DNA of 64,000 bases from IMGVR_UViG_3300020578_000006:62001-126000, one strand, 5' to 3'. Positions 1 through 64,000 are shown, numbered from the stretch's first letter. The notes: generated from the letters alone by a model not told the origin. Program-made: numbers and translations.

Positions 1-313
1 AAGGCTTGGTATTACAAACGCTGCAGAGCAAATAAACGATCCAGATTATATTAATGCGTTTAAGAATATATGGTATAGCCTTATAGAAGAACAAAAAGAA
101 GAGCAACTCTTACAGTTGGATACGGCCAAACAAAATATTCTAAAAGCCGAGGGTGTTGATAAAGAGGATTTTTTACAGCAATGTGATATACTTGAATTAA
201 TGATCAAACAAATAGATAAAACTGTTCTATTAGGTTGTAATTCTATCAGTGAAATTATTAAAACCTGGCCCAGCTATCTTCAACCTGAACCATATTACAT
301 AGACAATGAGTGA
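1..313 (+). CDS. Hypothetical protein, 5' end truncated by window
   Basis: Frame is open from position 2 (RLGITNAAEQINDPDY...) into the listed 116..313 ORF; stop overlaps next ATG. Confidence 0.7.
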   Translation, partial: RLGITNAAEQINDPDYINAFKNIWYSLIEEQKEEQLLQLDTAKQNILKAEGVDKEDFLQQCDILELMIKQIDKTVLLGCNSISEIIKTWPSYLQPEPYYIDNE

Positions 314-1052
314 AACAATTAACTTCTTCTGGTTAGGAGACAAGCTTGGATTATTAGAGCAGCTATCATTGAAGTCATTTTTAGACCATGGACATAAAAC
401 AATTCTATGGGCTTACAATATCAAATGCCACGGGGTGCCTTCAGGTGTCATTGTTAATAATGCTAATGAAATACTTTCCGAAGATCGAATATTTAAATAT
501 ACCGGTAACGGCGATTGTCGTGTAAATAGTATCGGTGGGTTTTCTGACTTATTTAGATATTATCTTTTGAATAAAGTTGGCGGGTGGTATTGTGATATGG
601 ATGTTACCTGTCTAGCCCCTTTCAATAATATTAATCAGGAGTATGTTATAAGACCTCATAAAAATACTAAAATTGTTGGTAATATCCTTAAGACCCCTAA
701 CAATAATAGTTTTCTAGAAGATTGTATAGCTGAAACCGAAAGACTTGTCGATAAGGATAACGATAGATGGATTAAACCATTAGAGATATTAAGAGATTGC
801 GTATACAAGCACGGTATTGATAAGTTTATTGTTCAAAAAGATTGGTTTGGTAATGATGATATTGAGGAGATAAGAAAAATGTTAAACATAGGAGTATTCA
901 CCAAATATATTAATTTACCTAAGTATGCTATTCATTGGTGTAATGAGGCAATTTCTACTGGTCGCTGGGACTATTCTATAAAGCGAGATTTTAATAAACC
1001 ATTGCCTACTACTCTATTTTATAACCTATTAAAAAAACATGAACTCTTGTAA
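306..1052 (+). CDS. Glycosyltransferase, GT32/OCH1-like (DxD)
   Basis: N-terminal FFWLG...SLKSFLDHGH, SDLFRYYLL..VGGWYCDMD (DxD) and a late HWCN motif. Confidence 0.8.
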   Translation: MSETINFFWLGDKLGLLEQLSLKSFLDHGHKTILWAYNIKCHGVPSGVIVNNANEILSEDRIFKYTGNGDCRVNSIGGFSDLFRYYLLNKVGGWYCDMDVTCLAPFNNINQEYVIRPHKNTKIVGNILKTPNNNSFLEDCIAETERLVDKDNDRWIKPLEILRDCVYKHGIDKFIVQKDWFGNDDIEEIRKMLNIGVFTKYINLPKYAIHWCNEAISTGRWDYSIKRDFNKPLPTTLFYNLLKKHELL

Positions 1053-1839
1053 TATAGCGTTTGTAACTACGTTAAGCGATGATTTTTTGCCTGGAGCGGT
1101 TGCAGCAATTAAAAGCCTCATTAAAAATACCCCTACATTTAGCTACCCTATAATAATCTTAGAGTGGGGAGGCTTATCTGATTATAATAAAAGCTTACTT
1201 AAGAAAATATATAAAAATATTTCTTTTAAACATGTAGACTCTAATAACTACCCTGAGTATCAATCCGGTGAAAATAGAGTTTGGAATTATAATTTTAACT
1301 ATAGATATGATATATTTTTACTCGATAAATTTGATAGGATAATTTTCTTTGATTCTGATATAATTTTTAATATAGATATATCCAAATTGGCTAAGATAAA
1401 ATGTAATTTTGGTGCTGTTCCAAGGTCTAGAGGGACTAATGTTCAGATAGGAAAAAGACCGGGGTTTAATGCCGGCTTAATGATTATTGGGAAGAAGTTT
1501 TTAAATAAAGAAACCCGGGATAGTTTAATAAAGCTTTCTAAGCAGCCAGCTATTTTGGATATCCGTGTAAAAAAACAATTATGGATAGGAAATGAGCCCA
1601 TTCTAAACAATTTCTTTAAAACATTTACCAAATTACCAAAAAAATATAACTTGTGTATAGATGATATAAAGCCAAAAATTAATTTACTAGACTATAATAT
1701 ACATTATATTGGTAAACGTAAGCCGTGGAATAATTCTATAGATAGTTACGCCACTAACAAATTAGCATCAAAATACGGACAGTTCTTTGCAGTTCTTACG
1801 TCTAAAAAGCTTGTTAATTTATATAAAAAGTATACTTAA
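1039..1839 (+). CDS. Glycosyltransferase family 8-like
   Basis: FVTTLSDDFLPGA start, IIFFDSDII (DxD), FNAGLMII, NEPILN, HYIGKRKPW. Confidence 0.8.
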   Translation: MNSCNIAFVTTLSDDFLPGAVAAIKSLIKNTPTFSYPIIILEWGGLSDYNKSLLKKIYKNISFKHVDSNNYPEYQSGENRVWNYNFNYRYDIFLLDKFDRIIFFDSDIIFNIDISKLAKIKCNFGAVPRSRGTNVQIGKRPGFNAGLMIIGKKFLNKETRDSLIKLSKQPAILDIRVKKQLWIGNEPILNNFFKTFTKLPKKYNLCIDDIKPKINLLDYNIHYIGKRKPWNNSIDSYATNKLASKYGQFFAVLTSKKLVNLYKKYT

Positions 1840-1842
1840 TAT

Positions 1843-2031
1843 ATGGAACTAGATGATATATTAGCGTTTTTTAATGAAGATGCTTTATGCCCAGAAAACA
1901 TTAAAAATTGTAGATCTCTTAGAGATGCTTACTTTAAAGAGTACAATGGCCTTTTAAACAAAAAATGTGAACATTGTACTTTAGTATCCTTGAGAGACAA
2001 GTATATTAAAATTATTTCTCAAAATGAATAA
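1843..2031 (+). CDS. Small hypothetical protein with CxxC (CEHC)
   Basis: ORF packed between co-oriented genes with overlapping stop/start. Confidence 0.6.
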   Translation: MELDDILAFFNEDALCPENIKNCRSLRDAYFKEYNGLLNKKCEHCTLVSLRDKYIKIISQNE

Positions 2032-2797
2032 GATTCTAATTGTAGGCAAGGGATATGTGGGCTCTGCTGTTGTATCTATATTTAAAAAAGATGAATGTGT
2101 AATAGTAGACCCAAGATATAGTAGAATAAAACTAGAAGATTTAAAAGGTCAAAAATTTAAAACAATTTTTGTTTCGCTGGACACTCCTAAAGAAGACAAT
2201 TTTTACTTACTTCAATCTGTTGTTAAGAAAATAAACAAACTATTACCTGGTAATATTGTTTGCTGTAAATCAACCGCGCTTCCTTTAATTTATGAAAAAA
2301 TAGAACGGGTCAACAAGAACATTTCTGTAATACATTATCCAGAATTTCTCTCGCACCGCACTAATATAAAAGATTTTAAGACCCAGAAATTTATTATCTT
2401 AGGCGGTTCAAAATCTAGCTGTATAGTGGTAAGCAGCTTGCTTAAGAGCCGACTTAAAAAGGTTAAAAAAGTCATTTACACCGATATTAAAACAGCTTCA
2501 TTGGTCAAGTATGCTAGTAATTCGTTTTTGGCATCAAAGATAACTTTTTTTAATGAGCTTTATAAAATTTTTAAAAAGAGCAAAATCAAATCTACCTTTA
2601 GTACTTTTGTAGAGATTTTATTAAATGATAACAGAATAGGCAAATCACATACAGTTGTACCAGGTACAGACGGTAGATTTGGATGGGGTGGGCATTGTTT
2701 TAATAAAGATATTTTACATTTATATAGATTTTCTAATAGCAAGTTGTTAAAATATATTTTTAATCTAAACAAACAACACAGAAAACTTTATGTATAG
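2024..2797 (+). CDS. ugd: UDP-glucose/GDP-mannose 6-dehydrogenase family protein (short form)
   Basis: Rossmann IVGKGYVG, KST, PEFL, KYASNSFLASKITFFNEL, catalytic GGHCFNKD; C-terminal domain absent. Confidence 0.8.
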   Translation: MNKILIVGKGYVGSAVVSIFKKDECVIVDPRYSRIKLEDLKGQKFKTIFVSLDTPKEDNFYLLQSVVKKINKLLPGNIVCCKSTALPLIYEKIERVNKNISVIHYPEFLSHRTNIKDFKTQKFIILGGSKSSCIVVSSLLKSRLKKVKKVIYTDIKTASLVKYASNSFLASKITFFNELYKIFKKSKIKSTFSTFVEILLNDNRIGKSHTVVPGTDGRFGWGGHCFNKDILHLYRFSNSKLLKYIFNLNKQHRKLYV

Positions 2798-3116
2798 TTA
2801 TTATTTTATAGGGCTCGGAGTAACTCTTACTGGTCTTTTAATTTGGTTTTATAGTCCTATTAAAATTACTATTGGTCAACTTTTGTTTGGTAAGTGTATA
2901 AATAGTGCGGAAGATTTTGATGTTGCAATAATGTTTAAATTTCCTATTTTAGGCAAACTACAAAGCTGTTATATATGCTCTTCATTCTGGCTCTCTTTGT
3001 TAATCGGCAGTCTTTTCACTCTTCTTTTTGGAATAAACTACAAATTTATTTTTTTGGCATGGTTTACATACCCGTCTATAGCTTATCTGTATAAGAAGTT
3101 TATAGATAATAAATAA
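2790..3116 (+). CDS. Small membrane protein, DUF1360-like
   Basis: Hydrophobic segments flanking LQSCYICSSFW (CxxCxxxW). Confidence 0.5.
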   Translation: MYSYYFIGLGVTLTGLLIWFYSPIKITIGQLLFGKCINSAEDFDVAIMFKFPILGKLQSCYICSSFWLSLLIGSLFTLLFGINYKFIFLAWFTYPSIAYLYKKFIDNK

Positions 3117-3121
3117 TATGT

Positions 3122-3451
3122 ATGTCAAATTACTGGCAACCAAAGATAGATAAGTGGTTAGAGAATGTTAATATTAACAATACCCCATCTTTTCCTATAA
3201 GCTATCAGTATGCACCTAATGAAGGGGAAGAAAAAAATAAAGTATTTGTTTCAGGCCATGGACAAGTAAGCTTAAAGCAACTAAAACAGCAAATTGTTGA
3301 CATGCTTGATGATGCTTCAGCGTTAGCTAGATCGGACGATTTAGCAGATTTAGAAAAACTAGAGCAAACTGTTATTTCATCTCCAGATTTAAGTAATACA
3401 ATTAAACAATATATAGAGGCCCTTCGTAATTTTAGGGCCAATAAGGTATGA
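3122..3451 (+). CDS. Hypothetical protein (probably late)
   Basis: ORF preceded by TAAATA at 3110-3115. Confidence 0.65.
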   Translation: MSNYWQPKIDKWLENVNINNTPSFPISYQYAPNEGEEKNKVFVSGHGQVSLKQLKQQIVDMLDDASALARSDDLADLEKLEQTVISSPDLSNTIKQYIEALRNFRANKV

Positions 3452-3452
3452 T

Positions 3453-3629
3453 ATGGAAGAGGGTAAAGCAAAAACAAAGATTACAGCAGATTTTGTTTTA
3501 GATATATACGAAAAAAGTAAAAAGACAAAAGGCAAAGCTTCAGAAGAACTACTACAAACCGCTAAAACACTTTCCAAACATTTAAATGAATGGTTGGTCG
3601 TGTCTAATAGCCTTAAAAAGAAGGCTTGA
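3453..3629 (+). CDS. Small basic hypothetical protein (58 aa, MEEGKAKTKITADF...KKKA), not in ORF track
   Basis: Hand-translated ATG 3453 to TGA 3629; fills the gap directly after the previous stop. Confidence 0.6.
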   Translation: MEEGKAKTKITADFVLDIYEKSKKTKGKASEELLQTAKTLSKHLNEWLVVSNSLKKKA

Positions 3630-3657
3630 TTTTCTCTGCCCTCCTTTAAAATGAGTA

Positions 3658-4134
3658 ATGGATAAACTGTATTTAACTTGGAATGAAGTTACAGATCAAT
3701 TAAAAATTATTCACAATCAAACAAAGCATCTAGATAGTAATTCCGCAGTCATAGGCCTGTCTAGAGGCGGTTTAGTACCAGCGGTTATAATATCGCACCT
3801 CAAAAACATTAGCTGCTTTTATAGCTGTGGCATTAAGAGCTACTCTGAGCACAACAAGTCAACGGAAATAATGTTTCAATACCCAGATAAACAGGAATTA
3901 AGAAATAAGGAGATTGTGTATGTTGTTGATGATATTTGTGATACAGGGGGTACCTTAAAATTTATTGAAAATTATTTGTTGCCTATTAAGATGGTTTCAA
4001 TTACACTAATATATAGGCAGAATGAATTGTATAAGCCAAATTATTTTGGTAAAGAACTCTTTGACAAGAGATGGGTTGTTTTTCCTTGGGAAGAGACTAA
4101 ATATTACACTACTAAAGAACATAGTTTTTCTTAG
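3658..4134 (+). CDS. Type I purine phosphoribosyltransferase (Gpt/XGPRT-like)
   Basis: IGLSRGGLVPA, PRPP-binding VVDDICDTGGT, WVVFPWE. Confidence 0.85.
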   Translation: MDKLYLTWNEVTDQLKIIHNQTKHLDSNSAVIGLSRGGLVPAVIISHLKNISCFYSCGIKSYSEHNKSTEIMFQYPDKQELRNKEIVYVVDDICDTGGTLKFIENYLLPIKMVSITLIYRQNELYKPNYFGKELFDKRWVVFPWEETKYYTTKEHSFS

Positions 4135-4156
4135 GCAAATTTGCCATTAATTCTTT

Positions 4157-4720
4157 ATGAAAACAAACAAAAAAACATACAAGCTAGGCCTACTGACCCT
4201 CATATTCTTTATGACTACTGTGTCAGTATGCTTTACTGACTATAAAATAAAGAAGACCATTAAGGATGTTAAGGCTGAATTAAAGGCAGCCCCTTTGCAA
4301 GAAGAAAGGGCTATAGCAAAGCAAATTAAAGTTAAACCAGATGGCATATTTTACAAAGATGAATTTATACCTAGGACTAATAATAGCGGGTTCAAAGTAT
4401 TGACTGTCCGCTTAACAGTCTACTGGGCAAAAGGTGGACATACTGATTATTACAGTTCTAAGAAAAAAAGCTCTACAGGATATACTTTAAAGCAAGGGGA
4501 GTCAATTGCTGTTGATCCAAGGATAATTCCTTATAAAAAAGAAGTTATTATCCCTAATATTGGTTTGGTTAAAGCTGTAGATACTGGGTCTGCTGTTGTT
4601 GCTAAGAAGGCCTCCAATGGAAAGCTTCCAGTTATAGATGTGTTTTTTGAAAATAAGAAAGATGCAATACTCTTTGCTAATAGATACCCTAAAGTTGTTA
4701 AGGTTGCTATAATAAACTAA
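4157..4720 (+). CDS. 3D (three-Asp) domain protein with N-terminal signal/TM segment; putative peptidoglycan lytic enzyme
   Basis: AVDPRIIPY, AVDTGSAV, VIDVFF; hydrophobic LGLLTLIFFMTTVSVCF. Confidence 0.75.
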   Translation: MKTNKKTYKLGLLTLIFFMTTVSVCFTDYKIKKTIKDVKAELKAAPLQEERAIAKQIKVKPDGIFYKDEFIPRTNNSGFKVLTVRLTVYWAKGGHTDYYSSKKKSSTGYTLKQGESIAVDPRIIPYKKEVIIPNIGLVKAVDTGSAVVAKKASNGKLPVIDVFFENKKDAILFANRYPKVVKVAIIN

Positions 4721-4723
4721 ATA
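4718..4723 (+). promoter_or_regulatory. Late promoter core TAAATA
   Basis: 4 nt before GTG 4728. Confidence 0.65.
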
Positions 4724-4727
4724 ATAT

Positions 4728-5216
4728 GTGACTTTTAATAGGCTAGTCTATAGTATTCTAGAGCAGGTTAAACCTTTATCTCCTTTTGATATAGATGTAT
4801 TAGCCGCACTACTTGTTAAAGAGGCGGGAGGAGAAAAAGATTATGTTGCAGGTATGGCAGGGGTAATGAACACTATAGCTGCCAGAGCTAATAATAATCC
4901 TTCTAATTTTATAAAGGTTGCGTTACAACCAAAACAGTTTAGTGCTTTTAATAATATTAAAAGCCAGCAAGATTTGGTCAATGTTGTTACACAGACAAAG
5001 ACTCATCCTAGATTTAATGCCGCAAAAGAAATGGTTGTATCTGCTTCTAGAGGTACTTTACCTAATTTAATAGGTCAAGCCAAACACTATCACGTAACTA
5101 AAGGCCCCAGTACAGTAACTCCAAGTTGGACTAGCCCACAATACGGTGGTAAAAACCCATTAGCAAAACCAACAACAACAATCGGGAGTCACACCTTCTT
5201 TTCTGGAGTGCGTTGA
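4728..5216 (+). CDS. SleB-like cell wall hydrolase (Hydrolase_2)
   Basis: LAALLVKEAGGE (catalytic Glu), VMNTIAAR, PKQFSAFN, IGSHTFF. Confidence 0.8.
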   Translation: MTFNRLVYSILEQVKPLSPFDIDVLAALLVKEAGGEKDYVAGMAGVMNTIAARANNNPSNFIKVALQPKQFSAFNNIKSQQDLVNVVTQTKTHPRFNAAKEMVVSASRGTLPNLIGQAKHYHVTKGPSTVTPSWTSPQYGGKNPLAKPTTTIGSHTFFSGVR

Positions 5217-5413
5217 TTTACTTTCTTTTTATTTACTTTAATTAAAATACCTGTACCTGAGCTAGGGGCAATACCGGGGAGATTGGCGCCTTTAAACCCT
5301 TGAGGAAGCAAGCCACGATCATCTATATTTGGACCTGTGCCTTGACCCGGTCTATCAAAACTACCGTTGCCTAATCCTTCGTAAATTTTTTTAATAGAGT
5401 CGTCAAATTTCAT
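5189..5413 (-). CDS. Small Gly/Pro-rich hypothetical protein
   Basis: TAATG stop/start overlap with upstream fiber gene. Confidence 0.6.
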   Translation of the reverse strand: MKFDDSIKKIYEGLGNGSFDRPGQGTGPNIDDRGLLPQGFKGANLPGIAPSSGTGILIKVNKKKVNQRTPEKKV

Positions 5414-6801
5414 TATGTCTTAATAATCTTTGTAACAATAGCAGAAGGTTGAATATTAGTGTGTGCTTGTGCGGCATTAGACTCACCCACATTACTGGTT
5501 GTCGTTGTGTAATCAAGAGGGAACGTAATAGTAAAAGGTGTTGCACTATGGCCATCGGTAATAACTTCAGATGTTACATACATTCTTGCAAAAGATACAC
5601 CGGCGTTCCAGTTTCGATTAATATAGCCTCCACCACCATCTCCGTTGATGTTTTGCTGTCTTTCTGCATCTTTCCACAGTCCAGCAGGGACTGTTGTTAC
5701 CCTATTTACATTAGCCCCGGGTCCAGCTCTTACTGCAAACGCACCATCATCTCCGCCCCCGCCATAACCAAAGTAATGTTGGTGGTTAAGGGGAATATTA
5801 ACCGTATTCTGCAAGGTAGTGGTTACGGAGAAATTATGTGCGTGCGATCTTAAACCGCTTTGGTTTGCTGTAAGAAGAACTGATTCTAAACCACCTGTCT
5901 GTCCTACAGCACTTCCTAATGTCAGAGAACCAACACCACCAGATCCAACTGTTACTCGGCGCCTTAGATCAGGTACATTAAATGTTGAAGTACCATTCCC
6001 TGCACCCCATAGTGTACCAATTACATTAAATAGAGTTGAAAAAGCTGCACGGCTTACCGCTGTACCATCACACAGTAAATAACCTACCGGTGCGATTGTG
6101 CCTGCAAAATCTAAAATAGTGCCTGTTGGTACTGCTGCTACATTTGCGTTTACTATAGGGGCTAAAGATTGTGCCAATAGCGCCATTGGAACATCTGTGG
6201 GCATACCAACTGTATTAAATCTTGCCTTTACCGTGTTTGCTGGCATGTTGGCCAGCTTTGTATTATCTATCCCGGCAATCGCAACACTTAAACTATTACC
6301 AACAAAAGTCAATCCACCTGTTGGGTCTGGGATTTGAACTATTTGATCTGAAGAAATCCTCTCCAATCCACGCCCAATAGCAGTACCGGTGAAGTAAGTC
6401 CCGTCTAAACTATTTTGCTTTACACTAAATGTATTACCAACTTTGGTAATAGTCACGTTATCGGGCGCTAGCGTAACTCCAAACCTAGCATAATCTGCTA
6501 CTAAACCAGGATTTGAACCGGTTAATGCAAAAATACTAGAAGTAATTGTATCGTAAATTATATCCCCGATTTGACCTCTCATATTAATCTGATCAAATGA
6601 AAGGTTGGTTGTTGTTTCCCCAAAAGTAGCAACACCCAGGTTTTTCATCCCTACAGCAACACCACCCGCTGTGGTACCGTCACCTATAAACAATCTTTTA
6701 GCATCAATTGTGTATCCTGGCTCACCTTGAAGTAATACTAGGTTGGTCTTTTCACTAAAGTTGCCTTTTCTAAAGACTATTCGTGTAATTGGGTCAGGCA
6801 T
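5413..6801 (-). CDS. Short tail fiber-like protein with phage tail collar domain
   Basis: Mtd_N-like N-terminus (LLQGEPGYTIDAKRLFIGDG); collar VPTGTILDFAG...YLLCDG...FNVPDLR; HxH motifs (SHAH, NHQH) in tip. Confidence 0.8.
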   Translation of the reverse strand: MPDPITRIVFRKGNFSEKTNLVLLQGEPGYTIDAKRLFIGDGTTAGGVAVGMKNLGVATFGETTTNLSFDQINMRGQIGDIIYDTITSSIFALTGSNPGLVADYARFGVTLAPDNVTITKVGNTFSVKQNSLDGTYFTGTAIGRGLERISSDQIVQIPDPTGGLTFVGNSLSVAIAGIDNTKLANMPANTVKARFNTVGMPTDVPMALLAQSLAPIVNANVAAVPTGTILDFAGTIAPVGYLLCDGTAVSRAAFSTLFNVIGTLWGAGNGTSTFNVPDLRRRVTVGSGGVGSLTLGSAVGQTGGLESVLLTANQSGLRSHAHNFSVTTTLQNTVNIPLNHQHYFGYGGGGDDGAFAVRAGPGANVNRVTTVPAGLWKDAERQQNINGDGGGGYINRNWNAGVSFARMYVTSEVITDGHSATPFTITFPLDYTTTTSNVGESNAAQAHTNIQPSAIVTKIIKT

Positions 6802-6822
6802 AATATTATATATTTATTGTAA

Positions 6823-6850
6823 TTGATTTATTTAGAAGTGCTTTTATAAT
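6823..6850 (+). promoter_or_regulatory. Sigma70-like early/middle promoter
   Basis: TTGATT-N16-TATAAT, 7 nt before ATG 6858. Confidence 0.65.
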
Positions 6851-6857
6851 ATCAATA

Positions 6858-7388
6858 ATGAAGGGTATAAGAGTAAACTGTATTATTACTAACGAGGAGA
6901 AATATTTCAATAGCACCGTTTTAAGGAACAAACTTAATAAGTTTGGGTCAGAAGACAATTTAAGAAAGTATTATGTATCTAAACCTGCTGCAAAATTGTT
7001 AAAATCTGGGTTAACTATTGACCAGGTTAGAAATAAACTTAACAGCTCTTACCAAAAGCAAGTTGATATAGAGATTCTATATAAATTAAAGTTGTTAAAA
7101 ACCGGTAAAAAAAGAAAAAAGCAAGTATCACCGGAAGAGGCTAGGCAGTTAAGAGAACAGACAGAACATAACGAGAAGGTGTGGTATAATCATCAAGAAA
7201 AAATGAAAACTTGCTCAAAGACGTGGGTAGAGGAAATGACCGGTGGACCTAATAGAGTACAAATTCCGTACGGGGGTACATGTATTAGACCTGATATTTA
7301 CTATGATAATGAAGGAAGCAAGCAAGGGAGATGCAAACCTTGCCCTTATCATGAATATTGTCTTTGTACTAATAAGGAAGTAGTATGA
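6858..7388 (+). CDS. Hypothetical protein with Cys-rich C-terminus; paralog of next gene
   Basis: CIIT...GSEDNLRK.Y..K.A..LL..G shared with 7385..7747; C-terminal CKPCPYHEYCLC. Confidence 0.7.
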   Translation: MKGIRVNCIITNEEKYFNSTVLRNKLNKFGSEDNLRKYYVSKPAAKLLKSGLTIDQVRNKLNSSYQKQVDIEILYKLKLLKTGKKRKKQVSPEEARQLREQTEHNEKVWYNHQEKMKTCSKTWVEEMTGGPNRVQIPYGGTCIRPDIYYDNEGSKQGRCKPCPYHEYCLCTNKEVV

Positions 7389-7747
7389 GGACTAAGAAAT
7401 TAACTTGTATTATTACTGGTAGAGTTCTTGCTGCTACTGGAGATTACTATTCAAAAAAATTAGAAAAAGCTGGATCAGAGGAAAACCTGAAGAGAACATA
7501 TATTTGTAAAGAGGCGAGAGATTTGCTTGAAAAAGGATTTAGTGTAAAAGATATAAGAAAACAATTAAATGCTGAAGATGTTCAAACTGTTATACCAGAT
7601 GATGTTATTAAAGATATTACCACTAATGAATTTGGCTTAAAGAAGAGTACATTGTTTTCTAATATATCTACTTTTACCCATCAAGAAACGGATCCTGAGG
7701 TAAAAGATTTTATAAATAAGATATATGCTGAGTCCTCAGAAAGATAA
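7385..7747 (+). CDS. Hypothetical protein, paralog of 6858..7388
   Basis: CIITG...GSEENLKRTYICKEARDLLEKG; 4-nt overlap with upstream gene. Confidence 0.7.
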   Translation: MRTKKLTCIITGRVLAATGDYYSKKLEKAGSEENLKRTYICKEARDLLEKGFSVKDIRKQLNAEDVQTVIPDDVIKDITTNEFGLKKSTLFSNISTFTHQETDPEVKDFINKIYAESSER

Positions 7748-7961
7748 AAATTTTACAGTTGTTAGTGATGGTACTGTATTAAGGTGTATCGATGCTAATA
7801 CCGGTACACAATTTAACACTTATAGAATTAACGGCACGTTAATATCTGGCCCAGTTGTAACAGGGGATAGAGTTACTATAGTTGTAAGAAGATCTAATAC
7901 AAATTTTGGCGAAGTACTTAAGCTTCCTTCTTTCATGCTTACATCAACTTTTCGCGGATAA
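7725..7961 (+). CDS. Hypothetical protein
   Basis: ORF in co-oriented cluster. Confidence 0.55.
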   Translation: MLSPQKDKNFTVVSDGTVLRCIDANTGTQFNTYRINGTLISGPVVTGDRVTIVVRRSNTNFGEVLKLPSFMLTSTFRG

Positions 7962-7965
7962 TACG

Positions 7966-7993
7966 TTGATATCTAATTAACTAATGTTATTAT
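7966..7993 (+). promoter_or_regulatory. Sigma70-like early/middle promoter
   Basis: TTGATA-N16-TATTAT with TG extension, 6 nt before ATG 8000. Confidence 0.6.
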
Positions 7994-7999
7994 CTAAGC

Positions 8000-8488
8000 A
8001 TGGAGAATATGCTAGATGTAACGTTAGCGGAACAGCAGCCGCAACTAGATTATCCATTAATTAAATCTGATTTTCCAGATTCGTTTTTTGCAGGATATAT
8101 TATAAAAAATCGTTATGATGAGGAAAGACTTAACATAACAAAAACTTATAACACAGAAAGATTTTCATTTGCCACTAATAACGGGACTTATAAACTTTAC
8201 GGGTTATTAAAGCAAGCTTCTCCAAACCATAAACTAGTTTCTAGTTTAAACTCTAGAAAAACCATTACTATTGGGGAATATAGTGGCCTATTAAATGCTT
8301 GTGGATTATCTTGTCTTTCTTGCTTCTTACACTTTTCCCCTGGCCTGTATCCTGTTGATAATAACTTTTCATCTCATTTCTTTCCTGAGATAGACGACAC
8401 TTTTCAAGAAACAAAAAATAATATACCATCTTTTCAGCAGGTGGGAAATATTTATATTTTTGCTCTCATAAATCATCATAAAAATTAA
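8000..8488 (+). CDS. Hypothetical protein
   Basis: ORF with sigma70-like promoter directly upstream. Confidence 0.65.
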   Translation: MENMLDVTLAEQQPQLDYPLIKSDFPDSFFAGYIIKNRYDEERLNITKTYNTERFSFATNNGTYKLYGLLKQASPNHKLVSSLNSRKTITIGEYSGLLNACGLSCLSCFLHFSPGLYPVDNNFSSHFFPEIDDTFQETKNNIPSFQQVGNIYIFALINHHKN

Positions 8489-8551
8489 TTTTTTTTTTTC
8501 TTGAAAAAAGAAGGAACTTGCTTGTAATAAATATAAAATAATTTTTGTGAT

Positions 8552-10810
8552 ATGAATAATCAGATCTTTGTAAAAAAACGTAATGGAAATGCAGAAAAAT
8601 TTGATATTGAAAAAATTCACAGAGTAATCAGATGGTCAATTGAAGGGTTAGACGGGGTAAGCCTATCGGATATAGAAATAAACGCCAAGCTCAATATGGT
8701 GCAAAATGTTACCACTAAAGAAATTCATCAAAGTCTTATTGAAGCAGCTTCTAACCTTATTTCAGTAGAATCACCTAACTATCAGTATGTTGCTTCTAGA
8801 CTATTAAACTATCAGTTACGAAAAGACGTTTGGGGAGGCAAACACGCTCCAAGATTGTTAGATATGATTTATGGTGGAATTAGAAGAAAGATTTATGACC
8901 CTTCTATTATAGAAAAATATACAGAAGACGAAATTAATAAAATGGGTGAGTTTATTGATCATGATAGAGATTTTATTTTTACATATGCAGGTATTAAGCA
9001 GCTGTGTGACAAATATTTAATTAAAAATAGAATATCAGGTACTATTTTTGAAACTCCTCAATTTGCTTATATTCTAATTGCTGCATATGCTTTTGTTAAT
9101 TATAATCCTGAGGATAGGTTAATATACATTAAAAGATTTTACGATGCTATTTCTAAGCATAAAATTAATCTACCAACACCAATTATGGCCGGGGTTAGAA
9201 CAGTATCAAGAGGGTACGCGAGCTGCTGCTTAATTGGTGTAGATGATACAAAAGAATCTATTACTGCTTCCGGTACTGCAGTATCTTTAGCCACGGCTAG
9301 TAGGTGTGGTATTGGTATAGATATTTCTCGTGTCCGGGCAATGGGCACCCCGGTTAATGGTGGTTCAGTTGTGCATACAGGGGTTATCCCCTTTTTAAAG
9401 ATATTCGAAGCATCGGTTAAAGCGTGGCAGCAAAATTCTATAAGAGGAGGTTCCGCTACTGTTAATATACAGTGGTGGCATTACGAGATTGAGGATGTAG
9501 TTGTATTAAAGAATAATGCTGGTACTGATGATAACAGAGTCAGAAAATTAGACTATACTGTCGGAATGTCAAAACTATTTTATGACAGGGTTATAAAAAA
9601 TGAAAACGTAACATTATTTTCACCCAACGAAGTTCCTCACCTTTGGGGAGCATGGGGAACACCTGGTTTTGATAAAATATATGCAGAATGTGAGCAAGAT
9701 AAGAAAATTAAATTTAAAAAGAAGATTTCTGCAAGAAAGCTATTTTCACTTATAATTAAAGAAAGAGTAGAAACCGGTAGAATATATATTTTAAACGTCG
9801 ATACGGCAAACGAACACGTTGCATGGCTAGATCAAGTCACCATGTCAAATCTGTGCACAGAAATTATTCACCCTTATATTCCTTTAAAAGATTTTCATGA
9901 TCAGGAAGCGGAAATAGGAATGTGTATTTTATCAGCAGTGAATATGTTAGAAATTAAGAATTGGAATGAATTAGAAAAGGTGTGTGAGTTAATAGTTAGA
10001 TTTTTAGATGAAATTATAGATGTACAAGATTATTTTAATAAAGCTGCAGAAAATTTTGCTAAGCACCGACGTAGCCTAGGCATAGGTATTACAAACTTGG
10101 CTGCGTTTTTAGCTAAAAACGACGTAAAATACACTTCTAGTAAAGCTCTTCCAATAATTGATGAATGGATGGAGCATTTTCAATACTATCTTTTAAAAGC
10201 TAGTTTGACTCTTGCAAAAGAAAAAGGTAAATGTGAAAAATTTGATCGAACAAAGTATTCTAAGGGCATACTACCTATAGATACTTTTAAGAAAAACACT
10301 ACAGAGATTGTTAAGAGAAAACTATCACTAGATTGGGGTACATTAAGAGAGGAAATTAAAAAACACGGCTTAAGACACAGCACAGTTTCAGCCATAATGC
10401 CTTGTGAATCTAGTTCCGTTATTCAAAATTCTACTAATGGGGTAGAGCCTATTCGCTCACTCATTACCTACAAAATGTCTAAGATGGGTAAATTGCCTGT
10501 ACTGGTTCCAGGCATAGGGAAATATGATCAAAATTATGAGTTAGCTTTTAGTCTACCAGATAATACAGGTCTTATTAATCTTAACGCCGTAATGCAAAAA
10601 TATATAGACATGGCTATTTCTACTAACATATACTATAATTACAGTCATTATGATGGCCACACTTTACCAGATGCTAAAGTAATGAAAGAAATTATGTATG
10701 CATATAGCATGGGTTTGATTAGTTTGTATTATAACAATACAGATGATGGTGATAAGGAGCAGTTAATTACAAAAGAAGACTCTTGTTCTAGTGGGGCATG
10801 TAAACTATGA
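8552..10810 (+). CDS. nrdA: Ribonucleotide reductase class Ia alpha subunit with ATP cone
   Basis: ATP cone VKKRNGNAEKFD, PTPIMAG, ASCCL, NLCTE active site, C-terminal CSSGAC. Confidence 0.97.
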   Translation: MNNQIFVKKRNGNAEKFDIEKIHRVIRWSIEGLDGVSLSDIEINAKLNMVQNVTTKEIHQSLIEAASNLISVESPNYQYVASRLLNYQLRKDVWGGKHAPRLLDMIYGGIRRKIYDPSIIEKYTEDEINKMGEFIDHDRDFIFTYAGIKQLCDKYLIKNRISGTIFETPQFAYILIAAYAFVNYNPEDRLIYIKRFYDAISKHKINLPTPIMAGVRTVSRGYASCCLIGVDDTKESITASGTAVSLATASRCGIGIDISRVRAMGTPVNGGSVVHTGVIPFLKIFEASVKAWQQNSIRGGSATVNIQWWHYEIEDVVVLKNNAGTDDNRVRKLDYTVGMSKLFYDRVIKNENVTLFSPNEVPHLWGAWGTPGFDKIYAECEQDKKIKFKKKISARKLFSLIIKERVETGRIYILNVDTANEHVAWLDQVTMSNLCTEIIHPYIPLKDFHDQEAEIGMCILSAVNMLEIKNWNELEKVCELIVRFLDEIIDVQDYFNKAAENFAKHRRSLGIGITNLAAFLAKNDVKYTSSKALPIIDEWMEHFQYYLLKASLTLAKEKGKCEKFDRTKYSKGILPIDTFKKNTTEIVKRKLSLDWGTLREEIKKHGLRHSTVSAIMPCESSSVIQNSTNGVEPIRSLITYKMSKMGKLPVLVPGIGKYDQNYELAFSLPDNTGLINLNAVMQKYIDMAISTNIYYNYSHYDGHTLPDAKVMKEIMYAYSMGLISLYYNNTDDGDKEQLITKEDSCSSGACKL

Positions 10811-11871
10811 AATCTGTATTAAATTTAAAAAACATCGATCACACTAAGCAGCCTTTATTTTTTGGGGAAGACTTAAATTTACAACGTTATGATAGATTTA
10901 AGTATCCGGTATTTTTTGAGTTATTCAAAAGACAAGAAGAATTTTTTTGGTGGCCTCATGAAATTTCCCTGCAAAAAGATAGAGCTGATTATAAAGATCT
11001 AACACCGGAAGAAAGATTTGTGTTTGATACAAATTTAAAGTTTCAAACATTAGGTGATAGTATGCTATCTAGATCTATACACTCGTTAAAAGACTATGTT
11101 TCTAGCCCGGAACTAGAAATATGTATGAACACCTGGCAAAGGTTTGAAGGGATCCATAGCTACAGCTATAGCTATCTTCTCAACAACGTACATCCAGATG
11201 CATCTAAATTTTTTGATAGTATAATGGATGATAAAGAAATAGTAAGTAGAGCAGAACTAATTCGTAAAAATTACGATAAAATCTTAGGTGGGGAAGATAA
11301 AAAAGATGTTAAGGAAAAGATTTTTGACTGCATTCTAGCAGTCAATGTAATGGAAGGACTAGTGTTCTATGTTAGTTTTGCCTGTTCATTTTACTTTGGG
11401 TACAGAGGTAAAATGGAAGGAAATGCTAAAATTATTAAGTTTATTCAAAGAGATGAAGCTCAACACTTTGCTATAACTCAAAATCTTATTAAAATTCTTC
11501 GAGATGAAGACAAAGAAGGGTTTACATCAACCGTAAAAAAGAATGAAGATAAGATTTATGCTATATATGAACAAGCAACAAAAAATGAAATCGAATGGGC
11601 ACAATATCTTTTTAGTAAAAGTTCATTATTAGGTTTAAATGCTGAGGTCTTAGGGTCATATGCAAAATGGCTTTGTGATAATAGACTACGGTCTCTCGGT
11701 TACAAAAAAGTCTTTAATCAAAAAGAAAATCCAATTGCAGGTTGGTTGGACAGTTATCTAGACAGCAGTAAAGTCCAAGTAGCCCCACAGGAGGCAGAAA
11801 TAGGTGCATACAAAATTGCGGCGCGCGATACAACGATTACAGAAGACGTTTTCGACGACATTAAGTTGTAA
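10807..11871 (+). CDS. nrdB: Ribonucleotide reductase class Ia beta subunit
   Basis: FWWPHE, QTLGDS, EGIHSYSY (radical Tyr), MEGLVFYVSFA, RDEAQH, VAPQE..AY. Confidence 0.96.
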   Translation: MKSVLNLKNIDHTKQPLFFGEDLNLQRYDRFKYPVFFELFKRQEEFFWWPHEISLQKDRADYKDLTPEERFVFDTNLKFQTLGDSMLSRSIHSLKDYVSSPELEICMNTWQRFEGIHSYSYSYLLNNVHPDASKFFDSIMDDKEIVSRAELIRKNYDKILGGEDKKDVKEKIFDCILAVNVMEGLVFYVSFACSFYFGYRGKMEGNAKIIKFIQRDEAQHFAITQNLIKILRDEDKEGFTSTVKKNEDKIYAIYEQATKNEIEWAQYLFSKSSLLGLNAEVLGSYAKWLCDNRLRSLGYKKVFNQKENPIAGWLDSYLDSSKVQVAPQEAEIGAYKIAARDTTITEDVFDDIKL

Positions 11872-11874
11872 TCT

Positions 11875-11882
11875 TATAAATA
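11875..11882 (+). promoter_or_regulatory. Late promoter TATAAATA
   Basis: 8 nt before ATG 11891. Confidence 0.6.
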
Positions 11883-11890
11883 TTAAACAG

Positions 11891-13090
11891 ATGATTCCTG
11901 TTTTTAATACAAAGAGGTTGGAGGCCAACCATTTATATCCTACTTTATTTGGGTTTTCTACTAGAAATAAAGTAGCTGCTAATCTTTTAAACTATGTTTA
12001 CGGGGTTGTGATGGTGGTCGCAATGGCATTTGCATTCCATGCACTAAGTCTCATATTATCCGACTGGAATAAGATATTTGTTTTTCTTGCTAGTTTAGCT
12101 GTTGTAGGGTTGCCTTATTGTGTTAAGATTGTTTTGTTTGGTAACGAAAGATTTGAAGCAAAACACGCCTATCTGTGTTTGGCTATAAGCGTTTTGCCTG
12201 CTATTTTCGATTTTATAGGGTTTTATAGTGAAACAAGCATTAAGCAGACATTAACCCAGACAAAATTTGAAATTGTAGAGAAAATAAGTTACTTTAACAC
12301 TGAAGCTCGTGAAAAATTAGAACAGGAGAAGATTTCTCTACTACAAAAAAGAGATAAAGAACTCGCTGATATTAAATCCAAGTCAGCTCAAAAATTAACA
12401 CAACTTGAGGCTAGGTTGACCAACGCAAAGCAGACTTTTATAGATGAAACTGAAGGAGTTAAGGGGCAATATACAACTGGTAAAATCGGTAGCGGACCAA
12501 GAGCAAAGGAATATCAAGCAGAAATAAGAAAGACACAAGCTTCTAACGAACTAGAAGAAAGAAAAATTCTTCAGGAGCAAGAAATAGACGCAGAAACTAT
12601 TAATAATAAGTATCAGGCCCTAATAGATCAGTGTGATGCCGGTTTAAAAGAGATAGATACATTAGTTTCTAGTGATAATAAAGCAAAAGGACTTCTATAT
12701 CAAGTCAATAATGTAACTAACTTTTCAGATTTATCTAAAGTTACAATTACAGTTAATAATAGTATATCTAATATAAGCTCTAAGATGGGTCTTGAGCCTA
12801 AGTTTGTCTCTTATTCTACAGATGATGTAATACAGCTTTCATTTAGTGCTTTATTGCGTGGTGATATTACTGCATTAGTTTGCTTTTTGCTAGCAGTTCT
12901 CTTAGAAATGGTTGACATAGTTATTGTTTTTATGATAAGAGGTACTCGTAAATCTGAAATAGTTGAAATAAAAGAAGAAGAAAAGAACAAAATATTTTTT
13001 AAAAAATATGATTCTGAAATAAAATCAGAAAAAAATCCTCAAGCAATAGAGCAAATATTTCACCCCTACCAAAATTATACAAAACATTAA
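11891..13090 (+). CDS. Multi-TM coiled-coil membrane protein, DUF4407-like
   Basis: Start reassigned to ATG 11891 (after TATAAATA); N-terminal TMs, long coiled coil with GKIGSGPRA, C-terminal TM. Confidence 0.55.
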   Translation: MIPVFNTKRLEANHLYPTLFGFSTRNKVAANLLNYVYGVVMVVAMAFAFHALSLILSDWNKIFVFLASLAVVGLPYCVKIVLFGNERFEAKHAYLCLAISVLPAIFDFIGFYSETSIKQTLTQTKFEIVEKISYFNTEAREKLEQEKISLLQKRDKELADIKSKSAQKLTQLEARLTNAKQTFIDETEGVKGQYTTGKIGSGPRAKEYQAEIRKTQASNELEERKILQEQEIDAETINNKYQALIDQCDAGLKEIDTLVSSDNKAKGLLYQVNNVTNFSDLSKVTITVNNSISNISSKMGLEPKFVSYSTDDVIQLSFSALLRGDITALVCFLLAVLLEMVDIVIVFMIRGTRKSEIVEIKEEEKNKIFFKKYDSEIKSEKNPQAIEQIFHPYQNYTKH

Positions 13091-13114
13091 TTTTTGGGCC
13101 GTCTAGAACTAAGT

Positions 13115-13182
13115 ACTATTGAAGGCGTATTCAAATAGGGGTGGGAGGTGGGCTCGATAGCAATATCGGGACTATTTGAATA
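13115..13182 (+). other. GC-rich structured intergenic element
   Basis: 11-bp inverted repeat 13128-13138/13172-13182 enclosing GGG tracts and a CTCGATA-GCAA-TATCGGG hairpin. Confidence 0.55.
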
Positions 13183-13186
13183 AATA
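13181..13186 (+). promoter_or_regulatory. Late promoter core TAAATA
   Basis: 4 nt before GTG 13191. Confidence 0.65.
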
Positions 13187-13190
13187 ATAT

Positions 13191-13388
13191 GTGAGTAGCG
13201 GTACTGCTGTTCCGGAGTTATCAACTACCAGGCTGTATAGGCATTTTATGTTAATGCGTGATGAAATCTTAAAGCATAAATGGTATGAAAGTGAAAGATC
13301 TGGTTTTGATGTTGGGTTTGAATATGCTTTACTTGATTGGAATGTTAAATTTAAGCAAGCGTGGGATAAAACTAAGGACCCTTCTTAG
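13191..13388 (+). CDS. Small DUF4032-like protein
   Basis: EILKHKWYESERSGFDVGFEYALLDW matches the recalled DUF4032 motif. Confidence 0.7.
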   Translation: MSSGTAVPELSTTRLYRHFMLMRDEILKHKWYESERSGFDVGFEYALLDWNVKFKQAWDKTKDPS

Positions 13389-15645
13389 CGTTATCTTGTG
13401 GTGCTGCAACATTTCTCTCTACACCGTTACTGCTTTTAGCGGCGTCTCTCAAATCACTATTACTTTTAACCAGTTTTAATGGTAAATTGCGGAAATGATG
13501 ACTATGTGGCACCAGCCTTACACAATCGTCTTCTCCCCACGCACCGAGTGTATTATTATTCATCACTGGAACCCAACTAGGCGTACCTGGGCCTTGAGCT
13601 ATTAGAACCCATCCTATTCTTTTATTCACCCCCGTATTAGTAGTGCCAAATACAGTAGTATCTTCAGTTTCTTGTATCTCTACAGGGGCAGTTACATGAT
13701 TTAGCGTTAATTCTCCCTCAATATGTGCACCTCCACCTACTACTAAGTTACGACTAACACCAAGACTACTATCAATCAACACTTGCTTCATTTGTCTTTG
13801 CTTGAGAGCAATAATATCAGCAGTAATTGTAAGTCTCTTACCACCATCTATATTGACCTCGTTACCACTGGCAATATTAATTTGTTCTCCAGACATATTA
13901 ACAATAGTACCACCTATTTGAACTGGACCAAACGATTTCATGCTTATACCTCCTGCCCCTACCTGAAGGGTATACCTGTTACATACATTAAGGGTGTAAT
14001 TGCCCCCCGGTAAATCATCGACATGAACATATTCTATTAAAGGACTAGCTTCTTGATTCTCGAAAACACCATCAGTTCCTACTGAAACACCAGCATTGTA
14101 TATTTTACCCTGACTATCAACACGTATACTACCAAAATCATTCATCACCAGTCCGATTGTTTCGATTTTATGCTTAGTAACGTCTACTATTTCATGCCCG
14201 CCCAAGCCTAAGCTAGCCTCTGCTTTACTTAAATTGACAATTTTAGAGCTAATTAAAGATTTTAACTGTTGTTTTGCTGGGTCAGGTGTCCAGTTACCTC
14301 CCATCGAGCTCTTACTTTGACCAGTTCCACCGCAGCTGGGGCATTGATAGGTAGGCGGGAATGCAAGATTCTGAGGACTACCAGGGGGCTGCACCCCCTT
14401 ATTGTTAACATTAATGTAATCTGCTACTTCATCCTTAGTACTATCTACTGTAGAGGTAGCAACCGAAGTAAATGGACTATTTTTTAATGTATCATACTTT
14501 CTCCCACCATTACAAACAGGACATGGTCCATAGCTTCCAGCTTGAGACTGCTCAACACTATTAAAAAACTGCTTTTCCTTTACTCTTTGCGTTTCAAATC
14601 TTTGTTTTATATCAGCAATATCTTGCATCAAATCTTTCCATCTTTGTACAGCGCTTGCATCTAAACTACCTATTTTTCTATACAAATCCCCTCTAACAGT
14701 ACTATCATTATCACCATCTACATAATAATTGTCTGTACCACGAACAGTTTCAAACTTATCACCTAAAATTAAGTGTTGTTCATTGGATGTAGCAAGATAT
14801 ATACTCGATGGATTTGTTAAACTAATAAAACTTCCACTATAATGGGTAATATTTACAGCTTCCCTGTTATCTGTATTTACAAATTCTATTGTACCGCCTT
14901 TTTGATTGATCAAATATTTGTTTCTATATGTTTCCACATTATGATCTGTGTTTGATGTATTTGGTTTCTTGTTTTCATAAGAATCGGGGTAATCTGATAA
15001 CTCATAAACATTCTGCCATTCTTGTGCACCATGGCTTGCAGCAAAGTAAACAGGATACATAGGATTACCGTCAATAAAAAATACCCATAAATGAGAACCT
15101 ACCGAAGGAATAGCAAAAGAACCTTTTGCTTTATTTGAATAAGAGGAAGGCCGATAATTGTTACCATATATATTAGCTTTATTGGTACCAGAAGAACCTG
15201 GGCTTACAAACGCATCTTTAAGTGAGAAATTATACTTTTCATATATATTGGCCGGCTTTTCTCCTGTCCCGTCTTTATTTTGACTAAATTCTGTTGTTTT
15301 GAAATCTTTTACCGGTGTAGAGCTCTTATAATCACTGCTATCACTAATAGTTGCGCTTCTATTAAAACTGTTATAACGACCAGAAGAGTCCTCCCCCACT
15401 AAAGGCGAAGCACACTCCGCCCATGGTAAGATATCCTTTAACTCATCCACAATATCAGTAAGATTGCTCTCTATATTAGAACCAAGAAATTTAAATTTTT
15501 TATCTGTTAATGTTTTACCCCAATTGTTATATACCCCCGGAGAAATACTGGGTATGTAGACCTTAACCCTGCCGCTTTTTGCAGGATCATTGTTAGCAAC
15601 TACTATGCCGAGGTAATTACCGTAAAATTTACCTTCAGCCTTCAT
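13372..15645 (-). CDS. gp5: Baseplate hub/spike gp5 (VgrG OB-fold) without lysozyme domain
   Basis: YLGIVVANNDPAKSGRVKV, WAECASP, FAIPSVGSHLWVFFIDGNPMYPVYF; beta-helix repeats ETVRGTDNYYVDGDNDSTVRG; terminal PHSHHF. Confidence 0.8.
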   Translation of the reverse strand: MKAEGKFYGNYLGIVVANNDPAKSGRVKVYIPSISPGVYNNWGKTLTDKKFKFLGSNIESNLTDIVDELKDILPWAECASPLVGEDSSGRYNSFNRSATISDSSDYKSSTPVKDFKTTEFSQNKDGTGEKPANIYEKYNFSLKDAFVSPGSSGTNKANIYGNNYRPSSYSNKAKGSFAIPSVGSHLWVFFIDGNPMYPVYFAASHGAQEWQNVYELSDYPDSYENKKPNTSNTDHNVETYRNKYLINQKGGTIEFVNTDNREAVNITHYSGSFISLTNPSSIYLATSNEQHLILGDKFETVRGTDNYYVDGDNDSTVRGDLYRKIGSLDASAVQRWKDLMQDIADIKQRFETQRVKEKQFFNSVEQSQAGSYGPCPVCNGGRKYDTLKNSPFTSVATSTVDSTKDEVADYINVNNKGVQPPGSPQNLAFPPTYQCPSCGGTGQSKSSMGGNWTPDPAKQQLKSLISSKIVNLSKAEASLGLGGHEIVDVTKHKIETIGLVMNDFGSIRVDSQGKIYNAGVSVGTDGVFENQEASPLIEYVHVDDLPGGNYTLNVCNRYTLQVGAGGISMKSFGPVQIGGTIVNMSGEQINIASGNEVNIDGGKRLTITADIIALKQRQMKQVLIDSSLGVSRNLVVGGGAHIEGELTLNHVTAPVEIQETEDTTVFGTTNTGVNKRIGWVLIAQGPGTPSWVPVMNNNTLGAWGEDDCVRLVPHSHHFRNLPLKLVKSNSDLRDAAKSSNGVERNVAAPQDNAKKGP

Positions 15646-16685
15646 GCTATACCGTAGGTTGGGGGAGAATTTTTAGCATATCTATAATTACTTGTAGGAG
15701 GAAACACCTTTACACTTATATACTCAGGTGTAGAATTGGCAAATGCTATTGCATCTTCTTTTTTAAAAAAGAATACATCGACTACAGGTGTTTTACCTCC
15801 ACTTGCAGTTCTTGCTTTAACTGCACCTCCTGTGTCCGTGGCAAATCTAACACCAATATCGGGGAATTGTATTCTACTTAAGTAAGGAATAATAGCCGGG
15901 TCAACCGCAGCGCTTATACCTTGTTGAAGCTGTCGACCAGTAGAACTCCGTAGAGCTGCAGAATCTGAATCTGTACCGGACCCATACGCCCAATATACTG
16001 TTCTTCTAACATATAGATCAAATCCATTTTTATTATCACCGCTATACTGGGGTGAACTTATTTGTTGTAGATTTTGTTGTGCAGAGTTATTGAAATCATT
16101 ATTTTGAACTTCTGAAAGTGTCATTTCTTTAGAATTATTCTTAAGATTATCTAATGCAGTAGTTACAGTCTCTTGTTTTTTTGCGTTAAAAATATCTGGG
16201 TTACTTAAATCTCTAATACCTTTGGGTGTAAAACTAGGGTATGAGGATTGTACTGATTGGTTAAGATTTCCCAACTGAAAAGCTTGATCATTACCCTTGA
16301 GTGTACCGATAGTTTGCATTGAAATTCCTTTTGAGTAGCTTTCTAGAGTTTTAGTAAGTTGTGAATTTGCACTTTCTAGCTGACTTATAGCAATAGAGTT
16401 CTGTACATTAATTGAGTTTTGGCCTTGAACTGAATTCAAGTAAGAAGTGGCAGATGAATCTAAAGTAGGCCTGATTGCAGTAGCATTTTGTTGAAAAACA
16501 TTTTCCATATTAGTCTGATTAATAGATTGAGGTTGATCATCAGAGTAGGTGATAAAATTATCAGGCAAGTAAGAGGCTAGTGTGTTATCAAACCCATCAA
16601 AAGAAGGAATTGAGGTGGATACAGTATTTTTATCCTGTATCTTGGCTAAAAGATCTGATATTGTGTCTGGTGATGAATAAAACAC
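15642..16685 (-). CDS. Late protein with Q/N/S-rich N-terminus and C-terminal 3D domain
   Basis: TVYWA, AVDPAIIPY, ATDTGGAV, VVDVFF; paralogous to 4157..4720; overlaps gp5 start. Confidence 0.75.
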   Translation of the reverse strand: MFYSSPDTISDLLAKIQDKNTVSTSIPSFDGFDNTLASYLPDNFITYSDDQPQSINQTNMENVFQQNATAIRPTLDSSATSYLNSVQGQNSINVQNSIAISQLESANSQLTKTLESYSKGISMQTIGTLKGNDQAFQLGNLNQSVQSSYPSFTPKGIRDLSNPDIFNAKKQETVTTALDNLKNNSKEMTLSEVQNNDFNNSAQQNLQQISSPQYSGDNKNGFDLYVRRTVYWAYGSGTDSDSAALRSSTGRQLQQGISAAVDPAIIPYLSRIQFPDIGVRFATDTGGAVKARTASGGKTPVVDVFFFKKEDAIAFANSTPEYISVKVFPPTSNYRYAKNSPPTYGIA

Positions 16686-16690
16686 AAAAT

Positions 16691-16696
16691 TATTTA
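16691..16696 (-). promoter_or_regulatory. Late promoter core TAAATA (3D protein-gp5 operon)
   Basis: 5 nt before GTG 16685. Confidence 0.65.
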
Positions 16697-16697
16697 A

Positions 16698-16725
16698 TTG
16701 ATTATACTGTTTAACAAGTTATATT
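16698..16725 (+). promoter_or_regulatory. Sigma70-like promoter of the deazaguanine operon
   Basis: TTGATT-N16-TATATT, 7 nt before ATG 16733. Confidence 0.65.
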
Positions 16726-16732
16726 ATATAGA

Positions 16733-17539
16733 ATGAAAGTTTCTCATGAGACCCCTATTTCACTGTTAGATTATTCTAGAGATTACAATGATTTTGACTA
16801 TTGTTTAGTACATTTATTAGATAAACACCCTGATTACAAGGAGTTTTATAAGACAGCAAGACCTATTTACAATCGAGAAGTACTTCTAGACAATTCTATA
16901 TTTGAATTAGGCAAAGCATTTGACGCAGAGGCTTTCTATAAAGCAGCTTTAGAACTAGAACCTAATATGTTCATAGTTCCAGATGAACTGGAAGATATGA
17001 CCGGTACGATACAAAGCTTTAAAAGCTTTACAAACAAAATGCAAGATTTAAAAAACACCTTTCTAACCAAGGCCATTGGTGCTGTGCAGGGTAAAAACTG
17101 GCAAGAGTTAACCGAGTGTTATAAGTTTATATCTGATAACGCAGATATGGTTGCAATAAGTTTTGATTTTAGTTATTACCAGGTAACAGGTCGCGGTTGG
17201 CACCATTTAGAGCGTTGGTGTTCGGGTCGTCAGCGCTTTATTCAAGATTTAATAAATAATGGTCTATGGAGGTGGGATAAGCCTCATCATTTGTTGGGAT
17301 GCTCACTAGCAAAAGAATTTCGTTACTATGTCGATAGAGGTATTCACAATATTGTGTCTTGTGATACTAGCAATCCAATTGTTGCCGCTATTCATGAAAT
17401 AAAGTATGATGCGGATTATGGGCTAGACACTAAACCTTCTACTAAGCTTGCAGATCTGATTAGTCATGAATTTACACCTGAACAATTAGAGATGGTTAAG
17501 TACAATACTACAATGTTTAAGAAAATTATTCGTAGATGA
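16733..17539 (+). CDS. dpdA: TGT-fold deazaguanine transglycosylase-like protein (DpdA family, probably DpdA3-type)
   Basis: TGT-like motif order LLDNS, IVPD, AVQG, HHLLG, SCDTS with both candidate catalytic Asp; in operon with queF. Confidence 0.7.
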   Translation: MKVSHETPISLLDYSRDYNDFDYCLVHLLDKHPDYKEFYKTARPIYNREVLLDNSIFELGKAFDAEAFYKAALELEPNMFIVPDELEDMTGTIQSFKSFTNKMQDLKNTFLTKAIGAVQGKNWQELTECYKFISDNADMVAISFDFSYYQVTGRGWHHLERWCSGRQRFIQDLINNGLWRWDKPHHLLGCSLAKEFRYYVDRGIHNIVSCDTSNPIVAAIHEIKYDADYGLDTKPSTKLADLISHEFTPEQLEMVKYNTTMFKKIIRR

Positions 17540-18105
17540 GACCCTGGGTAGCATTTTTCTCTCAAACAGGAACAGAGATTCATAATTTAAGCAATGAAAT
17601 AGGGGTGTATCCTGATGCTATCATTACAAATAATCCTACTATATCTAAGATTAATTCTGCTTTAAGATATGTAACAGAGTTTAGAACCAATAAACTAAAT
17701 CGAGAAATATTGCACACACTTACTTCTAAGCCAACAGTAGAAGAATATGAAAATATTTTAAGTAAATTTAAGAACCCTATACTAACTTTACACGGTTATT
17801 TAAGAATTATACCAAAACAAATTTGTGAAAAGTATGAAACTTACAATCTACACCCGGGATTAATAGACAAATATCCAGAGTTGAAAGGGTTTAACCCTCA
17901 AGAGCGTGCCTACAGGGATAACTACAAGCTAGCCGGTTGTGTTATTCACAAAGTAACACCAGAAGTTGATGAAGGAGAGATTTTAATGAGCCAAGGCATT
18001 AGTATAGAGGGGTTAACTCTTAATGAGGTCTATGAAAAATTACACGATACGGCTTTTGATCTGTGGAAAAGTTTTTTTTCCGCTTATAATGTTTTAAAGG
18101 GCTAA
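17536..18105 (+). CDS. PurN-like 10-formyl-THF formyltransferase (DpdN-like)
   Basis: FFSQTGT, LHGYLRII, NLHP (catalytic N,H), GCVIHKVTPEVDEG (catalytic D). Confidence 0.85.
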   Translation: MRPWVAFFSQTGTEIHNLSNEIGVYPDAIITNNPTISKINSALRYVTEFRTNKLNREILHTLTSKPTVEEYENILSKFKNPILTLHGYLRIIPKQICEKYETYNLHPGLIDKYPELKGFNPQERAYRDNYKLAGCVIHKVTPEVDEGEILMSQGISIEGLTLNEVYEKLHDTAFDLWKSFFSAYNVLKG

Positions 18106-18106
18106 T

Positions 18107-19072
18107 ATGGACGTTTCTTTACATTATAAAAATGTTTTTTTAAAGCCTAATTTCAATTCTGTTAAGTCGAGAAAAGAAATTGACACACATGTACAGTTTT
18201 GTGATCGGGTTTTCAGGTTACCTGTTATACCCGCTAACATGAAATGTTGTGTAGACTATGAAACTTGTCAGATGTTAGATAAAAACAACTACTTTTATAT
18301 AATGCATAGATTTGATATAGACATTTTAAACTTTGTTAAGTATGCAAATTTGCAGAACTTTCATAATGTTTCAATTAGTATCGGTATACAGGATAAAGAT
18401 AGGCACATTATTAACGAATTATCACATATTTCTCAGCTTGGTAGGTTAGATTTCATAACTATTGACGTTGCCCACGGTCATCACTCTAAGGTTTGTGGTC
18501 AAATTAAGTTTATTAAAGATAGACTCCCAGCAGTTAGAGTAATTGCGGGTAATGTAGCATCGTATAAGGGGGTAGAATATTTAAGAGACTCTGGAGCAGA
18601 CGCCGTAAAGGTAGGTATTGGTGGTGGTTATGCGTGTACTACTAAGGATAAAACAGGATTTACCCATCCTATGTTTAGTTGTATAATGGAATGTGCCCAA
18701 GACAACAATTTACCTGTTATCGCCGATGGTGGTATACGCAATAACGGTGATATTTCTAAAGCTATTGTTGCAGGAGCTACAATGGTAATGTGTGGTTCTA
18801 TATTTGCTGCATGTTCAGATAGCCCAGCCCCAATAGTTAAGGATTCCTCCGGGCATAGATACAAACAATACTACGGCTCAGCAAGTATTCACAATAAAAT
18901 TGAAAAAAGAAATATTGAAGGTACAATGAAGCTTATGGAAGCTGATACAACAACCTATTTAGAGAAGCTAGAGGAAATTGAACAAGATTTACAGAGTGCA
19001 ATAAGCTACGCAGGTGGTTGCAATCTTAAAGCTCTTAACCTACATAATGTATCTTACGGGGTAAGAATGTAA
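18107..19072 (+). CDS. guaC: GMP reductase (short, Bacillus-type)
   Basis: LPVIPANM, YFYIMHRF, TIDVAHGH, KVGIGGGYACTTK (catalytic Cys), ADGGIR, YGSAS, EQDLQSAISYAGG. Confidence 0.92.
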   Translation: MDVSLHYKNVFLKPNFNSVKSRKEIDTHVQFCDRVFRLPVIPANMKCCVDYETCQMLDKNNYFYIMHRFDIDILNFVKYANLQNFHNVSISIGIQDKDRHIINELSHISQLGRLDFITIDVAHGHHSKVCGQIKFIKDRLPAVRVIAGNVASYKGVEYLRDSGADAVKVGIGGGYACTTKDKTGFTHPMFSCIMECAQDNNLPVIADGGIRNNGDISKAIVAGATMVMCGSIFAACSDSPAPIVKDSSGHRYKQYYGSASIHNKIEKRNIEGTMKLMEADTTTYLEKLEEIEQDLQSAISYAGGCNLKALNLHNVSYGVRM

Positions 19073-19416
19073 TGGGAGAAGATTATATTAAAATTGTAGA
19101 GTCCACGTATCCAGAGACGTGTGAAGAGTTTAAAAAAATACAGAAAGAGCAATATGAAGTTTTTTGTAAGAAGCAGTTTGATTATGGGCCCCACAATATT
19201 AGTCTTGGCTCAGATCTTCACAAAAAAGAAGACATAATAGCGTCTATATCAGCAATTGTAGTAAGGTTAAACGACAAAATTCAACGGCTTATTAATATGG
19301 TTTTAAGAAAAAAAACATTTGAAGCGGCAAATGAGCCAATTTTTGATGCTTTTAGCGATACCTCTGTATATTGTATTATTGCAGAAATAGTTAAAAGAAA
19401 AAAGTGGTGTAAGTAG
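19072..19416 (+). CDS. Nucleotide modification associated domain 1 (Nmad1/DUF1599; all-alpha MazG-like)
   Basis: KKQFDYG, RLNDKIQRL, E.I.DAFSD...Y. Confidence 0.75.
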   Translation: MGEDYIKIVESTYPETCEEFKKIQKEQYEVFCKKQFDYGPHNISLGSDLHKKEDIIASISAIVVRLNDKIQRLINMVLRKKTFEAANEPIFDAFSDTSVYCIIAEIVKRKKWCK

Positions 19417-19439
19417 TAGTTGTAGTTATAATAGAGTAA

Positions 19440-20024
19440 GTGAATATTACTTTTACTGGGCCGCAGTGTTCGGGTAAGACTACTTTGCTCAAGCAAATGA
19501 AGCAGACTAGAGGTATTATGGATCAGTTTTTTTATATTGAAGAAGTTACTAGATTAGTAAAGAGGGAGTTTAATGTTAGGATAAATGAAGAAGGTGCAAA
19601 CGATATAACTCAATTGTTAATTTTAAATAAGGAACTAGAGAATTTATTTAAATACGATTATGAACTTTGGCCGGGATGTAAAGGTAATGTACATGATAGA
19701 TGCCTACTAGATGGTTTGGTATTTACAGAATATTTTTATGATAAAAAACTTGTAAGTCAGCAAATCTGGTCACAAGCGTTAAACTATTGGAATCGTTTTT
19801 ATCATAAATACGATATTATATTTTATCCCGATCCCCATGAAATAAAATTAGTCGATGACGGTGAGAGAAGTGTTGACGTAGATTTTAGAAATAATATTAT
19901 AGACAAGTATGAGAATTACTATCTAGATCAATTTCAATGGAAAGATAAAGTTGTAAGACTGAAAGGAACAGTAGAAGAGAGAATAGGGATGATTAAAAGT
20001 ATTATAGATTTTTATACAAAGTAG
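19440..20024 (+). CDS. P-loop nucleotide kinase (AAA_28/NadR-like; putative dNMP kinase)
   Basis: ITFTGPQCSGKTT Walker A, HDRCLLD, DDGER. Confidence 0.75.
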   Translation: MNITFTGPQCSGKTTLLKQMKQTRGIMDQFFYIEEVTRLVKREFNVRINEEGANDITQLLILNKELENLFKYDYELWPGCKGNVHDRCLLDGLVFTEYFYDKKLVSQQIWSQALNYWNRFYHKYDIIFYPDPHEIKLVDDGERSVDVDFRNNIIDKYENYYLDQFQWKDKVVRLKGTVEERIGMIKSIIDFYTK

Positions 20025-20032
20025 TATAAAAT
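20005..20032 (+). promoter_or_regulatory. Internal sigma70-like promoter for queF
   Basis: TAGATT-N16-TAAAAT, 7 nt before ATG 20040. Confidence 0.5.
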
Positions 20033-20039
20033 ATATTCA

Positions 20040-20957
20040 ATGAGCAATACCATTTTAGATAATAGCAATATTTCAAAGCATCTCGGTAAAATAACCGGTT
20101 ATAAATCAACATATGACCCGACGTTGTTGGTAAGAGAGCCTAGAATTAACAATAGAAAGCATTTAGGAATTACAGATGAGGATGTTCCGTTTGGTGGTTA
20201 TGATATTTGGAATGCTTATGAAGTTTCCTGCTTAACAAAAGAGGGTATGCCTATTGCTGCTATAGCTAAGATTGTTTACCCGGCTAAAAACAAATACATC
20301 GTAGAGTCAAAGTCGATAAAGCTGTATATGAATTCGTTTAATATGCAAAAGTTTGAAGGAAATATTATTTCTATTTTAATGCAACTTCAAGATACGATTG
20401 CATCTGATCTTTCTAAGCTTTTAGAAACTGACGTCAAGGTATATGTAAGATCTACCAAATCAGTAGATGATGGTTTGTATTATCCACCGGTCTTTTCAAA
20501 TAAAGACTACCCGACGTTAGAGAATTTTATTGATGTAACTACTATTAAAGCGCCTTTTTACACAGAAAATCCCGATATTTTGAGTGCTGAAAAAATTAAT
20601 GAATCTAAAGTACAAAGATTCCACTCCGCATTATTAAAAAGTAATTGCAGAGTTACTTCTCAACCTGATTGGGGAGATGTTTACATTCACTACAAGGGTA
20701 AATATGAAATTAATCCAACTTCTCTTTTACAATATATTGTTTCTTTTAGAGATGAATGTCATTTTCACGAAGAGATTTGTGAAACTATTTATATGAGAAT
20801 TTTTCGAAAGTTTTTTCCCGAAGAGCTAGTTGTTAGCTGTTTATATGTAAGACGTGGTGGTATTGATATCAATCCAACAAGGTCGAGTAATCATAGTCTT
20901 TTAGACAAATCGTTAATTGACGAGTTTAAATATTTTACAAAAACGGTCAGACAGTAA
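20040..20957 (+). CDS. queF: NADPH-dependent preQ0 (7-cyano-7-deazaguanine) reductase, long bimodular type
   Basis: DIWNAYE, ESKSIKLYMNSF (QueF motif), catalytic CRVTSQPDWG, FHEEICE, RRGGIDINP. Confidence 0.93.
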   Translation: MSNTILDNSNISKHLGKITGYKSTYDPTLLVREPRINNRKHLGITDEDVPFGGYDIWNAYEVSCLTKEGMPIAAIAKIVYPAKNKYIVESKSIKLYMNSFNMQKFEGNIISILMQLQDTIASDLSKLLETDVKVYVRSTKSVDDGLYYPPVFSNKDYPTLENFIDVTTIKAPFYTENPDILSAEKINESKVQRFHSALLKSNCRVTSQPDWGDVYIHYKGKYEINPTSLLQYIVSFRDECHFHEEICETIYMRIFRKFFPEELVVSCLYVRRGGIDINPTRSSNHSLLDKSLIDEFKYFTKTVRQ

Positions 20958-20958
20958 C

Positions 20959-21324
20959 TTAAGACAGCTTTAACAAATAACTAGTCTGATTCAATACCCC
21001 AAGCATTTCATCTCGTATGTTTAATAAGTCCGTGTCCTTTTCAGGGTTTAATCTTTGAGATATTTCCGATAAAAAGAGCTTGTACGTATCTAGCGCATCA
21101 CAAACACTAACACTTTTTATGTCAAAGAGTTCTATATTCATTTCCCCATTGGCTAACTCTACACTATCCCTACCCAGTGCCGTTTCAACAAAAGTATCAA
21201 TTAATTCATCTAAAGATTCATAAGCTTTGCCTAAAGCTTTATGTGCACTGTAACTTTTTGTCTGCCAATGAAAAACCCTTAGTTGATTTTGCATTTGAAG
21301 CAAATCTTTAACAACTGACTGCAT
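20959..21324 (-). CDS. Ferritin/Dps-like small protein (DUF5856-like)
   Basis: QLRVFHWQT.SYSAHKAL...YESLDELIDTFVE. Confidence 0.7.
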   Translation of the reverse strand: MQSVVKDLLQMQNQLRVFHWQTKSYSAHKALGKAYESLDELIDTFVETALGRDSVELANGEMNIELFDIKSVSVCDALDTYKLFLSEISQRLNPEKDTDLLNIRDEMLGVLNQTSYLLKLS

Positions 21325-21329
21325 ATTGT

Positions 21330-21335
21330 TATTTA
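21330..21335 (-). promoter_or_regulatory. Late promoter core TAAATA
   Basis: 5 nt before ATG 21324. Confidence 0.6.
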
Positions 21336-21357
21336 TTTAGTTTATATTAAATAATCT

Positions 21358-21489
21358 ATGTCTCAACAAGATCTATTAGCAAATTTTCTAGGTGATTTAG
21401 CAGATAAAATTAAGACCGCTAAAGAACATAAAAGCATTATGGAAGCAGTATATGCATCTGCTTCTGCTACCGGTCCAGTTTTTCTGTAA
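21358..21489 (+). CDS. Small hypothetical protein (43 aa, MSQQDLLANFLG...), not in ORF track
   Basis: Hand-translated; TAAATA 4 nt before ATG. Confidence 0.55.
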   Translation: MSQQDLLANFLGDLADKIKTAKEHKSIMEAVYASASATGPVFL

Positions 21490-21557
21490 ACTCTGATACC
21501 AAGTGGACTTTAAATAGCTTCTCAGAGAGTTAATATTGATACTTTTTAAAAATTCAC

Positions 21558-21563
21558 TAAATA
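21558..21563 (+). promoter_or_regulatory. Late promoter core TAAATA
   Basis: 4 nt before GTG 21568. Confidence 0.65.
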
Positions 21564-21567
21564 ACGT

Positions 21568-24249
21568 GTGAGTTTACAATCTGTTACACTAAACAACAAA
21601 ATACCGTTTACATTAGTCATTTCTAATGATTCGGAAAATATTTTGTATTGTACTAATATAAATGAACATCTTTTCAATGTTGCTATATTTGATACCAAAC
21701 ACAAACCGTTAATATTAGAATATAATGAAGAAAATAGCGAAAAATATGTCAATATTGATGTAAAAATTGGCAATAAACTCTATAAAAAGTCTATCTTTCG
21801 TGTTGTATTGACTGATAATTCTAAATTAGAATCAATCTTTAATCCCTCTTATGTAAAACCGGTAATTGTTAAGGAAAAACCAAAAATACAGATTGTAGAG
21901 GAAGTAGAAGAACCTATTAAAGAGGTAATTGTTCCTTCTACCCCAGTAATTGAACAAGAACCAATGAAATTATATCAACCTTTACAGAAGGGTAGTATAT
22001 ATGAGGTTGCTGTCAATACGACAGTCCCGATGACCTTAATTGAAAGCGGGGAAGCTGAGAATATTTTCTTTTGTAGTTCGTTTACCGATCAACTGTTTAA
22101 TATTGGCATATTTAAAACCCAGGATGCCGAACTTATTTGTGAATATTTTGAAAAAAATAGGGAAAAATTTGTATTTGTAGATCTTTTATTTGAAAATGGA
22201 GATTTATATACCAAGGTAAAATTTAAAATTATTGTAGTAGAAGATCAGGAGACTCCTATTTCCATGTTTAATTTAAAAACATTGGATCCAAATTCAAAAT
22301 CGTACGTGGAATTTACAGGTCCCAAGGAAAGACCGCCCCAGCTGGTAGAAGATATTAAAGTACCTGAACTGGTTATTACCGAAGATAAAGAACTTGTACA
22401 ACAAAAACAGGAGTATACCAAGGCTATTGAGAAGGCTCGTAATCTAGAATTACAACTAGAAGAACAAAATAAGATATTACTGGAAAAACAAAAAGAAATT
22501 CAGAAAAAAGCAGTTGTTGTAGAGGCCGCAGATGAGGTAGAAAAATTAATCTGGGAAAATATACAAACAAAACTTAATTCATTTAAGAAAGAGTTTGCTG
22601 ATGAATTTAAAAAAGACTCCAGAAAAAATTTAGATGAGTATGTTATTGAAAAACTAAAGAAAGATCTGGAGACCACCCATGAAATAGATACCAAACTTAG
22701 AGAAATAGTGGAACAAAATGAAAGCACGGCAAAAGTTAAAGACGGTATTAAGAAATATGTAGACAGGGCAGTGGAAGCTGCATTAAGAGAGGCGAAAAAA
22801 TATGCAGTTAACATGGGTGGGGGCGGTGGAGGCTCTGTAGCAGTACAATACGCCGAAGGCGGTGTAATGGATGGTCATCTCACAGTAAATGGGTTAACAG
22901 TAAAAGGCGAAGTAGAGTTTTGTGGGGATGTTTTACCGTGTGAAACTGATGTTCATAGCTTAGGATCACCAACCAAGAGATGGAAAGACTTATATGTAAG
23001 CGATAGTTCAATCTATCTAGGCAGTGTCACACTTTCTGCAGTAGGAAATACATTTGTAGTACCAGAAAATACACTTATTATTGGAGATACTATAAATGAT
23101 GGTGATTTAAATGTTTCCACTAGTATACTTTCAGCCGGGGTAGATCTTCTAGATATATTTGCACAGACTTCAGCAGGTGTTCAGTCATTAATTTGGGACC
23201 CAGTGCCCTACAATTTATCGATAACAAGTGGTAACACGGTATCGTTATTGTCCATTAAAAATGACATTCAACAATATACAGGGGATAATTTTCTTTCATT
23301 ATCTGGTGGTAGTATTACTGGAAGTTTAAATATATTTCAAGATTTAACGGTAAATGGTAATTTAACCGCCCTGGGTAATTCTTATTTTGTAGATACTATT
23401 TTTACTACAACGAGTGCGTTGTCTGTTATTAATGTCGGTAAGGGTCCAGCCTTATATGTTTATCAGGCAAAGGGCCCTTATGATATTGCAAGCTTTTTTG
23501 ACGGTGATGGTGTAGAAGTATTGCATGTTGGGAATGCAGAGCCTGATGGACGCGGTAGTATTGGTATTAATACCAGTTACCCCACAGCCGAGCTTACTGT
23601 AAATGGTGCAATAAGTTCTAATCAACTTATTACCGCTCCCGGTGGTAATAGTAATTTATGGAATAGTGTTTATAATTCAGTTACTCCAAACTCTGCGAAT
23701 TGGGATTCAGTTTACTCCAGTGTTAATACAACAAGCGCAGAGTGGGATTCGGTTTATAATTCATGGAATACGTTAAGTGGGATTTATGTCACTACTCATT
23801 ATCTTTCTACCAACAATGTATTGTTAAGCGCAGCTACAGTTATCGACGATATTAATGTTGGAGGTACCGGTTACTTTAATCATGTGGCAGCTGCCTCCAA
23901 GTCATTCTATATTCCACATCCTTCCAAGCAAGGTTTACACTTACAATATGGATCATTGGAGTCACCTTACCATGGGGTAAGATTAACCGGTAAAGCCACT
24001 ATTAAAACACAATGTGCAATTAAATTACCGGATTATATCAAAGATTTAGTACATAAATCCGATACAAATGTACAGTTGACCAATATAAACCATACAAAAC
24101 CTTTGTATGTGTCCGAAATTAATACAGAGGAAAACTACTTTATAGTGAAGAGAAACCATGGGTTATTCGATAAGAATAAAGAATTTAGCTTTTATTGGTC
24201 TTTTACCGCTATTAGAAAAGATATACCCGCTTTGCAAATAGAAATATAG
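21568..24249 (+). CDS. Chimeric fiber-like virion protein with C-terminal chaperone-like domain
   Basis: Duplicated ~85-aa N-terminal domain, coiled coil, Gly hinge, SLGSPTKRWKDLY fiber motif, C-terminal KSFYIPHP...LESP domain. Confidence 0.6.
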   Translation: MSLQSVTLNNKIPFTLVISNDSENILYCTNINEHLFNVAIFDTKHKPLILEYNEENSEKYVNIDVKIGNKLYKKSIFRVVLTDNSKLESIFNPSYVKPVIVKEKPKIQIVEEVEEPIKEVIVPSTPVIEQEPMKLYQPLQKGSIYEVAVNTTVPMTLIESGEAENIFFCSSFTDQLFNIGIFKTQDAELICEYFEKNREKFVFVDLLFENGDLYTKVKFKIIVVEDQETPISMFNLKTLDPNSKSYVEFTGPKERPPQLVEDIKVPELVITEDKELVQQKQEYTKAIEKARNLELQLEEQNKILLEKQKEIQKKAVVVEAADEVEKLIWENIQTKLNSFKKEFADEFKKDSRKNLDEYVIEKLKKDLETTHEIDTKLREIVEQNESTAKVKDGIKKYVDRAVEAALREAKKYAVNMGGGGGGSVAVQYAEGGVMDGHLTVNGLTVKGEVEFCGDVLPCETDVHSLGSPTKRWKDLYVSDSSIYLGSVTLSAVGNTFVVPENTLIIGDTINDGDLNVSTSILSAGVDLLDIFAQTSAGVQSLIWDPVPYNLSITSGNTVSLLSIKNDIQQYTGDNFLSLSGGSITGSLNIFQDLTVNGNLTALGNSYFVDTIFTTTSALSVINVGKGPALYVYQAKGPYDIASFFDGDGVEVLHVGNAEPDGRGSIGINTSYPTAELTVNGAISSNQLITAPGGNSNLWNSVYNSVTPNSANWDSVYSSVNTTSAEWDSVYNSWNTLSGIYVTTHYLSTNNVLLSAATVIDDINVGGTGYFNHVAAASKSFYIPHPSKQGLHLQYGSLESPYHGVRLTGKATIKTQCAIKLPDYIKDLVHKSDTNVQLTNINHTKPLYVSEINTEENYFIVKRNHGLFDKNKEFSFYWSFTAIRKDIPALQIEI

Positions 24250-24280
24250 AATAAATAGCATCAAATTGCCGTAAAAATAA

Positions 24281-24286
24281 TAAATA
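24281..24286 (+). promoter_or_regulatory. Late promoter core TAAATA
   Basis: 4 nt before GTG 24291. Confidence 0.65.
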
Positions 24287-24290
24287 TTAC

Positions 24291-27200
24291 GTGGCTGACC
24301 GTAATGTATTAATATCTCCGGGTGAAGGTTATATATTTTTCGATAGGAGCAATACTGGCTCTTCGACAAAATATGCAGGGGTTTCTGCCGATCTTAGCGT
24401 ACAAATCCAATATAATGATCTTGGTGGGTTAGAGTTTAGTACACCTGCTACTAACAATTCAACAGTTTCTATAAGTGGTGGAAATATCGTAGCTAATAGA
24501 AATATTACCGGGTTTACCATTTTTGAGAATCACTTAAATACAAATAGTGATGACTGGGCATCAGTTTATTCTTCAGTTCAAACAAATTCATCTGATTGGA
24601 ATGGAGGCGGAAGCCTTTATACAGTAGTTACAGAAAATAGTGCAAACTGGAACAGCGTTTATACTTCTGTAAGTGAAACTAGTGCTGACTGGGATTCAAC
24701 TTACACATCGGTCTCCGAAACATCGGCTGACTGGGATAGTACATATACATCGGTTTCAGAGACAAGCGCTGATTGGGATTCAACGTATACATCGGTCTCC
24801 GAAACATCAGCTGACTGGGATAGTACATATACATCGGTATCTGAAACATCGGCTGATTGGGATAGTACTTACACTTCAGTTTCAGAGACGAGTGCTGACT
24901 GGGATTCAACTTATACCTCCGTTAGTGAAACATCAGCTGACTGGGACAGTACATATACTTCTGTTTCAGAAACATCGGCTGACTGGGATTCAACTTATAC
25001 CTCCGTTAGTGAAACCAGTGCTGATTGGGATATTACATATACTTCTGTAAGCGAAACATCAGCTGACTGGGATAGTACGTATACTTCTGTTTCAGAAACA
25101 TCGGCTGACTGGGATAGTACGTATACTTCTGTTTCAGAAACATCTGCTGATTGGGATAGTACCTATACATCGGTATCTGAAACATCAGCTGATTGGGATT
25201 CGACTTATACTTCCGTAAGCTTAAATAGCGCCGATTGGGATAGTACATATACTTCTGTTTCAGAAACATCAGCTGATTGGGATTCGACTTATACTTCCGT
25301 AAGCTTAAATAGCGCCGATTGGGATAGTACATATACTTCTGTTTCAGAAACATCTGCTGATTGGGATAGTACATATAGTTCAGTTAGCCTAGTAAGTGCC
25401 GATTGGGACAGTTCAATTTACGACATTTATGGTACAACACACCAAATAACCGTTGTAACAGCAGGTACAAATAACAGAGATAATAGCGTTACTTTAAGTT
25501 TCCCGACAAGTGTATTTTTCCCAGGTAGTGTTAGTATAGCAGGTAACCTAACAATCTCTGGATCTGCCGCACAAATAGATGTAGATCACTTAGTAGTTAA
25601 AGATAATATAATTTATTTTGCAGAAGATAACCCAGCAAATGTTTTAGATATCGGATGGGTTGGCGCATTTACAGAAATTGGCGATGATGCTGGGTACCAA
25701 CATACAGGTTTGATTAGAAGAGCAGGCCAAGGCCGCCCTGGTACATGGACATTATTCTCTGGGCTTACAACAGAACCTGCATCTGCTGCAAATATTAATT
25801 GGGATGATTATTATTTTACAATAGACACTCTAAGAGCTAACCTATCTGGTACAGTGTTAGTACCTGGTGGCGGGTCTTCATTTGACTGGGATAGTGTATA
25901 TGCTAATGTTCAAGCAAATTCAGCTGGTTGGAGCGGAGGAGGAAGCCTTTATACAGTAGTTACAGAAAATAGTGCAAACTGGAACAGCGTTTATACATCA
26001 GTAAGTGAGACTAGCGCTGACTGGGATTCAACTTACACATCGGTCTCCGAAACATCGGCTGACTGGGATAGTACCTATACATCGGTTTCACAAACATCTG
26101 CTGATTGGGATAGTACCTATACTTCTGTAAGTGAGACTTCAGCTGATTGGGATAGTACCTATACATCAGTAAGTGAAACATCAGCTGACTGGGATTCAAC
26201 TTATACTTCCGTTAGCGAGACCAGCGCCGATTGGGATAGCACATACACATCTGTAAGCGAAACATCGGCTGATTGGGATTCAACCTACACTTCTGTTAGT
26301 GAAACCAGTGCTGATTGGGATAGCACTTACACCTCAGTAAGTGAGACCAGTGCTGACTGGGATTCAACCTATACATCAGTAAGTGAGACCAGCGCCGATT
26401 GGGATTCGACTTATACTTCTGTAAGCTTAAATAGCGCCGATTGGGACAGTACATACACATCAGTAAGTGAGACCAGCGCCGATTGGGATTCGACTTATAC
26501 TTCTGTAAGCTTAAATAGCGCCGATTGGGACAGTACATACACATCAGTAAGTGAGACCAGCGCCGATTGGGATTCGACTTATACTTCTGTAAGCTTAAAT
26601 AGCGCCGATTGGGACAGTACATACACATCAGTAAGCGAAACATCAGCTGACTGGGATTCAACCTATACATCAGTTTCACAAACATCTGCCGATTGGGATA
26701 GTGTCTATACATCGATGTCACTTAATAGTAGTTATTGGCTCGATATATCTGAAGCTAGTACAGAATTCTTAAAGGTATCTGGTGGTACTATTATAGAGGT
26801 TGGTGGTGAAGGTGGCTCGTTAGTCATAACAAATGATTTGACTGTCGATCCAACTAATCATGTATTGTTTGTTGATAAGTCACTTCAAAGAGTAGGTATA
26901 CTAAATTCAACACCTGATCGCGCTCTACACGTTAATGGAGATATCGAAGGATCTATTGGTTACTTTACACATATTGCAGCCGGCACAAAGTCATTCTATA
27001 TCAAACACCCTATTGATAGCAACAAACATCTACAATACGGATCATTGGAGTCTCCTTATCACGGTATAAGACTGACTGGTGAAGCAGAAATTACTGGCTC
27101 TACTGCAAAAATCGTTCTACCTTCTTATGTCTATGCTTTAGTACATGATAGTAATCTCAATGTTCAATTGACGAACTTCAAACACAAAAAACAACTCTGG

Positions 27201-27350
27201 GTGGACGATATCGTAATAGATACTAATACAAAAGAAAGTTACTTTGTAGTTAAGACCTCTAAAGATCTGTTTAGCAATAAAGCTTATAAGTTCTTCTGGT
27301 CCTTCACTGCCATTCGAAAGGATATTCCACCCCTAGTAGTAGAGGTGTAA
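24291..27350 (+). CDS. Long fiber protein with two 14-aa repeat stalks and C-terminal chaperone-like domain
   Basis: WDSTYTSVSETSAD arrays; C-terminal KSFYIKHP...YGSLESPYHG shared with 21568..24249. Confidence 0.7.
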   Translation: MADRNVLISPGEGYIFFDRSNTGSSTKYAGVSADLSVQIQYNDLGGLEFSTPATNNSTVSISGGNIVANRNITGFTIFENHLNTNSDDWASVYSSVQTNSSDWNGGGSLYTVVTENSANWNSVYTSVSETSADWDSTYTSVSETSADWDSTYTSVSETSADWDSTYTSVSETSADWDSTYTSVSETSADWDSTYTSVSETSADWDSTYTSVSETSADWDSTYTSVSETSADWDSTYTSVSETSADWDITYTSVSETSADWDSTYTSVSETSADWDSTYTSVSETSADWDSTYTSVSETSADWDSTYTSVSLNSADWDSTYTSVSETSADWDSTYTSVSLNSADWDSTYTSVSETSADWDSTYSSVSLVSADWDSSIYDIYGTTHQITVVTAGTNNRDNSVTLSFPTSVFFPGSVSIAGNLTISGSAAQIDVDHLVVKDNIIYFAEDNPANVLDIGWVGAFTEIGDDAGYQHTGLIRRAGQGRPGTWTLFSGLTTEPASAANINWDDYYFTIDTLRANLSGTVLVPGGGSSFDWDSVYANVQANSAGWSGGGSLYTVVTENSANWNSVYTSVSETSADWDSTYTSVSETSADWDSTYTSVSQTSADWDSTYTSVSETSADWDSTYTSVSETSADWDSTYTSVSETSADWDSTYTSVSETSADWDSTYTSVSETSADWDSTYTSVSETSADWDSTYTSVSETSADWDSTYTSVSLNSADWDSTYTSVSETSADWDSTYTSVSLNSADWDSTYTSVSETSADWDSTYTSVSLNSADWDSTYTSVSETSADWDSTYTSVSQTSADWDSVYTSMSLNSSYWLDISEASTEFLKVSGGTIIEVGGEGGSLVITNDLTVDPTNHVLFVDKSLQRVGILNSTPDRALHVNGDIEGSIGYFTHIAAGTKSFYIKHPIDSNKHLQYGSLESPYHGIRLTGEAEITGSTAKIVLPSYVYALVHDSNLNVQLTNFKHKKQLWVDDIVIDTNTKESYFVVKTSKDLFSNKAYKFFWSFTAIRKDIPPLVVEV
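24648..25406 (+). repeat. Coding tandem repeat, 42-bp unit, 18 periods (block 1)
   Basis: Trp codons at 24648 and 25404 are 756 nt = 18 x 42 apart. Confidence 0.95.
25980..26738 (+). repeat. Coding tandem repeat, 42-bp unit, 18 periods (block 2)
   Basis: Trp codons at 25980 and 26736 are 756 nt = 18 x 42 apart. Confidence 0.95.
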
Positions 27351-27979
27351 TGAGTGCGGGCTTTAATCCAAGGCTTATTACTAGTGGGTTAGAATTTTGT
27401 ATAGACCCTACAAACCCAAAGTCATATATTTCTGGAAATATAGTAAAAGATTTATCTAGAAATAAAAAAAATTGTGAGTTAATAGGCGATTATCATCTAG
27501 ATACAGTAGACGGTGTTAGATGTGTTATAACAAAGTCTAATCAAAGCAGAGGTTCGGGCATAATACAACCAAACAGTATAAAACTACATACCATCTCAAT
27601 ATGGTGCAAAGCCTTGGATGGTCAAAACGGTATTAATCCAACATTTATTGATACTAGACCTTCTGTGGTTAACGGTTTTATATTTTCTGGTAATTTCGGC
27701 AGAGGGTGGGATAATACTTCTTCTTATTATAACGGTATTTTTGTAGGAGATACTAGAATTCTATCTTCAACTATATTGTTTGGAGTCAACGAATGGAAGA
27801 ATATTACGCTAATAAGAAAAAACCCTTGTGTTTGTACTACTTTAAGATTTTATTTTGATTCAAACAATAAAAATAGTAGATCTTTTGCTTCTTCTTTAAT
27901 TACCTGCTACAATCGCCCTCTTTCAGAAGATGAAGTGATTGATAATTTCTTAGCTTTTAAGGGAAGGTTTAATTTATAA
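27350..27979 (+). CDS. LamG/concanavalin A-like virion protein
   Basis: LITSGLEFCIDPTNPKSY...KDLSRN N-terminus and YNRPLSEDEVIDNF C-terminus, typical of T4-like phage LamG proteins. Confidence 0.65.
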   Translation: MSAGFNPRLITSGLEFCIDPTNPKSYISGNIVKDLSRNKKNCELIGDYHLDTVDGVRCVITKSNQSRGSGIIQPNSIKLHTISIWCKALDGQNGINPTFIDTRPSVVNGFIFSGNFGRGWDNTSSYYNGIFVGDTRILSSTILFGVNEWKNITLIRKNPCVCTTLRFYFDSNNKNSRSFASSLITCYNRPLSEDEVIDNFLAFKGRFNL

Positions 27980-27980
27980 T

Positions 27981-30900
27981 ATGGCAAACCCTACATTTAA
28001 CACATTAATAGCGCCTAATTCTGGTTTAATTTCTTTTAGTAATGATCCAACTGGTAGTTCTAATTTGCCTTCGCTTTCTAGTTCTGCACGTATTGTTTAT
28101 ACAGCAGGCGGTGGACTAACAATTACCAGTAAAGTCTCTTCAATGGAGAAATTTGCCGTTGAAGGTAGACTGGGTACTCTTTTTACTGTAACAGATGCTG
28201 TTTCCGGTGCTTTATTTCAACTTAGAGATGTTACTGGTTTTCCTATAGTAGAGTTTTTAGATAATGGTGACCTTGTAACCATAGGCAGTATAACCGCGGT
28301 TGAGGGTAATAGCCAGGAATGGAGCAGCGCATATACTACCGTAAAAGCAAATAGTGCTTCTTGGGAGGAATCTGCAGAGATAATACCCACTGTAACAAAT
28401 TATCTTTCCACTAACAATGTATTAATGTTATCTGCTACCATAATGGATTCATTAAGCGCAAGAGACTTGTTTTACATTAATCGCACTTTAATAAGAACCA
28501 ATAATCAAACTAACGTCTTCATTGGCAATAGTACTACAGGAAATGATAATGCCGAAGGCAATCATAATTTTGCATTTGGGTTAAGTGCAGGCAATGCATT
28601 GACCATCGGCGGTAGCAACAATTTCTTGGGGTACCAAGCTGGCCGTTGCAACTGCACAGGCAATGACAACAATTTCTTTGGGAGAGAAGCTGGCCGTTGC
28701 AACACCGCAGGCAATTTCAACAATTTCTTTGGGAGAGAAGCTGGCCTTTGCAACACCACAGGCAGTTACAACAATTTCTTGGGATTCCAAGCTGGCCGTT
28801 GCAACACCACAGGCACTCGCAACAATTTCTTGGGATACCAAGCTGGCCTTTGCAACACCACAGGCAATCGCAACAATTTCTTGGGATTTAATGCTGGCCG
28901 TAGCAACACCACAGGCACTTTCAACAATTTCATTGGATATGGAGCTGGTTTTTGCAACATCACAGGCCGTTACAACAATTTCTTGGGATACCAAGCTGGC
29001 CGTTGCAACACCACAGGCCGTTTCAACAATTTCTTTGGTAGACTTGCAGGATTCACTAACACCATTGGCTCCAACAATACCATCATTGGCAATAATGCTA
29101 ATGTGGCCACAAACAGCTTAAGTGGTGTTATAGTTTTGGGTACTGGGGCTATTGCCACTCAAACCAATCAAATCATACTTTCCAGTGCTGATATTTCCAT
29201 AAGAACCTTAAGAGGTACTGCTGCGGGACCCAACGTCTTCATTGGCAATAATACCACCGGAAATGATAATGCCACAGGCAATCATAATTTTGCATTTGGA
29301 TTGAGTGCAGGCAATGCATTAACGTCGGGGACCAGTAATGTATTTATTGGCAGTTGTGCAGGTAGAGTTAACACCACAGGCAATTTTAACAATTTCTTGG
29401 GAAATAATGCTGGCCGTTGCAACTGCACAGGCAGTTTCAACAATTTCTTGGGACCAAATGCTGGCTTTTGCAACACCACAGGCAGTGGCAACAATTTCTT
29501 GGGATTCCAGGCTGGCTATTGCAACTGCACAGGCAGTAGCAACAATTTCTTGGGATACAGAGCTGGATTTTTCAACACCACAGGCAGTTACAACAATTTC
29601 TTTGGACCAAATGCTGGCTTTTGCAACACCACAGGCAGTTGCAACAATTTCTTGGGAAATACTGCTGGCCGTAGCAACTGCACAGGCAGTAGCAACAATT
29701 TCTTGGGATATGGAGCTGGATTTTTCAACACCACAGGCAGTTACAACAATTTCTTTGGACCAAATGCTGGCCGTTGCAACTGCACAGGCAGTTTCAACAA
29801 TTTCTTGGGACCAAATGCTGGCTTTTGCAACACCACAGGCAGTGGCAACAATTTCTTGGGATTCCAGGCTGGCTATTGCAACTGCACAGGCAATGACAAC
29901 AATTTCTTAGGATTTAATGCTGGCCGTAACAACACCACAGGCAGTTACAACAATTTCTTGGGACGTAATGCTGGTCGTCGCAACACCACTGGGTGCGCTA
30001 ACCAAGTTTTAGGGAGCTTTGGACTTTATAACAACACCACTGGTTGTGGCAACATTGCTTTAGGACCGGTTGCTGGTTTCAATAATGAAACTGGTTGCTT
30101 CAATTTATTCTTAGGAGGAGCTACTGGTTTCTGTCATTTAAGTGGTAATAATAATATTTTTGTTGGTAATGCTGCAGGATTTAATGATAAAGTAGGTTTC
30201 AATAACACTATAATTGGGTTAAGTGCTGGCGTGGCCAGCGTGTCTGGTACAAACAACATTATAGTTGGCTCATTTGCCAATGTTAGCACTGGTACACTGT
30301 CTGGTGTTATAGTTTTGGGTACTGGTGCTGTTGCCACTCAATCTAATCAAATCATACTTTCCAGTGCTGATATTTCCATAAGAACTTTGAGAGGTACCAA
30401 TGCCGGTCCCAACGTCTTCATTGGCAATAGTACTACAGGAAATGATAATGCCACAGGCAATCATAATTTTGCATTTGGATTGAGTGCAGGCAATGCATTG
30501 ACCACCGGCGGTTATAACAATTTCTTAGGAAATAATGCTGGTCGTAACAACACCTCAGGCAGTTTCAACAATTTCATTGGGAGAGAAGCTGGCCGTTGCA
30601 ACTGCACAGGCAGTAACAACAATTTCTTGGGATTAAATGCTGGCCGTTGCAACACCACAGGCAGTCGCAACAATTTCTTGGGATACAATGCTGGCCGTTG
30701 CAACACCACAGGCTGTAGCAACAATTTCTTAGGATTTAATGCTGGCCGTAACAACACCATAGGCAGTTGCAACAATTTCTTGGGACAAGAGGCTGGCTAT
30801 GGCAACTGCACAGGCAGTAACAACAATTTCTTGGGATTAAATGCTGGCCTTTGCAACTGCACAGGCAATAGCAACAATTTCATTGGACCAAATGCTGGCC

Positions 30901-32177
30901 GTTTCAACTGCACAGGCAGTTTCAACAATTTCTTTGGATATAGTGCTGGCCGTTGCAACACCACAGGCGGTAACAACAATTTCTTGGGATATGGAGCTGG
31001 CCGTTTCAACTGCACAGGCGGTAACAACAATTTCTTTGGATTAGCTGCTGGTTATAACATAGGCAGGTATGGTGCAGCCAGCCGCAATGTATTCATAGGC
31101 CAAGAAGCTGGCAGAGGTGAATATGATTCTAGCTATACACCAACTAATGTTTTTGTTAACAATAACGTGGCCATTGGTTACCGGGCTGGATTCAAATTAA
31201 AAGCCCATACCTACAATACCAATTATCACTATGCCACCCAACACAACATATTCATTGGTGAAAAAGCCGGTTACAATAGCACCACCGATAATTCATATGG
31301 CGCCGCTATACACAATATATTTTTAGGAAAATTTTCTGGGTTTTACAACACCACAGGCAATAACAACAATTTCTTTGGGAGAGAAGCTGGCTTTTGCAAC
31401 ACCATAGGCAATCACAACAATTTCTTGGGATACCAAGCTGGCCGTTTTAACTGCACAGGCAGTCGCAACAATTTCTTTGGATTAAATGCTGGTCTTAGCA
31501 ACACCACAGGCAGTTACAACAATTTCTTGGGACAAGAGGCTGGCTTTAGCAACTGCACAGGCAATCACAACAATTTCTTGGGATTCCAGGCTGGCTTTAG
31601 CAACTGCACAGGTTGTAACAACAATTTCTTGGGTAGACTTGCAGGATGCACTAACACCATTGGCTCCAACAATACCATCATTGGCAATAATGCTAATGTG
31701 GCCACAAACAGCTTAAGTGGGGTAGTAGTATTCGGTACTGGTGCTGTTGCCACTCAATCTAATCAATTAGTAATCGGTTCTTTGTCTACCCCGTTAACCG
31801 GTAACAGTATATTATATGGTAACTTAACTGTAACAGATTACTTAAGTGCATCTAGGTATGCCGATAGTACTAATTGGTCTGGTAATAGAGAGCTAAAAAC
31901 AGTTAACTTTGATGCTGAACCATACCATCATTACCTTGTAGACACCACTTCTAGTGCAGTTATAGCAACATTACCTCTAAATCCGCAGATAGGCACAGTT
32001 ATACACTTCTCAGATAGGCTTTTAACGTTAAATTCTGGGTGGAACACCAATAATCTAATATTAAATAGAAATAGCATGATGATTCAAGGTTTGGCCGAAG
32101 ATTTAGTATGTGATAGGGCTGGAGTTACCTTCGCTCTCACGTATGTAGGCCATCCAATAGAGTGGAGAGTTGACTAA
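27981..32177 (+). CDS. Tail fiber/adhesin with Cys-rich 17-aa beta-roll repeats
   Basis: GxxNNFLGxxAGxCNTT repeats in three segments; C-terminal YLVDTT...TLPLNP...NNLILNRN module. Confidence 0.7.
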   Translation: MANPTFNTLIAPNSGLISFSNDPTGSSNLPSLSSSARIVYTAGGGLTITSKVSSMEKFAVEGRLGTLFTVTDAVSGALFQLRDVTGFPIVEFLDNGDLVTIGSITAVEGNSQEWSSAYTTVKANSASWEESAEIIPTVTNYLSTNNVLMLSATIMDSLSARDLFYINRTLIRTNNQTNVFIGNSTTGNDNAEGNHNFAFGLSAGNALTIGGSNNFLGYQAGRCNCTGNDNNFFGREAGRCNTAGNFNNFFGREAGLCNTTGSYNNFLGFQAGRCNTTGTRNNFLGYQAGLCNTTGNRNNFLGFNAGRSNTTGTFNNFIGYGAGFCNITGRYNNFLGYQAGRCNTTGRFNNFFGRLAGFTNTIGSNNTIIGNNANVATNSLSGVIVLGTGAIATQTNQIILSSADISIRTLRGTAAGPNVFIGNNTTGNDNATGNHNFAFGLSAGNALTSGTSNVFIGSCAGRVNTTGNFNNFLGNNAGRCNCTGSFNNFLGPNAGFCNTTGSGNNFLGFQAGYCNCTGSSNNFLGYRAGFFNTTGSYNNFFGPNAGFCNTTGSCNNFLGNTAGRSNCTGSSNNFLGYGAGFFNTTGSYNNFFGPNAGRCNCTGSFNNFLGPNAGFCNTTGSGNNFLGFQAGYCNCTGNDNNFLGFNAGRNNTTGSYNNFLGRNAGRRNTTGCANQVLGSFGLYNNTTGCGNIALGPVAGFNNETGCFNLFLGGATGFCHLSGNNNIFVGNAAGFNDKVGFNNTIIGLSAGVASVSGTNNIIVGSFANVSTGTLSGVIVLGTGAVATQSNQIILSSADISIRTLRGTNAGPNVFIGNSTTGNDNATGNHNFAFGLSAGNALTTGGYNNFLGNNAGRNNTSGSFNNFIGREAGRCNCTGSNNNFLGLNAGRCNTTGSRNNFLGYNAGRCNTTGCSNNFLGFNAGRNNTIGSCNNFLGQEAGYGNCTGSNNNFLGLNAGLCNCTGNSNNFIGPNAGRFNCTGSFNNFFGYSAGRCNTTGGNNNFLGYGAGRFNCTGGNNNFFGLAAGYNIGRYGAASRNVFIGQEAGRGEYDSSYTPTNVFVNNNVAIGYRAGFKLKAHTYNTNYHYATQHNIFIGEKAGYNSTTDNSYGAAIHNIFLGKFSGFYNTTGNNNNFFGREAGFCNTIGNHNNFLGYQAGRFNCTGSRNNFFGLNAGLSNTTGSYNNFLGQEAGFSNCTGNHNNFLGFQAGFSNCTGCNNNFLGRLAGCTNTIGSNNTIIGNNANVATNSLSGVVVFGTGAVATQSNQLVIGSLSTPLTGNSILYGNLTVTDYLSASRYADSTNWSGNRELKTVNFDAEPYHHYLVDTTSSAVIATLPLNPQIGTVIHFSDRLLTLNSGWNTNNLILNRNSMMIQGLAEDLVCDRAGVTFALTYVGHPIEWRVD
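28560..31670 (+). repeat. Coding 51-bp repeat arrays with higher-order segmental duplication
   Basis: 17-aa unit; exact 130-bp duplication 29406-29535 / 29763-29892; linker module repeated near 29060-29330 and 30300-30500. Confidence 0.9.
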
Positions 32178-33286
32178 TGAGTAATTTCTCTACATTGTTC
32201 TTTCCTGTATCAGTTACATTGACCAATTTTGAGTTTGATCAAAACTGGAATGATACATACAATTTAGTAAGATCGAGTAGCAGTAGTTGGAATAATGCAT
32301 ATACAAGTGTTAGTGCATTTAGTGGTACATCAATTACGGAAGGTATTACTGCTACCAATTTTACACAAACTACTAACTTTATACAGGTCTCTTCTAGAAA
32401 CCTTAATACCCCTGGTACCTATAATATTCCATTACCATCTAATTTTAGATTTTTAAAGATTCAAGCATTCGGCGGAGGCGGAGGCGGCGGGTCAGGTAGA
32501 AGATCATTAGGTAGTACTGCATCTATTGGAGGAGGTGGAGGAGGCGGAGGAGGTTATATTGATATCACTTACCCTATATCTATTCTTGGTAGTCTTAACG
32601 CAACAGTTGTAGTAGGGACTGGCGGTTCTGGTGCAACCGGAGTCTCTTCTAGTGCAAATGGTAGTGATGGTTCATCCGGAGGTTCCTCTTCTGTAACAGT
32701 TAATGCTGTTACCATTGCATTTGCTGCAGGTGGTAATGCAGGTAGAGGCGGAGGTACAAGTTCAGATTCACAAGCTGGAGGTGCCGGTGGTGGCAATACT
32801 ACAAATACTGCTGGTTTTCCTGGTACTGTAGGAGCTAGCTCAAATGGTATTGCAGGTTCTACTGGTTCATCCGGTGCCGATGATGCTTTTAATTCTGCTA
32901 TTGGAGCTGCAGGAGGGGCAGGAGGAGGTGGAGTCACTACAGGTCCTGGGTTTGCAACTAGAAGTTCAGGCGGAGCAGGTGGTATAGGAGGTTTTGCTAT
33001 AGCCGGAACTCATGTTTCTCGTGCCACAGGCGGTACAGGGTCAGGGGGAAATGCTAATAATGCTTCTGCAGTCTCGCAACCTTCCATGATGTTGTTAGGA
33101 GGTGGAGGTGGTGGTGGAGGAAGTGCATCTAATACTGCTATTAACGGGGGTAATGGGGGTACAGGTGCACAGCCTGGTGGAGGAGGTGGCGGTGGGGGAG
33201 CCTGTGGTACAGCATCAACTACTTTTTCAAGTGGTAACGGTGGTAACGGTGGTGATGGTTATGTTCGTTTATATTTCTTAAATTAA
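32177..33286 (+). CDS. Glycine-rich domain virion protein
   Basis: KIQAFGGGGGGGSG...GGGGGY, VVVGTGG, terminal GGDGYVRLYF. Confidence 0.7.
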   Translation: MSNFSTLFFPVSVTLTNFEFDQNWNDTYNLVRSSSSSWNNAYTSVSAFSGTSITEGITATNFTQTTNFIQVSSRNLNTPGTYNIPLPSNFRFLKIQAFGGGGGGGSGRRSLGSTASIGGGGGGGGGYIDITYPISILGSLNATVVVGTGGSGATGVSSSANGSDGSSGGSSSVTVNAVTIAFAAGGNAGRGGGTSSDSQAGGAGGGNTTNTAGFPGTVGASSNGIAGSTGSSGADDAFNSAIGAAGGAGGGGVTTGPGFATRSSGGAGGIGGFAIAGTHVSRATGGTGSGGNANNASAVSQPSMMLLGGGGGGGGSASNTAINGGNGGTGAQPGGGGGGGGACGTASTTFSSGNGGNGGDGYVRLYFLN

Positions 33287-33289
33287 TAT

Positions 33290-33324
33290 AAAAAATACAA
33301 GCCCTGAGGCTTGCGCCTCAGAGC
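33290..33324 (-). terminator. Rho-independent terminator
   Basis: Minus strand GCTCTGAGGC-GCAA-GCCTCAGGGC followed by TTGTATTTTTT. Confidence 0.8.
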
Positions 33325-33521
33325 CTGCATGACTTTAAAGCTTTCGCTTAAAAATCTGCTACACTGGGGAGAATTTAACACCCGAGAGCAAGCATGACCC
33401 CGGGTCTGACCCGAAGGCACTAGACAATATCAACTATTTACTCTAGTACTAATAGTGATATTTCTACATACTTCTCTATGTAGCCACCTAGAAATAGGCC
33501 TATAGGCTTCTCCCTAGATGC
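33290..33521 (-). ncRNA. Putative structured late non-coding RNA (~230 nt), family not recognised
   Basis: ORF-free; closing helix 33363-33373/33508-33517; internal hairpins; cUUCGg, GAAA and GCAA tetraloops only on minus strand; TATAAATA upstream, terminator downstream. Confidence 0.6.
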
Positions 33522-33526
33522 AATTA

Positions 33527-33534
33527 TATTTATA
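33527..33534 (-). promoter_or_regulatory. T4-type late promoter driving the putative ncRNA
   Basis: Perfect TATAAATA on minus strand, 5 nt before the first base of the predicted closing helix (33521). Confidence 0.65.
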
Positions 33535-33594
33535 TGAATATATTAAATATAAAGAGGTAAGGATGTACGGGCAATAGATGATACCGGTGAATTA

Positions 33595-34500
33595 TTATAT
33601 ATTTAATATATTTAATTGTTCAAACTGAGTAATTATTTCAGAATTATTAAATAGATTTACCATCTTATAGTCTGCCGGACACTGATGACCTTGGGTAAGC
33701 AAAGGGTAAGGATCCAGATAACTTTCAATGTTATCTGAACAGGGTACATTTGCTTTGAGGTTGGAATGCAATTCATAACCATATACAACTGAACTATTAC
33801 CAATCCAGAATACCAGGCTTTTCTTACCATAAGCTGCCATAGCATGTTGGACAAAGGAATCAATGCCAACAGCTCCTTTGCACTGAGACAACAACAACAA
33901 TATCTCTCTTAAAGACAAATCAACTTGTTGTACATTTTCCAAGGCAATTTGACCAGGGTTCTTAATCTGTACAAAATTAAATTTTTCAGAATATTTGTTC
34001 ACCAGTTCTTGAGCATACATAGGGGGCAAATCTCTAAACCAATTAAAATTAATATGGTTCTTCTTGTCTCCTATTCCACCATTAATTTGAATGGCAATTA
34101 CCGGTTTGTTATTATTTACAGTATTAAAAATAACTTGACTGTTTTGCTTTTCAATATTATTAAAATAAAGTTCAGGACTATTCTTATCAAATTCTAAATC
34201 CAAACTGTTGCACCATGCTTGAGCCAGACTACATTTTCTGTTAATAACATCATTACTGTTGTATGGTTCATGTTTGAATACTAAACTATCTTTGTCATGA
34301 ATAAAATCTTCATAAAAATATGGACACATCCCGGTTTTATACACCCGGTAAATATGGGGATTATGAAGAAAAACTTCTGGGTAAGGAGATACTACAATTA
34401 ATTTTCTATCTGGAAATGTTTTCTTGATATTGCGGACCACATTTGTGGCCACAATATTCTTACCTATTCCGCCTTCAATATGAAATATACTATACATCAT
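33595..34500 (-). CDS. Glycosyltransferase, GT9 (heptosyltransferase)-like
   Basis: Start reassigned to MMYS at 34500; FHIEGGIGKNIVAT, GIDSFVQHAMAAYGKKSLVFW. Confidence 0.7.
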   Translation of the reverse strand: MMYSIFHIEGGIGKNIVATNVVRNIKKTFPDRKLIVVSPYPEVFLHNPHIYRVYKTGMCPYFYEDFIHDKDSLVFKHEPYNSNDVINRKCSLAQAWCNSLDLEFDKNSPELYFNNIEKQNSQVIFNTVNNNKPVIAIQINGGIGDKKNHINFNWFRDLPPMYAQELVNKYSEKFNFVQIKNPGQIALENVQQVDLSLREILLLLSQCKGAVGIDSFVQHAMAAYGKKSLVFWIGNSSVVYGYELHSNLKANVPCSDNIESYLDPYPLLTQGHQCPADYKMVNLFNNSEIITQFEQLNILNI

Positions 34501-34738
34501 CTTTTTCTGGTGCAGGGAGGGAGTTAATCCTGTCTTTGGCACTAGAAACTGCAGTATTAAGAGTGGTTGTTTGCTCTTCAGTCAACACACTGGTATACTC
34601 TTCTTTCTCTAAGCACTGTTTAATATGATCTACGTTTGCTTGAAGAACCCTTCTACCAAGATTATCCTCTTTTTGCAAAGCTTGATTTATAGCATAAACA
34701 CTGTCAAATAATACTTCTACTTTAGTTCTTTTACTCAT
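34490..34738 (-). CDS. Small helical hypothetical protein
   Basis: ORF between sulfotransferase and GT9 genes, overlapping the GT9 start. Confidence 0.65.
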   Translation of the reverse strand: MSKRTKVEVLFDSVYAINQALQKEDNLGRRVLQANVDHIKQCLEKEEYTSVLTEEQTTTLNTAVSSAKDRINSLPAPEKDDV

Positions 34739-34759
34739 AATAATATATACTATCTTTAA

Positions 34760-35542
34760 TCAAAAATTAAAGTGGAAATTTGCAAACTGATCGTGTAAGT
34801 GACCTAATATTTCTTTACTATCATCTTTTACAGGCTTTATTTCTGGACGGATAGTATGAAGATCAGTAAACCCGTGTTCGGCATCATTTTCTTTTGTGTA
34901 TTGTTGTATATTGTTAAAATTATGTTCATAATAATTTTTATCTAAAAATTTGTATATTCCTTGTATGATACGTTTGGGAGTTTGAGTCAATTCATCAAAA
35001 TCTACAAAATAAAATTTATCCCGGTGCCCTCTCATGACCGCATCTCGGATGGTATTAAATGTACCGCCCACCAATCCCTCTTGACTGGTCCAGGTGTTAA
35101 TACGACCTTCTAACGTGCCTAAATTTGGCCCCGTTTCCATAGGACTGTTGATGAGTTTAATTTCTTTACGGTATAGTTTTTCCAAAGAAGAAAGAATACA
35201 GGTAATTTTGCGGGTGGTGGTTAAAATTTTAATAGGATAACCAAAGGCATTCTCTATTAATTCAATCAAAGTACTCCACCCTCTGCTTTTATTAAATACT
35301 ATAGGCCTGTCTGTATCAGAATGGTAACTCTGAAATAGATCTTTAATAATCTGTAACTGCTTTTCGGAAGTTTCCGATGCTTTAATAACCGGGTTTTGTT
35401 TCCAGAATTGATGAACACCCCGTACTAATTCACTTAACCCACTAGTGGGGGTAACATGAAAATCAGGGTTTTGTGCTAAAATATTGCAAAGCAACGTACT
35501 TCCTGAACGAGGCATGCCATTGATAAAATATATTTCTTTCAC
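34760..35542 (-). CDS. PAPS-dependent sulfotransferase family protein
   Basis: 5'-PSB loop FINGMPRSGSTLL, FNKSR, TTR...CILSS (3'-PB-like). Confidence 0.8.
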   Translation of the reverse strand: MKEIYFINGMPRSGSTLLCNILAQNPDFHVTPTSGLSELVRGVHQFWKQNPVIKASETSEKQLQIIKDLFQSYHSDTDRPIVFNKSRGWSTLIELIENAFGYPIKILTTTRKITCILSSLEKLYRKEIKLINSPMETGPNLGTLEGRINTWTSQEGLVGGTFNTIRDAVMRGHRDKFYFVDFDELTQTPKRIIQGIYKFLDKNYYEHNFNNIQQYTKENDAEHGFTDLHTIRPEIKPVKDDSKEILGHLHDQFANFHFNF

Positions 35543-35552
35543 TATGATATAT

Positions 35553-35580
35553 ATACTAATTTGTAAAAACGCATAATCAA
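35553..35580 (-). promoter_or_regulatory. Sigma70-like promoter of the sulfotransferase-GT9 operon
   Basis: TTGATT-N16-TAGTAT, 10 nt before GTG 35542. Confidence 0.6.
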
Positions 35581-35611
35581 CATTTATTTTTATGTTTAAT
35601 ATAATTATTGG

Positions 35612-35645
35612 AAATAAAAAAAAGAGGCCCTTTCGGGCCTCTTTT
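35612..35645 (-). terminator. Rho-independent terminator after gp23
   Basis: Minus strand AAAAGAGGCCC-GAAA-GGGCCTCTTTTTTTT. Confidence 0.9.
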
Positions 35646-35691
35646 AAACCAGGACATACTGGAAATTTTTTTTCGTCTACCGAGATTCGGA

Positions 35692-37167
35692 TTAGAAGTA
35701 CACAGACTGTGTGCCAGGCGTGAACGCTGTTCCGAGACCGCTCAACAGAATGGTGTGGTAGTACAGGTTAGCGCCAAAGATGTTGTCAACAACACCGTAG
35801 CGGGTCAAGAGACCAACACGGGGGCTGAAGTCATTGGGGCCAATTGTACGTTGTACCATAACCGGGATGTATGGGCAGTAGATGATACCAGTGTCATAAA
35901 ACTCTGGTCCCTTGTAGCCCAATAGGGCATACTCTACACGCGCATTACGTATTCCGCCCTCAAATTGGGCTTCTGTACGTGTATCACGGTATACGTTGAA
36001 ACGACCACCTAGGTTACCAACCTTAGCTACGCCAACAGGTTGAGTGTTGACATTGCCTTGGACTGGTACCCATTGAAACTCGGGAAGCATCTCGAGGATT
36101 GCGCAAACGCGAGGTGTTGCAACGATAAAGTTGGCAGCACCACGACGATTACGAACAGCAATTCTGTTGGCCTCGATGATCAGCCTCTGATAGAAGTCGC
36201 GATTGCGCTCTACCAGCCAGCGACCATCCGCGGAAGCGGGGGACCAGACAGAGTAGCCTGTGCCATGACCGGCGTTCAGCGAAACCTGGATCATACGAAC
36301 AATCATTTCACGGTCGATTTCGGCCTGTAGCTCATACGACATAGCGTTTGTGAGCTCAGTATCGATATCGATACCGTTCATGTTCTTAAGATCCTGTTCG
36401 AGTTCTACCGACCAGCGAGCAGCAAGTCTACGGGTACCGGCTTCTACGGCTGTTTTCTCAAAGGAAACTTCGATCTGAGGGATTTTGCCCGTCAGCTCAA
36501 AGTTCTTGAGAACTTGTGCAACACCCTGATCGACTCCTTTGAAGTCAAAGAGGGAAGCAGCAAGTCCATCGCCGCCAGAAAGCTTAGCACTCGATGTACC
36601 CGTATAACGGGTATCGAGGTACTGGTAACCAAGTTCCTTGCCAGCAGCTTGAGCTTGAGGATTGGTGAGATCGGAATCAGCACCGTTACCGGTGAGAGTA
36701 CCGTCAACACCGTCATTACCCAGTTGCTTGGCGAGATACTTGTAGCGTAGAGCAAAGGCTAGTCCTACTGGACCACCCATTGGCTGTACGCCTACAATTT
36801 CATTGGTGATTAGCTCGGGGAACGTTCTACGAATCATAGGGATGAGGATCTTAGGCAAGCGGGCATCGCCAGTTGCATACCAATCGCCTTGGGGGGAAGC
36901 GTTGCCAAAGGCACCACCTTGACCACCCAAACCAGCGGGGGAATATGCACCACCGAAAACCGAGCCTACACCACCGGCGACGTTACCCTCGTTGATGCAC
37001 CAAGCTTCTTGGTTTTCCAAGAGCATGGCTGTGTTCAAACGAGTGTGATCATCACCAATGGGCTTGACGTTATCGGATGTGTAATCCAGAACTGGCTTCC
37101 ACTTTTCCAATAGCGCCTTAGCGCGAGACTCATCAATATAAGCCGTTGTAGGTCTTATTGATTTCAT
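35692..37167 (-). CDS. gp23: Major capsid protein (T4 gp23-like)
   Basis: LLEKWKPVL, LLENQE, IRRTFPELITNEIVGVQPMGGPVGLAFALR, WSVELEQDLK..NGID, EIDRE, YCPYIP, TRYG. Confidence 0.97.
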   Translation of the reverse strand: MKSIRPTTAYIDESRAKALLEKWKPVLDYTSDNVKPIGDDHTRLNTAMLLENQEAWCINEGNVAGGVGSVFGGAYSPAGLGGQGGAFGNASPQGDWYATGDARLPKILIPMIRRTFPELITNEIVGVQPMGGPVGLAFALRYKYLAKQLGNDGVDGTLTGNGADSDLTNPQAQAAGKELGYQYLDTRYTGTSSAKLSGGDGLAASLFDFKGVDQGVAQVLKNFELTGKIPQIEVSFEKTAVEAGTRRLAARWSVELEQDLKNMNGIDIDTELTNAMSYELQAEIDREMIVRMIQVSLNAGHGTGYSVWSPASADGRWLVERNRDFYQRLIIEANRIAVRNRRGAANFIVATPRVCAILEMLPEFQWVPVQGNVNTQPVGVAKVGNLGGRFNVYRDTRTEAQFEGGIRNARVEYALLGYKGPEFYDTGIIYCPYIPVMVQRTIGPNDFSPRVGLLTRYGVVDNIFGANLYYHTILLSGLGTAFTPGTQSVYF

Positions 37168-37177
37168 AGTAATTTGT

Positions 37178-37185
37178 TCTCCTTT
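37178..37185 (-). promoter_or_regulatory. Shine-Dalgarno sequence of gp23
   Basis: AAAGGAGA 10 nt before ATG on minus strand. Confidence 0.75.
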
Positions 37186-37241
37186 ATATTCGACCTGTAG
37201 ATAAATCTACAATATTAATCAGGCCTAAGCCTCAACCAAAA

Positions 37242-38114
37242 TTAGTATTTGGAAAGTTCAGCAAGGTAAGGGTTCATCTGAGGTACTTCCCCAGCAGGTT
37301 GAACGCTCTCTTCTACAACAGGGCGATCAACTTGAGTTGCGGCGACCTCGCCAGCAGCCTCTTCCTTGATATTTTGAAGCCGTTCTTTTTCTGTTTTATC
37401 AAACAGACTAAGAGCATAGTCAATATTTTCGGTAATAAATTGAGAGGTTTTACCACTCATTACCTTATTGACGTAATCACGCTTACGAGAAGGCAGACCA
37501 GCTGTTTTCTTCTCTAGAGTCAACTCAGCTTCGCGGGCGGCTAATTGTGCCTTTGCAGCGGCTAGCTCTTTAATAACGGCTTCAAGCTTCTTAGAAGCTT
37601 CATTAATTTGATTCTTTCCGTCAACGACGGCTTCACGAATTGATTCTTTCGCAAGGGCAGCATCAACGCCCAAAATATTTCTAATTTGACCTAGAATCTC
37701 AAGTGCACGGGTATTTTTGACTGCATCCTTGATATCATTTGTAGGTACGGTTTCATCAAGATAAGCTTCTAGGTATGTGCTAATGTTGTTTACTGTTTCT
37801 TCCTTAAACTTAGCAGCTTCTTCTTTAATTACCTTAGCATACTTCTCAACAACGGACTTTAATTTTTCAGCATGATTGGAGTCAATAGCATCAACTACTT
37901 TTTGTAGCTTTAATGTATGATCGGCGTCAATAGCTTCTAAAAGATGCTCTAATTTCTTAGCATATTCTTCATCTTGCTCTGTAAGAGCTTTTGTAACATG
38001 AAGTTGAACTTTTTCGTCTACACTCTTGTGAAATGCTTGTTCAATTTCGTTTAAAACTTCCTCGGAGAGGAGGCTATTTGTTGCATCTTTAAGGGCTGTT
38101 TTGATGTTGCTCAT
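37242..38114 (-). CDS. gp22: Prohead core scaffold protein (gp22-like)
   Basis: Acidic coiled coil directly upstream of gp23; YLEAYLDE; ends MNPYLAEL. Confidence 0.85.
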   Translation of the reverse strand: MSNIKTALKDATNSLLSEEVLNEIEQAFHKSVDEKVQLHVTKALTEQDEEYAKKLEHLLEAIDADHTLKLQKVVDAIDSNHAEKLKSVVEKYAKVIKEEAAKFKEETVNNISTYLEAYLDETVPTNDIKDAVKNTRALEILGQIRNILGVDAALAKESIREAVVDGKNQINEASKKLEAVIKELAAAKAQLAAREAELTLEKKTAGLPSRKRDYVNKVMSGKTSQFITENIDYALSLFDKTEKERLQNIKEEAAGEVAATQVDRPVVEESVQPAGEVPQMNPYLAELSKY

Positions 38115-38115
38115 A

Positions 38116-38259
38116 TTAAAAAACCTTTATGCTCTTGTTAGCAGCAATTTTATGCTTAATTTTAGCTTCCATAATCTTCTTTAAATATTTATGGGCCTCA
38201 GCATAATTTTTTTCATTTAAACGCTTTAGAAACTTGACTATTTCAACACGCTCTTTCAT
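38116..38259 (-). CDS. Small basic protein (47 aa, MKERVEIVKFLKRLNEKNYAEAHKYL...), not in ORF track; possible prohead core component
   Basis: Hand-translated ATG 38259 to TAA 38116; TAAATA at 38270-38275. Confidence 0.65.
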   Translation of the reverse strand: MKERVEIVKFLKRLNEKNYAEAHKYLKKIMEAKIKHKIAANKSIKVF

Positions 38260-38314
38260 GTCTATTAAGTATTTATTCTCTAGGAGTGTAAAATCCTTGT
38301 TTTTTTTGTCGACT

Positions 38315-38989
38315 TTACAGAATTTTACTAATTTTTGAAATAAAGTCTAGTACTTGCTCCTTCAAGTAGTTCTCTATCTCACGGCGAGGTAAATTTCTCA
38401 GGCTATCACTAAAGGAATCATAATATTCTTCAAACCTTCCATCTTGTGTGACAACAAACTGCTTAGACTCCAAAATACCATTTACAAACGCTTTAGGAAA
38501 CGATGGATCAGCTACACAATCAACAGCTACAAGTCGAAAATCCTTTACCTTGTTAACCCCATTGCTCATTTCCTGCAATGTGCCTAAGGCTCTGGAACTC
38601 ATTCCTACTTTTACACCATCATTAACAAGACTTCTTAAAATTTGCCCCATAGGAGTTGTTAAAACTTTTGATTTACCAAAATAGACATTACCGTTACGGT
38701 TTAATTCTGTTACTAAGTGACAGGCTCTTTCTAGATTTACCTCAGCAGCAGTAGGGTGATTTAATTCCCCCATACTTCTATTGGTGGTAACCATTTCACT
38801 GATGTATCTTCTTACCTCTGTATCCATTTCATGTGAATCATACACTCGCTTATTTTTGTTTACCTCTTCACATTGCATGTATGGTCCTTTTATATACATC
38901 GTGCTAGGTTGATTACCGTTTTTCTCCTCAACTACGTATTCATACTGATCGTATGGTGCAGGAGTCTCTACCAATAGTCTTAAAGGCAT
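38315..38989 (-). CDS. gp21: Prohead core protease (gp21-like)
   Basis: IKGPYMQ...NKNKRVY, GELNHP (His), GKSKVLTTPMG, GMSSRALG (Ser), DCVADPS. Confidence 0.95.
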   Translation of the reverse strand: MPLRLLVETPAPYDQYEYVVEEKNGNQPSTMYIKGPYMQCEEVNKNKRVYDSHEMDTEVRRYISEMVTTNRSMGELNHPTAAEVNLERACHLVTELNRNGNVYFGKSKVLTTPMGQILRSLVNDGVKVGMSSRALGTLQEMSNGVNKVKDFRLVAVDCVADPSFPKAFVNGILESKQFVVTQDGRFEEYYDSFSDSLRNLPRREIENYLKEQVLDFISKISKIL

Positions 38990-38994
38990 ATTAA

Positions 38995-39000
38995 TATTTA
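38995..39000 (-). promoter_or_regulatory. Late promoter core TAAATA (gp21)
   Basis: 5 nt before ATG 38989. Confidence 0.65.
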
Positions 39001-39013
39001 TTGGTTTTTCTGC

Positions 39014-39469
39014 CTATTTTCTTAATTCTTTTTCAGTTAATATTGTAAATTCATAACCTCTATCTTTACACCATTTTTTGGCCGCTTCCCACTTGGCTTT
39101 GTTTTGAATAAAGGTTAATTGTTCATACAAAAGGGTTTTTTGATGCTTACCTGGTGTGTTTTCTGGTTGAACTGTCTGTTTAAAAGGTTTGACTTCAACC
39201 AAAAACTTTTTTATACCATCAGCTGTCTTTAACTTTACAATAGCATCTACAACATACCTGTGAATTTTATGATCAATAGGGTTTTCATACGGTATAATAA
39301 TACTCTCACTCCCCCATTCTAGTACATTTGGATTGGTATCACACCATCTGAACAGCTTTAATTCCCAGCTACTGAGGTATCTTGGTAGGTCATGCCCTTT
39401 ATATTTTTCAGTATGTGTGGGTTTAAAGATACCTTGAACGTACTTATTGTTTTTTGATGTAAACTTCAT
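39014..39469 (-). CDS. gp4: Head completion nuclease (T4 gp4-like, TnsA fold)
   Basis: YLSSWE...WCDTNPNVLEWGSE..IIPY..PIDHKIHRY..D, LVEVKP, KWEAA...C. Confidence 0.88.
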   Translation of the reverse strand: MKFTSKNNKYVQGIFKPTHTEKYKGHDLPRYLSSWELKLFRWCDTNPNVLEWGSESIIIPYENPIDHKIHRYVVDAIVKLKTADGIKKFLVEVKPFKQTVQPENTPGKHQKTLLYEQLTFIQNKAKWEAAKKWCKDRGYEFTILTEKELRK

Positions 39470-40458
39470 CCAACAAAGAACTCTGGAGGTGCAGCATCCC
39501 CAAAGCCAGCTGCGCGCTCGTATAGTTTTTTCTCAAGTTCTGCTTTTTCCTCACGACCACTGCTTAACATATCGTTGTAATTGATAGATCCGCCTCCAAA
39601 CATTTGTGTGTTTGTGTATTTTCCACGTACAGACCCGATGGCTACCTTAGTAAGTGCAAGTGCATACTGATATACCCAAGGTTCTTTTATAATATCAATA
39701 AGAGGCCTCTCCACATATGTGGTCACTACCCCGTAAAATTCAGAGTCTTTTGGTTCCGGAAACAATTGCATATACTGTGTTCTGCTGTCAAACCTAAAAT
39801 CTCTTTTTAACGCTAGTACCTTTTCACGGGTATCAAGCCAATTCTTTAAAATATTCCAACTAACTAAATCGAATCCATAGTTTCCAAGAGAATAACTAAA
39901 ATATGTTTGCTGGGCCAAAGTTTGTTCGATGGTAAACAGTGTGTTTATACCGTTACTGCTACCTTCCTCAAAGTCAGTTACTTCCATTACATGTCGATAG
40001 TCACCTATTAAATAATCATAACTGTTTAAAAGCTGAAATTCTTCTGGATTATTTTCATTAAATACCTGAAATATGTAAGGATTTGCAGGGTCACCAATCA
40101 CCATTTTTCCTAAATTGTATAATGCTTGGATGTCTGTGGATACGTTTTTAATTTTAGCGCGAAAATTAAAATCTTTTGTCAAGCTAAACAGTACATCTAA
40201 GCGTAACCCTGCACCCTTCTCATATAATTTACTATCAAAAATAAGATATTCTTGAGTATACCCGGCAAACTTAGTAAACATTTCACACGCAATACCGATA
40301 AATTCATTTAATTGATCTGCATGCACTTCTAAATTGATCAGAGGTGCACCTAGAGCTCGGCAAATTCTTTGACCTAAGCGCTCATAACTCTCAATCTTAG
40401 ATTGAAGATTAGTACTATAAAAAGAGCTTACTGGCTCTACATTACTACACACCATCAT
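39466..40458 (-). CDS. gp13: Neck protein (T4 gp13-like)
   Basis: RALGAPLINLEV..DQ, WVYQYALAL.K, GGGSINY. Confidence 0.85.
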   Translation of the reverse strand: MMVCSNVEPVSSFYSTNLQSKIESYERLGQRICRALGAPLINLEVHADQLNEFIGIACEMFTKFAGYTQEYLIFDSKLYEKGAGLRLDVLFSLTKDFNFRAKIKNVSTDIQALYNLGKMVIGDPANPYIFQVFNENNPEEFQLLNSYDYLIGDYRHVMEVTDFEEGSSNGINTLFTIEQTLAQQTYFSYSLGNYGFDLVSWNILKNWLDTREKVLALKRDFRFDSRTQYMQLFPEPKDSEFYGVVTTYVERPLIDIIKEPWVYQYALALTKVAIGSVRGKYTNTQMFGGGSINYNDMLSSGREEKAELEKKLYERAAGFGDAAPPEFFVG

Positions 40459-42640
40459 ATATAATAATTATGCCCGTGCCGGTAAAATAGGGCACATTTC
40501 CAAATGTTATTAGACCGGCACTTGCATCTGGGGCTATTACTTCTCCTTCAAACATACCTCTAGGGTTAGGAAATAAGTTAATACCTGCTCCTCCATAGTA
40601 TGTAAATGGTTCTTCTAACGAATAATAAAATTTGCTTGGCTTACCAAACAATTTATTGCCGTTTGTTGTAAATCTAATAGAGGTAATACTATAAGCTGAC
40701 AGTGAAATGATATCTGAAGGCTCGAAGTCACCTGGTAAAATATAATCAGTATCAAACAAAAGCCTTTTTTGTCCTAAATAGTCTTGGCTAGTAATTAATG
40801 TGTATTCCCCCCCTCTTTTCATATTAGATTTTGATGCAATATTAACCAATAAGCTGGTAGTAGAAAGAGGTATAAATGCGACTTGATCGGAAGATAGAGC
40901 CCAATCATAAGTTTCAATTCTATCGTATTGATTGTAGTTAAAAGCGGATAAGGTTAGTAGCTTGAGCTGGTTCTGTGAAAGAAGTTGTGGGAAAAACCCT
41001 ATTTGCCTTATATAACCGTTGTAAGCGTTTCCACCGCTTTCTGAAGATACTCCAATGTAAATAGTGCTTAATCCCTGTACTACAAGCGAGGAAGCGTCCG
41101 TGCCTACAATACGCCCGGAATCTGCAAACAATACATTGTTTCTGGCATAGCTAACACCAAATGTTCTGTTGTAAGTTTTTGTATTAAGGGGAGACTCTAG
41201 CAAAAAACCTAGTAGAGGGCTATCGTTTATCAAACCGTATGTGGTTGCAGTAAAATTGTTTGGGTTATAACGTAAAGCAATTTCCCTGGTACGTATGGAA
41301 TCAAAGCACCTAAATACTGTCATACTATTGGCAGCAGAATATCCTAATGTTTTTGTTTCAACTAAAAAAGTACCTTCAGCATTATTCAATATATCTCCTG
41401 ATAGCATAAAATACTCAGTTTCACGGGTATAGGGAGACCCGTCAGTAGGCATAAAAGAAGTAGGAAATTCTCCTTTTTCTAATTGCACACCCCACAAGTA
41501 AAAATCTAAATTAGTTGCACCTGATTGATAAAACGAAAGGGTAATATCTCCTGTAGGCGCCACTGCAAACTCATTTACAATTGTAACAGCGGGGTGATCT
41601 CTTGTTACTCTCTCCCAATTATATTGAGAAAGATTTGTAAAATTTACAACCCATTGACCATATGTACTACCTTCAAGGTTTTCTAACATTAATAAGCCGT
41701 CACCAGTAAAAGTATTCTTTTTAATGTAAAAACTAGGTTCATATCTATCACCAGCAATACCGTTACCAGCGGTATATAGTGAATCAACCCCGGTACCAAG
41801 GGCACTAACCCTGTCTGCAAAAGAAACATAATCAGGGGCAATGTATTCTACAGGACCATCTGGCCACCAGTAATAGCTAAGCCCGGTTCCATTACGCTTT
41901 TCCCAAGCAACATCTATTATATCATTAGACTGTTCTACTATATTAGTACGACTTTCTTCTATAAGTAGACCCTGAGGTATCCAGCTACCTGTTTCTGCAT
42001 CTAATTTATGATCAAGTCTCATCTCGTGAGGGCCACTATACCACAAAGTCCCCGCAGCATCTGTAAATGTGCCGGAAGAGTTTCTAACAAAAGTCGCGCG
42101 GTTTAAATCAGTAACAGGAAATTTACCGTCCGGGGCAAAGATTGAAATAAAATCTAGATTAAATGTAGAAGACAATATTGAAGGAGCAAGACAGCTTTTT
42201 GAAGCAAAATTTTTCTGGCCAGTATTTTCTTGAGGGGTTTTAAGCCTTAATGTTAAATCTAAATACGGCCAGTTTGCACTATTAGTATTTACAATACTAT
42301 ACATTTCGTTTAAGTTAGCAGATATAGGCTTGTAAGTTGTGTAAAAAGAATATCCCCTACTCCACCCGGCACTTAAACTAACAACCGTATTATTTACATA
42401 TGGAAAATTATTGTATTCATTTACAGCACTATTAGCACAAAGCGCAGTATAAGTAGATTTCCAATCAAAGCTGTGTGTATCAATTGTGGTGTTATTAAAA
42501 GTAAATCTATTGTAAAATGTTCCTAAAAACGGAGATGATTCCCCTGCAATAGGATCAATACCGCTATCAGGATATCCAGGTGTAGATAGAGTATGATGGT
42601 TTGTAGAATGAAGTTTGTTGTGAAATAAAGTATTGCTCAT
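40445..42640 (-). CDS. Virion protein with head-spike/LamG-like domain
   Basis: ATFVRNSSGT, GLLIEESRTN, WGVQLEKGEFPTSF; N-terminus paralogous to 42637..43392. Confidence 0.65.
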   Translation of the reverse strand: MSNTLFHNKLHSTNHHTLSTPGYPDSGIDPIAGESSPFLGTFYNRFTFNNTTIDTHSFDWKSTYTALCANSAVNEYNNFPYVNNTVVSLSAGWSRGYSFYTTYKPISANLNEMYSIVNTNSANWPYLDLTLRLKTPQENTGQKNFASKSCLAPSILSSTFNLDFISIFAPDGKFPVTDLNRATFVRNSSGTFTDAAGTLWYSGPHEMRLDHKLDAETGSWIPQGLLIEESRTNIVEQSNDIIDVAWEKRNGTGLSYYWWPDGPVEYIAPDYVSFADRVSALGTGVDSLYTAGNGIAGDRYEPSFYIKKNTFTGDGLLMLENLEGSTYGQWVVNFTNLSQYNWERVTRDHPAVTIVNEFAVAPTGDITLSFYQSGATNLDFYLWGVQLEKGEFPTSFMPTDGSPYTRETEYFMLSGDILNNAEGTFLVETKTLGYSAANSMTVFRCFDSIRTREIALRYNPNNFTATTYGLINDSPLLGFLLESPLNTKTYNRTFGVSYARNNVLFADSGRIVGTDASSLVVQGLSTIYIGVSSESGGNAYNGYIRQIGFFPQLLSQNQLKLLTLSAFNYNQYDRIETYDWALSSDQVAFIPLSTTSLLVNIASKSNMKRGGEYTLITSQDYLGQKRLLFDTDYILPGDFEPSDIISLSAYSITSIRFTTNGNKLFGKPSKFYYSLEEPFTYYGGAGINLFPNPRGMFEGEVIAPDASAGLITFGNVPYFTGTGIIIIYDGV

Positions 42641-43392
42641 TCATTAAATTTTGTTATGTCACCGTACATTAGCGTACCATCACTTACAAATGTAATAACT
42701 GAGCGGCGACGGGGGCCTGTGTCTATTAAAAATTGTCGTTCTGGCGTACCATTAAATCTGTAAGATGTTCCAAATTTCAAATCCCACCCACCTACATTGT
42801 TTTGTATTACGGTCACACAATATGTACCGCCTCGTTTCATATTAATTGGATTTTCTAATTGTAGGTCTTGAATTAATGTCAAGAAAGTTGATTGATTATA
42901 ATCCAAATCCCATGGGACGGTACTTAAGCCCGGGGTATTAGTAATTACAGTACCGCTAAACGTCTTTGAAGCGGTATATTCTTGAACTAAATTTCTAAAC
43001 ATAATAAAAGGCGCATTCCATTCAGCACTGTAAGTAGCTACAGTAGTGTATACTGAGGCATACCCTGCGCTATTAGGTCTAAATGATGTAGCTCCTCTTG
43101 CTCCATCGTTCCAATCATTAGATAGGGAGTTTACTGTTGAATAAAGAGAGGCAGTATTATTCCAATTTGAAGATAAGGACCGCACCGTAATGTAGGTCGA
43201 CCACCATTCAAGGCTATTTGTCTTTATACTAAAAGATCTTGTATTATCTGTTAACTCATTATAAAATATACCAGCAAAAGGTAAATTTTGCGATGCAATA
43301 GGATCTAATGCGGCATCAGGCGAACCGCCCGCATTTGAAGTATGGTGACTATCTCTATGTAGTTTACTATGAAATTTAAAGGTTCCTGCCAT
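42637..43392 (-). CDS. Virion protein, paralog of the scaffold of 40445..42640
   Basis: FHSKLHRDSHHT, DPIA...PFAGIFYN, MKRGG.Y, G..MYG. Confidence 0.6.
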   Translation of the reverse strand: MAGTFKFHSKLHRDSHHTSNAGGSPDAALDPIASQNLPFAGIFYNELTDNTRSFSIKTNSLEWWSTYITVRSLSSNWNNTASLYSTVNSLSNDWNDGARGATSFRPNSAGYASVYTTVATYSAEWNAPFIMFRNLVQEYTASKTFSGTVITNTPGLSTVPWDLDYNQSTFLTLIQDLQLENPINMKRGGTYCVTVIQNNVGGWDLKFGTSYRFNGTPERQFLIDTGPRRRSVITFVSDGTLMYGDITKFNE

Positions 43393-43398
43393 ATATCC

Positions 43399-45243
43399 TT
43401 ATATAATAATTATGCCTGCTCCACTGAGATAAGGTGATAAGTTGTCTATATTAACAGAATTGTCTGGTGATATAAATCCGTCCGTATTACTATACATCTT
43501 AATATTATCAGGTACAACAGACACCCCAAATCCCTGATTATAGATAATAAAGTCAAATATAGCATTATTCCCGGGTCTTGTTCTTGGCAACAAATTAGTT
43601 CTAATGTTATCTTGATTAACAACAGAAGTTAATAGATAGTATTCTAGGTCGTAGAGTTTTCTTAAGTTTCTATTAATAGTAGACGATTGAAAGTTTTCGT
43701 TTATACAGACATTAGCAAAAGTGTTCGTATCGAGATCTGGATCATCAATAAAGGCATTATTGTACTGCCTTTCAACATATGATAATAGTTGTTCTACAGT
43801 TCTACCTTCGTAAAATCTGTAACCAATATTGGTTTTTAACAGCGATAAATTATAAAAAAGCTTTTTAAATGATTTATTATAAATCCATGCTTGATTATAT
43901 TCATTTTTATTTAAGACAATATCATTAAAGTCGTAAATTTGAAAATCAGTATTTCTAAGTAAAGAGACTAAATCTAAATTATCTTCAAAAAAAGCAATGT
44001 TGCTACCAGATAAAACTGATGGTCTATTTAACGAGGTATTATACACTAATAGGTTATCAGCTGAAAGACTTTTATTAGCAATATTTGCAATCCATTTAAA
44101 TTCTGTTGTATTGCTTAACTTAGAAGACGGATATACACCAATTGTTTCATTGAGTTTAGTCGCCCATTTCTTTATAAGAAGGTTTTTTGTTAAAATATAA
44201 ACGATATCTTTGTTGTAATCTGCAAATTTTATATCTACAATTTCATCTGGATTAATAATAAGACCGGATAGGCTGTAGGCGTTAGTAAGTTTGGGCTGAT
44301 TATCTACCAAATCAAGTACATATACTTTTCTCTTACCACACGCGAAAAGTTGATTTGTCCGCTCATTATAGTTAAGAGCATTAAAGCTGGTAACTTCGTT
44401 AAATAAAGTTGCTAGGGATGTTGTACTGATCCAGTTAAAATCTTTATCAAAGCATTTAATACACTTATTGTTAGTGTCTTCAGCAAACAATACGTTATCA
44501 CCGAATGCGATTTTATTAAGACCATCAAATTTACTATTATCTGTTATATTGCCTTTGCCGCCCACAAAGTCTAATAAAAACATTTTTCCAGTTCTAAGAA
44601 GTAAAGTATCGCTTAAATCGTAACTATATATATTGTTAAGAGTGCCATCAGCAACGTATAAAACGTCATTTTGTTTATTTAACTCTATATCTGTAATGTT
44701 AAGAAACGGTAATGAGCCAGATAGAGGGTCAATGATAGACTGTGTGAGAGTAGCCTCTCTTACGTTGACACTTATATTATAGCTGCCTTTATCAAAACCA
44801 AATATAGTTATTATGTTTTTGTTTGCTGTTGCTAGAATAGGGTAACCAAATCTGGGTGATATATACCCTATACCTAAATAGCTATTTGCCATACCTTTAA
44901 ATCCGTCTCCACCGCTTACAAATGTTTGACCTGTAGATACAGGGGTTGTATTAGAAAATAATTTAAATTCTAACCATTCTGCAGACAAAGAATAATTTCC
45001 AGAAATACCAAACCAGCCAGAGTAAGTAGTAGGTATATCAAAATTTGCGACGTTACACAAACCGTAAAGATAAAGAAAGTTTTCATACAAATATCTAAGC
45101 TTTATATTAAGTGTATTTGCTACAGCGAGTTCATTTGGCTGTATTTCTATTTGTTCATAAGAGTATGGCAACTGATATACATCTGTTACAGCTCTATCGT
45201 ATATTAAATTAAACTTAGAAAACTCTGTACTTATAGTATTCAT
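43399..45243 (-). CDS. Virion protein with beta-propeller (NHL/YVTN-like) region
   Basis: LYVADG, LFAEDTNN repeats; in late structural operon. Confidence 0.5.
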   Translation of the reverse strand: MNTISTEFSKFNLIYDRAVTDVYQLPYSYEQIEIQPNELAVANTLNIKLRYLYENFLYLYGLCNVANFDIPTTYSGWFGISGNYSLSAEWLEFKLFSNTTPVSTGQTFVSGGDGFKGMANSYLGIGYISPRFGYPILATANKNIITIFGFDKGSYNISVNVREATLTQSIIDPLSGSLPFLNITDIELNKQNDVLYVADGTLNNIYSYDLSDTLLLRTGKMFLLDFVGGKGNITDNSKFDGLNKIAFGDNVLFAEDTNNKCIKCFDKDFNWISTTSLATLFNEVTSFNALNYNERTNQLFACGKRKVYVLDLVDNQPKLTNAYSLSGLIINPDEIVDIKFADYNKDIVYILTKNLLIKKWATKLNETIGVYPSSKLSNTTEFKWIANIANKSLSADNLLVYNTSLNRPSVLSGSNIAFFEDNLDLVSLLRNTDFQIYDFNDIVLNKNEYNQAWIYNKSFKKLFYNLSLLKTNIGYRFYEGRTVEQLLSYVERQYNNAFIDDPDLDTNTFANVCINENFQSSTINRNLRKLYDLEYYLLTSVVNQDNIRTNLLPRTRPGNNAIFDFIIYNQGFGVSVVPDNIKMYSNTDGFISPDNSVNIDNLSPYLSGAGIIII

Positions 45244-48200
45244 GATTTTTGGGTTGTATTGGTTAAAGTATTACCTGGGAAATACGGTTGAATGTACTCT
45301 GCACTCTGGCTCGGTAGGGTTGTAACCCAGTTTAAAGAATTAAGTTTTGAGTATGCGGGTGTAATGTTTTTGATTGTATTAATTATTGCCACACCTAACT
45401 TAGATCTACTTTCAGGACTTAAAACATTATCATTGATATATATGTTGTATAATGGGCTCTTAGCCCCCGGTACGCTCTGTTTGAAATATCTCGAAACAAC
45501 GTCAAAATAATTTCGGCGACCACTGGGTATATCAAAAGTTAATGAATTAGGAATAAACTTTTCTTTATACAACATACCTATATCAAAATATCTTAAATCC
45601 GTAGAATGTAAATAAAGGTTCTGAATTTTAAAATCTTTAACAAAGTAACTAGTCTTTCTAGTTTTATTTTTATCTAAAAGATCACTTAAGAGAAGGCCGT
45701 TATAAAATGGTGTTGCACCTGCAAATATATTATTTGTTATTAAAGGGGTGAGATTAAATTTATTAGCAGGAAAAGTAGAGGTTGAATAAAGCTCTCCATC
45801 AAGATAACATTTCATATATCCTTCCGGAGCATTCATCACCAAGGAAAAATGATGTGGGCCATTATCTAAGTCAGATGCGTCCACAGTGGTTGAAGGTATA
45901 ACTATATCCTCATTATTGAATGGATTATACAATCTGGTTTTAAATGTGTAATTACCATTACCATGCCTATTAACTAGATAATTGTAATTAAATCTATGAT
46001 TAGTAGCATCTGCAAATTGATAATTGCCTTGTACATTAACTCTAGTAGTATTATTTAAAACTCCTTCAGGTGTTAATGTCATTAATAGTGCATTAGTTGT
46101 GTCTGAACCGCTAGCTGTAAGAAGAACTGATTTTATTAGATCACCATTTTCAAACGTTTCAATAAACGATACATCTTGTATTGCAAGTCTCGATGTAGTA
46201 AACTGTCTATCTGCAGTTAAAGAGACAGTAAAGAGAGCTTCTTGTGATGGAGCAAATTTTGCAATAGCATTTGCATCTCCTGCCCACAGGTAATTATCAC
46301 CGTCAATATTAAAGAAACTAAAAGCTCCGCGCGAACCGATCACTGTGGACAATCTGTTAGTCACTGTATCGTATGTCATAACTATTCCCGCACTAAGAAA
46401 ATACAGCCTATTAGATCTAACTATTCCCCTTGTACCATCTACTACGGCTACTCTACCGTCACTCAGTCGATGTACTTCTCTTGCTGTGTTTTTGTTACCT
46501 ATAACAACTTCTGCAGATACTGGTGATAATAAATTTGACGTTAAATCAATAGCACTTAAACTTCTGTCAGAATACAGAATGTACCCCCTTGCCTCATCAT
46601 TAGATGCGTGAATGATAGAGTTTACTGGGCTAAATAGGGCTGAAGTAGCATCAATTATAGTTTCCCGTAAATCAAACTCTACCACCCATTGAGAATTGGT
46701 AATCGCGTGAAACGAATTTAAGGGGTCACGTCTTAACACATATTGAATATTTCCGAACGCTCTTTGTGATGCATCGAAAATATCTATCAACTGACTATCC
46801 GTGTTGTACATGTTAAGGACTCCGCGATTATTAACAAAAATAAATGGCGTCACAGTGTTGTAATTGAAAAACCCAAACCCGTAATCGTTATAATTACCTA
46901 ACAGTTGATAACCTTTAGGTGATGTCCAATCTTCACTATAGCCCCAAAAAGACAAGGTAAATTTATTACCACCAAAATTAATATTTTTAACATCAAAAGA
47001 TGCTACATTTTCCCCATTAAATGAATAGATATTTTTACCGTCCAAATCTTTTTCTGGATCTAAATTAGCACCGTTCCAGGTAGAAAACGTATTAAAATTT
47101 TTAATTTGAAGAAATTTATTTAATGAATTAATGTTGTGTTCGATATCAACCTTTCCTATGTGAGAATAAGCATACAAGCACCCTGGTTCGAACGTCATAT
47201 TAGTCGGTACATCTACAATTTCGTAAGGTAAATTTAAGCACTCAAACGTAGTAATATATGTTACATTACCATCCGTTGCAGAAAGCGCTTGAAAAGGTGT
47301 AACGAGCTTTGGATTATAAAATCTATCAACCCAAACAGGTTTTATAAGTATGTTTTCTCCACCGGACAACCAGCTGCATAGCCATTGCCCGGTTTGCTCC
47401 CCACTTGAATCACCTTGGTTTGAAGACGACTTATAATTTGCTAATTTCTTAAAAATTTTATCACTTCTTAACGGGTGATCACCAGCAATAGCTCCAGCTT
47501 GAATCAATTTAGACGATTTTAAATTTAATCTTTTAAAAGGATACATGCTTTGTGGGGTATGAAACCATGTAGTTTTACCGGGTTTAAACTCATAGGGGGT
47601 AGAATAACTATCATATTGAAGATGAAGCTTTTGATAACCTTCTTCTTGCCTACGACCAGAAAAAATTGCATTGTAATTTCGGTATAAAGTGTCATTTTCG
47701 CTCAAAAAGACATTACCCCTTCCCTGGGCATGTTTTGTGTTGAGTTGATTCTTTAAAGTCAAAACATTAGTTTTTAGCGCGGTCCCAGCTAGATTATCAT
47801 ATTCACTGTGAATTAAGAAATTATTTTCAATATTGAAATAACTTTTTTCTTGATTTAATCTTAAATTATTTTGATTAAAAGATTGTTCATAACTGCCCCA
47901 TTCATTAGTAATTTCAACCGGTAAAGGCAATTCAACTGATTTTACTGAAAAAAATCTTTTTTCATTATCAAATTGCATTTCTGTAGCTCCAGATACTATT
48001 AATGTTAGTGAAGAAGTATCATACAAAGTGTAATAAGGTAGATTATTAATTCTTGTTTGAAGTGTCAAAAGATTAGTCTTGTCATCATAAGAGAAAAAAA
48101 AGTATTTTGTATTCTCTAGACCTCCAGAAAAATTATCTTCATTTAAAAACCTTAAAGAATAATTAAATGTATTATAGCAGAGATAATATAGTTTGTTTTT

Positions 48201-48638
48201 GTACAAATGGCCTACTGTTGTTTTGTATGGGTTTGTTAAGTCTATTTCAAAAAAACATTCATTGTCTAATTTAGTAATGTCTTGCTCAAAAAAACCTTGT
48301 GTCATTTGAATGGGTATAGTGGTTGATGGAATGGATGGATCAATTACTGCTTTTAAAAACTTACCCTCGTTATTTCTTATAGCACAAAATAAAGTTTTTT
48401 CTCTATTATCGGGTGTTGTAAAATCTGTTATTTCTGAAAGTTTTAAAGACTTTGTAAGATGTAGATAACTGTAATTATTGTTTTGAAAATCTAATGTTTC
48501 TTTTAAAATAGGTGAAAAGAACGTTGTCAGATTACCGTCTATACCAATTCGATTATTAAGAAAATCTACTTGATTATCATATAGATATGAAGCGCTTAGC
48601 GGTCTAAAATTATCATTGGTTATAAAACTTGTTAGCAT
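45240..48638 (-). CDS. Large virion protein with LamG-like and propeller-like regions
   Basis: FTLSFWG, HHFSLV...KCYLDGEL; TAAATA 4 nt before ATG. Confidence 0.55.
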   Translation of the reverse strand: MLTSFITNDNFRPLSASYLYDNQVDFLNNRIGIDGNLTTFFSPILKETLDFQNNNYSYLHLTKSLKLSEITDFTTPDNREKTLFCAIRNNEGKFLKAVIDPSIPSTTIPIQMTQGFFEQDITKLDNECFFEIDLTNPYKTTVGHLYKNKLYYLCYNTFNYSLRFLNEDNFSGGLENTKYFFFSYDDKTNLLTLQTRINNLPYYTLYDTSSLTLIVSGATEMQFDNEKRFFSVKSVELPLPVEITNEWGSYEQSFNQNNLRLNQEKSYFNIENNFLIHSEYDNLAGTALKTNVLTLKNQLNTKHAQGRGNVFLSENDTLYRNYNAIFSGRRQEEGYQKLHLQYDSYSTPYEFKPGKTTWFHTPQSMYPFKRLNLKSSKLIQAGAIAGDHPLRSDKIFKKLANYKSSSNQGDSSGEQTGQWLCSWLSGGENILIKPVWVDRFYNPKLVTPFQALSATDGNVTYITTFECLNLPYEIVDVPTNMTFEPGCLYAYSHIGKVDIEHNINSLNKFLQIKNFNTFSTWNGANLDPEKDLDGKNIYSFNGENVASFDVKNINFGGNKFTLSFWGYSEDWTSPKGYQLLGNYNDYGFGFFNYNTVTPFIFVNNRGVLNMYNTDSQLIDIFDASQRAFGNIQYVLRRDPLNSFHAITNSQWVVEFDLRETIIDATSALFSPVNSIIHASNDEARGYILYSDRSLSAIDLTSNLLSPVSAEVVIGNKNTAREVHRLSDGRVAVVDGTRGIVRSNRLYFLSAGIVMTYDTVTNRLSTVIGSRGAFSFFNIDGDNYLWAGDANAIAKFAPSQEALFTVSLTADRQFTTSRLAIQDVSFIETFENGDLIKSVLLTASGSDTTNALLMTLTPEGVLNNTTRVNVQGNYQFADATNHRFNYNYLVNRHGNGNYTFKTRLYNPFNNEDIVIPSTTVDASDLDNGPHHFSLVMNAPEGYMKCYLDGELYSTSTFPANKFNLTPLITNNIFAGATPFYNGLLLSDLLDKNKTRKTSYFVKDFKIQNLYLHSTDLRYFDIGMLYKEKFIPNSLTFDIPSGRRNYFDVVSRYFKQSVPGAKSPLYNIYINDNVLSPESRSKLGVAIINTIKNITPAYSKLNSLNWVTTLPSQSAEYIQPYFPGNTLTNTTQKS

Positions 48639-48642
48639 AAAA

Positions 48643-48648
48643 TATTTA
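48643..48648 (-). promoter_or_regulatory. Late promoter core TAAATA
   Basis: 4 nt before ATG 48638. Confidence 0.65.
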
Positions 48649-48654
48649 TCCGTA

Positions 48655-50202
48655 TTACGTTATTTGAATGTCTACGCCTTCTGAAGGCAAGTAAGGTGGG
48701 CCATCACCACTTAAAGTTAATCCACTTGTTTCTGCTGATATTATATCCTCAGAAGGAACAATTCTTAAGAAATCGGGGGCCAAATCAACCCCTTTACCTT
48801 CTTTGTAGTAGTATGCCCTTTCCGGGGGGACAACTGGATTGTTATTGACTGGCGGGACTATATCCGGTGGTGGTAAAGGTTCGGGTTGTGGTTTATTAAG
48901 CGCTGGTGGTACTGGCTCAACTAAATTAGGCAGTGATGAGAGTAAGGGAACCGCAAACACGATATTAGAAAGATCCAATGCATTTTTAAAGAGTTGACGT
49001 GTATTTGTCTTTTCTAAAGTCAATACAACATTAAAATCAGCAGATTGCTGAGCATTATGTAAAATTACATCTTCATATATGTCTAAGATACTACATTTAA
49101 AGGTGCATAATGTAAGGTAGTAGCTGTTTATACAGCAATCACTTCTTATTACGCTGATAGAAGGTGTGTATGTTTTTGCTGTTGTATTATCTGGATAGTA
49201 TGTATGGCTCACAGGGGTTAATATAGGCGATACATTGGTTCCGTTTTCCCGTTTATAGGAGTATTCTGCAAAAGGAGTATTATCCCCGAAGTCATAAACA
49301 ACCTCTATAACATTAGCATCATTTTCATCAATTCCAGAAAGTATATAATTAACCGTGGTTACACAATACAGCTTAATCGGGTCAAAGGTGATACTTTTAT
49401 AGCAATAATCTTGAAAGCAGACGTCGTTAAATGGCCCACCAGATATAGATGTAGAGTATGAAGATCTTTGAATTACAGGATACGTATTATTTGAAGCAGA
49501 AAAATTACCTTTTCTAATTTGTGCTCCCCAGAGTAGTGAATAATAGGCACTAGTACCAACATTGGAAGAATAAGATTCTTTTAAATCTGTAGTACCACCA
49601 GCCCAAGCAGACTGTCTATGTACAAGATGGGCAACGTGAGGGGTGTTTGCACCGACTCTAAATGCCATGTTATACAAGCTCCACCCTTGACCAATAGCGC
49701 TTACCGTTGATCCTAATACGGTATAGTTACTGCCGCTTGAACCGGTTGTTTGTGTAGAGCCAGAAAACAAGTCATAGGTGGCTCCTACCCTACCAGTGCC
49801 CCCACCTGTTACGTACAGACCTAAATATTGCCTACTATTACCGCTTGCAAAACAAGAGAAAGTATAGTCTTGATTAGTACTTAAGATAAACGCATCAGTA
49901 AGCTGGCATAAACTATGAGTGCCGGTACCAGAGTCCTGCACCCTATCTGCTACAGGAAGCTGAACTACCGAATAAGGTGTTAAAGAAGTATCACTAAAAA
50001 CTTCTATATTATCTTTGAACCAGTAAGAACTAGAAAAATCCTCTGAAGCCGCTAGCAAATTGCCCACATTAAACTCTCCTCCAAATGCAGTAAGAGGGTA
50101 GAATATATTTACCCCACTTACAGGATCACTAAAAATATAGTGGTCTAAATAAAAGCAATACGCAATTGAGGATAAGGGTTGTGATGTTAAATAAATGTTC
50201 AT
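48655..50202 (-). CDS. Virion protein with carbohydrate-binding-like and PKD-like domains
   Basis: NLLAASEDFSSSYW...YTFSCFA...WGAQ; VYDFGD...VSHTY; Pro-rich linker. Confidence 0.55.
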   Translation of the reverse strand: MNIYLTSQPLSSIAYCFYLDHYIFSDPVSGVNIFYPLTAFGGEFNVGNLLAASEDFSSSYWFKDNIEVFSDTSLTPYSVVQLPVADRVQDSGTGTHSLCQLTDAFILSTNQDYTFSCFASGNSRQYLGLYVTGGGTGRVGATYDLFSGSTQTTGSSGSNYTVLGSTVSAIGQGWSLYNMAFRVGANTPHVAHLVHRQSAWAGGTTDLKESYSSNVGTSAYYSLLWGAQIRKGNFSASNNTYPVIQRSSYSTSISGGPFNDVCFQDYCYKSITFDPIKLYCVTTVNYILSGIDENDANVIEVVYDFGDNTPFAEYSYKRENGTNVSPILTPVSHTYYPDNTTAKTYTPSISVIRSDCCINSYYLTLCTFKCSILDIYEDVILHNAQQSADFNVVLTLEKTNTRQLFKNALDLSNIVFAVPLLSSLPNLVEPVPPALNKPQPEPLPPPDIVPPVNNNPVVPPERAYYYKEGKGVDLAPDFLRIVPSEDIISAETSGLTLSGDGPPYLPSEGVDIQIT

Positions 50203-52160
50203 GGATTTAGTACGCAGCTAAGATTCTGCATGTAGGTATTGTTTAATAGGTCTATTACATAGCCGCCTCTGTCGATCAAGCCAATAGAGCAATCCGGTAC
50301 AGCTTGATGGGTAGGAGGCACAGTAAATAGACATCTTGTATCATATATACTTAGATAGCCAAATCCTTTCCTAGGTGTAAAAGGCGATATAACAGAGACA
50401 AAATTTTCATAAACGTTAACTGAACTACCAAAAAACGTATATTTCTCTCTAAAGGTTGATAACGGTGCTAAAACAGTTCCTTGGGTAAATAATCCGTTTG
50501 TTGTTTTGTTGAAAATATATACCCGCCCTACATTAGGAGATTCATATGGTTGCCCCTGCTCTATGTAAGCTTCTCCAGGCGAACCTACAACGCAAAGATT
50601 TTTGTAAAGCTTTACGTCGCTACCGAAATTACCTGCTACTGTGTTTAATGCGTAAAAATCTCCAAGCGCCATTATATAGTTCCAGCTATTACTAGTTTGA
50701 GAAAGATAAAAATGAAAAACTTCTCCTTGCCCTAAGGTAGAATAAGTTTGTCTATTTGCATAAGGTGCCCCAACTACTAAATCCCTTTCATACAAGCTCA
50801 TAGAAGTACCGAATCTACTAATGCCTGATGCAGGTGAGTATATCGTTTGACTTAACTCCCAAGCATTGCTGGGGTTTCTTTGAAAGGCGTGTATCCATTC
50901 ATTACTATTTCCTACCAATAAATTTTCTCCATAAAGCTGGGCTGAGGTTCCTAATCCAGCTCCAGATAAAACAGCAGTTGATAATATTGTTTGATATAAC
51001 ACCCAGGCACCTATTAAAGTTGGGTCAGTACTTTCAGAGATATACTTATAAATGAATACACCACCAGGTGTACCCAAGAATTCGTTTGACTTAGTACAAA
51101 TTACTAACGTGTCTCCATCAACATCTGCTGCCGAGGCCTCAGTATTATCTGGTGTTTTAATAACATTTGCTCGAGCAAGTTTTTGGCCCAAAAATTCATA
51201 CACCACAACATCTGATGTGTTGTTGATTCTACCAACTACAGTATCTCCATCTTGACCTAAAAGCTTAACTCCAGCTCCTGTATAAACTATGTTTTCTAGA
51301 TTGTACTTATTTAAATCTGTGGTGTATGTAATTAATTTTTTGTTCACTGGTAGTGAGATAAATTCTTTACCCATAGCCATATTACTTTCAGAAGGTGTAT
51401 CATCAATTATAATATGTTGCTGACACCCGGTAATTAAATCTGTATATTCCACTGTTCCGGGAAACCCTGCTACATTAAAGTTTTTTATTAAAAACTTTGT
51501 ATCCGGATCATTAGTCGTATGAGTTAAACCTACCTTAAAAGCTGTTCTTCGAATATCTGGTAAAGTGAGTTTGAAAGCTGTAGTAAAATTAGGGTCTTTG
51601 ATATTGTCTTTTAATTGTACTGTAATTTCGCTAAACTGTTTTGCAACAATTATTCTAACTGCTCGATAATTTTCTTCAGAATCAGTAGGTGTTTGTCTAT
51701 CTATAGTAAAATTTTCTAGACCCGGAATACTATTAATATTTTTATCGTCTGATAAATTGTAAAGCAATTCATAATTTTTATTAATCCCCCCTCTAACAGC
51801 TATGGTAGGCTCCGCTCTGTAAGCCGATAGTGAAACCCCTGTAATGCCGTTTTGCTCTAGAGCAAATTGTCCAGACGAATCAAAACCTATTCCTAAAATA
51901 GCACCAGCAAGACCTCTATAGCCACCCAGCATACATCTGTCGGTAATAATTGGAGATGACAGATAACCTAAGCAACTCCCCGGGCCGCCTCCCCGAGGCA
52001 TATCTATAATACTATCAAAGAAAATTACAGCAATACCACCTGTTGGGGTTGTTACAGGGTTATATCTAGAGTATTCAAACGAAATAATTGTATCTGAAAA
52101 ACTATCAAGAGATTGATTGTTGTATACTGCAATATTTTTATTTGTATTTGGAGTATTCAT
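50199..52160 (-). CDS. L-type lectin-like domain plus FG-GAP propeller protein
   Basis: GGIAVIF...GSCLGY...GIGFD; RFGTSMSL..RDLVVGAP, NFGSDV...VVGSPG, FFGSSV. Confidence 0.7.
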   Translation of the reverse strand: MNTPNTNKNIAVYNNQSLDSFSDTIISFEYSRYNPVTTPTGGIAVIFFDSIIDMPRGGGPGSCLGYLSSPIITDRCMLGGYRGLAGAILGIGFDSSGQFALEQNGITGVSLSAYRAEPTIAVRGGINKNYELLYNLSDDKNINSIPGLENFTIDRQTPTDSEENYRAVRIIVAKQFSEITVQLKDNIKDPNFTTAFKLTLPDIRRTAFKVGLTHTTNDPDTKFLIKNFNVAGFPGTVEYTDLITGCQQHIIIDDTPSESNMAMGKEFISLPVNKKLITYTTDLNKYNLENIVYTGAGVKLLGQDGDTVVGRINNTSDVVVYEFLGQKLARANVIKTPDNTEASAADVDGDTLVICTKSNEFLGTPGGVFIYKYISESTDPTLIGAWVLYQTILSTAVLSGAGLGTSAQLYGENLLVGNSNEWIHAFQRNPSNAWELSQTIYSPASGISRFGTSMSLYERDLVVGAPYANRQTYSTLGQGEVFHFYLSQTSNSWNYIMALGDFYALNTVAGNFGSDVKLYKNLCVVGSPGEAYIEQGQPYESPNVGRVYIFNKTTNGLFTQGTVLAPLSTFREKYTFFGSSVNVYENFVSVISPFTPRKGFGYLSIYDTRCLFTVPPTHQAVPDCSIGLIDRGGYVIDLLNNTYMQNLSCVLNP

Positions 52161-52164
52161 ATAT

Positions 52165-52170
52165 TATTTA
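52165..52170 (-). promoter_or_regulatory. Late promoter core TAAATA
   Basis: 4 nt before ATG 52160. Confidence 0.65.
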
Positions 52171-55100
52171 GCCTGAATAAAAGTATGCGGATACTGTTCG
52201 ATTACCCGCCATAGGTACTAATATTTCACCATTACTTACCTTTACAGTTGGTCCGTTAGTATAGGGTGCACCGGTTGGATCAAGTATTAAGCTTGCATCA
52301 GAAATAGAGAACGTCTGGCCTAATGAATGCTCGGATAAATTAGTACCTGTAAATCTAATACCAGGTCCAGCACGGTAGAAGAACGTTACATCAACCCCTG
52401 ATCCAACCTCAAATGTGCTTAATAGACACGTTGACGGTGAAGTAGGCGGGACAATATAAACATTAGTACCTGCGACAAACAGATCACTACAATTTGGACC
52501 GGTGTTGGCACAATTAATTCGTGAAGGTCTACTAGTAATACTTCCACACATAGTACCAAATCTTTCTATTGTCAATGTATAAATCTCAAACGCACTTAAG
52601 TTTACTATTACCGTAATATGATCATCCATTCTTATAGGCATGGCGCTTACTTTAAACCCGCTAGACGAGTCTCTACTAGACAGTGCCATAACAGTATTGC
52701 CAGGAGATGCTGAAACATAAAGAATAAAACTAGTTCCACTTAAAATATCAAACTTTGTTGGAAAATTTACATCTTGAGCTATAGACGCTACACCCACATC
52801 ATTGTTGAATACTTTGCCTATACCGTCACCACTATAAACAATGGTAAGTGTATAGAAACCTGTATCAAAAATAGCTGATACCGCAACGTTAGTAGCAATA
52901 TTATTAATAAACAAATAGTCTTTATCTGTAGTTATATAGTTGTATTCGTATTCTGGTTCATAAATCCACTTCTTAAACTGATATCCCCGACTAGTTTTTG
53001 CGCTTAATGCAATAGGTGTTCCATAATTTGCAGAATAGCCGTTTGTAAGGCTAAGACCCGAAAAAGTATCAATACAAGTACCTGGATTTCCACTAGAAGT
53101 GTTACCAGAGCATTCAATAGATCTAGTACCAAAAGGTGTAGTAGAGTAAACATACCCGTAATCTACTAATTGACTAGCAGTCGCTACAGAGTTAACTGTT
53201 AGAATATGATCATAATATCTAGTATAGGTTGCAGAGACTGTTGCGTCCCTTTCAATTAAGAACGAACAAGTATTATTATCAAATATACCTTCACACTGAC
53301 CACCTTTCCAACCTGTAAAAAACCAGCCTGATATTGGATTTAAGCACGACAGGGTAATTACAGTATTCTTTTTGTAGCTTGCAGCACATGCTGATAACGG
53401 ACAATCTATATTGCCATCTGTTGAGTATAATCTACCCATAGGTGTCCAGTTATTAGGATACTCTAGATAACCCACACTATCCACCGTAACCGAGTAAAAG
53501 GGAATCTTACTGAACACCGCTGTAAGAGATTGGTTATCTAAAATAGTAAATAAGCAATCCGGAAAAGGAGATTGATCACATTCTCCTCCAATCCAATTAA
53601 CAAACTCGCTATCTACATTAGATGATGCTATTACAGCGAGTGTAGTATTGTAAGGAAATTGCTGAAAACATATTGTACCGCAATCCAAACAATAAGGATC
53701 AGTAAATACAACCCCGCTACCAGAGCCGGTCTGAGTAATGTAAAGGTCTTTATAAATTCTGTCTGGTGTTTCACAGAATTTAATCGAATCGTTGTTTGAA
53801 AGAGAAGTTGAAAGGGTAAACTTCAGGATACTAGCATCAGGGTAGGTTGGTCTGGCTATTGTACAGTAAACGGGTGTTTTAAGCTTAGAATAAGGTGCAA
53901 ACAGTACTATATTTGCAGATATGGCTCTATCTACTGTATCTGAGTCAAACACGTTAGTCGAAGGATATATGCTTAAAGTGTTTAGCCCGCTGTTTACCGG
54001 TGTTATACTATTAATCTTAAAATATAATGAGCCTAGCCCAGACGCCACATCATTAACTGTTAATCTATCTACAATAGTTAAAACTAACGAATCGTAGTCA
54101 CTAGCATCAATAGTAAATTCCGTTGTATCTATATTGCTAGCACTTATAAGTGTAAATATGTTAGTCGATGTCAAGCTACATATGTCAATAGCTACATTAG
54201 AAGGCTCTAGAGATACAGAAGACACACTAGTAAGTGTGTTATATACTGATGAAAACCCTACAATGGTATTATTTTCTTCTCCATAAAAGTCAAAAAATAC
54301 AGCATCAGGGTGGCCGTACTTAAAGATTAAATTATTGCCTGTTTTACGCACCACATAACCAGAGCATCCAATAAAGATTGTTGTCTCTAGATATGATTCC
54401 CAGTCAAACTGTACTAGATATGTACCTGGTTTATTTAGCTGCACTGGAAGAATGCCATCAGCGTATAAAAATGTTAATTCGTCCGGGTCACTCTCAAACC
54501 CCATGTCAATAACACCTTCTTTAAGGAACTGGCCTCCAATAGTACCTCCTACAGAACCTGCATATTTGACTAAAAATGGCATTGTAGGGTTAGAGTAATT
54601 ATTATCGTAGATAAAATAATAAGGCCTAAACATTCTTGGATTAAATGTTTGAAGATATATGTCCCAATCACCTTCCTTAAGCTGCTCATTAACGAATAAT
54701 GGCATTCCATTTAAGTTCTTCCCTAGATATGAAATATTAAATAATGCTTTTTTTTCTGATTTATTAAAACTAACACCTTCTATTTTAGTTAAATTAATTT
54801 GTGGTGGTTCAGCAAATCCAGCACTTAAAGAATATGAATTTACAGAAAACACACCACCTTTTAAGCTTACAGGGTAAATTGGTTCTAACTTTATATTGGT
54901 GAGAGAAGTCTTAAAAATGGAAGGGTAAACTACTTTATAGTTTGAGCCTGACAGGTAAGGTAGTAAATTTATAAATGCTAAGTAAAGTGCATTTTCTCTT
55001 TCTGAATACCATTCACCAGCAAATTTTTCTATATTTTCATTAGTAAATATTTTTGTAAAATAGAAACTTGAAGTATTATTAATTGTAATTTTACCAGAAT

Positions 55101-57006
55101 CTCTATCGTAATTAAGAGAATCAATTATAACATAATTTTTTGTTTCTAAGACAAATGTATCATAATACATGTTAAAGTATAAAGCTTGAGAAGACATTTC
55201 CTCTCTTACATTCTGAGGATATCTTAAGAATATTGCGCTTAACGCTGCACTTGCAGGTAGTATTGTGGTGTCAACACCTCTAAAATAAAATAATCCTGGT
55301 GTTGTATATTTTCTATCATACAAGCTTTTTATTGGGTAGTTATCAGAAGAAAGATAGACAGTGTTAGATTGAGGGAATATACCCCCATCATCTAAATTAA
55401 TAGCAGAAACAGATTTTAAAGGTATGATTTTTTTAAGAATTCCGTATTCATTACCAAAAACATCGCTTCCCCAATAAACAGGTGTTAAATCATTTACTAG
55501 AAGAGATTGCTGTCTATCTGTATAGGAAAGTTCATCTACACTATCTAAACCTAACCACAAGTCATTGTTTTGCCAGATATCTTGTTTTTCCCCGCCCCAA
55601 AATTGTATGTTATCGGTTTCACGAGAAAAACCAGCATTCTGTCTCTGTAAGTCCTGGTCTTGACTTTGATAGCCATAATAAAGTTGATTATAATTGTTAG
55701 ACAAAACATCGCCAAAACTAAATTGATTAGATCTTGATTTTTTATTCCACTCTACATCTAACTTATACACTAAAGGTACTAGTTCCCCGTTAGTATTGCT
55801 GTTGTATGACACATTACCTACAATATTAGGATCAGGAAATGCATATACAGTGTTTGGCTTTAGCTTAGATGTATCTATTTCATATTTCTTAACAGGGGTA
55901 TTGTGTACTAATAACCCTATATTGTGTGGTAAGAAGAATCTACCTAGTTGATATTCTGTATATAATTCTTCTAAATTAGGCACAGTAACAGTAGTGGGGT
56001 ATTGTTTGTTTAAAAAGTTTAGTGTGGGAGAACTGTAGGTATTATTGACACTAAACAACAACCCGCTAACAATTTGTGTAGAAGATGTGCCTGTACTTAA
56101 ATAGTAAAAATCAGTACCAGTAAATTTAGGTGCTAATATTTTTAGTAAATTTAATTTTAACTCAGATTCTCCACCACTTAAGTAAGAGATAAAATCTCGA
56201 GTTTTTAAATATTCTAATTCTGTACCTGACAAATTTTTATTGATAGTAAAATTATTAGTACCTAAAGATTCAATAAACAAAGGGTATTGACGTATTGCAT
56301 CAATAATAGCTTGCTTAAAGTCTATAAAAGCATTTAAATTAATATCGTTTAAATTAGATGAACTTAGCTCTTTTCTTATTGTGCTAAAATCGTTGTAATT
56401 AGCACTTAAAGGGTTATTGTTAAAATAAGTGTCTGTTTGATCATAAAGTTCCTCAACGTAAACACTAAGCCCTTGTGCAATAGCTGAAAGAGGTGGAAAC
56501 CTGACAGAAAATTCTGTAAAATCTATTTGATTTGTCCTAGCAGCATCAAATATTAGCTTTTTAACTAAATTATCAACTCCAAGGTTACTACCTCTTAAAT
56601 TGTGCTGTAAGGCGGCTGTTTTTACTTCTTCTCTAGCGCTGGCATAAAATAAGCAAATTCCTTTGAGTTTATTAATAAAAAACGGTAAAATAATATCTAA
56701 ATCATTTGGGTCCGTAAAATCTGCATTAGATATAAATCTTCTTTCTTCTTCTGTACTGTAATTTACAACTATTTCCCTTAATACCTGAATATAGGAGTCT
56801 CTAAGAATATTACTAGTATCATCTTTAGATTTCTTTTTATATTGTCCCCAAGCAAGTACATAATTTTTATAATCAGAAAATGTATCGCTTATATTAGAAG
56901 AAACTAGATTCTGTTGCTTGTACCATTCTAAAAAAGTTATAGGGGCATAAAAATCTATCGGGTCAGAATAATTTTCTAAAATACTGTAGGGGAAACTATA
57001 ATTCAT
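52168..57006 (-). CDS. Very large baseplate-region protein with C-terminal InlB-B-like (Flg_new_2-type) repeats
   Basis: Repeats G.G.V......C...C...(F/Y)..NT.(L/I)......F..W.GG.C....C...I....V.A.F. Confidence 0.6.
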   Translation of the reverse strand: MNYSFPYSILENYSDPIDFYAPITFLEWYKQQNLVSSNISDTFSDYKNYVLAWGQYKKKSKDDTSNILRDSYIQVLREIVVNYSTEEERRFISNADFTDPNDLDIILPFFINKLKGICLFYASAREEVKTAALQHNLRGSNLGVDNLVKKLIFDAARTNQIDFTEFSVRFPPLSAIAQGLSVYVEELYDQTDTYFNNNPLSANYNDFSTIRKELSSSNLNDINLNAFIDFKQAIIDAIRQYPLFIESLGTNNFTINKNLSGTELEYLKTRDFISYLSGGESELKLNLLKILAPKFTGTDFYYLSTGTSSTQIVSGLLFSVNNTYSSPTLNFLNKQYPTTVTVPNLEELYTEYQLGRFFLPHNIGLLVHNTPVKKYEIDTSKLKPNTVYAFPDPNIVGNVSYNSNTNGELVPLVYKLDVEWNKKSRSNQFSFGDVLSNNYNQLYYGYQSQDQDLQRQNAGFSRETDNIQFWGGEKQDIWQNNDLWLGLDSVDELSYTDRQQSLLVNDLTPVYWGSDVFGNEYGILKKIIPLKSVSAINLDDGGIFPQSNTVYLSSDNYPIKSLYDRKYTTPGLFYFRGVDTTILPASAALSAIFLRYPQNVREEMSSQALYFNMYYDTFVLETKNYVIIDSLNYDRDSGKITINNTSSFYFTKIFTNENIEKFAGEWYSERENALYLAFINLLPYLSGSNYKVVYPSIFKTSLTNIKLEPIYPVSLKGGVFSVNSYSLSAGFAEPPQINLTKIEGVSFNKSEKKALFNISYLGKNLNGMPLFVNEQLKEGDWDIYLQTFNPRMFRPYYFIYDNNYSNPTMPFLVKYAGSVGGTIGGQFLKEGVIDMGFESDPDELTFLYADGILPVQLNKPGTYLVQFDWESYLETTIFIGCSGYVVRKTGNNLIFKYGHPDAVFFDFYGEENNTIVGFSSVYNTLTSVSSVSLEPSNVAIDICSLTSTNIFTLISASNIDTTEFTIDASDYDSLVLTIVDRLTVNDVASGLGSLYFKINSITPVNSGLNTLSIYPSTNVFDSDTVDRAISANIVLFAPYSKLKTPVYCTIARPTYPDASILKFTLSTSLSNNDSIKFCETPDRIYKDLYITQTGSGSGVVFTDPYCLDCGTICFQQFPYNTTLAVIASSNVDSEFVNWIGGECDQSPFPDCLFTILDNQSLTAVFSKIPFYSVTVDSVGYLEYPNNWTPMGRLYSTDGNIDCPLSACAASYKKNTVITLSCLNPISGWFFTGWKGGQCEGIFDNNTCSFLIERDATVSATYTRYYDHILTVNSVATASQLVDYGYVYSTTPFGTRSIECSGNTSSGNPGTCIDTFSGLSLTNGYSANYGTPIALSAKTSRGYQFKKWIYEPEYEYNYITTDKDYLFINNIATNVAVSAIFDTGFYTLTIVYSGDGIGKVFNNDVGVASIAQDVNFPTKFDILSGTSFILYVSASPGNTVMALSSRDSSSGFKVSAMPIRMDDHITVIVNLSAFEIYTLTIERFGTMCGSITSRPSRINCANTGPNCSDLFVAGTNVYIVPPTSPSTCLLSTFEVGSGVDVTFFYRAGPGIRFTGTNLSEHSLGQTFSISDASLILDPTGAPYTNGPTVKVSNGEILVPMAGNRTVSAYFYSG

Positions 57007-60000
57007 TTTATTAGATCTAACCCTTCATAGAGTGAACGACTTATAACCCTTTCCATTATACCGCCGAACTTGGTCCACTCGTTGTAACTACTAACCTTAG
57101 GGGCTATAGTTGTTTGTGGGTTATTAAAGTCTATAATACCGTCAACCATTTCGACTTTCTTGTTAGGAATAAACGAGTAAAACGCATAATATGGTTTAAT
57201 ATCTATACCAGACTCAGCGATATTGCCAGTAACCAAATTCCATCCCCAATTATAATTTACACCACTAAGCGGATAAGGGCTACCAAACTTAGGTACTATA
57301 TTATCTGTGGTAGGGACTACTGTATTCTCAATCACTCTAAAACTGTTATTAAAAATATCATACGCTATAATGGGTTCACCTACAATAAAACTACCTGTAC
57401 TAATGTCTATATTGCTACCTAAATTAGTATCTGTTGAAAAATCGCATGCACTTAATACGAATGTTTCCTGCTTGTGTGCTCTAGTTCCATAAAGTTTAGA
57501 ATGATTAATACTTAATATATCGACTGCTCTCATTAATTTTGAAGGGTAGCCCGTAGTAAAATCATAAAAGGGCAATCCTTTTGAAACAGTCAAACTCTTC
57601 AGCGAAGGTATATTGCAAGTATCTGGATCAGAAACATTTGAGGAGAAATTAGCTATTTTTTCGTAAATTGTTTTGCCTAACGATTCGGGAGGGCTGTCTA
57701 TACCCCCAACAATTTGACCTACAAAATCATCCCATAACAAGGACTTATCAAATAAAGATTCTTGTAAAACATAACTTTTTAATGTTGATTTTAAATCAAA
57801 ATTTTCATTTTGCTTATTAATAATTGGGGTTAAATTGTAAATGTCAAACAGGTTACTTTTACCTCTTATTATTCTTGGTAGAGGATTGATTGTTGTTGCA
57901 TACTTATTGAGCCACCTTATTCCTGTCCAGTCACCAAAGACGCTGTAAAAGGCCTGCTGCCCATCTGGGGCCGATAATTGAATATCAGGTAAGCTGGTAT
58001 AAAAAAGACTTGATAGAGGTATTTGTGCTGTATTTGTAGTAGGATAAAAATAAATCCTACCATCAAAATTATGTAAAACCCACATGTAACCTTCGGTGTC
58101 TAACCCAATACCATCTATTCCTTGGTAGTATCGAGAATCGTAATTGCTATTGCCCACAAACAATTCACTAACTATTCCTTGTGGTGTTATTTTTGATACT
58201 TTACAAAAATCATGATGTGCCCATAAATTTTGCTCTAGATCTATTGAAATGTTACCTAAAAAGTTGAAGTACCGAGGATACCCAGATAGTAGTTCACCAC
58301 TACTATTCCATTTGTACAGGACATCATTTATTCTAAAAGGGTCAGAATAATTCTCTGTTAAATTTTTAGCAAATGCTATAATATTATTATTTCTATCAAC
58401 AAATAGCTCTTGTAAGGAATAAAGTTGTGGAATTTCTATAAAAAGATCTATTGCTCCTAAATCGTTGTATCTAGCTATAAAACCACTAACAGGGTGACTG
58501 TAACCAACCACTATTTTACTATCTAAATCAGTATCTATACAAGAAGGTAGCAAGAGACTCTCACCCATATATCCGCTTAGAAAATCCTTGTTAGAGATAT
58601 ATTGTGCGGGGTCGGTAAAAGCTACATTTAAATCCCTAAACTTAGGTGCAGCAACTCTATCAACTAAGTTTAATCTAGGATTGTATCTAATAACCGAAAC
58701 AGCATCATAGAGTGATATCCATGCATTGCCTTGTCTGTCTATTGCTATATTGGACGGGCTCGCGCTGTCCAACTCTCCCAGGTAATCCGCAACAGTAGGG
58801 GCTGTAAATTCACCTGTATAGGTTGGTACAGCTGAAAGTTTAATTGTAGTCATTAGTGTGCCTGAAAGAGTATATACAAAAACTCTATCTTCATCTGCAT
58901 CAGCTACCCACACTCTGTCAATTTCACCCATGCTGTATGTTTTTAATGGTGCAATACTAATGGCTATTGTAGAGCTTGTAGGTGTGCTGTAGGTTTCATA
59001 GTTACCTGTTAAGGAAAAATCTGTTATACCAGAACAATTATTATAAATTGGTTCTTTTTGAAATCTTCTGACTTTTTTGAACCCACGTTGTCCAGCAAAC
59101 CCATAAGGTGTTCCTTGGCTTATAAGAGGATTATCTTTAATAAGTACAGACGCACACAATACCACTGTAGTTGTTTCTGATTCGTGTTTTAAAATCCCTG
59201 AGTAGTAAGATCCACTATTTTCAAAGCTTGGTACTTTGTTATTGATAGTAAATTGGACGCTTGTAACCCTAAAAGTGCTAGTTTCTGTAAAAACGGACAC
59301 CGGGTCTTGACCCGCATACTTAAATAGTCCAATACTCATTGTATTAATTTCTGTGGGATCAGAGCCATCAAATTTTACCGCAGTTATTGGGGGGTAGCAT
59401 TTAGTTGTAAAATTATCTTTATCTTTAAAGGTAACTACAAACGGTATTTGGGTATTACACCATTTAACAGGGTATATGCTAAAGGAATGAAGAAGTTCAC
59501 CAGAGACTGGTCCTACTGTTTGCGGCCTACCTTCAACTGTAATACCATTACTTGTAATAGCAAGAGTCTCAGCTGGATTAAATACGGTTTTTAAATAGGA
59601 TGCTTGTGTAGGAAAATTAATATAACCGTAAGGAATTTTTTCTATATCAAAATTTCTTTCTATATTTTGTTTATCTAGTTCTAAAAATCCTCTTGTATCG
59701 AAATTAGCGTATAGAAATACTAGTTTGTCGCTTCCTGTATTAAATTTTTGATCTGTAAAAACTACATTTAACCCTTCAGTAGAGCCAGTAGTACCTGCAA
59801 ACGCAGTTCCAGTTTTAGGAAAATTATAAAATAATAGCTTATCGCCAGCTGGTGCTCTTTCTGCATAAACACTTACACTAGTAGTTGCCGTACTATCTAT
59901 AATTTTAAAAGTTTCTACTTTATCTGGTGTTGTATACTTTTGTAAAAATCCAAAATAGCTTTTAAGATGGCTCCATTTGCTGGTATAATAAGAAGAGAGG

Positions 60001-60530
60001 GACATAAAGCTACTCCTACTACCACTAGCATATAACATTATACTGTAGTTGTTTTTTAGGAGATAGGGGTCATTTTGCCATGAATTGTATCTGTAGATTT
60101 TTAAAGGCTCTGTACACTTTCCTGCTGGTAGAGTATATATACCTAGACTACCAGCAGGTATAAACGGCTCAAAAACTATTTTATCGGGAAGAGCGTTTAT
60201 TACAGTTACTGTTGCAGGCGTTGTAGCTGTTGTCGGAGTTGTTGCTGTTGATACAGTGTTAGGCTCCCCATCTAAATCATAAAAGGTAGCTTTAATATTG
60301 TAAGACCCGGGGGTCTTGTAAAAGTGACTCGCTGTTAACCCTATTTTAAAAGTACCATCACCAAAATCCCAGTAAGTCATATTGTCTATTAACTGCGCCC
60401 TTGTATCTGTCGACATAACAGGCGTAATGTAGAAAGGGGTATTTTCTAAAGTATAGCTAAATAGGTTGGGTAGAGCTGTAGGTAGCTCGCTTGTGGTTAT
60501 TTTTAACTGTATAGCCGACAGCGGCAACAT
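57003..60530 (-). CDS. Baseplate wedge-associated protein (gp7-like position) with PKD and propeller domains
   Basis: WDFGDG...SHFYKTPGSY; VWVAD, IAIDRQGNAW; directly downstream of gp6. Confidence 0.55.
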   Translation of the reverse strand: MLPLSAIQLKITTSELPTALPNLFSYTLENTPFYITPVMSTDTRAQLIDNMTYWDFGDGTFKIGLTASHFYKTPGSYNIKATFYDLDGEPNTVSTATTPTTATTPATVTVINALPDKIVFEPFIPAGSLGIYTLPAGKCTEPLKIYRYNSWQNDPYLLKNNYSIMLYASGSRSSFMSLSSYYTSKWSHLKSYFGFLQKYTTPDKVETFKIIDSTATTSVSVYAERAPAGDKLLFYNFPKTGTAFAGTTGSTEGLNVVFTDQKFNTGSDKLVFLYANFDTRGFLELDKQNIERNFDIEKIPYGYINFPTQASYLKTVFNPAETLAITSNGITVEGRPQTVGPVSGELLHSFSIYPVKWCNTQIPFVVTFKDKDNFTTKCYPPITAVKFDGSDPTEINTMSIGLFKYAGQDPVSVFTETSTFRVTSVQFTINNKVPSFENSGSYYSGILKHESETTTVVLCASVLIKDNPLISQGTPYGFAGQRGFKKVRRFQKEPIYNNCSGITDFSLTGNYETYSTPTSSTIAISIAPLKTYSMGEIDRVWVADADEDRVFVYTLSGTLMTTIKLSAVPTYTGEFTAPTVADYLGELDSASPSNIAIDRQGNAWISLYDAVSVIRYNPRLNLVDRVAAPKFRDLNVAFTDPAQYISNKDFLSGYMGESLLLPSCIDTDLDSKIVVGYSHPVSGFIARYNDLGAIDLFIEIPQLYSLQELFVDRNNNIIAFAKNLTENYSDPFRINDVLYKWNSSGELLSGYPRYFNFLGNISIDLEQNLWAHHDFCKVSKITPQGIVSELFVGNSNYDSRYYQGIDGIGLDTEGYMWVLHNFDGRIYFYPTTNTAQIPLSSLFYTSLPDIQLSAPDGQQAFYSVFGDWTGIRWLNKYATTINPLPRIIRGKSNLFDIYNLTPIINKQNENFDLKSTLKSYVLQESLFDKSLLWDDFVGQIVGGIDSPPESLGKTIYEKIANFSSNVSDPDTCNIPSLKSLTVSKGLPFYDFTTGYPSKLMRAVDILSINHSKLYGTRAHKQETFVLSACDFSTDTNLGSNIDISTGSFIVGEPIIAYDIFNNSFRVIENTVVPTTDNIVPKFGSPYPLSGVNYNWGWNLVTGNIAESGIDIKPYYAFYSFIPNKKVEMVDGIIDFNNPQTTIAPKVSSYNEWTKFGGIMERVISRSLYEGLDLIK

Positions 60531-60531
60531 T

Positions 60532-62403
60532 TTAATACTCCCTTAGAGTGCTGCTCTGGGTTTCTGGTGTTACTAGTTCTATTTGTGATATAAAATTATC
60601 CACATTGTATAGGTAGGGTAGTTTAAAATATGGTAAGGGTAAACTTTGTGTAATAATTTGAATATCTTCTTTACCACCGCTATAAACGGGATTAAAGACC
60701 AAAAAGCTCAAGCCATTTCTCACTGTTTCTACGCCATCAATAATACGTTTGCATGCTATAGATACTACACCATCGATTTCTAAAATTTTTGTTGTAAGAG
60801 AATCTAAATTTACAAGCTGTCCTAATACGGTGTTACCTGGGGCAAAATATTCTGATATTAAATTATTAACTTGTCTCTTTATTTCGGCCTCACTAAATCT
60901 AGAAGATGGAGATCTTGAGACTACTAAGACAGAATCCTTGATGATGTCAGGTGTAAGTAGGGAGTTGTTTATTTCCGCGTTAGATGCAACCCCTATACCA
61001 AATGCTGTATAAACAGGGTCCATCATAACAATTTCAGATGTTGCCATTTTGGTTTCCTGTAAACCGCGGGCAATATAATCTTTTAAACCTATAGATAGAA
61101 AATTGTTAAACGTTTGAGCGCTATTTATTTTTTTAATTTTAGGGACAACATACACGTAGATATTATTAAAATCACAGCTGTCCGAGAATGTCACTTGATT
61201 TAACAGTACTCTACTATCGTTAGAAGGTGCTTTAAGACCTATATTGTAGTAATATCTCATGTGCTCTGCAATATAATCCCAATTGTTAACAACCTTAACG
61301 TTATCAATTAAATTGCTGAAGTTGCTCTTTATAAACGTTTCGAAATCGGATGTTGTTATTAATCTGTATTGCGTTTTAAAGGTATTAGGTGCGTTTTGCC
61401 TGATATCTTCAGCTGTTTCTATAGGTGAATAATCTGTAGAGGCATCGGTATTAGAAAATATTAATGAGGCTGCTTGATCATTAGATGTGTATGTCTGATT
61501 AATACTCTTAACGTTGTTAAATATAGACTGAAATAGAGGAGTATTATAAAGAAATAAGGTGTTACCGTCTAGCATACCTGGGCCTACTTCCCCACCATTA
61601 CCAGCTGGCCTTAAATAATAAACCGCAACAACATTGCTTGGCATTAGCTGTTTACCGCTTACATTGTTACCGAATTTTAATTCATAACGCTGCTTTTCAT
61701 TTAATCTGCATTCAAATGCTTTGCTTGATGGTCCTTCTAGATATAAACTATCCACTCTTTTCCACTCTACCCATCTTCCTGTTTCATCAAAAACATAAAC
61801 AAATATGTTTCGATGGTCAATTAAAATGTTTTCATCATTTTCACCTATAAGCGCTAGAGAAAACGATTCAAAGGGCGAACCGGTTGCAGTATAGAGAGGG
61901 TATTCTAGAAACTGACCTTGATATAATAATGTAGATTGGGCAAGCTGGGTTAACTCTTCAACACCTTCAAAAGATTTGATAAAGGTAGTATCATTTGCAA
62001 AGCTGTAATATACTCCGTTTACCGTAAAATAAGAATATCTTGGTATAGTATAAATTCCTACTGGAAGCGAAGACGGGGCCGATGCTTTAAAGCTTAATAT
62101 ACTAGACTGTGCACCTACCGGGTTATAGTTTAATGCCTTAACAATCTTGTTCATATTTTCATATAACTGAGATTGAGAGAACTGACTCTCACTACCTGTC
62201 TTGTTCAAGTAAAATAATAAAACGTGATAACTGTAGGCTATAATATCTAGCAAACTATTAAAATTACTTCCTTCAAAAATTTGATCAGTAAACACCCCGC
62301 CTTGAGAAAGACGGGATTGCATTAATGTTTTTAAAGATGTAGCATCGAATGCTGCATACGCATTAAACGGCAAGTTAAACTGATTGCTAGTCGTATTGTT
62401 CAT
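60532..62403 (-). CDS. gp6: Baseplate wedge subunit (T4 gp6-like)
   Basis: FDATSLK, FTDQIFEGSN..LLDIIAY, YELKFGNNVSGK, ETAEDIRQNAP, RLITTSDF. Confidence 0.9.
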   Translation of the reverse strand: MNNTTSNQFNLPFNAYAAFDATSLKTLMQSRLSQGGVFTDQIFEGSNFNSLLDIIAYSYHVLLFYLNKTGSESQFSQSQLYENMNKIVKALNYNPVGAQSSILSFKASAPSSLPVGIYTIPRYSYFTVNGVYYSFANDTTFIKSFEGVEELTQLAQSTLLYQGQFLEYPLYTATGSPFESFSLALIGENDENILIDHRNIFVYVFDETGRWVEWKRVDSLYLEGPSSKAFECRLNEKQRYELKFGNNVSGKQLMPSNVVAVYYLRPAGNGGEVGPGMLDGNTLFLYNTPLFQSIFNNVKSINQTYTSNDQAASLIFSNTDASTDYSPIETAEDIRQNAPNTFKTQYRLITTSDFETFIKSNFSNLIDNVKVVNNWDYIAEHMRYYYNIGLKAPSNDSRVLLNQVTFSDSCDFNNIYVYVVPKIKKINSAQTFNNFLSIGLKDYIARGLQETKMATSEIVMMDPVYTAFGIGVASNAEINNSLLTPDIIKDSVLVVSRSPSSRFSEAEIKRQVNNLISEYFAPGNTVLGQLVNLDSLTTKILEIDGVVSIACKRIIDGVETVRNGLSFLVFNPVYSGGKEDIQIITQSLPLPYFKLPYLYNVDNFISQIELVTPETQSSTLREY

Positions 62404-62870
62404 TAGTTAAAGTAGTATCCTGACTCAGATAAAACACCCTTTAAGGATACTCCTGTAATATTTAACGTCGGAACATTAATTATCATTATAATATTGTATT
62501 GATTATTATCATTATCTAGCTGTATGTTAAGCTTTTGTAGTTGTATTCTAGGTTCAAATTTTTGTATTCCTTTAAGAATAGCCTCTCCTATAATTTGGCC
62601 TTGTGTCTCTGAAACAGGTGTGAATAGATATTGTGTTAAATTTAAGCCATATAAAGGTGTAAGAATTTTTTGGCCAGGCATTGTTGTAAATAGATTAAAG
62701 AGACTATTCTTTACCGCGCCTATATCTTCTGAAATTTGAATATCTTTTATCTCTCTGCGCTTTAAGAGTTGAGTATTCTTTGTGTAAGCGACTTTAAGAT
62801 CTAATAGTAAATCCTTGTAAATAGGTGAAGATAATGGTGCGGAAATAGTATTTAAAACTATGGCTGCCAT
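62403..62870 (-). CDS. gp25: Baseplate wedge subunit (T4 gp25-like)
   Basis: Start reassigned to ATG 62870; AVKNSLFNLFTT.PGQKIL.P.YG, IQKFEPRI. Confidence 0.88.
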   Translation of the reverse strand: MAAIVLNTISAPLSSPIYKDLLLDLKVAYTKNTQLLKRREIKDIQISEDIGAVKNSLFNLFTTMPGQKILTPLYGLNLTQYLFTPVSETQGQIIGEAILKGIQKFEPRIQLQKLNIQLDNDNNQYNIIMIINVPTLNITGVSLKGVLSESGYYFN

Positions 62871-62875
62871 AGTAT

Positions 62876-62883
62876 TATTTATA
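62876..62883 (-). promoter_or_regulatory. Late promoter TATAAATA (gp25-gp6 operon)
   Basis: 5 nt before ATG 62870. Confidence 0.7.
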
Positions 62884-62907
62884 CGGGGATATTTGTTCCT
62901 TGAAACA

Positions 62908-62913
62908 TAAATA
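62908..62913 (+). promoter_or_regulatory. Late promoter core TAAATA
   Basis: 5 nt before ATG 62919; divergent from the gp25 promoter. Confidence 0.65.
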
Positions 62914-62918
62914 TAGAT

Positions 62919-63521
62919 ATGAATAAATTTACCGCTATCTACGAGTCTGCCATTCAACGCTACACTCGAGGTGGTTTTTTGACAGGAGATTTGGTAAAAT
63001 TTACAGAAAATGCATTTCGTGATGATTTCTTTAAAAAACAAGCGCCTAACTACATTCAAAAGGCTAAATCATTTAGCGAAAGCGGTTTAAACATAAGAGT
63101 TAGTGCTATAAAAGCAATAAGACCTACTATGCATTCTGGAAACATACAGAATGAAGCGGAATCATTTTTGGTGGATATAGTACAAGAGGTTGCACCTGGT
63201 TTATACAGAGAATTCATAACAGTACCTGCCCACGTTCTACAGCCTATCGATACCGGTATTAATCTAGCCCCAGTTCCAGATAGTCTAAAAAGACCCAATG
63301 ATACTTCTATCACACCTCACCCTGTTAGCTTGAAAGATGAAAACGAACTAATGCTTTCCCCTCACCGTCAAACACAAACAAGTGATATGGGCAACCACAA
63401 GGACTCAGAAGGTGATCGTAAGCTTAATAATGTAAATGTAAAAATACCTAGTTCACCGGCTAAAGGTGAGAACAGCCCAAGTGTAGAGAGCGGCACCCAC
63501 AGGTATCTTCCTAAGCGTTAA
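62919..63521 (+). CDS. Hypothetical late protein
   Basis: TAAATA 5 nt before ATG; N-terminus MNKFTAIYE. Confidence 0.7.
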   Translation: MNKFTAIYESAIQRYTRGGFLTGDLVKFTENAFRDDFFKKQAPNYIQKAKSFSESGLNIRVSAIKAIRPTMHSGNIQNEAESFLVDIVQEVAPGLYREFITVPAHVLQPIDTGINLAPVPDSLKRPNDTSITPHPVSLKDENELMLSPHRQTQTSDMGNHKDSEGDRKLNNVNVKIPSSPAKGENSPSVESGTHRYLPKR

Positions 63522-64000
63522 TTTCAGTTAACGCCAATACAAGACAATAAAAATTAATTTCTTGATCAACAACAAACGCGGATCTATACATATATTCCCC
63601 AATAGTTATCAACCATAGTTTCTTTTGTTGTTCGGATAATGAATAGTTACCCTCACAAACATTATCAAATAACGACTTCATAAGTAGACTGTAATCCCCG
63701 TGAAACGTCTCCTCATTTTCTATAACATGTTTTCTTGCATTAAATACTTTTTTACTAACAATAAACGTTATTAGTTTTATAATAAAGTCGTCCTTTACAT
63801 CAAGGGACGGTATAGTTAATATCCCTATAGTACTAAATTTTTGCAATTCATTAATACACTTTCGTATATCTGGAAAATATTTTCTAATTAACCCAATTAA
63901 CTTAACTTTATTTTCTTCATCAACTTTAATATTCTCAGCCTTTAGAATAGTATAACAACGCTTTACAACCTCTTGTAAGTTAGGCTCTAAATCTATAAAC
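63511..64000 (-). CDS. gp44: Sliding clamp loader subunit (T4 gp44-like), 5' end outside window
   Basis: Frame open to window edge: ...KYFPDIRKCINELQ (sensor 2) ... YMYRSAFVVDQEIN. Confidence 0.88.
   Translation of the reverse strand, partial: FIDLEPNLQEVVKRCYTILKAENIKVDEENKVKLIGLIRKYFPDIRKCINELQKFSTIGILTIPSLDVKDDFIIKLITFIVSKKVFNARKHVIENEETFHGDYSLLMKSLFDNVCEGNYSLSEQQKKLWLITIGEYMYRSAFVVDQEINFYCLVLALTEINA

What the first reader, a model, noticed from the sequence alone, without database searches (positions are those of the whole stretch)
33290..33534. Unannotated, highly structured ~230-nt late non-coding RNA with its own promoter and terminator
Seen: ORF-free gap between converging genes, more GC-rich than its flanks. 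On the minus strand: TATAAATA (33534-33527); a 5' strand GCAUCUAGGGAGAA able to pair with UUCUCCCCAGUGU about 140 nt later; enclosed hairpins (33464-33483, 33426-33462, a cUUCGg loop at 33410-33417, a further stem near 33380-33405); then a GAAA-capped hairpin (33334-33353) and a GCAA-capped terminator with U-tract. Stable tetraloops occur only in this orientation. I do not recognise it as tRNA, tmRNA, RNase P, SRP, 6S or a known small ribozyme. Inference: an abundant late RNA, e.g. packaging/assembly RNA, protein sponge or anti-defence decoy.
Basis: partly seen in the sequence, partly recalled or inferred. Interest (0 to 1): 0.8.

Follow-up and report, generated by a model that had tools for sequence, protein, structure and literature searches.

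The report
Orphan structured small RNA cassette
An uncultivated freshwater T4-like phage carries, next to a tail-fibre gene, a compact promoter-to-terminator unit that most likely makes a highly folded ~230-nt non-coding RNA of no known family. It looks real and conserved, but its job is unknown and only two versions of it could be found.

Summary
A 308-nt ORF-free gap (33287-33594) holds, on the minus strand, an exact TATAAATA, about 230 nt of strongly folding sequence, a GAAA-capped hairpin, and a 16-bp GCAA-capped intrinsic terminator with a U-tract. Rfam and ARAGORN find nothing there.

Three new results support a stand-alone RNA gene:
- **Promoter signal:** ATAAATA behaves as a genuine promoter-type signal in this phage. 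Of 23 copies, 13 lie 3-20 nt before a real start codon, against 7.6% for permuted heptamers.
- **Independent variant:** One variant (L121) keeps the block from TATAAATA to the terminator. There its upstream neighbour is a different, divergently oriented gene, so the block cannot be a 3'UTR.
- **Conservation:** The RNA differs at 2.2% of positions. Third codon positions of the adjacent gene differ at 17.5%.

The weak points are as follows:
- There are only two variants and no compensatory base changes.
- No expression data exist.
- The core folds about equally well on either strand.
- Recent recombination could explain the low divergence.

The function is unknown. My best guess is a protein-binding structured RNA carried as a mobile, moron-like cassette. 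It is a new, orphan family of a known general kind.

The parts
33527..33534 (-). TATAAATA, an exact match to the T4 late-promoter core. The predicted transcription start is about 33521.
   Evidence: One search gives the position. In some searches, 13 of 23 ATAAATA copies in the window lie 3-20 nt upstream of an ATG/GTG that opens an ORF of at least 50 codons, against 85 of 1117 for permuted heptamers (p = 3.6e-9). The motif is conserved in L121, while the 41 nt upstream of it are only 66% alike. The start position is inferred from the known geometry of T4 late promoters, not measured.
33290..33521 (-). Predicted primary transcript of about 232 nt. In the MFE, 178 nt are paired (89 pairs, 11 of them G.U).
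   Evidence: The variant L121:554-772(-) folds the same way, with z = -6.66.
33485..33520 (-). 5' hairpin P1: a 10-bp stem (CAUCUAGGGA / UUUCUAGGUG) with an apical GCC-loop-GGC. The loop is UAUA here and GAAA in L121.
   Evidence: One search gives helix coordinates and a pair probability of 0.99 in both variants. Searches show that both loop substitutions fall on unpaired positions.
33358..33484 (-). Multi-branch domain closed by the 7-bp helix GCUACAU/GUGUAGC (33484-33478 / 33364-33358).
   Evidence: One search gives a pair probability of 0.99 in both variants. One search gives the RNAalifold consensus. The internal arrangement differs slightly between the two MFEs.
33421..33466 (-). Long AU-rich hairpin (19 bp in four segments, UAGA apical loop), identical in both variants.
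33397..33418 (-). Short arm GCCU/GGGU. In the window it carries an extra 12-nt hairpin (33401-33412, GGGUCAGACCCG) that is absent from L121.
   Evidence: The indel removes exactly one small hairpin and is flanked by a GGGUC direct repeat.
33367..33383 (-). Small hairpin GGG.G / C.CCC with the conserved 7-nt loop UUAAAUU. It contains the C-rich strand UUCUCCC, which can also pair with two G-rich strands elsewhere in the RNA.
33331..33356 (-). GAAA-capped hairpin in an A/U-rich context.
   Evidence: Its outermost G-C pair is lost in L121: the G changes to C and the partner C is deleted.
33290..33330 (-). Intrinsic terminator: a 16-bp stem (33330-33295) capped by GCAA, followed by a U run.
   Evidence: calls it only on the minus strand. 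It is 100% identical in L121.
32177..33286 (+). Convergent neighbour, a 369-aa glycine-rich tail protein gene. It is the only gene linked to the RNA in both variants.
   Evidence: PHROG minor tail protein families. (Pfam Gly_rich_2). (L121 carries the 3' 550 nt at 92.7% identity).

Best explanation
This is a stand-alone small RNA gene carried as a 'moron'-like cassette in the variable tail-fibre and surface-modification island of a freshwater T4-like phage. A T4-late-type promoter (TATAAATA, 33534-33527, minus strand) starts transcription near 33521. The RNA of about 232 nt folds into a 5' hairpin, a closed multi-branch domain and a GAAA-capped hairpin. It ends at a strong intrinsic terminator at about 33290, just short of the stop codon of the convergent tail-protein gene.

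**Shown:**
- the sequence anatomy;
- the minus-strand asymmetry;
- the behaviour of ATAAATA as a promoter-type signal in this genome;
- conservation of the promoter-to-terminator block in a second lineage with a different upstream gene;
- the absence of a conserved ORF;
- the absence of any match to a known family.

**Inferred:**
- that the block is transcribed as a discrete RNA;
- that expression is late;
- that the RNA acts in trans.

**Mechanism I commit to (low confidence):** it works as a folded, protein-binding RNA (scaffold or decoy) rather than as a seed-pairing sRNA. About 77% of its bases are paired, and its 5' end is immediately locked in a hairpin. The hairpin loops are either variable between the two variants (UAUA in one, GAAA in the other) or are structural tetraloops, so they are poor candidates for conserved base-pairing seeds.
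For: - **Anatomy and fold statistics:**
- **Strand:** the minus strand folds at -95.4 kcal/mol against -68.8 for the plus strand, with z = -7.33 against -4.5. The model has 11 G.U pairs. The A-to-G change in L121 turns an A-U pair into G.U on the minus strand and would be a C.A mismatch on the plus strand. The terminator is called on the minus strand only.
- **Promoter:** 13 of 23 ATAAATA copies precede a start codon, against 7.6% for permuted controls, p = 3.6e-9. The genes preceded include the head maturation protease, a tail collar protein and a tail fibre gene. The T4 late promoter is TATAAAT(A), as used in PMC3037559.
- **Independence from the upstream gene:** in L121 the upstream neighbour is a 370-aa ORF on the opposite strand with its own ATAAATA-N5-ATG, back to back with the RNA's TATAAATA.
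- **Conservation:** 5 substitutions in 224 aligned nt, against 32 in 183 third codon positions of the adjacent gene, p = 9e-8. Similarity collapses to 66% immediately upstream of TATAAATA.
- **Differences from L121:** four of the five substitutions and the 12-nt indel are compatible with the fold predicted from the window sequence alone.
- **Not coding:** the 45-aa ORF is frameshifted in L121, and the 7-codon ORF after the promoter is not conserved.
- **Cassette behaviour:** relatives that share one or other flanking gene lack the element (L088, L141, L144).
Against: - **No expression evidence.** No RNA run was listed for the element. Four metatranscriptomes gave zero depth on 32200-35540, but these hold relatives of the phage, not this phage, so the result is uninformative.
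- **Too few sequences.** Only two distinct variants exist, and 0 of 83 predicted pairs show a compensatory double change.
- **Weak substitution test.** Random substitutions keep all pairs 38% of the time, so 4-5 compatible changes out of 5 gives a p-value of roughly 0.01-0.07.
- **Core not strand-specific.** Without the 3' hairpins, the core folds about equally well on both strands.
- **Possible recombination tract.** The low-divergence block extends 54 nt into the tail gene with 0 mismatches. This fits a recently exchanged tract as well as it fits selection.
- **TATAAATA not enriched.** The full octamer occurs 7 times against 13.8 expected.
- **Mechanism untested.** The protein-binding mechanism is inferred from architecture only.
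Confidence: 0.5

Rival explanations
1. The element acts in cis as a 3'-end module. The hairpins serve as a terminator or insulator between convergent (or, in L121, tandem) transcription units, and as a 3' stabiliser of flanking mRNAs. No trans-acting RNA product matters.
For: The element sits exactly between transcription units and ends in a very strong hairpin adjacent to the tail gene's stop codon. In both variants it is linked to the tail protein gene. In the window there is no terminator between the 315-aa ORF and the element, so read-through would include it.
Against: A terminator needs about 40 nt, not 230 nt of conserved multi-helix structure. All stabilising features (G.U pairs, tetraloops, U-tract) are on the strand opposite to the tail gene. 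In L121 no same-strand gene lies upstream, yet TATAAATA is retained. Relatives L088, L141 and L144 manage without the element.
Confidence: 0.2
2. The element is a recently exchanged mosaic segment, or the relic of a mobile cassette, with no current function. Its low divergence reflects recent recombination rather than selection. Its structure is that of terminators plus fortuitous hairpins.
For: The region downstream of gp23 is hypervariable among close relatives. The upstream junction lies right at the AT-rich promoter. The low-divergence tract runs 54 nt into the tail gene. AT-rich inverted repeats flank the element (I1, 25 nt at 84%). The element was found in only two lineages.
Against: The segment is not a very recent copy: it has accumulated 5 substitutions and 2 indels, and these avoid helix interiors. 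The fold z-scores are extreme in both variants. The exact promoter core and the whole terminator are retained. The flanking inverted repeat is low-complexity AT sequence and is not kept in L121.
Confidence: 0.15
3. The element functions at the DNA level, for example as a replication origin, a recombination hotspot or an array of protein-binding sites (four CTAG-containing motifs), and not through an RNA product.
For: The core folds about equally well on both strands. CTAG occurs four times within 170 nt, as the sequence shows. The whole sequence is conserved, not just its pairing potential.
Against: The 27 kcal/mol strand asymmetry, the G.U pairs, the GNRA and UUCG loops and the U-tract have no meaning for duplex DNA. 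A loop change from UAUA to GAAA and a cleanly excised hairpin are typical of RNA evolution.
Confidence: 0.06
4. The element encodes a small protein, or it is a diverged member of a known RNA family that the searches missed.
For: A 45-aa GTG ORF lies at 33283-33420 on the minus strand. Single-sequence searches can miss remote RNA homology.
Against: The ORF runs through the terminator and is frameshifted in L121. No start codon follows the promoter at the usual 4-18 nt. Rfam found nothing at gathering thresholds and only chance-level hits at E up to 10. ARAGORN found nothing. A model of the core does not match T4 rnaC or rnaD.
Confidence: 0.04

Closest known systems
Phage 'morons' (promoter-gene-terminator cassettes inserted between conserved genes, described in lambdoid phages)
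   Same: The unit is autonomous, with its own promoter and its own intrinsic terminator. It sits between unrelated genes in a mosaic region, and it is present or absent among close relatives.
   Different: The payload appears to be a structured non-coding RNA, not a protein. The promoter is of the phage's own T4-late type rather than a host sigma-70 promoter active in lysogens. The phage is a T4-like, presumably lytic, phage.
T4 stable RNAs rnaC and rnaD (species 1 and 2 RNAs, function unknown)
   Same: They are small, stable, structured RNAs of unknown function encoded by a T4-type phage.
   Different: The T4 RNAs lie in the tRNA cluster. By established knowledge, which I did not test, they are processed from tRNA precursor transcripts. 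They are 139 and 119 nt long. A covariance model of the present core finds no similarity to them. The present element has its own promoter and terminator, and the window has no tRNA genes.
Terminator-bearing bacterial and phage trans-acting sRNAs (Hfq-type architecture)
   Same: The element is a stand-alone gene with a Rho-independent terminator, a U tail and an A/U-rich stretch upstream of the terminator hairpins.
   Different: It is longer (about 232 nt) and far more base-paired. It has no obvious accessible conserved seed, and its 5' end is sequestered in a hairpin. The host, and whether it has Hfq, are unknown.
   Same: They are phage- or host-encoded RNAs of about 170-190 nt that work by binding a protein machine.
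   Different: There was no hit to any Rfam family at gathering thresholds, and neither pRNA nor 6S appears among the chance-level hits. The fold has no 6S-like large central bubble. T4-type packaging motors are not known to use an RNA, which is background knowledge rather than a test.

Membership tests
Any Rfam 15 family (including tRNA-like, tmRNA, RNase P, SRP, 6S, pRNA, self-cleaving ribozymes, riboswitches and the large phage-associated RNAs) | Covariance-model score at or above the family's gathering threshold | tested here: not met
   One search found 0 matches in the whole window. In one search, the permissive search of 33000-33900 gave only sub-threshold chance hits. The best by E-value matched the terminator hairpin alone (IsrM, 18.4 bits against a gathering score of 376).
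tRNA / tmRNA | Cloverleaf or tRNA-like domain detectable by ARAGORN | tested here: not met
   One search found no tRNA or tmRNA gene in the window.
T4 rnaC / rnaD stable RNAs | Sequence and structure similarity to T4 rnaC or rnaD, and a location in a tRNA gene cluster | tested here: not met
   In one search, model R1 run with filters off on T4 68000-76000 gave no hit overlapping rnaC or rnaD (all hits at most 4.8 bits, E above 1). One search found no tRNA genes nearby.
T4-type late transcription unit | TATAAATA core promoter at the 5' end | tested here: met
   One search shows an exact match at 33534-33527(-). Searches show that the ATAAATA core is tied to gene starts in this genome (13 of 23 against 7.6% for controls). 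It is conserved in L121.
T4-type late transcription unit | Late-sigma (gp55-type) dependent initiation at late times | not testable with these tools
   No expression data are available. I did not look for a gp55 homolog outside the few ORFs scanned.
Intrinsic (Rho-independent) terminator | GC-rich hairpin immediately followed by a U-tract on the transcribed strand | tested here: met
   One search found a 16-bp stem with 8 G-C pairs and a GCAA loop, followed by a T-rich tail, on the minus strand only.
Moron-type autonomous cassette | Own promoter plus own terminator, with presence/absence polymorphism between otherwise related genomes | tested here: met
   (promoter and terminator). (L088 lacks it next to a 92%-identical flanking gene). 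(L141 has a 46-nt spacer instead). (L144 lacks it).
Structured functional RNA (general) | Base pairs maintained by compensatory substitutions across homologs | tested here: inconclusive
   One search used two sequences and found 0 of 83 pairs with a double change. In one search, 4 of 5 substitutions and the 12-nt indel are structure-compatible, and one terminal pair is lost.
CsrB/Rsm-type protein sponge | Multiple conserved GGA motifs exposed in hairpin loops | tested here: not met
   The GGA of GGGAGAA lies inside the P1 stem (probability 0.99). The second site reads AGAGAAG in the window and GGAGAAG only in L121.
Type III antitoxin (ToxI-like) or CRISPR-like repeat RNA | Tandem direct repeats | tested here: not met
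   One search found no tandem or multi-copy direct repeats within 33200-33650, only short two-copy chance families.
Hfq-type trans-acting sRNA | Accessible conserved seed and Hfq binding | not testable with these tools
   The 3' module looks compatible. No obvious single-stranded conserved seed is visible in the predicted fold. Host and targets are unknown.

The most novel reading that the evidence does not exclude
This is the founding member of a new class of mobile 'RNA morons'. On this reading, autonomously transcribed, compactly folded non-coding RNAs travel with tail-fibre or host-range modules of freshwater T4-like phages. They act late in infection by binding a host or phage protein, for example as an anti-defence decoy or an assembly cofactor.
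Probability: 0.15. Interest if true: 0.7.

Novelty: new member of a known kind. Interest (0 to 1): 0.45.

Why it matters
Few phage-encoded structured RNAs that have their own promoter and terminator have a known function. Those that do (pRNA, anti-CRISPR and antitoxin RNAs, regulatory sRNAs) revealed new biology. T4-like phages are abundant in lakes and oceans. A conserved RNA cassette next to a tail-fibre gene would be a new, testable type of accessory element in them.

The practical value is limited for now. The phage is uncultivated, its host is unknown, and only two variants exist. The finding is therefore a well-defined candidate, with coordinates, a fold and a covariance model, rather than an explained system.

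Tried and rejected
**Known RNA families**
- Rfam on the whole window at gathering thresholds found nothing, and on 33000-33900 at E up to 10 it gave only chance hits.
- ARAGORN found nothing.

**Sequence homolog searches**
- blastn against GenBank phages found no match.
- blastn and nhmmer against 84 related loci found only 100% identical copies from the same phage population.
- Four exact-pattern scans of viral contigs found only identical copies plus chance hits. The 15-mer used later proved to lie in the variable 12-nt insertion.
- A gapped-pattern scan of metagenome contigs gave one true variant (L121) and one identical copy among 21 hits.
- An 18-mer scan of 185,579 bacterial and archaeal genomes gave one chance hit in a coding sequence.
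- Covariance model R1 of the core found only the window and L121 across 0.96 Mb of related phage loci. It found nothing in L144 or L146-L149, no paralog in the window with filters off, and no match to T4 rnaC or rnaD.

**Synteny routes through flanking genes**
- The gp23 neighbourhoods of 80 relatives lose homology about 80 nt downstream of gp23, near window position 35612.
- The 315-aa ORF has a 92%-identical relative in L088, which lacks the element.
- The glycine-rich tail protein gave only identical copies.
- The 370-aa ORF of L121 led to L144, which has no element.

**Protein-database routes to more variants**
- All three searches failed. They were swamped by low-complexity glycine runs or found only distant N-terminal relatives.
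- The contexts of those relatives (L137-L142) lack the element.

**Expression**
- No RNA run was listed for the element.
- Four metatranscriptomes cover only gp23 of related phages.

**Hypotheses rejected**
- **Small protein gene:** the ORF is frameshifted in L121.
- **3'UTR only:** the L121 context rules it out.
- **Csr-type sponge, ToxI-like repeats and a 6S-like rod:** none fits the fold or the repeat analysis.
- **MITE with terminal inverted repeats:** the arms are low-complexity AT sequence and are not conserved in L121.
its probability is 0.004 or less.

**Checked and set aside**
- The gap at 13091-13371 as a possible second RNA is not structured (z = -0.18) and holds a 65-aa ORF behind an ATAAATA.

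Full report
**Context.** The window is part of IMG/VR contig 3300020578_000006 (229.7 kb), and the DNA runs that hold it are lake-water metagenomes. It belongs to a T4-like phage. The major capsid protein at 35692-37167(-) matches Pfam Gp23 at 2.6e-89. Its best cultured relatives are cyanomyophages at about 34% amino-acid identity.

The finding lies in a 308-nt gap (33287-33594). On one side is a 369-aa glycine-rich tail protein gene on the plus strand (PHROG minor-tail families, Pfam Gly_rich_2). On the other is a 315-aa ORF on the minus strand, whose few relatives are annotated as glycosyltransferase/tail fibre in pelagiphages. Among close relatives, homology stops about 80 nt downstream of gp23 (near window position 35612), and beyond that point the gene content differs. 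The whole stretch downstream of gp23 is therefore a variable island.

**Observation.**
- TATAAATA is at 33534-33527(-).
- The hairpins lie at or within 1-2 nt of the stated coordinates.
- There is a GAAA-capped hairpin at 33356-33331.
- There is a 16-bp GCAA-capped stem at 33330-33295 followed by a U run. The scanner calls it a terminator on the minus strand only.
- The gap holds only trivial ORFs.

The 245-nt stretch folds at -95.4 kcal/mol with z = -7.33 on the minus strand. The plus strand gives -68.8 kcal/mol and z = -4.5. In a 170-nt sliding scan of all 64 kb, this is the strongest minus-strand outlier. With the two 3' hairpins removed, the core still gives z = -2.95, and 0 of 200 shuffles fold as well.

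Two qualifications apply. The plus-strand core gives z = -3.44, so the core alone does not choose a strand. GC content (0.44) is higher than that of the right flank (0.33) and the window mean (0.36), but not higher than that of the glycine-rich gene (0.45).

**Which strand.** The minus strand is favoured for four reasons:
- a 27 kcal/mol energy difference between the strands;
- 11 G.U pairs in the model, which would be A.C mismatches on the plus strand;
- the UUCG, GAAA and GCAA loops;
- the U-tract after the terminator.

**Known families.** Rfam 15 gives no match at gathering thresholds anywhere in the window. In permissive mode around the element it gives only chance-level hits; the best by E-value is just the terminator hairpin. 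ARAGORN finds no tRNA or tmRNA. A covariance model of the core (R1) finds nothing resembling T4 rnaC or rnaD and no paralog in the window.

**Promoter.** The full octamer TATAAATA is not enriched (7 copies against 13.8 expected). Its core ATAAATA, however, is strikingly position-specific in this genome. Of 23 copies, 13 are followed within 3-20 nt by an ATG or GTG that opens an ORF of at least 50 codons. For the 20 permuted heptamers of the same composition the figure is 85 of 1117 (Fisher p = 3.6e-9). ATAAATA is also rarer than its permutations, at 23 copies against about 56 on average.

The genes it precedes include the head maturation protease, a tail collar protein and a tail fibre gene, and also nrdA. 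TATAAAT(A) is the T4 late-promoter sequence, as used for example in PMC3037559. The copy in front of the element is followed by no ORF: a TTG, seven codons and a stop, and this mini-ORF is not conserved in L121.

**Homologs.** Finding homologs was hard. The RNA sequence occurs as 100% identical copies in three other IMG/VR contigs of the same phage population and in one metagenome contig, L134. A fourth IMG/VR contig (L113) carries the identical tail-protein gene but ends before the RNA. A gapped-pattern scan of metagenome contigs gave one true variant, L121 (Ga0172363_10073086, 2445 bp). No other search found anything:
- four pattern scans of viral contigs;
- one scan of genome contigs;
- synteny searches through all three flanking genes;
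- three protein searches;
- covariance-model searches over about 1 Mb of related loci.

**What L121 shows.**

*Context.* L121 keeps the tail-protein gene on the 3' side. Upstream of the RNA, however, lies a different gene on the opposite strand. It is a 370-aa ORF, 38% identical to the window's ORF at 11891-13090 and 79% identical to an ORF in L141. This ORF has its own ATAAATA-N5-ATG, placed back to back with the RNA's TATAAATA. In L121, therefore, the element cannot be the 3'UTR of an upstream same-strand gene. If it is transcribed, it is transcribed from its own promoter.

*Conservation.* The block from TATAAATA to the terminator has 5 substitutions in 224 aligned nt (2.2%), plus a 12-nt and a 1-nt indel. 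The adjacent 550 nt of coding sequence have 40 mismatches, 32 of them at third codon positions (17.5% of those positions). The RNA against third positions gives p = 9e-8. Immediately upstream of TATAAATA, similarity falls to 66%.

*Nature of the differences.* I judged the differences against the fold predicted from the window sequence alone:
- Two substitutions lie in the apical loop of P1 (UAUA to GAAA).
- One converts an A-U pair to G.U.
- One lies at an unpaired position.
- The 12-nt indel removes exactly one small hairpin and is flanked by a GGGUC repeat.
- The last substitution, together with the 1-nt deletion, removes the outermost pair of the GAAA hairpin.

This pattern is what a structured RNA would show, but the statistics are weak. 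Random substitutions preserve all pairs 38% of the time, so the p-value is roughly 0.01-0.07. No pair shows a compensatory double change.

*Coding potential.* The 45-aa ORF is frameshifted in L121, so it is not a gene.

**Fold.** In both variants the thermodynamic ensemble contains, with probability 0.99, the 5' hairpin P1 (33520-33485) and a 7-bp helix (33484-33478 / 33364-33358) that closes a multi-branch domain. That domain holds a long AU-rich hairpin (33466-33421), a short variable arm (33418-33397) and a small hairpin with a UUAAAUU loop. The GAAA hairpin and the terminator follow.

In the isolated core it costs 2.9 kcal/mol relative to the MFE. The C-rich strand UUCUCCC can pair with three different G-rich strands, and the MFEs of the two variants differ in which one they use. 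The interior of the domain therefore remains unresolved.

**Cassette behaviour.** Relatives that share a flanking gene lack the element:
- L088 has the 315-aa ORF at 92% identity, but the region downstream of it is unrelated and unstructured (z = +0.49).
- L141 has a tail gene, a 46-nt spacer and then the 368-aa ORF.
- L144 lacks it as well.

The element thus behaves like an autonomous insertion, a 'moron' whose payload is an RNA.

**Expression.** This is untested. No RNA run was listed for the element. Logan contigs from four freshwater or aquaculture metatranscriptomes align only to gp23, at 85-95% identity, so they come from related phages. They give zero depth over 32200-35540. This is no evidence either way.

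**Interpretation.** I think the most likely reading is a stand-alone, minus-strand, structured RNA gene of about 232 nt (confidence about 0.5). The mechanism can only be inferred from architecture. About 77% of the bases are paired, the 5' end is locked in a hairpin, and the loops are either variable between the two variants or structural tetraloops. I therefore favour a folded, protein-binding RNA over a seed-pairing sRNA.

The main rivals are:
- **A purely cis-acting terminator/insulator module (0.2).** The size of the element, its strand and the L121 context argue against this.
- **A recently exchanged, functionless mosaic segment (0.15).** The low-divergence tract continues 54 nt into the tail gene with no mismatch, which fits recombination as well as it fits selection.
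- **A DNA-level element (0.06).**
- **A small protein gene or a missed known RNA family (0.04).**

**Novelty.** The sequence belongs to no described RNA family, but the general kind (a phage-encoded small RNA with its own promoter and terminator) is known. It is a well-delimited orphan candidate, of moderate interest until expression data or more homologs are available.

Noticed in passing
window-wide, e.g. 3109-3115(+), 6811-6817(-), 11876-11882(+), 21330-21336(-), 24280-24286(+), 38995-39001(-), 48643-48649(-), 62876-62882(-): ATAAATA sits only 4-18 nt upstream of many start codons, usually with no Shine-Dalgarno sequence between them, and it is depleted elsewhere in the window. This suggests that many of the phage's T4-late-type transcripts are leaderless or have very short leaders.
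   Followed up: partly
window 33600-35620, and loci L002-L004, L088, L141, L144: The region downstream of the capsid gene gp23 is a hypervariable island. In the window it holds a sulfotransferase (34760-35542, Pfam Sulfotransfer_3) and a 315-aa glycosyltransferase-like ORF. Relatives with 92-96% identical gp23 carry entirely different genes there.
   Followed up: partly
window 28616-31633 (inside the 1398-aa gene 27981-32177): The large virion/tail-spike-like protein contains four arrays of a 51-nt (17-aa) tandem repeat, about 37 copies in all at roughly 80% identity.
   Followed up: no
L121 779-801: Two promoter cores lie back to back. TATAAATA on one strand drives the RNA. About 8 nt away on the other strand, ATAAATA-N5-ATG drives the 370-aa ORF. 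A 12-nt palindrome, TATTTATAAATA, lies within this stretch. Such AT-rich promoter cores may be the recombination junctions that shuffle cassettes.
   Followed up: partly
window 33268-33292 and 33529-33553: A 25-nt AT-rich inverted repeat (84% complementary) brackets the element. It is low-complexity sequence, the right arm is not conserved in L121, and it is probably chance rather than a transposon end.
   Followed up: partly
window 35610-35650: A strong hairpin (GAGGCCC-TTTCG-GGCCTC) lies just downstream of gp23, flanked by an A run and a T run. It looks like a bidirectional terminator. It is also where homology with relatives ends.
   Followed up: no
window 35700-37170 (gp23): Freshwater, aquaculture and outdoor metatranscriptomes contain contigs 85-99% identical to this capsid gene. 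Relatives of this phage are therefore actively expressed in several environments.
   Followed up: partly
window 11891-13090(+), L121 807-1919, L141 2439-3545, L144 825-1940: A conserved protein of about 370-400 aa with no Pfam or PHROG match recurs next to tail genes in these phages. It appears to have hydrophobic N- and C-terminal segments around a long charged central region.
   Followed up: no
window 13091-13371: A second gap between convergent genes is not structured (z = -0.18). It contains an ATAAATA followed by a 65-aa GTG ORF (13191-13388), probably an unlisted small gene.
   Followed up: partly
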